This document shows, piece by piece, positions 1-38,459 of a stretch of 38,459 bases of DNA. The translations under genes and the position numbers were made by a program. Within the stretch, counting starts at the first letter, position 1; every line of letters begins with the position of its first letter. The notes below the pieces were generated by a model. That model ran no database searches, was not told where the DNA came from, and worked only from the letters and a program-made list of their open reading frames with translations. The stretch is from assembly GCA_030631625.1 (NCBI GenBank), contig DAOVKT010000003.1:1-38459 (forward strand). The letters are read 5' to 3'. Origin of the DNA: Gemmatimonadota bacterium. GTDB taxonomy: Bacteria > Blakebacterota > Blakebacteria > Blakebacterales > Blakebacteraceae.

Positions 1-1
1 C

Positions 2-631
2 GAGCGCTCTGACGTCTGAGTGCCACAGACCGTACGGCGCCATCTCCAATGGCAGACTGTATAGATCGGCACGACCTACTCCCAGACCCCAGGTGGCGAC
101 CCACAGCCCGGCCACGTCGTCTTCGGCCGCATCCATTACAGGTACGATCACACCCGAAGGCCCTGCTATCCTTCCATCGGCCATGTACTGATATCCGGGT
201 CCCGCGTACAGGTTGGCCGGCAGCTCTCTTCTAACACCAGTGGGCTGAGTCCGGAGAAAAGGGTCGGGAAGAAGCCGCCGTGTGGATGGTTCCACCAGAC
301 CCACCCACCTCCGTGTATAAACTGCAAAGCCACCGCCGGTCGCCAGCGCCACACGGTCAACGGAGTTCTCCGGCAATCCGTCAGCCCGGGTCAGAGGATT
401 GCGCCACCTACCGGTCAGCCGGTCGTAAACCAAGAAACCCCCCGTTGTTCCCACACCGACGTAGCGGGGACCCGGTGCAATACTCCGTACATATCTGGTG
501 ACGGTGATCGACTCCCACTCCTCGGGTGAGTACCGCAGATCCTGCCCCGGGTGTGAGAAGCCTACCCATCCCAGAGCCCCGAGGAGCAGACCCGCACCAG
601 CCCACATCCGCCACTTTTGGGTCATCGCCAT
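2..631 (-). CDS. Secreted beta-propeller-type protein (two-component-regulator/PorZ-like propeller repeats), 3' end cut off by the window
   Basis: Not in the ORF track. Manual translation from ATG 631 is open to the edge: MAMTQKWRMWAGAGLLLGALGWVGFS (signal-like), then VGVGTTGGFLVYD, TRADGLPENSV and LWVATWGLGV blade-like motifs. It starts 2 bp after the upstream stop codon. Confidence 0.7.
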   Translation of the reverse strand, partial: MAMTQKWRMWAGAGLLLGALGWVGFSHPGQDLRYSPEEWESITVTRYVRSIAPGPRYVGVGTTGGFLVYDRLTGRWRNPLTRADGLPENSVDRVALATGGGFAVYTRRWVGLVEPSTRRLLPDPFLRTQPTGVRRELPANLYAGPGYQYMADGRIAGPSGVIVPVMDAAEDDVAGLWVATWGLGVGRADLYSLPLEMAPYGLWHSDVRAL

Positions 632-633
632 CT

Positions 634-2520
634 TCAAGGTCTCGGCAAACCCATATAGAATCGTTCCGGCAGGGGCATCGGCGCCAGGCCGAGGGCCAGC
701 ATGCCTTCGCTCCATTCGGTGTCGAGCTGGAATACCGCTCTGGACACGGCAATTCTTAGTTCCGCTGCCTGTTGGGCCGACGGGTGGGCCATTACCGATT
801 CCAGAGCCTCCAGGTACCAGATCTTCCAGGCATTTAGAATATCGTTCTCGAGCCTCCGCTCCGGGGAGCGGACCGCCAGGCTGTCAGTCTCCGCCAGGTT
901 GAGGGCCGCCTGCTCCAGTGCGACCGACAACCGCCGCCGGGCCCTCTCCTCGATCAGCTTCAGGATCCTCCTTGCAGTGTGCGTATCACCCAGTGCCATC
1001 TCATATGTGATGACTGCTACCGCAACTGTAGTTGCGGCAAGCAGTCCGGGTTCGGTCCGGTCTGGTGTATCCATGCTGGAATGATAGAACGGATCGGGGA
1101 AATTCCACAGCCGCTGGGCGGGAATGAGCAGTTCGAGGAGGAAGTCGTGGTCCGCTCCGCCCTCGTACGGGTTACTTCCAACCTTCCACATCGGCCACCG
1201 AGCCCCCGCCGGGCCTGCGACAGCTTCAGAGAGCTCGCTCAGGTAATGCCCCGCGAACGGCCAGTGCGGTGGCCTTGCGGCACCCCAGGGTGTGTGACTG
1301 TCAGGTGGACGCGTCCATAACGACGCAGGGTCGGGCACCCGCTCAACCAACAGTGCACTGCCGTCACTCTCAGTCCTACGTCCGACGATCTGCACAACAG
1401 TAGCTGAATGGAGTTCCTCCACCACCGCCGGGTAGTGTTCCGCCCACGATCTGATTCCCATGAGTGCCGCACCCCACACAAATACTATGCCCCTTCGCGG
1501 CCTCTTCAGCCTGCCATCCTCGATCGCCCTGTGAAGCGCTACCGCCGCTTCAGCCAGCACAGCAGCACCGCTGACATCGGCAGCCCCGGGTGCAGGTCCC
1601 GAGAGCGGCGCTATCAGAGCTATCCTTTCAAGCGGGATCTCCGAACCAGGTATCTCGGCTACTAGGGTCCGCAGGACCCTTCCTTCGAGGCGTGCGGCAT
1701 CGACCGTAGCCCGCACCGGGACCGAACCGCCTCCCTTCTCGATGGCGTCCTCCAGAATGGCTGCAGTCTCCGGGCTTATCTTGAACCCGAAGCCCTCAGA
1801 ACCTACCTGACCCACGGCGACCATTTCCGGATGCTCACCGGTCCCCTGCCATACGGGAGCCGACGGACTCACCACACCCAGGGCCCCCCTCTCCATCACG
1901 GCGGCCCGGTAGATGTCCAGGATCGGCTGCCGTCCATATACAACCGCCCCACTTACGTCTACACCCTCGTATTCCTGCGGATATGTCCCGTTACCCAGGT
2001 TGTAGATGCGCGCCGTAACTCCACCGGGTCCAGTGGCCTTCGAGTTGAGCGCCAGGACTGCTGGCGTGGTCCGCGTATCGGCCACTGTAAATCCCTGTAG
2101 ACCCTCCACCTCGAGTCTGGCGCTACCCGGCATCCATATATCGTAGGCCAGACTGTCGCTGATGATAAATGAATATGCCGGCGGCGCCCCTGCGGGAGGG
2201 AGGCCGTCTCCGGGATTGTGAGGCAAGTGCGCGAACCCGCCGCTTCGCAGCCTCTCGAGGATATGGTCGAGAGCCCTATCGAAACCGGGGGTTGCAGGCA
2301 GTCGGGAGATCGGTGCCAGTTCCTCCACCAGAGTCCGTGCGGCGGTCTCTTCGATCAACGGCATCAGTTCTTCAGCCGTTTTCTCACCGATTCCTCTTCC
2401 ATCACCACAGCCGCCGGCCAGGCTCGCCACCAGGATGACGAGGAGTCCTCCACCCGCCACTGGAGCGTGTCGATGGATGGCCGTTTCCGGCTTGACCGCA
2501 CAGGCTCCTGTAACGCTCAT
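634..2520 (-). CDS. M28/DUF4910-like peptidase-fold lipoprotein with a PA-like insert, probably catalytically degenerate
   Basis: Lipobox-like LLVILVASLAGGC; PA-like YEGVDVSGAVV...ERGALGVV; RTLVAEIPG, GGADH and FYHSSMDT motifs. Likely start is ATG 2520, because the 2583 start overlaps the divergent gene. Confidence 0.75.
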   Translation of the reverse strand: MSVTGACAVKPETAIHRHAPVAGGGLLVILVASLAGGCGDGRGIGEKTAEELMPLIEETAARTLVEELAPISRLPATPGFDRALDHILERLRSGGFAHLPHNPGDGLPPAGAPPAYSFIISDSLAYDIWMPGSARLEVEGLQGFTVADTRTTPAVLALNSKATGPGGVTARIYNLGNGTYPQEYEGVDVSGAVVYGRQPILDIYRAAVMERGALGVVSPSAPVWQGTGEHPEMVAVGQVGSEGFGFKISPETAAILEDAIEKGGGSVPVRATVDAARLEGRVLRTLVAEIPGSEIPLERIALIAPLSGPAPGAADVSGAAVLAEAAVALHRAIEDGRLKRPRRGIVFVWGAALMGIRSWAEHYPAVVEELHSATVVQIVGRRTESDGSALLVERVPDPASLWTRPPDSHTPWGAARPPHWPFAGHYLSELSEAVAGPAGARWPMWKVGSNPYEGGADHDFLLELLIPAQRLWNFPDPFYHSSMDTPDRTEPGLLAATTVAVAVITYEMALGDTHTARRILKLIEERARRRLSVALEQAALNLAETDSLAVRSPERRLENDILNAWKIWYLEALESVMAHPSAQQAAELRIAVSRAVFQLDTEWSEGMLALGLAPMPLPERFYMGLPRP

Positions 2521-2562
2521 TCTCTCACTGTCCTGACCCGATCCTCCCGAGAGGAGAAGATC

Positions 2563-3573
2563 CTGGAACCGCACAACACACACCTGGAATCAGGCACCCC
2601 TGATTTAGAGCGCCCGCTCTGGCCTGAATTGCCGGGTGATGAGAAGGCGGCCAGAAACCGCCGCAGCTGGCGACGGGCCACACTGCTATTTTTCCTGACC
2701 CTTCTCTCCACATTCGCGGTCGGTTCCGGCATGGTTGCTCCGTCGCCTGCCTCGACCCTCGATTTTCTGCGCGGCTGGGTCTTTGCCGTACCATTGATGG
2801 GGATACTCCTCTTCCACGAGTTCGGCCACTTCCTGCTTGCCCGCAGGCACGGCGTTGAAGTCTCCCCACCCTACTTCATCCCCTTCCCCAACCTGATTGG
2901 GACCATGGGGGCATTCATCTCGATCCGCTCCCCTATTCATAACAGACGGGTCCTGTTCGACATCGGAGCCGCAGGACCACTTGCGGGATTCATTCCCAGT
3001 GTAATAGCTCTCGCGCTGGGCTACCACTTTTCAACAACAGCCCCGATGGTCACGGACGCGATCGTTTTCGAATTCGGCGACAGTCTCCTCACGCTTGCGC
3101 TGCAGTACTTGGTGATAGGACCGGTTCCGGAGGGATTGGCGGTGTGGATCCATCCGGTCGGGTTGGCAGGATGGGTGGGGCTTTTCGTTACCATGCTCAA
3201 TCTCCTGCCCATCGGCCAGCTGGACGGTGGGCACGTGGCATATGCGCTTGCGGGCCACCGTCAATGGTTGATCGGACCCATCACCGTACTGGTACTGGTC
3301 GTCCTGGGGATGACTGTTTCCCGATGGTGGTGGTTGCTGCTTGGTTTCCTGGTGTTCGTCTATCTGGTAGTTGTTGTATCAGTCAGGTTGCTCTACGGTG
3401 TGAAGATTCCGATTTCCGGGTTGTGGAAGGGGGAAATCCTCCGCCACCCGCCGGTCCCGGACGAGGGGCCGCTCGACCCGCGGCGGCGCCTCCTGGGGTG
3501 GATATGCATCATTATAATGGTGCTATGCTTCATCCCGCTGCCGATAAAAGTCCTCAATCTCCCAGTTTCCTGA
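2563..3573 (+). CDS. Site-2 protease (M50 intramembrane zinc metalloprotease)
   Basis: HEFGH zinc motif, IGAAGPLAG, NLLPIGQLDGGH and multiple transmembrane segments. Start is uncertain: CTG 2563 after GAGGAG, or TTG 2629. Confidence 0.9.
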   Translation: MEPHNTHLESGTPDLERPLWPELPGDEKAARNRRSWRRATLLFFLTLLSTFAVGSGMVAPSPASTLDFLRGWVFAVPLMGILLFHEFGHFLLARRHGVEVSPPYFIPFPNLIGTMGAFISIRSPIHNRRVLFDIGAAGPLAGFIPSVIALALGYHFSTTAPMVTDAIVFEFGDSLLTLALQYLVIGPVPEGLAVWIHPVGLAGWVGLFVTMLNLLPIGQLDGGHVAYALAGHRQWLIGPITVLVLVVLGMTVSRWWWLLLGFLVFVYLVVVVSVRLLYGVKIPISGLWKGEILRHPPVPDEGPLDPRRRLLGWICIIIMVLCFIPLPIKVLNLPVS

Positions 3574-4534
3574 GCTCGTCGGCCAGACAGAGCAGAACCT
3601 CGTGCACATCGCCTATTATGCCGTAGTCCGCCACACCAAATATGGGGGCTTCCGGGTCTTTGTTGATCGCAACGATCACCTTTGAACGGTTCATACCGGC
3701 CAGGTGCTGCATCGCACCGGAGATTCCACATGCCACATACAGACCTGGAGCCACTGTCTTACCGGTCTGACCCACCTGCTCGCTGTGAGGTCGCCAACCT
3801 GCATCCACCACGGCCCTGGAAGCTCCCAGCGCCGCCACGAGCTGTTCGGCGACCTCCTCGAGGATCCCCCACTTTTCCGGGCCCCCCATTCCACGGCCCC
3901 CAGATACGATCCTGTCGGCTTCGGTAAGGTCGACCTTTGCCCCTTCCGCTGCCTCAACAGGCTCAGCTCTTTCCGCAGATATCTCCCCCGTCCAGGAAAC
4001 ATCAACTGTCTCCACCGCCGGGCTGTTCCCATGGCTGGTGTCCACATCAAAGCTCTTCGGACATATACTGACAACGCAGGCAGGTGTGGCCAGCCTGACG
4101 TGCTGAACGATCTTACCTGCGTATACAGGGCGGGTTGCCGTCAGCACGCCCTCCTCCAGATCGATCCCCGTGCAGGCGGCGACGTACCCCACGTCCAGAG
4201 CTGCGGCAATACGTGGCGCCAGGTCCTTGCTGGTGCTTGTGGCCGAGAGAAGGATGATCGCCGGGTCGCACGATTCAACCGCCTTCAGAACCGCCCTGAG
4301 CCATGCCGTTCCTGAATACGTCCTTAACAACTGATCGTCGGCTACGTAAACGGTGTCTACCCCGAACGGGCCGAATCCCTGAGCCTGATCGGCCACGTCC
4401 CCTCCGATCAGAAGCGCCGAACACGACGCTCCCAGTTCGTCCGCCAGCTTCCTGCCGGCGCTGGCGACTTCAGCGGTTACGCTCCGCAGCTCGCCGTCAC
4501 GTGTCTCTGCGATTATCAGAACCCCACTCGGCAT
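3554..4534 (-). CDS. etfA: Electron transfer flavoprotein subunit alpha
   Basis: [42 protein letters not shown] and [11 protein letters not shown] motifs. Confidence 0.96.
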
Positions 4535-4608
4535 CTTCCGGTTCTCCTTTGATGGACCGTTTACAAACGCCTAGGAGCCTGTCGGAGAAACGCTCCTTAA
4601 ACGTCTTT

Positions 4609-5358
4609 TCAGAGTATTTTCGCCTCTTCCTCCAGCAGCCGGACCAGTTCGGGGACAGCTTCGGACCCTTTACCCACAATCCTTCCCTCAGGCCTGGTTG
4701 GTGGAAGGATCAGTTTGTCTATTTCTACTGTCGCTTCGCCCTGATCGAGCTCAATTACCGCTATTTCCTTCTTCTTTGCCGCCATTATTCCCTTCAGTGA
4801 TGCGTACCGCGGTTCGTTCAACCCCTTCTGAGCTGTGATAACGGCTGGTAGATCGGCACTCACGGATTGCTTCCCCCCCTCCACCTCCCTGGTGATCGTC
4901 ACCACGCCATCTGTCACTTCCAGGCTCACCACTTCTGTCAGGCAGGGTAGATCTAGCAGTGTGGCCAGCATTGGTCCCTGCGCCTGGGTGTCGTCATCCA
5001 CCGACTGCTTCCCGGTAAGGATGAGATCGTAAGGGCGCTCCTGGAGTGCGGCGGCGTAGAGGTTGGCCTGCTGAAGAGGGTCATCGACCGGCTCAGAGGT
5101 CATGATATGAACCGCATCATCGCACCCCAGGGCCAGACAGTTCCGTAGCGCCTGCGAAACCCGGTCGGGGCCGATTCCAACCGCAGTAACCGTCCCCTCT
5201 CCAGCTTCCTTCAGCTGCAACGCGGCTTCGACAGCATACTCGTCGTAGGGATTGACGACATACGTGACATCCTGCTCGTCAATGTGCTTCTCATCAGAAC
5301 CTATCTTGACCCGCGCCGCTGTATCCGGTACCTGGGAAATGCAAACCACCAGATTCAT
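4609..5358 (-). CDS. etfB: Electron transfer flavoprotein subunit beta
   Basis: VVCISQVPDT, NPYDEYAVEAAL, GKQSVDDD and NEPRYASLKGIMAAKKK motifs; adjacent to etfA. Confidence 0.96.
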   Translation of the reverse strand: MNLVVCISQVPDTAARVKIGSDEKHIDEQDVTYVVNPYDEYAVEAALQLKEAGEGTVTAVGIGPDRVSQALRNCLALGCDDAVHIMTSEPVDDPLQQANLYAAALQERPYDLILTGKQSVDDDTQAQGPMLATLLDLPCLTEVVSLEVTDGVVTITREVEGGKQSVSADLPAVITAQKGLNEPRYASLKGIMAAKKKEIAVIELDQGEATVEIDKLILPPTRPEGRIVGKGSEAVPELVRLLEEEAKIL

Positions 5359-5507
5359 CTATGTTCCTCCGCAAAGTTGTCGCCGCATCGAATCGTCCAA
5401 AAAGAACGCTGTAAACGGTACGTAACGCTTCGAGGCCTAACAAGTCTATTCGCCCCTCTGCTGCCCACGCTGGCGCATACGCCCGCGTCCGGGTATCTTC
5501 ACGTGCC

Positions 5508-6851
5508 ATGAGAAATGCACAACCGACACGTTCCATCATTATGCCGGCCATTGCTGTTACAGCTCTTGCTTTCTTCTCTACAACCACTCCTTCATTCGGC
5601 CAGGCGGCCGATGCCAGACTGAGATCCGGACTCGAGGGCCTTCCGATCCGCACCATTACTATCCACGGTCTGGAAAACATGGACGAGGATGTCGTACGCA
5701 GGCGGCTCCAACTTACTGTGGACAAGCCCTACCACGTCACAACGGCCCGACGTGACGAACGTGTAATAACAGGTCTCATGACGTTCTGGTCGGTACGTAT
5801 ACATGCTGCAGGTGTTCCTGCCGGCTCTAATCCCCAAACTGTGGAGGTGCATATCCACATCGTGGAGAGATTTGCATGGTTCGCTGCCCCTCAGATCACT
5901 TGGTCCCCTGAAGAAGAGTGGTCGTACGGCCTATATGGCGGTCATCTCAACCTAGCACGCCGCGGCCATCGACTCTACCTCTCCGGCCTCACCGGCGGCG
6001 TCCGATACCTGATGGTCAGCCTCCATAACCCGTGGAACGGTCGAAACCATGAGTCCTTCGAGATAGATGTATCCAACGTCCGTATCAGGAACAACCTCTA
6101 CGACTTAAAGGAATCTGGCGAGAGACTCAGTCTCAAGCTGGGCCGGTGGTTCGGACGAACGGGTCGGGGCCAGATTGGTCTCCTCTACAGACGCGTAGAG
6201 GGTACCTACCCTTGGTATGCTGCATTCCCCGGTTTACACTTCCACGACCGCCTGCATATGTTCTGGCTTTTTCTGGGCCGGGACACCAGCGATCCGTGGG
6301 GATATCCCAGGATCGGCCAGACAGTCGGGGTAAGGCTGGAGCAGAACGGTGGCCTTCTCGGTGGAGATCTCTCTGGTGGAGCCGTGAGGGTTAACATAAG
6401 CAGGCGAGACCGAATTTCCGGGAACTGGATATTAGCCAGCCTTGTGACCCACGACTCCAGGTGGGGTGATATTCCCTTCTGGCGATTGCTCACTTTGGGT
6501 GGTGCAAACAGCCTGCGCGGATACCCTCTGGGCAACTATCTGGTTACCCGCCGGTGGGAAATCACCGGAGAGCTGCAATGGTACGCTGTCCCGATGCATG
6601 TCGTACCTATGGGGATCCTGGGGGATCAGATCGTAGGCATCTCCCTCTCGCTTTTCGTCGACGCGGGGGCCGGCAGTGGCGTACTTCGCAGTTGGGAACC
6701 GCAGCCGTGGTCAGATCGTACACCAACCCTGGCATCGGGGGGAGTGGGTTGTTATTTCCACAACGCGCTCTTTGGTACAATACGAATCGAAATGGCGTGG
6801 CCGGAGCACGGTCCGCGCCAATTCATTTTCGGGCTCGGCACCAAGTTCTGA
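5508..6851 (+). CDS. Omp85 (BamA/TamA-family) outer-membrane protein with a single POTRA-like domain
   Basis: Signal peptide; POTRA-like IRTITIHGL...VHIHIVER; lid motif LGGANSLRGY; C-terminal FGLGTKF. Confidence 0.82.
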   Translation: MRNAQPTRSIIMPAIAVTALAFFSTTTPSFGQAADARLRSGLEGLPIRTITIHGLENMDEDVVRRRLQLTVDKPYHVTTARRDERVITGLMTFWSVRIHAAGVPAGSNPQTVEVHIHIVERFAWFAAPQITWSPEEEWSYGLYGGHLNLARRGHRLYLSGLTGGVRYLMVSLHNPWNGRNHESFEIDVSNVRIRNNLYDLKESGERLSLKLGRWFGRTGRGQIGLLYRRVEGTYPWYAAFPGLHFHDRLHMFWLFLGRDTSDPWGYPRIGQTVGVRLEQNGGLLGGDLSGGAVRVNISRRDRISGNWILASLVTHDSRWGDIPFWRLLTLGGANSLRGYPLGNYLVTRRWEITGELQWYAVPMHVVPMGILGDQIVGISLSLFVDAGAGSGVLRSWEPQPWSDRTPTLASGGVGCYFHNALFGTIRIEMAWPEHGPRQFIFGLGTKF

Positions 6852-6853
6852 TA

Positions 6854-8179
6854 TCACGCGCCGACTACCTCCGCCACCCTTCCCTCTACATCCCTCATTG
6901 CATTTCGTGTATCTACAACAAGCGAGGCCTCAGCCGCCAACAGCTCGTAATCTATATTTCTGTGATCGGTCACGATAATTACAACGTCCTGGTCACCTAC
7001 AATGCCGCTCTCCAGATCCACTGAGCTTCTCCCGGCCAATAGCGGATAATCACGTGTGGCGGGAAGGATAGGAACGAGGGGGTCGTGATATATGGTTTTC
7101 GCCCCAGCTTCTTCAAGCACAGTCATAAGCTTCAGACCGGGCGACTCACGTGTATCGCTTATATCCCGCTTGTATGCCATACCTACCAGGAGCACTTTGG
7201 CGCAACCCAGCTCAACTCCCCGCTCCTCCAGCGCCATCCTTGTTCTCTGCATTACATAATCGGGCATCGATGCATTGATTCTTCCAGCCAGCTCGATGAA
7301 CTGAGTTTTAAAATCGTATTTCGTTTTGGCCCTCCAGTCGAGATAGAAGGGATCTATCGGCAGGCAGTGCCCTCCCAGACCCGGACCTGGGTAAAAAACC
7401 TGGAATCCGAACGGCTTGGTGGCAGCCGCACCTATTACTTCCCATATATCAAGCCCCATCCTGTCTGCAAGCATCTTCATCTCATTGACAAGGGCAATGT
7501 TGACTGTACGGTAGATGTTCTCCAGCAGTTTTGCCATTTCTGCCACTTCCAGCGTTGAGACAGGCACTACCTCAGGCGTAATGAGGGAATACAGATCCAC
7601 AGCAAGCCTCAACGACTCCTTATTTAGACCTGCAACAATTTTCGGGATTTCGGTAAGCTCGTGGTCCGGGTCTCCCGGATCCACCCTCTCAGGGGAGAAG
7701 GCCACATGGAAATCCTTTCCTGCCGCCAGCCCTGACTCACTCTCCAGAATGGGAATAAGAACCTCACGTGTGGTTCCCGGATAGGTGGTGCTTTCCAGGG
7801 ACACTAATTGGCCCACCTGAAGATGCTTCCCCAGCTCTTTTGCCGTCGACTCCACAAAGGACAGGTCAGGTGTCATGTCATGTGTCAATGGTGTCGGCAC
7901 AGTTATGACAACTGCGTCAATTTTTTCAATTTCTGCCATATTGGCTGAAAGCACGGTCTTTTCGGCCAGAGCCCTACTTATCGACGTGGCAGGAATGTGC
8001 GAAAGATACGATTCTCCCCTACCCAGCAGATCGATCTTATCGGGATCTATGTCTATCCCCACCACTTCACACCCGGCGTTGCGAAATGCCAGTAGCAGGG
8101 GCAGTCCAACATAGCCCAGGCCGACTATCCCAACACTTTTTTCCTGTATCGGGGAGGAGGCTCCATCCTTATCAGCCAT
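6854..8179 (-). CDS. Nucleotide-sugar dehydrogenase (UDP-GlcNAc/ManNAc 6-dehydrogenase, WbpA/WecC-like)
   Basis: GLGYVG Rossmann motif, LESTTYPGTT, SPERVDPG, catalytic GLGGHCLPIDP and AYKRDISDTRESP. Confidence 0.93.
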   Translation of the reverse strand: MADKDGASSPIQEKSVGIVGLGYVGLPLLLAFRNAGCEVVGIDIDPDKIDLLGRGESYLSHIPATSISRALAEKTVLSANMAEIEKIDAVVITVPTPLTHDMTPDLSFVESTAKELGKHLQVGQLVSLESTTYPGTTREVLIPILESESGLAAGKDFHVAFSPERVDPGDPDHELTEIPKIVAGLNKESLRLAVDLYSLITPEVVPVSTLEVAEMAKLLENIYRTVNIALVNEMKMLADRMGLDIWEVIGAAATKPFGFQVFYPGPGLGGHCLPIDPFYLDWRAKTKYDFKTQFIELAGRINASMPDYVMQRTRMALEERGVELGCAKVLLVGMAYKRDISDTRESPGLKLMTVLEEAGAKTIYHDPLVPILPATRDYPLLAGRSSVDLESGIVGDQDVVIIVTDHRNIDYELLAAEASLVVDTRNAMRDVEGRVAEVVGA

Positions 8180-8990
8180 TTTTACTCCTCTTTTTGCTCA
8201 ATGCATAAAGTAGAATGCCACCCGCAACAGCCACATTCAGCGATTCAACCGAATCTGAGGTTGAAATGTGCACAGCACTGCCTATCGAACTTAGATCCGG
8301 GCCCACACCACGAGCTTCACTACCCAGCAGAAGCAGCCACGGTTCGGGGGGCGGCTCCCTGGGCGGTGGCGAGCCACCGTGTGCCACCGCACGAAATATT
8401 GCCCACCCACGGGCCTCCAGGACCTGCAATATAGGTTCAAGTAATATGCCTTCTGCTACATACGGCAGGTCAAGTACACTCCCTGCGGCAGCCCTGACAA
8501 CTTTGGGGTTTGTTATTTCAACCGTACCTTTTCCCATCAGGACCCCATCCAGGTCGAAAGCATCCACCGCCCTCAGCAGGCTCCCCACATTGCCGGGATC
8601 GCTCACTGAATCGAGGCAGAGTAAACGGCCGGCCCTGCATCTTTCCAGATCATCTATCAGCTGTTCTGTCTGCGGCCGGCGGACAGGTGCCCAATCTATC
8701 CAGCCAATCAGACCGGATGGCGTCTGCGTCCCTGCAATCTCATCAAGCTGCTCCTGTGATAGGGATCTTACCTTGATTCCGGCAGCTACGGCCCGCTCCA
8801 GAAGAGCGCCGATCGAAGCCCCATCTGACGCCTCAGGCGTTACAGCCAGCAGATGCACCTTCTCGGGGAACTGCAAGGTGCTGTCGAGCGCCCTTACACC
8901 CTCAATAAGGAATGCGCCCCTTCGCTCACGCACCGATTGATGAGTAAGCGCCCTGAGGGATCGTAGCTCAGTCCGACTCAGTGGCTGCAC
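8172..8990 (-). CDS. TrmH/SpoU-family RNA 2'-O-methyltransferase
   Basis: SPOUT motifs DPGNVGSLLR, LLGSEARGV and ESLNVAVAGGILLY; FLIEG in the N-domain. Likely start is GTG 8990. Confidence 0.9.
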   Translation of the reverse strand: MQPLSRTELRSLRALTHQSVRERRGAFLIEGVRALDSTLQFPEKVHLLAVTPEASDGASIGALLERAVAAGIKVRSLSQEQLDEIAGTQTPSGLIGWIDWAPVRRPQTEQLIDDLERCRAGRLLCLDSVSDPGNVGSLLRAVDAFDLDGVLMGKGTVEITNPKVVRAAAGSVLDLPYVAEGILLEPILQVLEARGWAIFRAVAHGGSPPPREPPPEPWLLLLGSEARGVGPDLSSIGSAVHISTSDSVESLNVAVAGGILLYALSKKRSKNG

Positions 8991-9486
8991 CCGTAGCAGC
9001 CTCCAGCTCTGTGGTTGGTGGGGGACGCAGGAGACGAATATACAGCATTCCACCCAGAGCCCCGAACATGGCGAAAATCGCAATTAGAAACATCGTCATA
9101 AAGAAATGTACAATAACCATCGCCATACCACTTTCTGCCAGGCCCTCGAACATCTCGATGCTCTGCTCCGGTATAGTTTCCGGCAGAACACCCTGCAGGC
9201 TGCTCAGCATGCTCTCCACCGAAGGACCGGCTACAAACCTGTAAAGTAGCTGACCAGTCGAGCTGACAAGCCCAGCAAACGCACCTGCCAGGGCGCCCAT
9301 CTTGGGAGCATCTGCATATGTTAATTGCTCCCGCTTCCTTATCAGAGCGACTGCCATCGCCCCAGCAAGCCATGCCCACAGGCAGCAGAAACAGTTCACA
9401 AGGGCCAGAATAGGCAGGCAAGATCCAAGCCCACCCGTCAGGCCTCCCCAGAAGATCCCCCTCAGTCTATTCTCGGATAGTCTCAT
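8968..9486 (-). CDS. Hypothetical four-helix membrane protein with a Cys-rich NCFCC segment
   Basis: About four hydrophobic helices; overlaps both neighbouring genes, suggesting translational coupling. Confidence 0.75.
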   Translation of the reverse strand: MRLSENRLRGIFWGGLTGGLGSCLPILALVNCFCCLWAWLAGAMAVALIRKREQLTYADAPKMGALAGAFAGLVSSTGQLLYRFVAGPSVESMLSSLQGVLPETIPEQSIEMFEGLAESGMAMVIVHFFMTMFLIAIFAMFGALGGMLYIRLLRPPPTTELEAATGAATESD

Positions 9487-10024
9487 TTCTTGCTTCCAGA
9501 AGAGCCGCGGCCACCGCTACGGCTGCTGCCAGGCCTGTAGCAGCCCTCAACAGCTCACATGTCGTCCATATGCCCAACAGGTTGGCCGCACCGTCAATTG
9601 CCATAGGTGCAATGAGTATGAAGGCTGCCTTCGGCACATGCCACCGCATCCCAGCCTTTGCGGCGAGCGCCGCGATGACCCCAACTGTACCGATACCAGC
9701 GTAAAAGCCTGTACAGCGTGCGCATACGACCAGTGTGTTACCAAACAATATTAACGACCTGTCTGGAGCCTGGTGACAGAACGGCCGGAAGGCCAGCTGG
9801 ACAGCCTCATGCATAATCGTGCCAGGTCCCGCTGCCGCAGCCATCACAATCAGAGCCGAAGGTATCAGCAGCAGGGCCCCCCAGACAATCGGCGATATAG
9901 CATCCATCCTAACCTCAGCCTCAGTTCTGGCCGGGATCGGATTGACCGCTGAGCATACTGATACGATGCTCACCTTATTTGATACCATGTATTCAAGTCT
10001 ATTGTCCCTCTCTGATAGAGTCAA
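9467..10024 (-). CDS. DUF2085-type membrane protein
   Basis: FCHQAPDRS and VCARCTGFYAG signatures; PMAIDG...LRAATG. The start may be further downstream. Confidence 0.8.
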   Translation of the reverse strand: MTLSERDNRLEYMVSNKVSIVSVCSAVNPIPARTEAEVRMDAISPIVWGALLLIPSALIVMAAAAGPGTIMHEAVQLAFRPFCHQAPDRSLILFGNTLVVCARCTGFYAGIGTVGVIAALAAKAGMRWHVPKAAFILIAPMAIDGAANLLGIWTTCELLRAATGLAAAVAVAAALLEARNETIRE

Positions 10025-10674
10025 TGAACTTCACGAATGCTACTTATGTTTGATGAGAAGCATATAGACCTTATATTGTATGATATGGTGTTATTAAGTT
10101 CAAATGTGCGTCCAACTGAACAACCCTGTACCGCCTCAACAATTCCATCCAGCTGACGATCACTGTGCCACAGGAGCAGCTGGGACCCGGGGCCTAGTCC
10201 GGGAAGGACCCATCGGAACAGTCGTTCTGGAGCGGCTACCGCACGGGCAGTAATGATGTCAAAGGTTTGCAGTTCCTCGTGAACCTGGGCTTCGATACGC
10301 CCGGTAATCACATCAATTCTATCCTCCAGTCCAAGTTCCCGTACGGTAGATGAAAGCCAGTCAGCCTTCCGCCCGCGCGCCTCCAGCAGGGTGGTTTCAA
10401 GCTCAGAATTGGCAATGGTCAGCGGTATGCCGGGCAGACCTCCTCCGGAACCAACATCCATCAGGCGCAGCGGGCCGGAGGGCAGCCACTGTACCAGGGC
10501 CGCCAGGGAATCGACGATGTGGCGCACAGGGCCTTCGGTGATGGCGTTCCTGGAGATTACATTGAGCCTGGGTGAAGAGGAACAGAGCAACTGCCAATAA
10601 TCAAGGCATTGCTCCATAACAGACTGGTTGATGTACAGGCCAAGGAAAGAAAGCTCTCTGGAAAGGTCATCCAC
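10021..10674 (-). CDS. rsmG: 16S rRNA m7G527 methyltransferase
   Basis: RHIVDSL, DVGSGGGLPGIPL and DIITARAVA motifs; located downstream of yidC. GTG 10674 is preferred because the ATG at 10704 reads through parS (MFHVKQ). Confidence 0.92.
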   Translation of the reverse strand: MDDLSRELSFLGLYINQSVMEQCLDYWQLLCSSSPRLNVISRNAITEGPVRHIVDSLAALVQWLPSGPLRLMDVGSGGGLPGIPLTIANSELETTLLEARGRKADWLSSTVRELGLEDRIDVITGRIEAQVHEELQTFDIITARAVAAPERLFRWVLPGLGPGSQLLLWHSDRQLDGIVEAVQGCSVGRTFELNNTISYNIRSICFSSNISSIREVH

Positions 10675-10687
10675 TGGAGCACCATAT

Positions 10688-10703
10688 TGTTTCACGTGAA
10701 ACA
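10688..10703. promoter_or_regulatory. parS: parS centromere site 1
   Basis: Perfect TGTTTCACGTGAAACA palindrome, about 2.5 kb from the origin region. Confidence 0.93.
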
Positions 10704-10758
10704 TTTCGATTCTGTACTAACGCACCATCCCGGCCATGCATCCTGAATTTCACAGCAC

Positions 10759-10774
10759 TGTTTCACGTGAAACA
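10759..10774. promoter_or_regulatory. parS: parS centromere site 2, inside a 26-bp perfect palindrome at 10754-10779
   Basis: AGCAC-TGTTTCACGTGAAACA-GTGCT. Confidence 0.93.
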
Positions 10775-10790
10775 GTGCTCTAGTACACCA

Positions 10791-12434
10791 CTAGTCGGCA
10801 GCCTTCTCGGGCCGTTTGTGTATTAGTTCAGTCTGAAGGATCGATAGGACATTGAACAGGGTCCAGTAGAGTGTCAACCCGGCGGGAAAACTCCTGAAAA
10901 GAAAGAAGAACATTACAGGCATTATTATCGCCATTGGCCTCTGTCTCGGGTCCTTCATCTGGGCTCTCTGCTGAACAAGCATTGTAAGTGACATCAGCCC
11001 CGGCAGAACCATATACGGATCCATTACTGAAAGGTCTTGTATCCAAAGGATAAAAGGAGCCCCCCGAAGCTCTATTGTCGTGCGCAGAATAACAAAGAGT
11101 GCATAGAATATAGGCATCTGAAGAAGCATCGGGAAGCAACCGCCCAGCGGATTGACTTTATTCTCCTTGTACAGGTTCATGATCTTCCGATTCATCTTCT
11201 CCGGATTGTCCTTATACTTCTCCTTTATCTCCTGCATCTTGGGGGCCAGCTCCTGCATGGCACTCATGCTGACCCAGAACTTTCTTGTCAGCGGGAAGAC
11301 CAGTATCTTTATAAGGACTGAGAAGATTACTATCACAAAGCCGTAATTGGGAATGTACTGGTAGAGGAAGGTGAAAATCAGCAGGCTCAGCTTGCTTATC
11401 GGGCGAATAATGCTCCAACCGAAGTCCATCATCTGCTGCAGCTCAACATTGTAGCCGCGGAATATTCTGTAGTCTATCGGACCCAGGTATAGCAGAGTCT
11501 CAATAGATCCGCCCACACCTGTCGGTATTCTGCGGTCCACCGCCAAATTCATTCTTGCGGGCCCAACCTCTCCCGCTGCCCCAATCATACGTACACTGCG
11601 GAACGGTTCATCGAGGGGAATCAGGATCGCCGCGAAGTATTTCGTACGCAAAGCTGCCCAATCTACGTATCCGAACAGCTGATCCTCCACCGAGTCCTTT
11701 TTAAGTTTGGTCTTCTGAATACCACCGCCCTGAAAAGCGAAAAAACCTGAATATTGCATATCATCTTTTCTTATTTCTTCCGTGAACTCCAGTCCCCCGA
11801 TCCACATCAGTCTGTAGGAATCATTCATCGGTGATGCATCAAAGCCCTCGAACCCATCTGTGATCTTGACGTCGTATGTATCACCGCTGAACCTCATCCG
11901 GCGGCTCAAACGTCTCCCGTCACCCAGTTCGGCTGACAACTCTATTTCGATCTCTTCACCTGCACGCAGATAAATACTTTCCGGTGCATCTGTATAGAAT
12001 TGAAATTCTGTGCTCGTAACACTTACATCACCTATTGGAACCTCGATCACCGGTCCGTATGCATTCCCGGGTATAAGCCGTATATATTCTCCGTTCTTAA
12101 TGAAGTACTCTTCAAGCTGCCACTGTTCGAATACCGCTCCTTGAGTATTCAGCTCTGCTCTATACAGCGGTGTGCTAATGGTCAGAATACGTCCGCCGGT
12201 CCTTAAAGGCTCTGCAGGAAGCACTGACCGCACTATTTGTTCGGACTCCGAAGTATATCTCTCGGCCACCTCTTCAGTTCCAGCTCCTGCCGGACTGGTC
12301 TGCACGGGGGCACCTGTGCTGTCGGCAGGCACCTGCTCGGGACCCGGTCCGTAGAGAAACTTGAAATACGTCGGCATCAACAGCAGGATGATCCCTATAA
12401 TGATCAGTGCGACAATAGTGCGCCTATCTTTCAT
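10791..12434 (-). CDS. yidC: Membrane protein insertase YidC, long form with periplasmic domain
   Basis: N-terminal helix, periplasmic domain, [24 protein letters not shown] and FPAGLTLYW motifs. Confidence 0.97.
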
Positions 12435-12670
12435 CTCCGATCCTCCGTACCTGGAACGGGATCGTACCCGCCCTCAGACCAGGGTCCGCACCTTAGCACC
12501 CTCCAAGCGCCTAACAACCACCCTCGAAATGGACCATGCCTGTCTATTGCTTCGATCGCATATGAAGAGCAGCTGGGGTAAAAACGGCAGTGCTGTCCCA
12601 AAAGGGGGGAAATGAACCATCGGTAAAGATGAATGGGAGCTTTAACTACATATTTTAACAAGTTCATCAC
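12431..12670 (-). CDS. yidD: Membrane protein insertion efficiency factor
   Basis: [19 protein letters not shown]...[17 protein letters not shown]. Confidence 0.96.
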
Positions 12671-13001
12671 TCAGTGTCTGGAATGAGCGGGTAAGGTTAA
12701 GGTGTGAAGCATGTTGGGCGTCCGATCTGGCAATGAGCAGGAATTCACCAGCCGGGGGTAACAAGTCTCGTTTTCTCCGGTAAATATCCCTTAACCTTCG
12801 CCGCAACCTGTTCCTGGCAACCGCACCTCTACAATGTCGGCTTACTGCCACCCCCACACGGCGGTGTGCCATCTTTTCGGTTTGAGGTAGATATCGGATT
12901 ATGAGATAGACGTCCTCGACGCTTACTCCATCACGCATCAGCATCCGGTAGCTATCCCTGCCTTTAAGACGCTCACCCCTGGGCAGGCGCTCTCGGGCCA
13001 C
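12642..13001 (-). CDS. rnpA: Ribonuclease P protein component
   Basis: RVGVAVSR and RNR motif [12 protein letters not shown]; lies between rpmH and yidD. Confidence 0.94.
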
Positions 13002-13004
13002 GGT

Positions 13005-13139
13005 TCACACCGCCAAGCGACGGCGACCTTTCTTCCTCCGGCGCTTTAGCACTGCCTTGCCACCAGCATCGCGCATCCGTCTGCGGAAACCGTGCTTGTT
13101 CTTTCTCTTGCGCCGGCTTGGCTGATAGGTCCTCTTCAC
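13005..13139 (-). CDS. rpmH: 50S ribosomal protein L34
   Basis: Below the ORF-track length cutoff. Manual translation gives [44 protein letters not shown], with a GTG start and a GAGGTG ribosome-binding site. Confidence 0.97.
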
Positions 13140-13160
13140 TTTTTCCACCTCAACTTACAT

Positions 13161-13198
13161 TTAGTGCACCACTCCGTAATTACGGAGCGGTGCACTTA
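13161..13198. repeat. 32-bp palindromic element, copy 1, flanked by TTA direct repeats
   Basis: TTA-GTGCACCACTCCGTAATTACGGAGCGGTGCAC-TTA; one mismatch in the 16-bp arms; 28/32 identical to the copy at 24683. Confidence 0.88.
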
Positions 13199-13216
13199 GA
13201 AACTGCAAGACCTGCT

Positions 13217-13246
13217 AAGCTATTAGTTTAATTGTGTTTCAGTCAA
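13217..13246 (-). promoter_or_regulatory. Candidate sigma-70 promoter of the rpmH operon
   Basis: TTGACT-N18-TAGCTT on the minus strand. Confidence 0.45.
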
Positions 13247-13346
13247 GTTCAAAGCCGTGATATATGCAATATTGTTACGGTACTTGATCGGGTTGTTATT
13301 ATGGCATACTTTATTTTTTTACTTTCAGCCACTTTTTTTATTTTTG

Positions 13347-13534
13347 TGTGGAAAACCTCTTGACTGTCTCTCTTTTATTATGGTAGATTATACATCCGTT
13401 TGGGTGTGTTGATATGTGGATAAGGTGTGGATAAGGTTGTCTTCACACTGTGGAAAACGTTCGGACACTAAAAAAGGCTCCTCTGCAACCTCTTAGAATT
13501 GTTGAGGTTATAACGGCTGTCACAATGTGGATAA
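13347..13534. promoter_or_regulatory. DnaA-box cluster upstream of dnaA (oriC1 and/or dnaA autoregulation)
   Basis: Perfect TGTGGATAA at 13415, 13426 and 13526; TGTGGAAAA at 13347 and 13449; AT-rich context. Confidence 0.9.
13360..13389 (+). promoter_or_regulatory. Candidate sigma-70 promoter of dnaA
   Basis: TTGACT-N18-TAGATT with an extended -10 TG at 13381-13382; DnaA boxes lie just downstream. Confidence 0.55.
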
Positions 13535-13557
13535 AATAATCCATCAGCTGTGAAGGT

Positions 13558-14937
13558 GTGAAAAAGTTGGCGCCTACTTTAGAACTCATCTGGTCTCAAT
13601 GCCTAGAGGACCTCTCATCACAGCTACCATTACAAAGCTTTGAAACATGGTTCAAGCCGATAAGGGCAGTTGAGTACTCCTCCCAGAAACTTCACCTGGA
13701 GGTGCCAAGTCAGTTCTTCAGTAACTGGGTGGAGCAGCACTACCAGCATCTACTTCAGCGGGTAGTCACAGCGCGTGTCGGCGATGGGGTAGAAGTAGTA
13801 TTCGATGTGAGAGAAGGGGGTATTTTTGAAGAGGTAACCTTCCCTCACCCCTTGCACACTCCAGAGCCCATACCGCCAAAACTTGAACTTATGGTAGACC
13901 CTATCGCCCTGAACCCCCGTTTCTCATTCGAAACTTTCGTAGTTGGCAACAGCAACCAGTTTGCTCATGCAGCTTCCAAGGCTGTGGCTGAGGCTCCAGG
14001 TAAAACCGCTTTCAATCCTCTTCTTATTTACGGTGGTGTGGGATTAGGGAAAACTCACCTTCTACAGGCCATCGCCTCCTACGCTCTCTCTCATGTTACC
14101 GCCACGAAGGTTATCTACATCTCCAGTGAAAAATTCATTAGTGATTTCATAACATCCATTCAGAACAATAAAACCACCGAATTCACATCCCTTTACCGTG
14201 GTGTTGATCTACTTCTTGTTGATGATATTCAGTTCTTCACCAACAAAGAGAGAACCCAGGAAGAGTTCTTCCACACCTTCAACACACTACATCAGCGTGG
14301 AAAACAGATCGTTCTCACTTGTGACCGCCTGCCGAGAGAACTCCAGGGCCTCGAGGAGAGGTTGATATCCAGATTCCTCTGGGGCCTTGTAACCGACATT
14401 CAGACACCAGATCTTGAAACCAGGGTTGCCATCCTCCAAAAGAAGGCAGACAACGACGGTGTAGTCATACCTCATGATGTCCTACTCTACATCGCACAAA
14501 ACATTAAGTCGAATATACGTGAGCTTGAGAGCTGTCTTATAAAACTCCTTGCTTACTCATCCCTTACCGGTCAAGAGATCTCGGCAGAGATGGCCCAGGA
14601 AGTCCTCCACGACCAGATCGAGTCAACCAGGAAGTGGATCACTATAGAATCTCTTCAGGAGACAGTGGCCTCCTATTTCAACCTTTCCTCCGACCTTCTC
14701 CGTGCAAGGACCAGAAAGAAAGAGATTGTAGTACCGAGGCAGATTGCGATGTATCTGTGTAAACATCTTACCGACAGTAGTCTTAAAACAATAGGTCTAC
14801 ACTTCGGTGGTCGGGATCACACTACAGTCATTCATGCTCAGCAGACCATAGAGGAAAAGCTGCAGAAGAACCCACAGTTGAAAAGAGATGTTGATACTAT
14901 CCTGTCGAGACTTGATGTCGAACCTGGTCTGCTATAA
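13558..14937 (+). CDS. dnaA: Chromosomal replication initiator DnaA
   Basis: FETWF domain I; Walker A GGVGLGKT; LLVDDIQF, TQEEFFHTFN, NIRELE and GGRDHTTVIHA. Confidence 0.99.
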   Translation: MKKLAPTLELIWSQCLEDLSSQLPLQSFETWFKPIRAVEYSSQKLHLEVPSQFFSNWVEQHYQHLLQRVVTARVGDGVEVVFDVREGGIFEEVTFPHPLHTPEPIPPKLELMVDPIALNPRFSFETFVVGNSNQFAHAASKAVAEAPGKTAFNPLLIYGGVGLGKTHLLQAIASYALSHVTATKVIYISSEKFISDFITSIQNNKTTEFTSLYRGVDLLLVDDIQFFTNKERTQEEFFHTFNTLHQRGKQIVLTCDRLPRELQGLEERLISRFLWGLVTDIQTPDLETRVAILQKKADNDGVVIPHDVLLYIAQNIKSNIRELESCLIKLLAYSSLTGQEISAEMAQEVLHDQIESTRKWITIESLQETVASYFNLSSDLLRARTRKKEIVVPRQIAMYLCKHLTDSSLKTIGLHFGGRDHTTVIHAQQTIEEKLQKNPQLKRDVDTILSRLDVEPGLL

Positions 14938-15290
14938 GAACAGATAAACTTAATACACATGCCCCCTGTTGATAAGTTTGTTACTAAAAAGTGATTTATG
15001 TGGAAAAGAAACCCCTAATGAAAACTTATTCTTTGTCGTGTTGATTATGTATATAACAGGGCAGGTTATCAATATGTTATTCCCATGTAATTCACGTTTT
15101 CCAAATCTCTCTAACTTGTTGTGTATCAATGAGTTTTAGTCTCATGGAAAGGGTTTTAAGACAATCCACATACCTTACTACTATTGTTTCTATTTCTGTT
15201 AAATTTTTATATCTTACCTGTTGTATAAGAAATCAAATGAAACACTGGTTAGTAACGTAGGAATAAAGTCACATAAATGGGGAGCGGCTG
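14938..15290. other. oriC: oriC2: degenerate DnaA boxes, IHF-like site, DnaA-trios and AT-rich unwinding element
   Basis: TGTTGATAA at 14967; TGTGGAAAA at 14999; 11-bp-phased TTATCAATA/TTATTCCCA/TAATTCACG at 15066/15077/15088; TATCAATGAGTTT at 15124; CAATCCACA at 15162 followed by nine triplets with central T (15175-15201) and an AT tract. Confidence 0.85.
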
Positions 15291-16412
15291 ATGAAAGTAC
15301 GACTTTCAAGGGATGAAGTGACGGAGGCATTAGCCAGTATCCAGCAGGTAGTTCCTCCAAAGACTACACTGCCAATACTTTCCAATCTTTTACTGAGGGC
15401 AAAAGAGGGACGTCTCTATATATCCTCGACAGATTTAGATATTTCAATGAGAACGTCTATTGAATGTGACCTTCTTGAAGAGGGTGTCACGACGGTGCCG
15501 GCACGTAAATTCAGCGAGATAGTAAGGGAGCTCCCCGAGGAAACCTTCCAGCTGGATGAGAGCGAAGACCGGATAAGTCTTACGTGCGGAAGGGGTCAGT
15601 ACAAGCTAACGGGCATAGATTGGGAGGAATTTCCTAAGATACAAGAAGGGGTCGAGGGTGTTCGAATCCATATAGAGGGTAATTATTTAAAGAGAATGGT
15701 GAGCACAACCTCATTCGCGGTATCAAGCGATGAGACGCGTCCAGCTCTGGGTGGGGTGTTATGGAAAATCACAGGGAAGGACACCCGTATGGTCTCTACT
15801 GATGGACACCGTCTAGCATTACTGGAGTTGAGTGATGTCATTGGTGGGGATAGTGAAATAGATGTGGAAGTTATAGTTCCACCAAAGGCCCTTGGTCAGA
15901 TAACTCGTCTTATAGGTGAAGGGAAAAACCTTAAAGAGGTGGTGGTGGGTGAGAAGTATATACAGGCGGAAATGGGTGACACAGTTCTACTTACACGTCT
16001 TATAGATGGCCCGTATCCCAACTACAAACTCGTAATGCCAAAGGATAATGATAAAAAGCTTATTGTTGAGAGAGATATTCTAGAGGCCGCTGTTAGTCGT
16101 GTTTCAATTCTAAGTAACACTCAGACACACCAGGTAAGATTCGACCTTGAGGAGAGCAGCGCCCAGCTCAGCGCAATCAGCCCGGACCTTGGTGCGGAAG
16201 CCCGTGATCATATTGAAGTTGTGTATGATGGATCTCCTATGACGCTTGCCTATAACGCTTCATATCTACTTGAGGTCCTCAGACACATACGACGTGGCGA
16301 GATCGAAATTACCTTAAAGACTCCGGTAAGCGCCGGTCTATTACGCCCAGTTGAGCAAGAAGAAGGGGAAGACCTGACATTTCTTTTGATGCCGCTGCGC
16401 CTGAATGACTGA
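15291..16412 (+). CDS. dnaN: DNA polymerase III beta sliding clamp
   Basis: TTLPILSN, STDLD, DETRPALGGV, STDGHRL, GPYPNY and C-terminal LLMPLRL. Confidence 0.98.
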   Translation: MKVRLSRDEVTEALASIQQVVPPKTTLPILSNLLLRAKEGRLYISSTDLDISMRTSIECDLLEEGVTTVPARKFSEIVRELPEETFQLDESEDRISLTCGRGQYKLTGIDWEEFPKIQEGVEGVRIHIEGNYLKRMVSTTSFAVSSDETRPALGGVLWKITGKDTRMVSTDGHRLALLELSDVIGGDSEIDVEVIVPPKALGQITRLIGEGKNLKEVVVGEKYIQAEMGDTVLLTRLIDGPYPNYKLVMPKDNDKKLIVERDILEAAVSRVSILSNTQTHQVRFDLEESSAQLSAISPDLGAEARDHIEVVYDGSPMTLAYNASYLLEVLRHIRRGEIEITLKTPVSAGLLRPVEQEEGEDLTFLLMPLRLND

Positions 16413-17528
16413 ACAGGGGAAGGATACAAAACAACCCCCCACACAGTTAAAGAGGCTGTCTCTTAAGGCGTTCCGTAACTACACAGACGCAGATTTGGAA
16501 CTGGGTCCTGGACTGAACCTTGTGATCGGACCCAATGGTCACGGAAAGACGAACCTTGTCGAAGCGGTCTACTTTCTGTGCCTTGGTCGCTCCTTCCGAG
16601 AGAGAATCGACAGGCGACTGATAATGTTCGGTGCACCGCAGGCACGGCTTTGTGGGGATGTCGAGTGGGCAGGTAGGGGGCATAAAGTCGAAGTTGCATG
16701 GAGACGAAGTGGATCAAAGAAAGCCTGGCTGGATGGGGCTAAGCTGGGTCGGATCAGCGAGCTTGTAGGGAAAACACCTGTGGTAAGCCTTACACCTGAA
16801 GATGGATCACTGGTTCATGGTGATCCAGGGGCGCGCAGGAGGTTTTTGGATATAGTTCTGGCCCAGACTGATCGCAGCTACCTTTCGGCACTGAAACGTT
16901 ACAGGAGGGCCCTTCTCCAGCGGAACCTTTGCCTTCGCGAAGGAAGGTTTACACTGGCGGAGGCATACGAGGACTCCCTGGAAGAGAGCGCGGTGGAAAT
17001 ACGCAGATGTAGAAGAGCCCTTGTTGATTTCATCCAGGAGAGTTCAGCCCAGACATACCGCGATATAAGCAGTCAGGGGGAATCATTAAGGCTCAAGTAC
17101 CGTCCAAACCCTCCAACAGGAGAGGAGGACACCGACAGTGTTGCCCAGGCTCTTTCCGATGCGAGAGACCTTGACCGGGAACGCGGTTTCACCAGTGTGG
17201 GCCCCCACAGGGATGACATCCAGATAGATATGGATGAAAGGGAATTGAAGACATATGGGTCGCATGGACAGTCAAGAACTGCACTGGCCACACTTAAACT
17301 GGCCGAGGTGAGCTACTATTTAAGGATCTACAATCGCCCCCCGATCTTGATAATGGATGAAGTCGCTGCGGTGCTGGATCGGGGCAGAGCCTCAAATCTG
17401 ATACGTCTTCTGTCTGATATGTCCTCCCAGGTGTTTGTTACTTCGCCGTCCGTCGAGGATCTGGGAAGTGTAGCGGATGCAGCTGGATGCGTTGTGGAGG
17501 TCGAGGAAGGCAAGGTGAGCAGAAAGCG

Positions 17529-17532
<4 letters not shown>
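16405..17532 (+). CDS. recF: DNA replication and repair protein RecF
   Basis: FRNY, Walker A GPNGHGKTN, RRRFLD, GPHRDD, SHGQ and LIMDEV. Confidence 0.96.
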
Positions 17533-19786
<2,254 letters not shown>

Positions 19787-19792
19787 CTAAGT

Positions 19793-22507
19793 ATGGCAAC
19801 ACTGCACAGACAGAGAATCGTGCCCGTTAACATCGAGGAGGAGATGAAGGCCTCCTACATCGACTACTCGATGTCTGTGATCGTATCGCGGGCGCTACCC
19901 GATGTGCGCGATGGCCTCAAGCCGGTCCATCGCCGGATCCTTTACGGGATGAGAGAACTTGGCCTCCACCCGAACCGCGCCCACCGCAAAAGTGCAAGAC
20001 TGGTCGGGGATGTGCTCGGAAAGTACCATCCCCACGGTGACTCAGCGATCTACGACAGCTTAGTTCGCATGGCTCAGAACTTCTCGCTGCGCTACCCGCT
20101 GATTGACGGGCAGGGGAACTTCGGCAGTATAGACGGGGATTCGGCCGCAGCAATGCGGTACACGGAATGCCGGATGGCAAAAATCGCGGGGGAGATGCTT
20201 CAGGACCTCGATAAAGGCACGGTAGGCTGGGTCCCCAATTTTGATGAAACTCTTCAGGAGCCGCAGGTTCTACCCACCAAACTGCCCAACCTTCTGGTCA
20301 ACGGCGCCTCCGGGATTGCGGTCGGAATGGCTACGAACATTCCTCCGCATAACCTGACCGAAGTGGTGAACGGTCTGGTTCATCTGGCGGAAAATCCGGA
20401 CGTTGAAATCGAGGAACTGATGGAGTTTATCACCGGCCCCGATTTCCCGACCGGAGGGATAATCTACGGCAGGCAGGGTATTATCAGCGCCTTCAAGACC
20501 GGCCGCGGCAAGGTGATAGTCCGAGCCCGTGTCCACATCGAGGAGGTGAAGGACCGCGAAAGGATCGTTATCACCGAAATTCCCTACCAGGTTAACAAAT
20601 CCAACCTTCTGGAGAAGATCGCAGATCTAGTGAGGGAGAAGAAGGTGGAGGGGATCTCCGATCTGAGGGATGAGTCGGACCGTGAGGGCATGAGGATCGT
20701 GCTGGAGGTCAAAAGGGATGCCCCGGCCGAGGTAATCGTGAACATGCTCTATAAGAACACCCAGCTTCAGACCACCTTCGGTGTGATCAACCTGGCGCTT
20801 GTGGATGGGCAGCCCAAAGAGCTCAATCTGAAGGAAACCCTGCAGGCATTTCTCGACTTCCGCCACTATGTGGTGGAGAGGCGTACCCGGTACGAGCTGG
20901 CCCAGGCCGAGGCCAGGGCCCACATCCTGGAGGGACTCAGGATATGTGTAGACAACATCGATGAGATCATAGCCCTTATAAAAAAGGCGAAGGATCCCGA
21001 AGCTGCGAAGAAGCAGCTGAAGAAGCAGTTCGAGCTGTCAGATGAGCAGGCGCAGGCCATCCTGGATATGCGGCTTGCCAGGCTGACAGGCCTGGAGAGA
21101 ATGAAGATCGAGGAGGAGTATCGGGAAATTATTGAAAAGATCGCCCACTACAGGGAAGTACTGGCCAACCGGGGCCTTCGCATGGCGATAGTCAAGGAGG
21201 AGCTGCTGGAGCTCCTGGAGAAATACGGGGATGACAGGCGGACCGAGATTCTGGAGGATGCTGGGGAATTCAGCATGGAGGACCTGATTGCGGAAGAGGA
21301 CATGGTCATCACGATTTCCCACCAGGGGTACACCAAACGTATCCCTGTCTCGACTTACAGGAGCCAGGGCCGGGGTGGGAAGGGTATCAGGGGAATGGGG
21401 ACGAAAGAAGAGGATTTCGTTGAACACCTCTTCGTAGCCTCGACACACTCGTACATCCTTTTCTTCACAGACCGCGGTAAGTGCTACTGGCTCAAAGTCT
21501 ACGACATACCCCAGGGGGGACGCCTCGCCAAGGGACGACCGCTCATCAACCTGATCCAGGTGGAGAAGAAGGAGACTGTCAGGGCAATGGTGCCGGTCCG
21601 GACTTTCGAAGAGGGCAGGTTCGTGATATTCGGCACCGGGCGTGGTCTCGTGAAGAAGACCCCGCTCACCGGCTACAGCAATCCGCGCCGGGATGGCATT
21701 ATAGCAATCGATATAAACGGGGGTGATGAGCTGATTGAGGCTCAGCTCACCGATGGCACCTGTGACGTTATACTCGGCACGAAAAAGGGAATGGCTATAC
21801 GTTTCCACGAAGACGATGTGCGTCCGATGGGGAGGGATACAAGGGGTGTAAAGGGGATAACCCTGGCGAAGGAGGGTGACGGGGTCGTCGGGATGGTCAT
21901 CGTACGGCGTGAGGGTTACATACTGACGGTGGCCGAGCTCGGCTACGGCAAACGCACAAAGATCAGCGACTATCCGGTGCAACGCAGGGGAGGGAAGGGT
22001 GTGATTACCATGAAGAGCTGTGAACGCAATGGGGACGTACTGATGCTGCAGGAAGTTGTTGACACCGACGAGCTTATGCTGATCACCAGGAACGGCTTGA
22101 TCATCCGTCAGGCCGCCGGGAAGGTTTCCGTTATTGGTAGGAATACCCAGGGGGTGAGGTTGATGAATATGGGCGATGGGGACAAGGTAGTGGACGTAGC
22201 CCGCGTCGCCGAAAAGGACCAGACAGAGATTGACTCTGCTGGTGCGGTGGATATAGCTGAGGAAACCCCGGAATCAGGAGGAGAAGAGACAACCGACACT
22301 TCCGGGAAAGCGGACAGGACTGGGGTGGCGCACAAGGCGAAAACGGCAAGTAAGGCTACGACGACTGGAAAGGCTACGACGACGGGTAGGGCCAAGACTA
22401 CCGGCAAGAAAAAAACCTCCACTAGGTCGAAATCAGCGGGCAGCAAGAAAACGGCTGGGAAGAAGAAGGCGACAAGCCGGTCGCAGAAGGGCCGGGCCGG
22501 CCGCTGA
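19793..22507 (+). CDS. gyrA: DNA gyrase subunit A with an extended acidic-then-basic C-terminal tail
   Basis: [10 protein letters not shown], catalytic AAAMRY, GyrA-box QGRGGKG and a pinwheel C-terminal domain. Confidence 0.99.
22334..22405 (+). repeat. In-frame 18-nt degenerate tandem repeat in the gyrA tail
   Basis: aaggctacgacgactgga and aaggctacgacgacgggt plus weaker flanking units, encoding [24 protein letters not shown]. Confidence 0.8.
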
Positions 22508-22611
22508 TGAGCGGTGCCCCCGATATGCCCTGACGAACATGGGAAAATAGTTCGTTGGGGTTGTTGACACTTTTGTGGACTCTTCGGCCCTTTACGGCGT
22601 AATATATTACT

Positions 22612-22679
22612 ACACAAGCAGTTACAACCTTCGAGATACTAACAAATGATGTGGATAATTCCTCCTGAGGAGTGGATAA
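22612..22679. promoter_or_regulatory. DnaA-box pair with an IHF-like site downstream of gyrA
   Basis: TGTGGATAA at 22650 (perfect) and AGTGGATAA at 22671, 21 bp apart; ACACAAGCAGTTA at 22612. Confidence 0.6.
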
Positions 22680-22847
22680 GGAGTTATTAAAAGCATCAGA
22701 TTGGTGAAAAGGGGTGAAATGGAAGGATATTGTGTGTAATATTGACACGATAAACATCAACATCATGTTGCAGAATGACTACAAACGGGGTGAAACCAGA
22801 CGCATTCTCTGTCCGTAACATGCTTATAAAGCAACACTTGTTCCCGG

Positions 22848-22864
22848 TTGGCACGGAGTGTGCT
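22848..22864 (+). promoter_or_regulatory. Sigma-54 (-24/-12) promoter
   Basis: TTGGCACGGAGTGTGCT has GG-N10-GC spacing and one mismatch to TGGCACG-N4-TTGCW; it lies about 90 bp upstream of the ATG. Confidence 0.75.
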
Positions 22865-22951
22865 TGCATCTATGGATAGGTGGCATGCTGGAATGCACGC
22901 CTGAATTATCGGGCGCATGAAGTGTCCCAGATGCGGGCAAGGAGTCATTCA

Positions 22952-24682
22952 ATGAAGAGCATACGCTGGGCGGTTCCAATCCTGATTTATACGGTTGCCG
23001 CTACCGGCACGTCGGTGAAGGCAGCGCCAGGTAACGGCGAGAGCAAACTTGTGGGTTATTGGAGTACGCCGGTGGTGCAGGAAGGACCACGCCGGGTGAG
23101 GGGTGATTACAGAATAGAGAGGGGCGAGGTGGTCCGCAGAGACCTGATAGTTGAGGGCGGCACCTTGACGGTTGATGGCGAGGTCCGCGGCTGGGTAGTG
23201 GTCACCCACGGCGACGCATTTATTCGAGGTACGGTTCAGGGGCTCGTGGTAGTTCTCTATGGCGACGTGATGGTCCTTGATAGCGGGCTTGTACAGGGAG
23301 ACGCGGTCAGTGTTGAGGGGGATGTGATAATGAGGGGGTCCGGTGTGGTCACCGGCAGCAAGTGGACCACAACAAGGCAGGGTCTGGAGCGGCAGGGCCG
23401 TGACGTGGACTGGGCACGTGTGGTGCGTCAGTCAGGAGTCCTGGGCAGGGAGGAGGAGTTGGAACGCGAGTGGCCGCGAAGGGAGCGGGACTGGGATGTC
23501 GATTGGGATGACAGGTGGAATTACCGTCGGTGGACAGCCTATGAATTCGCATACACTGGCGACTTCCCGCTTGGATGGGTCTGCTACAACCGGGTTGATG
23601 GACTGACGGTCCAGGGAGAGATATTCAACAGCCAGCACGATTGGGGAAGCGCCGCAACCAGCTTTTACGGTGGTGCCGGCTACGCATTTGCAAGCAAGGA
23701 GCTTTACTACCGGCTCGGACTGAACCGCTTCTTCTTCCCTGGAACACCTGTCGAGCTCGGGATCTCGATGTACAGGCAGCTGGATACGGAAGACGCCTGG
23801 TATATAACGCCAAACGAAAACGACTTGAATGCTTTCCTGGCCCGCTACGACTGGTACGACTACTACAGAGTGGAAGGTATGCAGGCTCATCTCAGGTTCA
23901 GGCCTCAGAGGTGGCTGCAGCTGGGTGTTCGCTACGCCCAGGATACGGAGATGGTGGCCGAAAGGGTCACGAACTGGTCGATTTTCGGAGGGGACAGAGT
24001 ATTCAGAGAGAATAAATGGCTTACGACTTACGATCAGGACCCCGATCTGAGGGAATATTCCATAGCCGACGAGGGGGAGATCCGCCGCCTTGTATATTTC
24101 GTACGGCTCGACCTGACCTCAGGCAGCAGCAGGCGGCCGACACGGGGAGTGGTGGTTGACGCCACACTCGAGAAAGCGGAGCACCAGGGCATCGACGCCG
24201 GTGACCCATTCACATACGAGCGGCTGCTGATCAAACTGGAGGCATACCAGCGGCTGAGCCGGATCGACCACCTGGCCCTGCGCGTACGTGCGGGCTCGTC
24301 AACCGTGGAGACCTCCTACGCCCTCCCCGTGCAGCACCGGTACTACATGGGCGGTGTGGGAAGCCTGCGGGGTTACGATTTCAAACAGTTCAACGGGAAC
24401 CGGTTATTTCTCGGCACTCTGGAATACACACTCGGTGCCGACGGCTCGTCGCCCTTCTTCGGTGGCTGGGCTCTGACCTTCTTCTACGACTATGGGCTGG
24501 CATGGGACGCCGATCCCGAAGTTGAAATTGACAAGGAACTGACACCCGGGGAGGCCGTGCGGAGTATCGGTGCTGCAATCGCACCGTTCGGTTGGGGCGG
24601 TATGAGGATTGAGGTAGCCAAGCCGCTCGACACCGAGGGAAAAGGGCTCACCTATTACATCCGGTGGTCGTTTGATTTCTAA
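22952..24682 (+). CDS. Outer-membrane protein with N-terminal bactofilin-like beta-helix repeats fused to an Omp85-like barrel
   Basis: ATG 22952 follows AAGGAG; signal peptide; Val/Gly/Asp repeats (LTVDGEVRGWVVVTHGD, VQGLVVVLYGD, VQGDAVSVEGD); lid motif MGGVGSLRGY; FFYDYG; terminal WSFDF. Confidence 0.75.
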   Translation: MKSIRWAVPILIYTVAATGTSVKAAPGNGESKLVGYWSTPVVQEGPRRVRGDYRIERGEVVRRDLIVEGGTLTVDGEVRGWVVVTHGDAFIRGTVQGLVVVLYGDVMVLDSGLVQGDAVSVEGDVIMRGSGVVTGSKWTTTRQGLERQGRDVDWARVVRQSGVLGREEELEREWPRRERDWDVDWDDRWNYRRWTAYEFAYTGDFPLGWVCYNRVDGLTVQGEIFNSQHDWGSAATSFYGGAGYAFASKELYYRLGLNRFFFPGTPVELGISMYRQLDTEDAWYITPNENDLNAFLARYDWYDYYRVEGMQAHLRFRPQRWLQLGVRYAQDTEMVAERVTNWSIFGGDRVFRENKWLTTYDQDPDLREYSIADEGEIRRLVYFVRLDLTSGSSRRPTRGVVVDATLEKAEHQGIDAGDPFTYERLLIKLEAYQRLSRIDHLALRVRAGSSTVETSYALPVQHRYYMGGVGSLRGYDFKQFNGNRLFLGTLEYTLGADGSSPFFGGWALTFFYDYGLAWDADPEVEIDKELTPGEAVRSIGAAIAPFGWGGMRIEVAKPLDTEGKGLTYYIRWSFDF

Positions 24683-24717
24683 GTGCACCGCTCCGTAATT
24701 GCGGAACGGTGTACTAA
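24680..24717. repeat. 32-bp palindromic element, copy 2, flanked by TAA direct repeats (the left TAA is the stop codon)
   Basis: TAA-GTGCACCGCTCCGTAATTGCGGAACGGTGTAC-TAA. Confidence 0.88.
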
Positions 24718-24723
24718 CGAATA

Positions 24724-24751
24724 CAAGTGTAATTGCGGAATGGTGTACCAA
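24724..24751. repeat. Internally deleted copy 3 of the palindromic element, flanked by CAA direct repeats
   Basis: CAA-GTG[10 bp missing]TAATTGCGGAATGGTGTAC-CAA. Confidence 0.75.
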
Positions 24752-24763
24752 GGGAGTGGTTCG

Positions 24764-25636
24764 ATGAATAGAAGCGAAATACAGGCACTGAAAACCCTGC
24801 TGGTGACGGTGCTGCTGTTGCTGGTTGCAAGTACCCTGCTATTTGCTCAGAGTCCGCCCCAGGTGATTACAAAGTCCTTCACCCCGGATACAGATCGCCC
24901 GCTCCAGGTGAAAATCAGGGGTGACGGGGCGGAGATCACGCTCGAGAGCGTGGCCCGGAGCAGGCAGGGGAGGGCGCGATACCGTTACGATGAAGAGCAT
25001 TTTTCGGGCACACTCGAATGGGAGCCGGAAAGTAACAGATTCGAAGTCTTTCTCGATATGGATCTGGTCGGCTTCGATACCGATGACGAGGAGCACGAAT
25101 CGGAGCTTGAGGTGCTCCTCCCGCGCAGGCCCGAGATTGACCTCGATGTATCGCTCAAGGCTGGAATCATTTCACTCGACGGTGAGCAGCTTACCTTTGA
25201 CAATCTGAATCTTTCTCTGTGGGCCGGCGAGCTGAAGGCGTCGTTTCCGACCCTGTCGAATAAGGTAATCGACAGGGTGGAAATGGATGTTAAACTGGGG
25301 GAGCTACACCTGAAAGGGCTGGGCAACCTGGCGTTTGAGGAACTGGATGTCAACGGGTTCGCAGGGGAGATGATACTGGATTTCCGCGGTACGTTGTCGA
25401 TGAGGCGGGAGGCCAGGATAGACCTGGAAATAGGTACTATAACCGTCGTAGTACCTAAGGGCATGACGGTTCAGGCCAGGGTGAGTAAGCTGGGCTTCCT
25501 GGCCCAAGTCAACGTTCCCGATGGGTGGAGAAGGGATGGAAGGTATATCTACTCGCCAGGTGCAAGAAGGGGCGAGGCAGATCTGAGACTGGTCATTCGG
25601 GGTGGAATCGGCGAAATAGCTATCGAAGAGCGATAG
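24764..25636 (+). CDS. Secreted beta-solenoid protein, LiaF/DUF2154/DUF4097-like
   Basis: ATG 24764 follows GGGAG; signal peptide ending LFAQ; repeated units LDVSLKAG, LNLSLWAGEL, VEMDVKLGEL, LDVNGFAGEM and IDLEIGTITVVVP. Confidence 0.7.
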   Translation: MNRSEIQALKTLLVTVLLLLVASTLLFAQSPPQVITKSFTPDTDRPLQVKIRGDGAEITLESVARSRQGRARYRYDEEHFSGTLEWEPESNRFEVFLDMDLVGFDTDDEEHESELEVLLPRRPEIDLDVSLKAGIISLDGEQLTFDNLNLSLWAGELKASFPTLSNKVIDRVEMDVKLGELHLKGLGNLAFEELDVNGFAGEMILDFRGTLSMRREARIDLEIGTITVVVPKGMTVQARVSKLGFLAQVNVPDGWRRDGRYIYSPGARRGEADLRLVIRGGIGEIAIEER

Positions 25637-25668
25637 AGCTTGCTACCTCGACATATGTGGGGGGTCGA

Positions 25669-26337
25669 GTGTCTCACAGGCTGGGCGTTCTAATAATCGC
25701 AGCTGCACTCGTACCGGCGGCGGCTTCCGGACAGGAGCCCGACCCGGCGGTCGTTATCGGTGAGGTGTGGCGTCACGAGGGTGAGTTCCGATTCTCCGTT
25801 ACTGCGACCGGGCTCTTCGACGAGGAGGCTCAGCGGACGATAAGGCAGGGCGGTACAACTGCCCTCGACTTCACCTTCGAGCTCTACCGCCGGCGTGCGG
25901 GTTGGTTTGACACGATAGTCTATACGCTCCCGGTTCCTTTCAGTATCAATTACGACGCATTCGACCGCACATACAGGCTGTTTGGCCGTGATATTCGCCT
26001 GAAGACAGAGGACTTTGACGAGATCGTTACCCAGTGCACCCAGCTGGAAGGTGTCTCGATGGGGTTGATGGAGGAGCTGGGGCTCGATATAAATGCAACT
26101 TATTACCTGGTGGTGCGGGTCAGCTATCAGCCGATGACGGTGAAGACCATTAATGAACTCCGCGACTGGATGACCAAACCGGGCAATCAGACCCGCGAGC
26201 AGGAGCGGAGCGGCAGGACCTCCTCCGGAGTGGGCTCGAGGCTTGCGCGCGCTCTGATGAGCGCTGCAGGCTATGGGGAAGTGGAACTTCACGGTGAGAG
26301 CGCGCGGTTCAGGCCGGTCGACCTTCCGGAGCGTTAG
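25669..26337 (+). CDS. DUF4390-like periplasmic protein
   Basis: GTG start with a signal peptide; FTFELYRRRAGWFD and INYDAFDRTY motifs; directly upstream of an NtrY-like kinase, the usual context for this family. Confidence 0.7.
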   Translation: MSHRLGVLIIAAALVPAAASGQEPDPAVVIGEVWRHEGEFRFSVTATGLFDEEAQRTIRQGGTTALDFTFELYRRRAGWFDTIVYTLPVPFSINYDAFDRTYRLFGRDIRLKTEDFDEIVTQCTQLEGVSMGLMEELGLDINATYYLVVRVSYQPMTVKTINELRDWMTKPGNQTREQERSGRTSSGVGSRLARALMSAAGYGEVELHGESARFRPVDLPER

Positions 26338-26340
26338 CTA

Positions 26341-28020
26341 GTGCCGAGCTCTTCTCTGCCTCCTGTTTATATTTTCTTTGCCTGGGTCGTCTTCCTCACA
26401 TTTGCAATTACCGTGGTTGTTTTCTACCGATGGAGGCGTCCCAGGCGTTACAGCAGATTCCAGCTTAAGCTCACACTCGCCCTGATCCTGTTTCTACTGA
26501 TTCCTACTGCACCCCTTGTCTTTGTGGCTGGAACTGCGGTCGACCAGGTGAGGGGGTTCTTCGTCGCCCTACCCGTGGACGATGCGATGGAGAGCGGTCT
26601 TGACGTGGTCCGGCTCGCCCTGACCGGCGAGGAAACTCGCCTTCGGGCATGGTGCGAAGTGGTCACAGACGAGGCCGAGGGAGTGGGTGGTGGGTTTGAA
26701 CCTGTGGATTTCACAATGCGGTTCGGTCGAGGAGAGGACGGAGTGTGGGGAATGGAGGCGTTTCAACCCGCAGGGGCAAGCGCAGGGGCCGATTACGATT
26801 CCCTTATGACAGATCCTCCCGATCCCCGTCTGGAGCGTCCGCAGGTACTGGAGGATGTTGAGTTTACATGGGATGAGCGCACGCTTTTCCACTATCGCGA
26901 CCGGGGTGTCTATATGGCTCTGGTCAGGCCTTCAGAAAATGCGGCGATAGAGGGAGCCGGGATCTGGGTTGATTCCAGGATAGTCGAGGCCAGGTATGCG
27001 CTTGACGAAGGTCTGGTGAGCTTCCGGAGCATAATTATGCTAGGAGCAGGGCTGCAGGAAGGGCTGTGGATATTGGCAAGCCTCTGGCTTGTTGTACTGA
27101 CCATCAGTGCTTTCTTCGCGGCACGTCTGCTGGCGAAAGGCGTTAGTGAGCCGGTCGTTGAGCTGGCCAAAGGTATGGCTGCGGTAGCCGATGGTGATCT
27201 GAATGTACGCGTTGACGTCAATGCTCAAGATGAGATGCTGGTCCTTCTCGATTCATTCAATACCATGACCGACCAGCTCAAGGAGGCACGCGAACGCATT
27301 GTCATGGTCGAGAAACAGGCCGCCTGGAGAGATGTGGCACGCGGGATCGCTCATGAGATCAAAAATCCTCTGACACCCATACAGATCGGACTCCACCGTG
27401 TGCGGACACGCCTGGAATCAGATGGGACATGGGAGACCGATCCCGCTCTGCGGGATTCAATACAGACGATGAGCGAGGAGGTTGAGGCTTTGCGGCGGAT
27501 GGCGGCCTCCTTCAGCGAGTTCGCCCAGCTCCCACAGCCGAAAATGGAGAAGGCGGACCTGGAGATGGTGGTCAGGAGTGCTGTAGCGCTGTTCCAGGAG
27601 GGTTACGCGAAAGCGAGGTTGAATGTACGGGTGATCGGCCAGATCCCGGCACTCAAGATGGACTCGGACCTTGTTAAAAGGGCATTCATCAACCTGGTGA
27701 AGAATGCGGTTGAATCTGTTGAGGCCGCGGGAGGAGGGGATGTGGATGTGGTGATGGAGCGGCGCGGTGATGATGTGGTGGTGGAGGTGCGGGACAGCGG
27801 TATCGGTTTTAAACCGGATGATGCGGCCAAACTCTTCTACCCCAACTACTCCACCAAGTCGAAGGGGACTGGTCTGGGATTGTCAATGGTGGCAAGGATT
27901 GTAGCGGATCATTCATGGCAGATCGCAGCCGAAAGCGAGGGGCCTGATTCGGGGGCGGTAATAAGAATTCGCATCAGCCTGGAAGAAGAGGAGATCTCCG
28001 AGCCTCTGGAGGGCCTTTGA
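26341..28020 (+). CDS. NtrY-like HAMP sensor histidine kinase, no PAS domain evident
   Basis: Three transmembrane helices, periplasmic loop and HAMP domain; AWRDVARGIAHEIKNPLTPIQ H-box; NLVKNA, DSGIG and STKSKGTGLGL. Confidence 0.93.
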   Translation: MPSSSLPPVYIFFAWVVFLTFAITVVVFYRWRRPRRYSRFQLKLTLALILFLLIPTAPLVFVAGTAVDQVRGFFVALPVDDAMESGLDVVRLALTGEETRLRAWCEVVTDEAEGVGGGFEPVDFTMRFGRGEDGVWGMEAFQPAGASAGADYDSLMTDPPDPRLERPQVLEDVEFTWDERTLFHYRDRGVYMALVRPSENAAIEGAGIWVDSRIVEARYALDEGLVSFRSIIMLGAGLQEGLWILASLWLVVLTISAFFAARLLAKGVSEPVVELAKGMAAVADGDLNVRVDVNAQDEMLVLLDSFNTMTDQLKEARERIVMVEKQAAWRDVARGIAHEIKNPLTPIQIGLHRVRTRLESDGTWETDPALRDSIQTMSEEVEALRRMAASFSEFAQLPQPKMEKADLEMVVRSAVALFQEGYAKARLNVRVIGQIPALKMDSDLVKRAFINLVKNAVESVEAAGGGDVDVVMERRGDDVVVEVRDSGIGFKPDDAAKLFYPNYSTKSKGTGLGLSMVARIVADHSWQIAAESEGPDSGAVIRIRISLEEEEISEPLEGL

Positions 28021-29378
28021 TGAACGGAACGGTATTGATCATTGACGATGAAGATGGCGTCCGCCGAAGCCTGCGCGGACTGCTGGAGGATGAAGGCTAC
28101 TATGTGGCAGATGCACCTTCAGGTGAAGAAGGGCTCCAGGTAGCTGATGAGGTCTCACCCGATCTGATCATGCTCGACGTGGTACTGGGAGGCATAGACG
28201 GGCTTGAGGTGCTGGCCCGGCTGATAGAAAAGGGATACAGGTATCCTGTCATCATGATGTCGGGTCAAGCAACTCTGGAGAACGCTGTCAAGGCGACCCG
28301 GCTGGGTGCGACGAACTTTCTTGAGAAGCCTCTGACGGCTGAGAAGGTACTGGCGGAGGTGTCCACGGCGGTAGAGCTGGCGAGGCTGCGCCGGGAGAAC
28401 GAGAGCCTGAAGGTAGAAATGGGCCGTCGTCATACAATGGTCGGGGAATCGCCTGTCATGCAGAGGCTGCGCGAGAGGATCAGGAAAGTAGCACCTACAA
28501 GGGCGACGGTGCTCATTATGGGAGAAAGTGGAACAGGCAAAGAGCTTGTTGCCCGCGCGGTGCATGCATACAGCGACCGGCCAGATCAACCTTTCATACA
28601 GGTGAATTGTGCCGCCATCCCCACCGATCTCATCGAATCCGAGCTGTTCGGGCATGAAAAGGGCGCCTTCACCGGCGCCGCCTCGATGCACCGCGGCCGC
28701 TTCGAGCAGGCGGACGGTGGAAGCATCTTTCTGGACGAGGTGGCGGATATGAGCCTCGAGACGCAGGCGAGGTTACTCAGGGTGCTCCAGGAGGGGGAGG
28801 TGCAGCGGGTGGGGAGCGAGAAAGTGCTTGTAGTCGATGTGAGGGTTATTGCAGCCTCCAACCAGAACCTCGGTCTCATGATGGAGGAGGGGGGGTTCCG
28901 CGAGGACCTGTACTACAGGTTGAATGTGCTCCCGATACAGGTACCGCCCCTGAGCGATCGGCTCGAGGATATTCCTAAGCTGGCCGGGGAGTTCATTTCG
29001 CACTTCGCGCGCGTAGACAATCGCCACCCGATAGAGCTGACCGACCAGGGCATCGAAGCTCTGATGACATGTGAATGGCCGGGGAATGTGCGGGAGCTGA
29101 GGAACGCCGTGGAGAGGCTGATGATTCTATACGAGGGCATGAGCATAGGAGGGCGGGAGGTGGAAGAGGTCCTTCCGTTGGCTAGAAGGCGGGGCCCGTC
29201 GCCTGTTGAGGAAGATGATGTCGGACAGAGCCTTCGTGAAAGGGTGGAGGCCTTCGAAGCGAACCTCCTTGTGCGCGAGCTCGAGAAGAGCGGCGGCGTG
29301 GTTTCGCGGGTTGCAGAGAGCTTAAACACCGATAGGGCCAATCTGTACAGGAAGCTGAAGCGGTACGGATTGAAATGA
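28020..29378 (+). CDS. Sigma-54-dependent response regulator (NtrC/NtrX-like; receiver, AAA+, HTH)
   Basis: IIDDE, LIMLD and LEKP receiver motifs; GESGTGKE, ESELFGHEKGAFTGA, FLDEV and WPGNVRELRN; Fis-type HTH LYRKLKRYG. Confidence 0.95.
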   Translation: MNGTVLIIDDEDGVRRSLRGLLEDEGYYVADAPSGEEGLQVADEVSPDLIMLDVVLGGIDGLEVLARLIEKGYRYPVIMMSGQATLENAVKATRLGATNFLEKPLTAEKVLAEVSTAVELARLRRENESLKVEMGRRHTMVGESPVMQRLRERIRKVAPTRATVLIMGESGTGKELVARAVHAYSDRPDQPFIQVNCAAIPTDLIESELFGHEKGAFTGAASMHRGRFEQADGGSIFLDEVADMSLETQARLLRVLQEGEVQRVGSEKVLVVDVRVIAASNQNLGLMMEEGGFREDLYYRLNVLPIQVPPLSDRLEDIPKLAGEFISHFARVDNRHPIELTDQGIEALMTCEWPGNVRELRNAVERLMILYEGMSIGGREVEEVLPLARRRGPSPVEEDDVGQSLRERVEAFEANLLVRELEKSGGVVSRVAESLNTDRANLYRKLKRYGLK

Positions 29379-32300
29379 GACCTGCAGAAAGCGCCGCCCC
29401 CCTTCCGTTGCTGGATGAATGGCGGGTGGCGATAACAGGAACACAATTCTTCCAGACTATACTTGATCGCGTTGAACGGGGAGCGAGATTCGAGATTCCG
29501 GCACTACCCGGTTCTTTGAAAACAGTCCTTCTGGCGGCGGTTGTCGAGGAACAGTCCCACTCCGGGCTCCTTGCCATTCTGCCGGATCCGGATCAGGCCG
29601 AGGAGGCGGCCCTCGACTTTTCGGCACTTCTGGGAGATGAGGCTGTGCGACTGCTGCCTCCCTGGCCCTACGAAGCCTATGAAGAGCTCAGTCCCTCTCC
29701 GTTGCTCTCCTTCGAAAGACATGATGCACTTATCAGTCTCAGCCGGCTCGGTGGTGCAGTCGACGCCGAAAGGGGCACCAGGGCAGGTGTTGGACGGGTT
29801 GTAGTAACGTCTGCACGTGCGCTGACAATATGGTCGGCTGGTTCTGCTGAACTGCAGGCCCGGGAAATATCCCTTGTGGAGGGTGAGGAACAAGAGTTTG
29901 AAGGGTTGATAGCTGGCCTTTCCCTTCTGGGGTATGAACGAAACGAGATGGTTGAAGGGCCGGCCGAGTTCTCGGTTCGCGGGGGGTTGATAGATGTATC
30001 GCCTCCCCGCCGGGACCATGGGGTCAGGGTGGAATTCTGGGGCGATGGAATCGAATCTATACGCGAATTCAGGCTGCCCGACCAGAGGGCGGTTGGAGGA
30101 TTGGGGCGTGTGCGCATTCCTCCGGTGCACGAGGTGCCCTTTGGCCAGGATGCACGCGCACATGCGTTGGAAAGGGCCGGCAGGGACCTCGACGGTGGGC
30201 TGGTGCCAGACACACCCCTGGAGAGAGCGCTGGAACGGGAGCAGTTGTGGGAGGGCCTGGAATGGTATTTGCCGCTGTTTGTTGAAACACCGGCGACCGT
30301 CGCCGACCTGCTCCCCACCGATTCGGTGGTGGCGATCTGGGAGCCCGAGCGGGTGAGAGAAGTTGTGAAGGATCTGCACAGGCAGGCCGCAGACAGCTAT
30401 TCGGCGGTCAAGGAACAGGAGGGGTGGCTCCCCCCAGAGAAGATCCTGACGCCTGTTGATATCGTTGACGGCATCAGGGGCTCCTTCCGTGGTATCGACC
30501 TTACTCTGGTCGCCTCACCGGGGGCAGAGACAGTCCGTACAGATGCAGGCAGGGCACCGGCCGTTACAGGTGATTTCGATGGACTGAGGGGAGAGATCGG
30601 GCGCCTGCGCCGCAAAGGTATTATCCCGACAATCCTGGTTGAGGGGGAAGGGCAGCAGCGCCGACTTGAGGACCTGCTGGGGGGAGAGGATGAAGGTGGC
30701 CCGCGGCTCAGGCTGGGACAGCTGGGAGAGGGATTCGTGTGGAGCGAAGCTGGATTGGCGATCTGGCCTGACCATGAGTTATTCCGGAGGCCCCGGCGGA
30801 GCCGTCCCGTGCGTATCCGGGGCGGAGGGGTGATCCGATCGTACCGCTCCCTGAATCCGGGGGATCTGGTGGTGCACGTCAATCACGGGATAGGTCGCTT
30901 CGAGGGGCTTCGAAGCCTTGAAGTAGACGGAGTTCCAACGGAACTGCTGGAGATCGTGTATGCGGGAGGCGACAGGCTTCTGGTACCGATAGATCAGATG
31001 GCACGTGTACAGCGCTATATCGGGGCCGACCCCGATGCGGCGCCGTCGCTGAATACGCTTGGTGGAGCAGGTTGGCAGAGAACTGTTGAACGGGCCAGGA
31101 CCGACCTTTTTGAGATGGCTGAAGAACTTGCCGGATTGTATGCGATCAGAAAGACGGCCGGCGGTACCGCCTATCCCACCGATGACCTCTTCATGGAGGA
31201 GCTTGAAGCCTCTTTTCCCTATACGGAAACTCCCGATCAGTCCGGTGCGGTCCAGGATGTCAAAAGAGATCTGGAGTCACATCAGAACATGGATCGTCTC
31301 ATATGCGGGGATGTGGGGTACGGGAAGACAGAGGTAGCCATACGGGCGGCGCTCAAGGTGATTGAGGGAGGCAGCCAGGTCGCGGTGCTCGTACCGACCA
31401 CCGTCCTGGCCCAGCAGCACCTTGAGACATTCAGGGCGCGCCTGGATGGATTCCCCGTGCGTGTAGAGATGCTGAGCCGCTTCCGGACCAGGGCTCAGCA
31501 GGGACGCACATTGGAGAATCTTTCATCTGGCCGCACAGATCTTGTAATCGGCACACACAGGCTTCTGAGCAGTGATGTATCCTTTTCCCGTCTGGGCCTT
31601 ATAGTAATTGACGAGGAACATCGTTTCGGCGTCCGGGCAAAGGAGAGGTTGAAATCTATCCGCGCACAGGTGGATGTGTTGAGCCTGACGGCCACCCCTA
31701 TACCGCGGACCCTGCACATGTCGCTTCTCGGGATACGCGACATATCGATTATCACCACGCCGCCCGAAGACCGGCTGCCCATTCATACAGAGGTTGTAAA
31801 GTTCGATGAGGGGATCATAGAGACAGCGATCCGAAGGGAGATGGAACGAGGCGGTCAGGTCTTCTTTGTTCACAACCGGATCCAATCTATAGATTCCGCA
31901 GTCCGCCTGGTCGAGCGCCTGGTCCCCGAGGCGCGAGTGGGGCTGGCACATGGCCAGATGAAAGAGGGCAGGCTGGAAATGGCAATGCTCGAGTTCGCCT
32001 CGGGGGGAACCGATGTGCTCGTCTCCACGATGATCATAGAATCCGGCCTCGATCTGCCGAACGCGAATACACTTCTGGTAAACCGCGCAGACAGGCTCGG
32101 CCTTGCACAGCTCTATCAGCTCAGGGGAAGGGTGGGGCGGTCGAGCCAGAAGGCGTACACCTACTTCCTTGTACCACATGGACGCCGTCTGACCAGAGAT
32201 GCGAGACGAAGGCTGCAGGCTGTACAGGAATACTCGGAGCTGGGAGCCGGCCTTCACCTGGCGATGCGTGATCTTGAAATCAGGGGAGCCGGGAACCTGC

Positions 32301-32911
32301 TGGGCGCCCAGCAGCATGGACATATAGCGGCTGTCGGCTATGACCTCTACCAGGAGATGCTCGGGGAGGCGGTGGCTGAGATAAGAAAAACCCCGGAAGA
32401 GATCTGGTCGCCGCCACGCCTGGAACTGCCGGGGGAAGCATACCTGCCCGTGGCTTATGTCTCGATGCCGGGCCTGAGGCTGGAGTTTTATCGACGTGCC
32501 GTGGAGGCGCGCACTACCGAAGAAGTAGGAAGGCTGCATACAGAGCTCAGGGACAGGTTCGGACCGCTCCCGCCCGAGGCCCGGGCTCTGATCAACGCCT
32601 CGCATATCCGCGTATCGGGTGCGGAACTCGGCCTCGATTCGCTGGTTGTACAGAACAACAGTATGACTGGAACGTGGCCCGGGGACCGAATGTTCGACCG
32701 TCCACAGTGGGAAGAGCTGCTGAAACGGTTGGGTCCGGGTGTTCGGTTTGAGGGCGAGACGCCGCTCAAGTTTCGGATGGAGCTCGAAAGCGGTATGCCA
32801 ATAGACCAGGTCGAAGAGGCCAGAAACCGCTTGCTGACGGAGAAGGAAGCTCGGTACGTTACCACGCTAATGCCTGATACAACTGCCGGAGAAAGCGCAG
32901 CTTATGGGTAG
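29375..32911 (+). CDS. mfd: Transcription-repair coupling factor
   Basis: UvrB-homology EFSVRGGLID; RNA-polymerase-interaction VVHVNHGIGRF; GDVGYGKT, DEEH, TATPIPRTL, QLRGRVGRS and DLEIRGAGNLLG. Confidence 0.98.
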   Translation: MRPAESAAPLPLLDEWRVAITGTQFFQTILDRVERGARFEIPALPGSLKTVLLAAVVEEQSHSGLLAILPDPDQAEEAALDFSALLGDEAVRLLPPWPYEAYEELSPSPLLSFERHDALISLSRLGGAVDAERGTRAGVGRVVVTSARALTIWSAGSAELQAREISLVEGEEQEFEGLIAGLSLLGYERNEMVEGPAEFSVRGGLIDVSPPRRDHGVRVEFWGDGIESIREFRLPDQRAVGGLGRVRIPPVHEVPFGQDARAHALERAGRDLDGGLVPDTPLERALEREQLWEGLEWYLPLFVETPATVADLLPTDSVVAIWEPERVREVVKDLHRQAADSYSAVKEQEGWLPPEKILTPVDIVDGIRGSFRGIDLTLVASPGAETVRTDAGRAPAVTGDFDGLRGEIGRLRRKGIIPTILVEGEGQQRRLEDLLGGEDEGGPRLRLGQLGEGFVWSEAGLAIWPDHELFRRPRRSRPVRIRGGGVIRSYRSLNPGDLVVHVNHGIGRFEGLRSLEVDGVPTELLEIVYAGGDRLLVPIDQMARVQRYIGADPDAAPSLNTLGGAGWQRTVERARTDLFEMAEELAGLYAIRKTAGGTAYPTDDLFMEELEASFPYTETPDQSGAVQDVKRDLESHQNMDRLICGDVGYGKTEVAIRAALKVIEGGSQVAVLVPTTVLAQQHLETFRARLDGFPVRVEMLSRFRTRAQQGRTLENLSSGRTDLVIGTHRLLSSDVSFSRLGLIVIDEEHRFGVRAKERLKSIRAQVDVLSLTATPIPRTLHMSLLGIRDISIITTPPEDRLPIHTEVVKFDEGIIETAIRREMERGGQVFFVHNRIQSIDSAVRLVERLVPEARVGLAHGQMKEGRLEMAMLEFASGGTDVLVSTMIIESGLDLPNANTLLVNRADRLGLAQLYQLRGRVGRSSQKAYTYFLVPHGRRLTRDARRRLQAVQEYSELGAGLHLAMRDLEIRGAGNLLGAQQHGHIAAVGYDLYQEMLGEAVAEIRKTPEEIWSPPRLELPGEAYLPVAYVSMPGLRLEFYRRAVEARTTEEVGRLHTELRDRFGPLPPEARALINASHIRVSGAELGLDSLVVQNNSMTGTWPGDRMFDRPQWEELLKRLGPGVRFEGETPLKFRMELESGMPIDQVEEARNRLLTEKEARYVTTLMPDTTAGESAAYG

Positions 32912-34670
32912 ACGGAAGTTAAGTTTGAGACAGAAAAGTCTATGGGGGTTCCTGCTCGGCCTCCTTCTGGTAGTCAGTCTTGCAGGATGCGGCAGGAGCG
33001 GGGATAAGGGGCTGGTGGTTGCCCGGGTGGACAGGCTGGATATTACGATGGCAGACTTCCAGACCTTTTACAGGCCACCTCCCCAGGAACAGAATACAGT
33101 TGAAGAGCAGATCAGGATACTGGATGAGAAACTTGAAGACCTGATCGGTTTCAAGGTGGTCCAGGAGGGAGGTCGGGACGACGGCCTTCATGAGTCTGAT
33201 AACTTCAAGAATCTTCGGGAAAGGTACATAAAAAATCTGCTCAACCGCATGGTCAAGCAGAGGGAGATAGTAGGGGCGATAACGATCACCGACGCCGAGA
33301 TCGACAGTCTTTTAAGCCGCTCGCTCATCGAAAGGCACTTCCAGCACATCCTCACGCTGAACAGACCGGCAGCGCAGGAGGTTGAAGAACGTCTCAAGGC
33401 CGGCGAGGAGTGGGAAAGAGTTGCGATCATCTATTCACGTGACAACGATGTTGGCCTCCACAGGGGTGATCTTGGGTGGCTTGCGTGGGGGGAAGGGCCG
33501 TTCAGCGTCTATACAGAGCTGCAGCCAATCGCATACCAGATCCCGGTTGAAACCTGGCAGGGGCCGATCCAGGTAGGCAGGGAGTTTCACTTCATCAAGG
33601 TTCTTGAGGAGCGAACACGCGAGCGTGGGATGCCCGAGGAGGAGCGTGCTGCGGCCCGTTCCTTCATCTTCAGCTTCAAACAAGATGCGATGGAGCAGGA
33701 GCTGTCGAACCGGATATGGGCCGAGGGCGGCTTTCATTTCGACGAAGACCAGTTCAGGTGGCTGTACGATCAGTTGATGGACTCGTTCGGCCGGGACCCT
33801 TCGAACAACCCCCTCCCAGAGCTCTCGAGAGAGGACAGGAGGAGGGTGGTTGTACGTTCCAAAACCAATCCCTATACCTCTCAGGACCTTCTGGAACGCA
33901 TTGAGCTTCTCAGCCCGAGTGAAAGGGATAATCCACTGACGCTTGATGACTGGAGACATATGTTCTTGGAATGGGTCATCATCGACGGGGTCGCGGAGTA
34001 TGCCACTTCGAAGGGGTACAGGAAAGAACCCGCCGTACTGGCAAGCCGCAAGAGGTTTACCGACAGCCGGCTATACGCTCTCAAACTGAACTCTCTCAGG
34101 GCAGAAGCTACGCAGGCGATCGACGAGGAGATAGAGGAGTATTACGAGCAGAATCCCCAGTTGTTCGATCTGCCGGAGCGGCGCCGGATAGTTGAGGTTC
34201 TCGTAGAGACGAGGGAGGAGGCCGAGGAGCTGCTCCTCCGGGCGAAGGAGGGGGAGAGCATGGATTCGCTGGCCCGGGACTACACGATCCGACCCGGATT
34301 CGTCCAGCGCGGGGGACGATTCGTCCCGATAAGGAGGGATGAGTTCGGCCCGCTGGGCGAGGCGGTGTTCGAGGTTCCCGAGGACGGGTTCGGTCCCGTG
34401 GTTGAAACGCCGCTCGGTTTCAGCATCTTCAAGGTCATTCAGATACTTGAACCTCACCTGATACAGCTGGAGGATGTGAGGGAGAACCTGCGCGAGAATT
34501 TCCGGCTCGAGAAGGAGAGGACTATTGTCGAACAGTTCAAGGAGGATGCCAGAGCTCGAGCGAGGATCTGGAAGAATGAAGAACTGATTCGGAACTGGGC
34601 GGAGGGGATAGTAGCGTGGCGGGAAGCTGCTCGAAACGATTCTCAAGGTGAACTACTTCCAGAGAAATAA
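32904..34670 (+). CDS. Lipoprotein foldase with two PpiC/parvulin domains
   Basis: Lipobox SLAGC; FQHIL...GDLGW...FHFIKV; a second domain with VETPLGFSIFKV. Confidence 0.85.
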   Translation: MGRRKLSLRQKSLWGFLLGLLLVVSLAGCGRSGDKGLVVARVDRLDITMADFQTFYRPPPQEQNTVEEQIRILDEKLEDLIGFKVVQEGGRDDGLHESDNFKNLRERYIKNLLNRMVKQREIVGAITITDAEIDSLLSRSLIERHFQHILTLNRPAAQEVEERLKAGEEWERVAIIYSRDNDVGLHRGDLGWLAWGEGPFSVYTELQPIAYQIPVETWQGPIQVGREFHFIKVLEERTRERGMPEEERAAARSFIFSFKQDAMEQELSNRIWAEGGFHFDEDQFRWLYDQLMDSFGRDPSNNPLPELSREDRRRVVVRSKTNPYTSQDLLERIELLSPSERDNPLTLDDWRHMFLEWVIIDGVAEYATSKGYRKEPAVLASRKRFTDSRLYALKLNSLRAEATQAIDEEIEEYYEQNPQLFDLPERRRIVEVLVETREEAEELLLRAKEGESMDSLARDYTIRPGFVQRGGRFVPIRRDEFGPLGEAVFEVPEDGFGPVVETPLGFSIFKVIQILEPHLIQLEDVRENLRENFRLEKERTIVEQFKEDARARARIWKNEELIRNWAEGIVAWREAARNDSQGELLPEK

Positions 34671-34695
34671 GGTTGTTCTGAAGCCCTGGGCAGGA

Positions 34696-35535
34696 ATGGT
34701 ATGGACGGCCCTGTTCGGGGGCGCCCTCCTGCTGGGGGCCTGCAGCCGTCAGTCTCAATCATCTGCAGTGATAGCGCAGGTTGGTGACGCCACGTTGACC
34801 GTGGAGGACCTGCGCCGCATGGTTCCCGACGAGGTCCTCAACGGAGCCGGTCAGGGTGATCTGGTGGGATTTGTCAATCAGTGGATGCGGAGCGAGCTGC
34901 TCTTCCAGGCCGCCGAGGCGATAGGGTACGGAAATGACCTCAGGGTTGAGCAGAGGGCGCGCCAGGCTCGCCGGGACATCATAATCGATGTCTTCCTGGA
35001 GGACGAGCTCGACATGCGGCCCTTCATATCAGAAGAAGAAATCTCCTCCTATTACGAGAATAATCTGGCATCCTTTACGCGGGTCGAAGCGGAAGTGCAG
35101 GCTGCAATTGTATGGTTCGAGGATGCCGATCACGCCGGGCAGGCTCGACAGGCCCTGAACGGTGGTAGAAGCTTTACAGAGGTAATGGCTGACACATCCC
35201 TGGGAGTTGTGGCATCAAACCTTGAAATGCAGTACCTGTCACGTGTTGAGCTTGGGGACGAGTTGGGGGATGCGGTCTTCGAAGTCAGAGCGGGTACGCT
35301 CAGCCGGCCGATCCGGATTGACGACGGGTACATACTCGTGCGGGTGAACGACCGGCAGGAGGCAGGTACCGTACGCTCCCTCGGGGAAGTCCGTGATGAG
35401 ATAGTGATGCGCCTGACCAGCGATCTGTGGGAAATGAAGCTGGATGAGCTGCTCTCACGACTGCTCGATCAGGCGGATGTCTCCATTAATATCGAAGCAG
35501 GTCTTGAAGCGCTGGGCAGGGAGCGGCTGCCGTGA
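34696..35535 (+). CDS. PrsA-like lipoprotein foldase with one degenerate parvulin domain
   Basis: Lipobox LLGAC; VIAQVG; EEEISSYYE; LSRPIRIDDGYILVRV. Start is 34696 (ATG) or 34648 (GTG). Confidence 0.8.
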   Translation: MVWTALFGGALLLGACSRQSQSSAVIAQVGDATLTVEDLRRMVPDEVLNGAGQGDLVGFVNQWMRSELLFQAAEAIGYGNDLRVEQRARQARRDIIIDVFLEDELDMRPFISEEEISSYYENNLASFTRVEAEVQAAIVWFEDADHAGQARQALNGGRSFTEVMADTSLGVVASNLEMQYLSRVELGDELGDAVFEVRAGTLSRPIRIDDGYILVRVNDRQEAGTVRSLGEVRDEIVMRLTSDLWEMKLDELLSRLLDQADVSINIEAGLEALGRERLP

Positions 35536-36872
35536 GGCGTTTCTTCTCATGGTCACTTATTGCGGCAGCGTTAATCGTATCGCTGCCAGCGCCGATGCGG
35601 GCGCAGGTACCGACCGGGGTTGAGGGCCAGCGAGAGACGATTGACGGGATAGCGGCGATAGTGGGCGGCGAGATCATCCTGAAGAGTGATGTGGAGCTGC
35701 TCTTCCTGATGAGGATGCAGGAACAGCGGATCGAGCCGGGTTCCATGACCGATGAAGAGAGAGACGATATCCGCTCTACTATACTGCAGGACCTGATTGA
35801 TCAGACCCTGATTGTAGCCAGGGCCCTTCGCGACTCCATCGTCGTTGAGCGGGGTGAGGTGGAAGAGGCGATAAACCAATGGATGGCAGAGCTGCAGGAG
35901 AGTTACGGAGGAGAGAGCGCCTTCCAGCAACAGCTCAACAGAGAAGGAATTACTATTGCCGAGCTGCGCAGACGGAGACGGCCACTGGTGCGCAATCAGC
36001 TTCTTCGTTCCAAGCTGCTGCAGGAACTTGGGATCGGGCGGCCGACGGCAGTATCCAGAAGGGATGCGGCAGAGTTTGTCCGCGAGCATGCAGATGAATT
36101 GCTTTTCATCAGGCACCTGCTTCTTGAACCGCCGGCCGATATCGATCCAGACGTTGTCGCAAGACAGAGAATAGAGGAGCTGTGGGAGCTTATAGTGAGC
36201 GGGCGTGAGGATTTTGAGACCATCGCGCGTCAGTACTCCGACGATCCCAACAGCGGGCCGCTGGGCGGCGATCTGGGCGAGGCCCCGATGGGGACCTATG
36301 TAGCCAGCGTGGACAGTACTGTCTGGAACCTGCCTATCGGTGAGGTTTCAGAGCCGGTTCGCAGCCAGTTCGGGTGGCACCTGATCCAGGTGATATCCAG
36401 AGACGAGGAAAGGGCGCAAGCCAGGCACATCCTGATTCGGGGGGTTGAGGAGGGAACTACAATACGTGCGTTGGCCGACACGATATCGATGATCGAGGAT
36501 GCCTTGGCGGCTGGGGAGTCATTCATTGACCTCGTGGAGCGTTTCAGCGACGAGGAAGGTGCGGCCGAGGAAACGGGATATTTCGGAATGTTGTTCCTGC
36601 CGCTGACAGCCGCCAACTCGGGTTTGTCAGCGGAGTGGATAGATGCCCTTCAGACCCTTGAACCCGGCGACTGGACTGGGCCACTGGAGTTGGAAAACAC
36701 GGTTCATTTCGTCCAGCGCATACCGTGGGATGAATCCACCGTCAACATGGTGCTTCGGAACGACTTTCCCCGCGTGGAGCTCATAGTGCAGCAGCTGCAC
36801 GACCAGGAGGATGTCGAGGCGTGGCTGGATGAGCTCCGCAGAGAAACCTACATTGAGATCAAGAAAGAATGA
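35532..36872 (+). CDS. surA: SurA-like periplasmic chaperone/PPIase
   Basis: IDGIAAIVGGEIILKSDV N-domain; FETIARQYSDDPNSG.GGDLG; EVSEPVRSQFGWHLI; ARHILI; WLDELRRETYIEI; precedes pdxA. Confidence 0.85.
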   Translation: MRRFFSWSLIAAALIVSLPAPMRAQVPTGVEGQRETIDGIAAIVGGEIILKSDVELLFLMRMQEQRIEPGSMTDEERDDIRSTILQDLIDQTLIVARALRDSIVVERGEVEEAINQWMAELQESYGGESAFQQQLNREGITIAELRRRRRPLVRNQLLRSKLLQELGIGRPTAVSRRDAAEFVREHADELLFIRHLLLEPPADIDPDVVARQRIEELWELIVSGREDFETIARQYSDDPNSGPLGGDLGEAPMGTYVASVDSTVWNLPIGEVSEPVRSQFGWHLIQVISRDEERAQARHILIRGVEEGTTIRALADTISMIEDALAAGESFIDLVERFSDEEGAAEETGYFGMLFLPLTAANSGLSAEWIDALQTLEPGDWTGPLELENTVHFVQRIPWDESTVNMVLRNDFPRVELIVQQLHDQEDVEAWLDELRRETYIEIKKE

Positions 36873-36878
36873 TATAAT
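36870..36878 (+). promoter_or_regulatory. Extended -10 element (TGnTATAAT), 8 nt before the pdxA ATG
   Basis: TGATATAAT overlaps the surA stop codon; no Shine-Dalgarno sequence precedes the ATG. Confidence 0.5.
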
Positions 36879-36886
36879 CTTCCGTC

Positions 36887-37924
36887 ATGGGTGACGGGAA
36901 TCCACAGCAGAGCGGAGCGGTGTACTCAGGCCAGGAGCAGCCACGCCTGCTTATTACAATGGGCGATCCGGCCGGCGTGGGGCCGGAGGTTGTCCTTAAA
37001 GCACTGCCTGTGCTGGTGGAGGAAGGATTGGGCCCGATAGGTGTGGTTGGGCCGCCGGTGCTGTGGGAACTGGCTGCTGCCATGCTGGGCCTTCCCCGGC
37101 CACAGGATCACCAGATACATATAGTGGTTCCCGAGAGTCTTCAAGGGATGGATAATGGTCTGGCGCGCGATATTCTGTTCTGCGGCGAAAGGACCACTAC
37201 AGGGGCCAGCGTCGCACTGGAATGCCTTGAGACGGCTGCCGAGTTCGCCTCGGCAAATCCACAGAAAACTGCGGTGATAACAGCTCCCGTTAACAAGAGG
37301 GCGCTGCACGATGCGGGGGTAACCACGCCGGGTCTCACAGAGTGGTTCGGCGAGCGGTTCGATTCCCAGACGCCGCTCATGCTACTTGTAGGGGGAAGGC
37401 TCCGTGTAGCTGTTGCTACTACGCACATTCCTCTGCGGGAGGTTCCGTCGGCACTGACAGTGGAAGGAATCGCCGGCCGGCTGTCTGTTCTCCACGAAGG
37501 ACTGCGAGCGCAGTTTGGCGTTGATGGTCCGCGGATCGCCCTGCTGGCGCTGAATCCTCACGGTGGAACCGGCGCCGAGGAAGATCGTGAGGAGCGAGAG
37601 GTACTGGAGCCGGCCATGCTGGAGGCCAGAAGCGGTAGTGTCAATGTGGATGGTCTCTTCAGCGCCGATGCATTCTTCGGCCGCCGCCGCTGGGAATTGT
37701 ATGATGCTGTCATGGCGCCATACCACGACCAGGGCCTCACTGCCGTGAAGATCGAGGCGGGGGGGATGGGGGTCAATGTAACGCTGGGGCTGCCCGTCGT
37801 ACGCACATCACCCGACCATGGGACTGCGTTCGACATAGCGGGAAAGGGGGTAGCGGGGGAAGGTGCCACGGTCGCCGCCGTCAGGCTCGCCGACGCTCTG
37901 CTGGATGGGCGTGGAGCCCGCTGA
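36887..37924 (+). CDS. pdxA: 4-hydroxythreonine-4-phosphate dehydrogenase
   Basis: TMGDPAGVGPE, TAPVNK, TTHIPL, LNPH, YHDQG and VRTSPDHGTAFDIAGKG. Confidence 0.93.
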   Translation: MGDGNPQQSGAVYSGQEQPRLLITMGDPAGVGPEVVLKALPVLVEEGLGPIGVVGPPVLWELAAAMLGLPRPQDHQIHIVVPESLQGMDNGLARDILFCGERTTTGASVALECLETAAEFASANPQKTAVITAPVNKRALHDAGVTTPGLTEWFGERFDSQTPLMLLVGGRLRVAVATTHIPLREVPSALTVEGIAGRLSVLHEGLRAQFGVDGPRIALLALNPHGGTGAEEDREEREVLEPAMLEARSGSVNVDGLFSADAFFGRRRWELYDAVMAPYHDQGLTAVKIEAGGMGVNVTLGLPVVRTSPDHGTAFDIAGKGVAGEGATVAAVRLADALLDGRGAR

Positions 37925-37962
37925 ACAGATCTCCTGTCGTGCGCACCCTCTTCTTATAGAAT

Positions 37963-38459
37963 ATGGCGTTAGTCCAGATGTTCCATGTTTCGAAGTCGTT
38001 CGGGGCTGTTCAGGTCCTGGATGATATAACCTTCCAGATCGACAGGGGCGACTTCGTCTGCCTTACGGGTCGAACCGGTTCGGGGAAATCCACCCTGATG
38101 AAACTGATCTACATGGAGGAGAGACCTACATCGGGGCAGGTGATCGTGGAGGGGTATAATTCCGACAGGATCAGGCATCGTGAGATACCCCGTTTGAGGC
38201 GGCGGATGGGTGTCCTCTTTCAGGACTTTAAGCTGCTCAGGGAACGGACCGCACACGAGAATGTGTCGTTTGCGCTGCACGTTACAGGCGTCCGCCGCCG
38301 AGAAGTGCGCAGCAGGGTGACCAGAGCTCTGACGAGGGTGGGGCTGGGGCATAAGAGAAACGCCTTCCCGGATACGCTCTCGGGCGGGGAGCTGCAGAGA
38401 GTAGCTCTTGCCCGGGCAATTGTGAACGACCCGGTTCTGCTCCTGGCCGACGAACCGAC
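37963..38459 (+). CDS. ftsE: Cell division ATP-binding protein FtsE, cut off by the window end
   Basis: Not in the ORF track. Manual translation: MALVQMFHVSK...GRTGSGKSTLMKLIYMEERPTSG...IPRLRRRMGVLFQDFKLL...LSGGELQRVALARAIVNDPVLLLADEP. Confidence 0.9.
   Translation, partial: MALVQMFHVSKSFGAVQVLDDITFQIDRGDFVCLTGRTGSGKSTLMKLIYMEERPTSGQVIVEGYNSDRIRHREIPRLRRRMGVLFQDFKLLRERTAHENVSFALHVTGVRRREVRSRVTRALTRVGLGHKRNAFPDTLSGGELQRVALARAIVNDPVLLLADEP

Follow-up and report, generated by a model that had tools for sequence, protein, structure and literature searches.

Background

The Correia elements (NEMIS) of Neisseria are about 100-160 bp long, have inverted ends, occur in size variants formed by internal deletion and are found in intergenic positions near genes. 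Long palindromes are known from work in E. coli to be deleted by slipped mispairing between short direct repeats. Transposition of the IS200/IS605 type leaves no target duplication, involves asymmetric ends and takes place 3' of a fixed short motif, and mPIF, a Tourist-like element, favours extended palindromic targets centred on CTTAG. A 3-bp duplication is described for PIF/Harbinger elements (PMC2213677), and a preference for a TNA target is described for IS1031 (PMC1676026). For REP elements and their RAYT transposases, the cited account uses a GTAG (or CGTC) tetranucleotide at one end as a criterion (PMC3733652).

The stretch of DNA analyzed here, referred to as the window, has a length of 38,459 nt and belongs to a 2.52-Mb draft genome (G000) of an uncultured member of a candidate phylum that has hardly been studied and occurs in marine and cold-seep sediments. 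It contains short perfect palindromes that represent the smallest size class within a family of hairpin MITEs (miniature transposable elements with inverted repeats) with a standard element of 161 bp. Two congeneric genomes, G001 and G002, were used for comparison. All genomes of the phylum are draft metagenome-assembled genomes (MAGs) with a completeness of 63-96%, with values of 89%, 90% and 63% for G000, G001 and G002, respectively.

Results

Copies in the window

The features of the family in the window are as follows.

13161..13198, strand not applicable: TTA, 32-bp palindrome and TTA, located between the rpmH and dnaA genes and about 20 bp upstream of the rpmH start
24680..24682, + strand: TAA, serving both as stop codon of the Omp85-family ORF 22880-24682 and as the left copy of the 3-bp target duplication
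24683..24714, strand not applicable: 32-bp palindrome, consisting of a 16-nt left end and a 16-nt right end of the MITE family
24715..24717, + strand: TAA, right copy of the target duplication
24718..24748, + strand: right-arm stump of a second copy, 31 nt, CGAATACAAGTGTAATTGCGGAATGGTGTAC, with a truncated left end and matching the right arm of full copies
24749-24751: CAA, ordinary flank of the right-arm stump
36912..36928, - strand: 14-nt end remnant GTACACCGCTCCGC with the flank TGA (TCA on the + strand), interior lost

The two complete palindromes, GTGCACCGCTCCGTAATTGCGGAACGGTGTAC at 24683-24714 bracketed by TAA/TAA and GTGCACCACTCCGTAATTACGGAGCGGTGCAC at 13164-13195 bracketed by TTA/TTA, are together with their flanks far above chance, with two matches of the degenerate 32-mer pattern in the window compared to 0.00 expected from 100 shuffles. 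Both had been recognized in the original prediction, which placed the beginning of the first on the stop codon of the upstream gene, as is the case at 24680-24717, and counted 28 of 32 positions as identical. The four differing positions (8, 19, 24 and 30) are all transitions, as it had also stated; this pattern mostly reflects three fixed differences (G3A, C9T, T14C) that distinguish the two ends, left and right, of the parent element. A sequence identical to the palindrome at 24683-24714 is present at other loci in G002. The copy at 13161..13198 was also found in contigs of four sequencing runs from four studies and in the metagenome locus L214.

Two further copies that had been proposed did not hold. 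The supposed internally deleted copy between CAA repeats is the right-arm fragment at 24718-24748, and the CAA on its left belongs to the interior of the element, full copies reading ...CTCGAATACAAGCGTAATT... at this position, so that it does not represent a target duplication. The supposed remnant at the yidC stop (10783-10791) matches the end over only 9 nt, which is at chance level: the 9-mer GTRCACCRY occurs nine times in the window, six of these within the described copies, leaving three compared to 1.94 expected. The minus-strand remnant at 36912-36925 (14 nt) had not been part of the original prediction.

None of the contigs of the four runs skips either window copy, a result that covers common alleles, since contigs drop rare variants and rare empty alleles are invisible in them. 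One contig of run X2 has a joint 24713>24679 going back 35, which may be a tandem of element and TAA or a repeat artefact.

Size classes and distribution of the family

The expectation of many more copies genome-wide was borne out. A 12-nt core of the element was found at 31 sites in the genome, compared to none for the reversed control, and 29 of these 31 sites have the family arms. With the 16-nt degenerate end and at most two mismatches, 93 matches were obtained in G000, forming 25 pairs and 43 unpaired ends, 26 of which are credible. This amounts to about 51 elements (25 paired and 26 one-ended) with lengths of 32-341 bp. The paired elements are 32 bp (11 copies) or 161 bp (eight copies) long, and lengths of 59, 104, 108, 153, 176 and 341 bp occur once each. 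The 341-bp form was considered as a longer parent and rejected, as it is a 161-bp copy whose apex houses a second, unrelated MITE (about 181 bp).

The standard 161-bp element is a single long imperfect palindrome with the left end GTGCACCGCTCCGTAATTACGGTGATGTATCGAGAG... and the right end ...CAGCGTAATTGCGGAACGGTGTAC. Forms of 108, 68, 59 and 32 bp are internal deletions of it. Terminal inverted repeats of 16-22 nt are common to every size class, and each class folds into the same hairpin, the shorter ones with less of the apex. The elements are small, have no coding capacity, are present in many dispersed copies, as is typical of MITEs, and lie in intergenic regions in 24 of the 25 paired cases. 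At the gathering score, Rfam 15 gave no matches in the window, and a search with the 161- and 170-bp elements gave nothing at E <= 1. The copies in G000 are only 90.7-96.9% alike. Since no empty allele of a window copy was seen in the contigs of the four runs either, there is no sign of current activity.

The family is lineage-specific. The congeneric genomes are as rich in it as G000, the three members of the genus giving 65, 82 and 65 end matches, whereas the other seven genomes of the phylum have few (1-10 in five genomes) or none (two genomes). No end matches were found in 31 other genomes. Single matches of a 21-nt pattern in records of Bryobacteraceae, Steroidobacterales and Roseovarius look like chance; a simple calculation predicts about 17 random matches for the 596 Gb.

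Target site and empty sites

To describe the target, 106 unique elements from G000, its relatives and metagenome contigs were collected, giving 212 flanks. Their consensus is C|TNA|G with a 3-bp duplication. In the orientation of the ends, C is found at -4 in 141 flanks, T at -3 in 162 and A at -1 in 184. A TNA triplet is present in 148 flanks, the triplets overall including TTA (70), TAA (55), CTA (18), TGA (13) and TCA (10). Identical triplets on both sides were found for 46 of the 106 elements, the others having no perfect duplication; where TAA or TTA is present on both flanks, the arrangement is direct in 40 elements and inverted in four. The 18 CTA flanks call for a second explanation, which may be a 2-bp TA duplication in CTAG. 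Duplications are intact in 16 of 35 32-mers and 14 of 45 161-bp copies, and in 11 of 13 elements of 100-110 bp. The C|TNA|G signature matches that reported for IS1031-group IS5 elements and PIF/Harbinger transposons.

The preference for stop codons that had been suggested is present as an enrichment of only about two-fold (11 of 51 elements versus a null of 10.7%, p = 0.018, based on a crude home-made ORF and gene model). It is largely explained by the TNA target in combination with selection against gene disruption.

Empty sites in relatives, which had been proposed as a check, were found. For 23 elements of G001 and G002, both flanks lie on one G000 contig, and comparison by eye with the list of G000 elements shows no element in G000 at 22 of these sites, while one is shared. 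Clean single-copy targets are TTA at G000:C24 and C-TTA-G at G000:C41:32824. Conversely, the G002 orthologue of the site at 24680-24717 has a single TAA and no element, and the G001 orthologue of the site at 13161..13198 has no element. Orthologous sites differ between genomes in the presence or absence of an element, with a single copy of the target at clean empty sites, and a conservation of position as for a transcription-factor site was not seen in the related genomes.

Loss of the interior

Collapse to 32 bp was observed directly at one locus, and for the remaining 32-mers we infer it. The locus L202 of a near-identical strain contains a full 161-bp copy exactly where G000:C41:10855 has a 32-mer, and both have the same derived right end, GCGGAGTGGTGTA. 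Since L202 keeps the 161-bp copy at this site, at least some 32-mers arise in place. Further loci differ in a comparable way: the 161-bp copy of G000:C47 corresponds to one of 63 bp in L139, and L161 and L207 contain full copies where G000 retains just a right-arm stump. One-armed stumps produced by a boundary-spanning deletion are present at G000:C30 and G000:C99 and are of the same kind as the fragment at 24718-24748. The lost interior is bounded by repeats of 11 bp (161 to 32), 4 bp (161 to 63) or 6 bp, and the products are symmetric.

Among the 35 32-mers, position 19 is A or G near-equally (11 and 10), which is expected if crossovers occur on either side of the single mismatch between the 11-bp repeats. 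The palindrome at 24683-24714 has G at this position, matching the expectation for a junction inside the CGTAATT repeat.

The 108- and 68-bp deletion derivatives have clearly multiplied after deletion. Seven 108-bp copies retrieved from G002 have one common junction without microhomology, which is also present at G000:C193, and three retrieved 68-bp copies have a common junction distinct from that of the 108-bp copies.

Search for a transposase

No transposase is located in the window, in agreement with the original prediction. An autonomous element combining a transposase with the family ends was not found in the ten phylum genomes or the contig collections searched, and neither the GTGCACC-bounded insertion sequence that had been suggested as a source nor, in G000, G001 and G002, the suggested RAYT gene was detected. 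The Pfam searches spanned either G000-G003 and G006 or all ten phylum genomes, and the ends of all transposase matches were inspected. For PF01609, 13 matches were obtained across the ten genomes, none of them in G000 or G002, and the matched loci are without family ends; PF13359 (DDE_Tnp_4) gave none in the same ten. In the five genomes, PF13586 had no match, PF13340 one weak match under the family cut-off, PF05598 one match and PF00665 seven matches, all of these loci also lacking family ends. No transposases of the DDE_Tnp_1, DDE_Tnp_1_2 or DUF4096 type were found in G000. A scan of viral contigs gave no matches. The genomes searched for the parent insertion sequence are draft MAGs, in which repeats often fail to assemble.

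Among 72 genome-contig and 95 metagenome stretches, no transposase lies between two ends separated by more than 400 bp. The long pairs at C25 (3475 bp), C73 (4894 bp), L127 (2318 bp), L166 (1459 bp) and L185 (919 bp) were rejected as parents since they consist of a real end and a chance match or of two MITEs around an ordinary gene; the pair at L166 encloses an ORF that, judged by its sequence, is glycine-cleavage T-like. Insertion sequence copies were likewise rejected as parents, having other inverted repeats, namely ACACATAGGTAACAGTT (G000:C93), CCTGTTCCTCGCCAATATTCC (G000:C107) and GAGCCTGTCCAGCAAACCTCC (G003:C177). Since no cognate DDE transposase was found in these searches, the target signature is the sole basis for an assignment to IS5 (IS1031 group) or PIF/Harbinger.

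Discussion

On balance, the window palindromes probably go back to a hairpin MITE that was inserted by a DDE transposase supplied in trans and whose interior then collapsed in place to 32-bp stumps. A DDE insertion step is suggested by the target logo together with the duplications and empty sites; in it, a cut-and-paste transposase acting in trans would cut C|TNA|G with a 3-bp stagger, thereby duplicating TNA. The inserted long palindrome would be unstable and lose its interior between short direct repeats of its two arms. Loss between the 11-bp CGTAATT(A/G)CGG repeats at the base of the hairpin would yield exactly the 32-bp palindrome of two ends without a spacer, while deletion across one boundary would leave one-armed stumps such as the one at 24718-24748. 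With G as the first base of the element, a stop codon (TAA or TA|G) is retained when insertion takes place at TAA or, shifted one base earlier, at the xTA of a TAR stop, and for this reason insertions would be tolerated at gene ends.

The original prediction had regarded the palindrome as an ultra-short MITE mobilised in trans. The non-autonomous, transposase-type nature of the family and its 3-bp duplications are in line with this, whereas the 32-bp unit as the mobile unit is not supported. If it were mobile, the 32-mer would be a minimal MITE in which two 16-bp transposase-binding ends adjoin, and it would be mobilised in trans and make its own 3-bp duplication; we regard this as possible but unlikely. 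The 35 unique 32-mers are located at different loci, 16 of them with identical flanking triplets, 14 of which are TAA or TTA, and as the duplications of 32-mers are intact as often as those of 161-bp copies or more, an independent insertion of 32-mers fits equally well. Groups of eight and six copies are identical in sequence, the six placeable 32-mers of G001 and G002 are at sites that are empty in G000, a tandem pair of 32-mers 3 bp apart is present in G001 (L061), and multiplication after deletion did take place for the 108- and 68-bp derivatives. Against this stands the one 32-mer that was seen to derive from a 161-bp copy by collapse in place. Moreover, the 11-bp repeats at the hairpin base make the deletion recurrent, so that a common length or sequence is no proof of common descent, and both junction types at position 19 are about equally common. 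Two ends on a straight 32-bp duplex presumably cannot loop into the usual paired-end complex, which also counts against a mobile 32-mer.

A more specific proposal, that the 32-bp palindrome is a working substrate of an enzyme encoded in none of the ten phylum genomes and stemming from an unassembled or transient replicon or an undescribed family, appears rather improbable. If true, the palindrome would be the smallest mobile DNA described, and the enzyme would act on a straight 32-bp duplex, a hairpin or a cruciform instead of a looped paired-end complex. If a spacer-less substrate is able to move, it would define how small a cut-and-paste element can be.

It is very improbable that the elements are REP-like repeats or hairpins moved single-stranded by a tyrosine transposase (RAYT, IS200/IS605-type). 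REPs are described in the cited account (PMC3733652) as palindromes of 20-40 bp that are extragenic, numerous and equipped with ends that supply TAG stops for adjacent ORFs. Neither end has a GTAG or CGTC tag, the ends being GTGCAC or GTACAC, and a search for Y1 transposases (PF01797) found none in G000, G001 and G002, which are 89, 90 and 63% complete. Clean empty sites, 3-bp duplications and the symmetry of the ends are also in conflict with insertion of the IS200/IS605 type.

Host-functional sites kept by selection, such as regulator binding sites, terminators or mRNA-stabilising hairpins, are hardly plausible at all: the strong predicted RNA hairpin of the 32-mer at 24683-24714 (-19.8 kcal/mol), the intergenic location, the abutted stop codons and the fixation of both window copies in the contigs of the four runs would fit such a role, but the congeneric genomes disagree in occupancy at 22 of 23 sites, the target duplications and the length series are foreign to binding sites, and the hairpins are followed by the tails TAACGAATAC and TTAGAAACTG without a T-run, neither copy being among the nine terminator-like sites in 12900-25000.

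The insertion of a hairpin MITE followed by collapse in place would make the family an example of a complete bacterial MITE life history, from insertion at C|TNA|G through the spread of derivatives and the collapse to a 32-bp stump to erosion into one-armed fragments. For annotation, this suggests that TAA- or TTA-flanked short, perfect palindromes in these genomes, including those touching stop codons or located in the rpmH-dnaA region, should be treated as transposon remains and not as regulatory sites.

Comparison with known systems

REP elements are similar to the family as extragenic palindromes of 20-40 bp in high copy number with ends able to supply stop codons (PMC3733652). The family differs in its target duplications, in the lack of a GTAG or CGTC tag and in that no RAYT was found in G000, G001 or G002. 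With Tourist-like MITEs such as mPIF and mPing, which are eukaryotic and moved by PIF/Harbinger transposases, it shares the 3-bp TTA/TAA duplication described for them (PMC2213677). In contrast to them, the host is bacterial, PF13359 is unmatched in the ten phylum genomes, and the element is one long hairpin instead of short ends around an unrelated interior.

The family is like the Correia elements in size, inverted ends, deletion variants and intergenic location near genes, whereas these duplicate TA and the family duplicates TNA. We know of no collapse to a 32-bp form of two ends only for Correia elements. The loss of the interior between short direct repeats with symmetric products resembles the deletion of long palindromes by slipped mispairing. 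The MITEs of IS1031-group IS5 elements are alike in the 3-bp TNA duplication, the terminal inverted repeats, the lack of coding capacity and the dozens of intergenic copies, and differ in that the ends GTGCACCGCTCCGTAATT match none of the insertion sequence copies examined.

Results

The window is one (C92) of the 227 contigs of a draft genome, G000, with a size of 2.52 Mb, a G+C content of 57.6% and 89% completeness. The degenerate 32-mer of the original prediction matched exactly two sites in the window against 0.00 expected, and both 32-bp palindromes with their TAA and TTA flanks are confirmed. A 14-nt end remnant had been missed.

24683-24714: 32-bp palindrome GTGCACCGCTCCGTAATTGCGGAACGGTGTAC, flanks TAA and TAA
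13164-13195: 32-bp palindrome GTGCACCACTCCGTAATTACGGAGCGGTGCAC, flanks TTA and TTA
24718-24748: right-arm fragment CGAATACAAGTGTAATTGCGGAATGGTGTAC, the 31-nt terminus of this arm in longer family members
36912-36925: 14-nt end remnant

The TAA to the left of 24683 is the stop codon of the ORF at 22880-24682, encoding an Omp85-superfamily protein, and the next ORF (ATG at 24764) has a LiaF-like C-terminal domain. The copy at 13164 lies in the rpmH-dnaA spacer, and some 20 bp separate it from the downstream rpmH start; the identities of dnaA and yidC were confirmed. The fragment at 24718-24748 had been read as a deleted copy between CAA repeats. However, longer members read ...CTCGAATACAAGCGTAATTGCGGAACGGTGTAC here; the left CAA thus belongs to the element, and there is no target duplication at this position. 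The remnant proposed at the yidC stop is a 9-nt match, and the window holds three unexplained 9-mers against about two expected.

A scan of G000 for the 12-nt core CCGYAATTRCGG gave 31 sites and, with a reversed control, none, in line with the many genome-wide copies that had been anticipated, and family arms are present at 29 of the 31. About half of the core sites belong not to 32-mers but to the terminus of a longer element, where GTGCACCGCTCCGTAATTACGG runs on into TGATGTATCGAGAGCGCCGAGGCGTCCGGCCAGC.... Pairing of the ends yielded 25 elements, of 32 bp (11), 161 bp (8) and 59, 104, 108, 153, 176 and 341 bp (one each), with a further 26 credible one-ended copies. Two more apparent pairs (3.5 and 4.9 kb) were rejected, each combining a genuine end with a chance match. 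All size classes share one long hairpin fold with a progressively shorter apex. Because the 341-bp form consists of a 161-bp copy whose apex contains a nested, unrelated MITE of about 181 bp, the full length of the family is 161 bp, and an element of this length has no coding capacity. The two window copies differ at four positions, all by transitions; that all substitutions are transitions is thus true of both, but is mostly explained by consistent differences between left and right ends at three positions (G3A, C9T, T14C).

Other repeats were noticed alongside the family. G000 also contains a second, MITE-like family (about 181 bp; ends GGAGCCTGCCGG...CCGGCAGGCTCC), represented by fragments and by no fewer than eight nearly full copies (C120:108-448, C148:3863-~4190, C46:340-520, C60:12989-13172, C145, C104, C7, C130 and C122). 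At C59:1959-~2130, a left end of the first family leads not into the usual interior but into two or three units of about 50 bp arranged in tandem (GGTGCTCGAATGGAGCACTCT..ACGCCTCTGGCGAGGCGTTCG). A small palindrome, AGTTTCCGTTCGGAAACT, at C215 (~1975-1996) occupies the place of a 32-mer in a related strain (L131); with up to two mismatches, it gave 10 matches on both strands of G000 against about 0.1 expected by our own arithmetic. Within the window, two copies of the 16-bp palindrome TGTTTCACGTGAAACA (10688-10703 and 10759-10774, at a distance of 71 bp) lie in the spacer that separates the ORF at 10021-10704 from the yidC stop; the second is embedded in a perfect 22-bp palindrome, CACTGTTTCACGTGAAACAGTG (10756-10777). 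Judged by sequence, the pair looks like putative binding sites of a dimeric regulator, and it is unrelated to the MITE. A cluster of DnaA-box-like motifs (TGTGGATAA-type) at 13400-13545, upstream of dnaA (13558), probably marks the region of the replication origin; the element at 13164 lies about 200 bp away.

Target site and mobility were assessed on 106 unique elements from G000, related genomes and metagenome contigs, giving 212 flanks read in end orientation. Counted outward from the end, A stands at -1 in 184, T or A at -2 in 100 and 78, T at -3 in 162 and C at -4 in 141; the triplets include TTA (70), TAA (55), CTA (18), TGA (13) and TCA (10). This logo indicates a CTNAG target in which TNA is duplicated. 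As TWA is self-complementary save for its middle base, agreement at that base tests for true duplication, and TWA pairs were concordant in 40 cases and discordant in 4. The CTA flanks, some of them arranged as CTA...TAG, may instead represent 2-bp TA duplications in CTAG. Perfect duplications were found for 11 of 13 elements of 100-110 bp, 16 of 35 32-mers and 14 of 45 elements of 150-180 bp.

The empty sites in relatives to which the original prediction had looked are numerous. For 23 elements of the congeneric genomes G001 and G002 with both flanks on one G000 contig, the site is empty in G000 in 22 cases and shared in one (176 bp at G000:C23 versus 161 bp at G002:C98). The G002 ortholog of 24683 lacks the element and has a single TAA (...gatttt TAA ggg...); in G001, Ns mask this site. 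The element at 13164 is absent from its G001 ortholog. Opposite C TTA G at G000:C41:32824, a metagenome contig with about 95% flank identity has a 68-bp copy flanked by TTA on both sides. That the family is mobile DNA is clear. Contigs of four runs, from four studies, contain both window copies at 97-100% identity, and none of these contigs skips either copy. Elsewhere in the window, strains of runs X2 and X8 have 25-26 bp inserted early in the Omp85-family ORF, at 22898-22907, and in X8 positions 22512-22557 are exchanged for 15 other letters.

The three genomes of the genus have 65, 82 and 65 end matches; elsewhere in the collection of ten genomes of the phylum, five have 1-10 and two have none. 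No match was found in 31 genomes scanned outside the phylum. Carriers in public records are MAGs labelled Zixiibacteriota or Gemmatimonadota, and in an Eisenbacteria-labelled MAG a copy of about 104 bp combines these ends and TAA flanks with a different interior. Runs containing the window sequence are cold-seep and marine-sediment metagenomes from 11 studies. Copies of 161 bp are 93.3% identical within G000 (range 90.7-96.9%) and 90.5% between G000 and G002, whereas host flanks are only ~70-87% identical between these species. Therefore, the family expanded separately once the species had diverged, and the copy identities show no very recent burst. One locus (G000:C1:7919-8084 versus L125:3501-3661) has flanks 96-98% identical around a strongly diverged element; the G000 element has degenerate ends and resembles a second subfamily of G002 (L042, L045). 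Replacement or conversion could account for this, as could two independent insertions into a single target.

Discussion

What the original prediction observed is for the most part correct. It took the 32-bp palindrome itself as the mobile unit, which is unsupported in that form. Positions 11-22 of the left arm read CCGTAATTACGG, and GCGTAATTGCGG immediately precedes the last ten bases of the right arm; together they form an 11-bp direct repeat at the hairpin base with a single A/G mismatch. Deletion of the interior between these repeats would leave exactly the 32-mer. At the exact site of the 32-mer at G000:C41:10855, a metagenome stretch (L202, right-flank identity 98.7%) carries a full 161-bp copy with the same derived right end, GCGGAGTGGTGTA, so that the loss from 161 to 32 bp is seen directly. 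At another locus, a near-identical strain has 63 bp, joined at a 4-bp repeat, opposite a 161-bp G000 copy. On contigs C99 and C30 of G000, right-arm stumps stand where near-identical strains keep full copies, the deletion crossing the left boundary; the stump at 24718-24748 has the same anatomy. Position 19 of the 32-mers is A or G in 11 and 10 of 35 cases, near-equal counts that recurrent deletion would yield. The 32-mers are thus probably, in the main, collapsed copies.

Nevertheless, some may have entered their sites already as 32-mers. Their duplications are preserved no worse than those of 161-bp copies, and two tandem 32-mers spaced by 3 bp exist in G001 (L061:5064-5130). Such tandems fit the target, since the element starts with G and ends with C and each insertion re-forms CTNAG at both borders. 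One X2 contig has a joint going back 35 at window 24679-24713, which would be a tandem arrangement like that of L061. Apart from the 32-mers, deletion derivatives multiplied after arising: seven 108-bp copies fetched from G002 have one common junction without microhomology, identical to that on G000:C193, and three 68-bp copies share another.

A preference for stop codons, also predicted, is real but modest. All but one of the 25 paired elements lie between genes. In a home-made ORF and codon-usage model of G000 (2,020 genes, 87% coding), 11 of 51 elements adjoin a predicted stop codon with the gene kept closed. The stop is the flank TAA in three, including the window copy, and flank TA plus the first G of the element in eight. 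The share of non-disruptive TAA/TTA/CTA/TAG sites with the same stop overlap is 10.7% (one-sided p = 0.018). The preference is largely explained by the TNA target and purifying selection.

A search for a transposase bounded by the MITE ends had also been proposed. Transposase family searches returned no locus bearing the ends, no end pair encloses a transposase in 72 genome-contig and 95 metagenome stretches, and viral contigs do not match the ends. This is a failure to find the enzyme rather than demonstrated absence, since all the genomes are draft MAGs, and multi-copy IS are often missing from such assemblies. Readings of the palindromes as REP/RAYT (by the criterion in PMC3733652), IS200/IS605-type elements, terminators or RNA families were rejected, each lacking its defining feature. 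No mention of the family was found in the freely accessible literature searched, including PMC5172404, PMC1676026, PMC10969869 and PMC3733652.

A 3-bp TNA duplication has been reported for IS5-family elements of the IS1031 group (PMC1676026) and for PIF/Harbinger elements (PMC2213677), which are related to IS5 (PMC5172404). The family is a new, lineage-restricted MITE of an otherwise well-known kind, and offers an instructive series of MITE decay.
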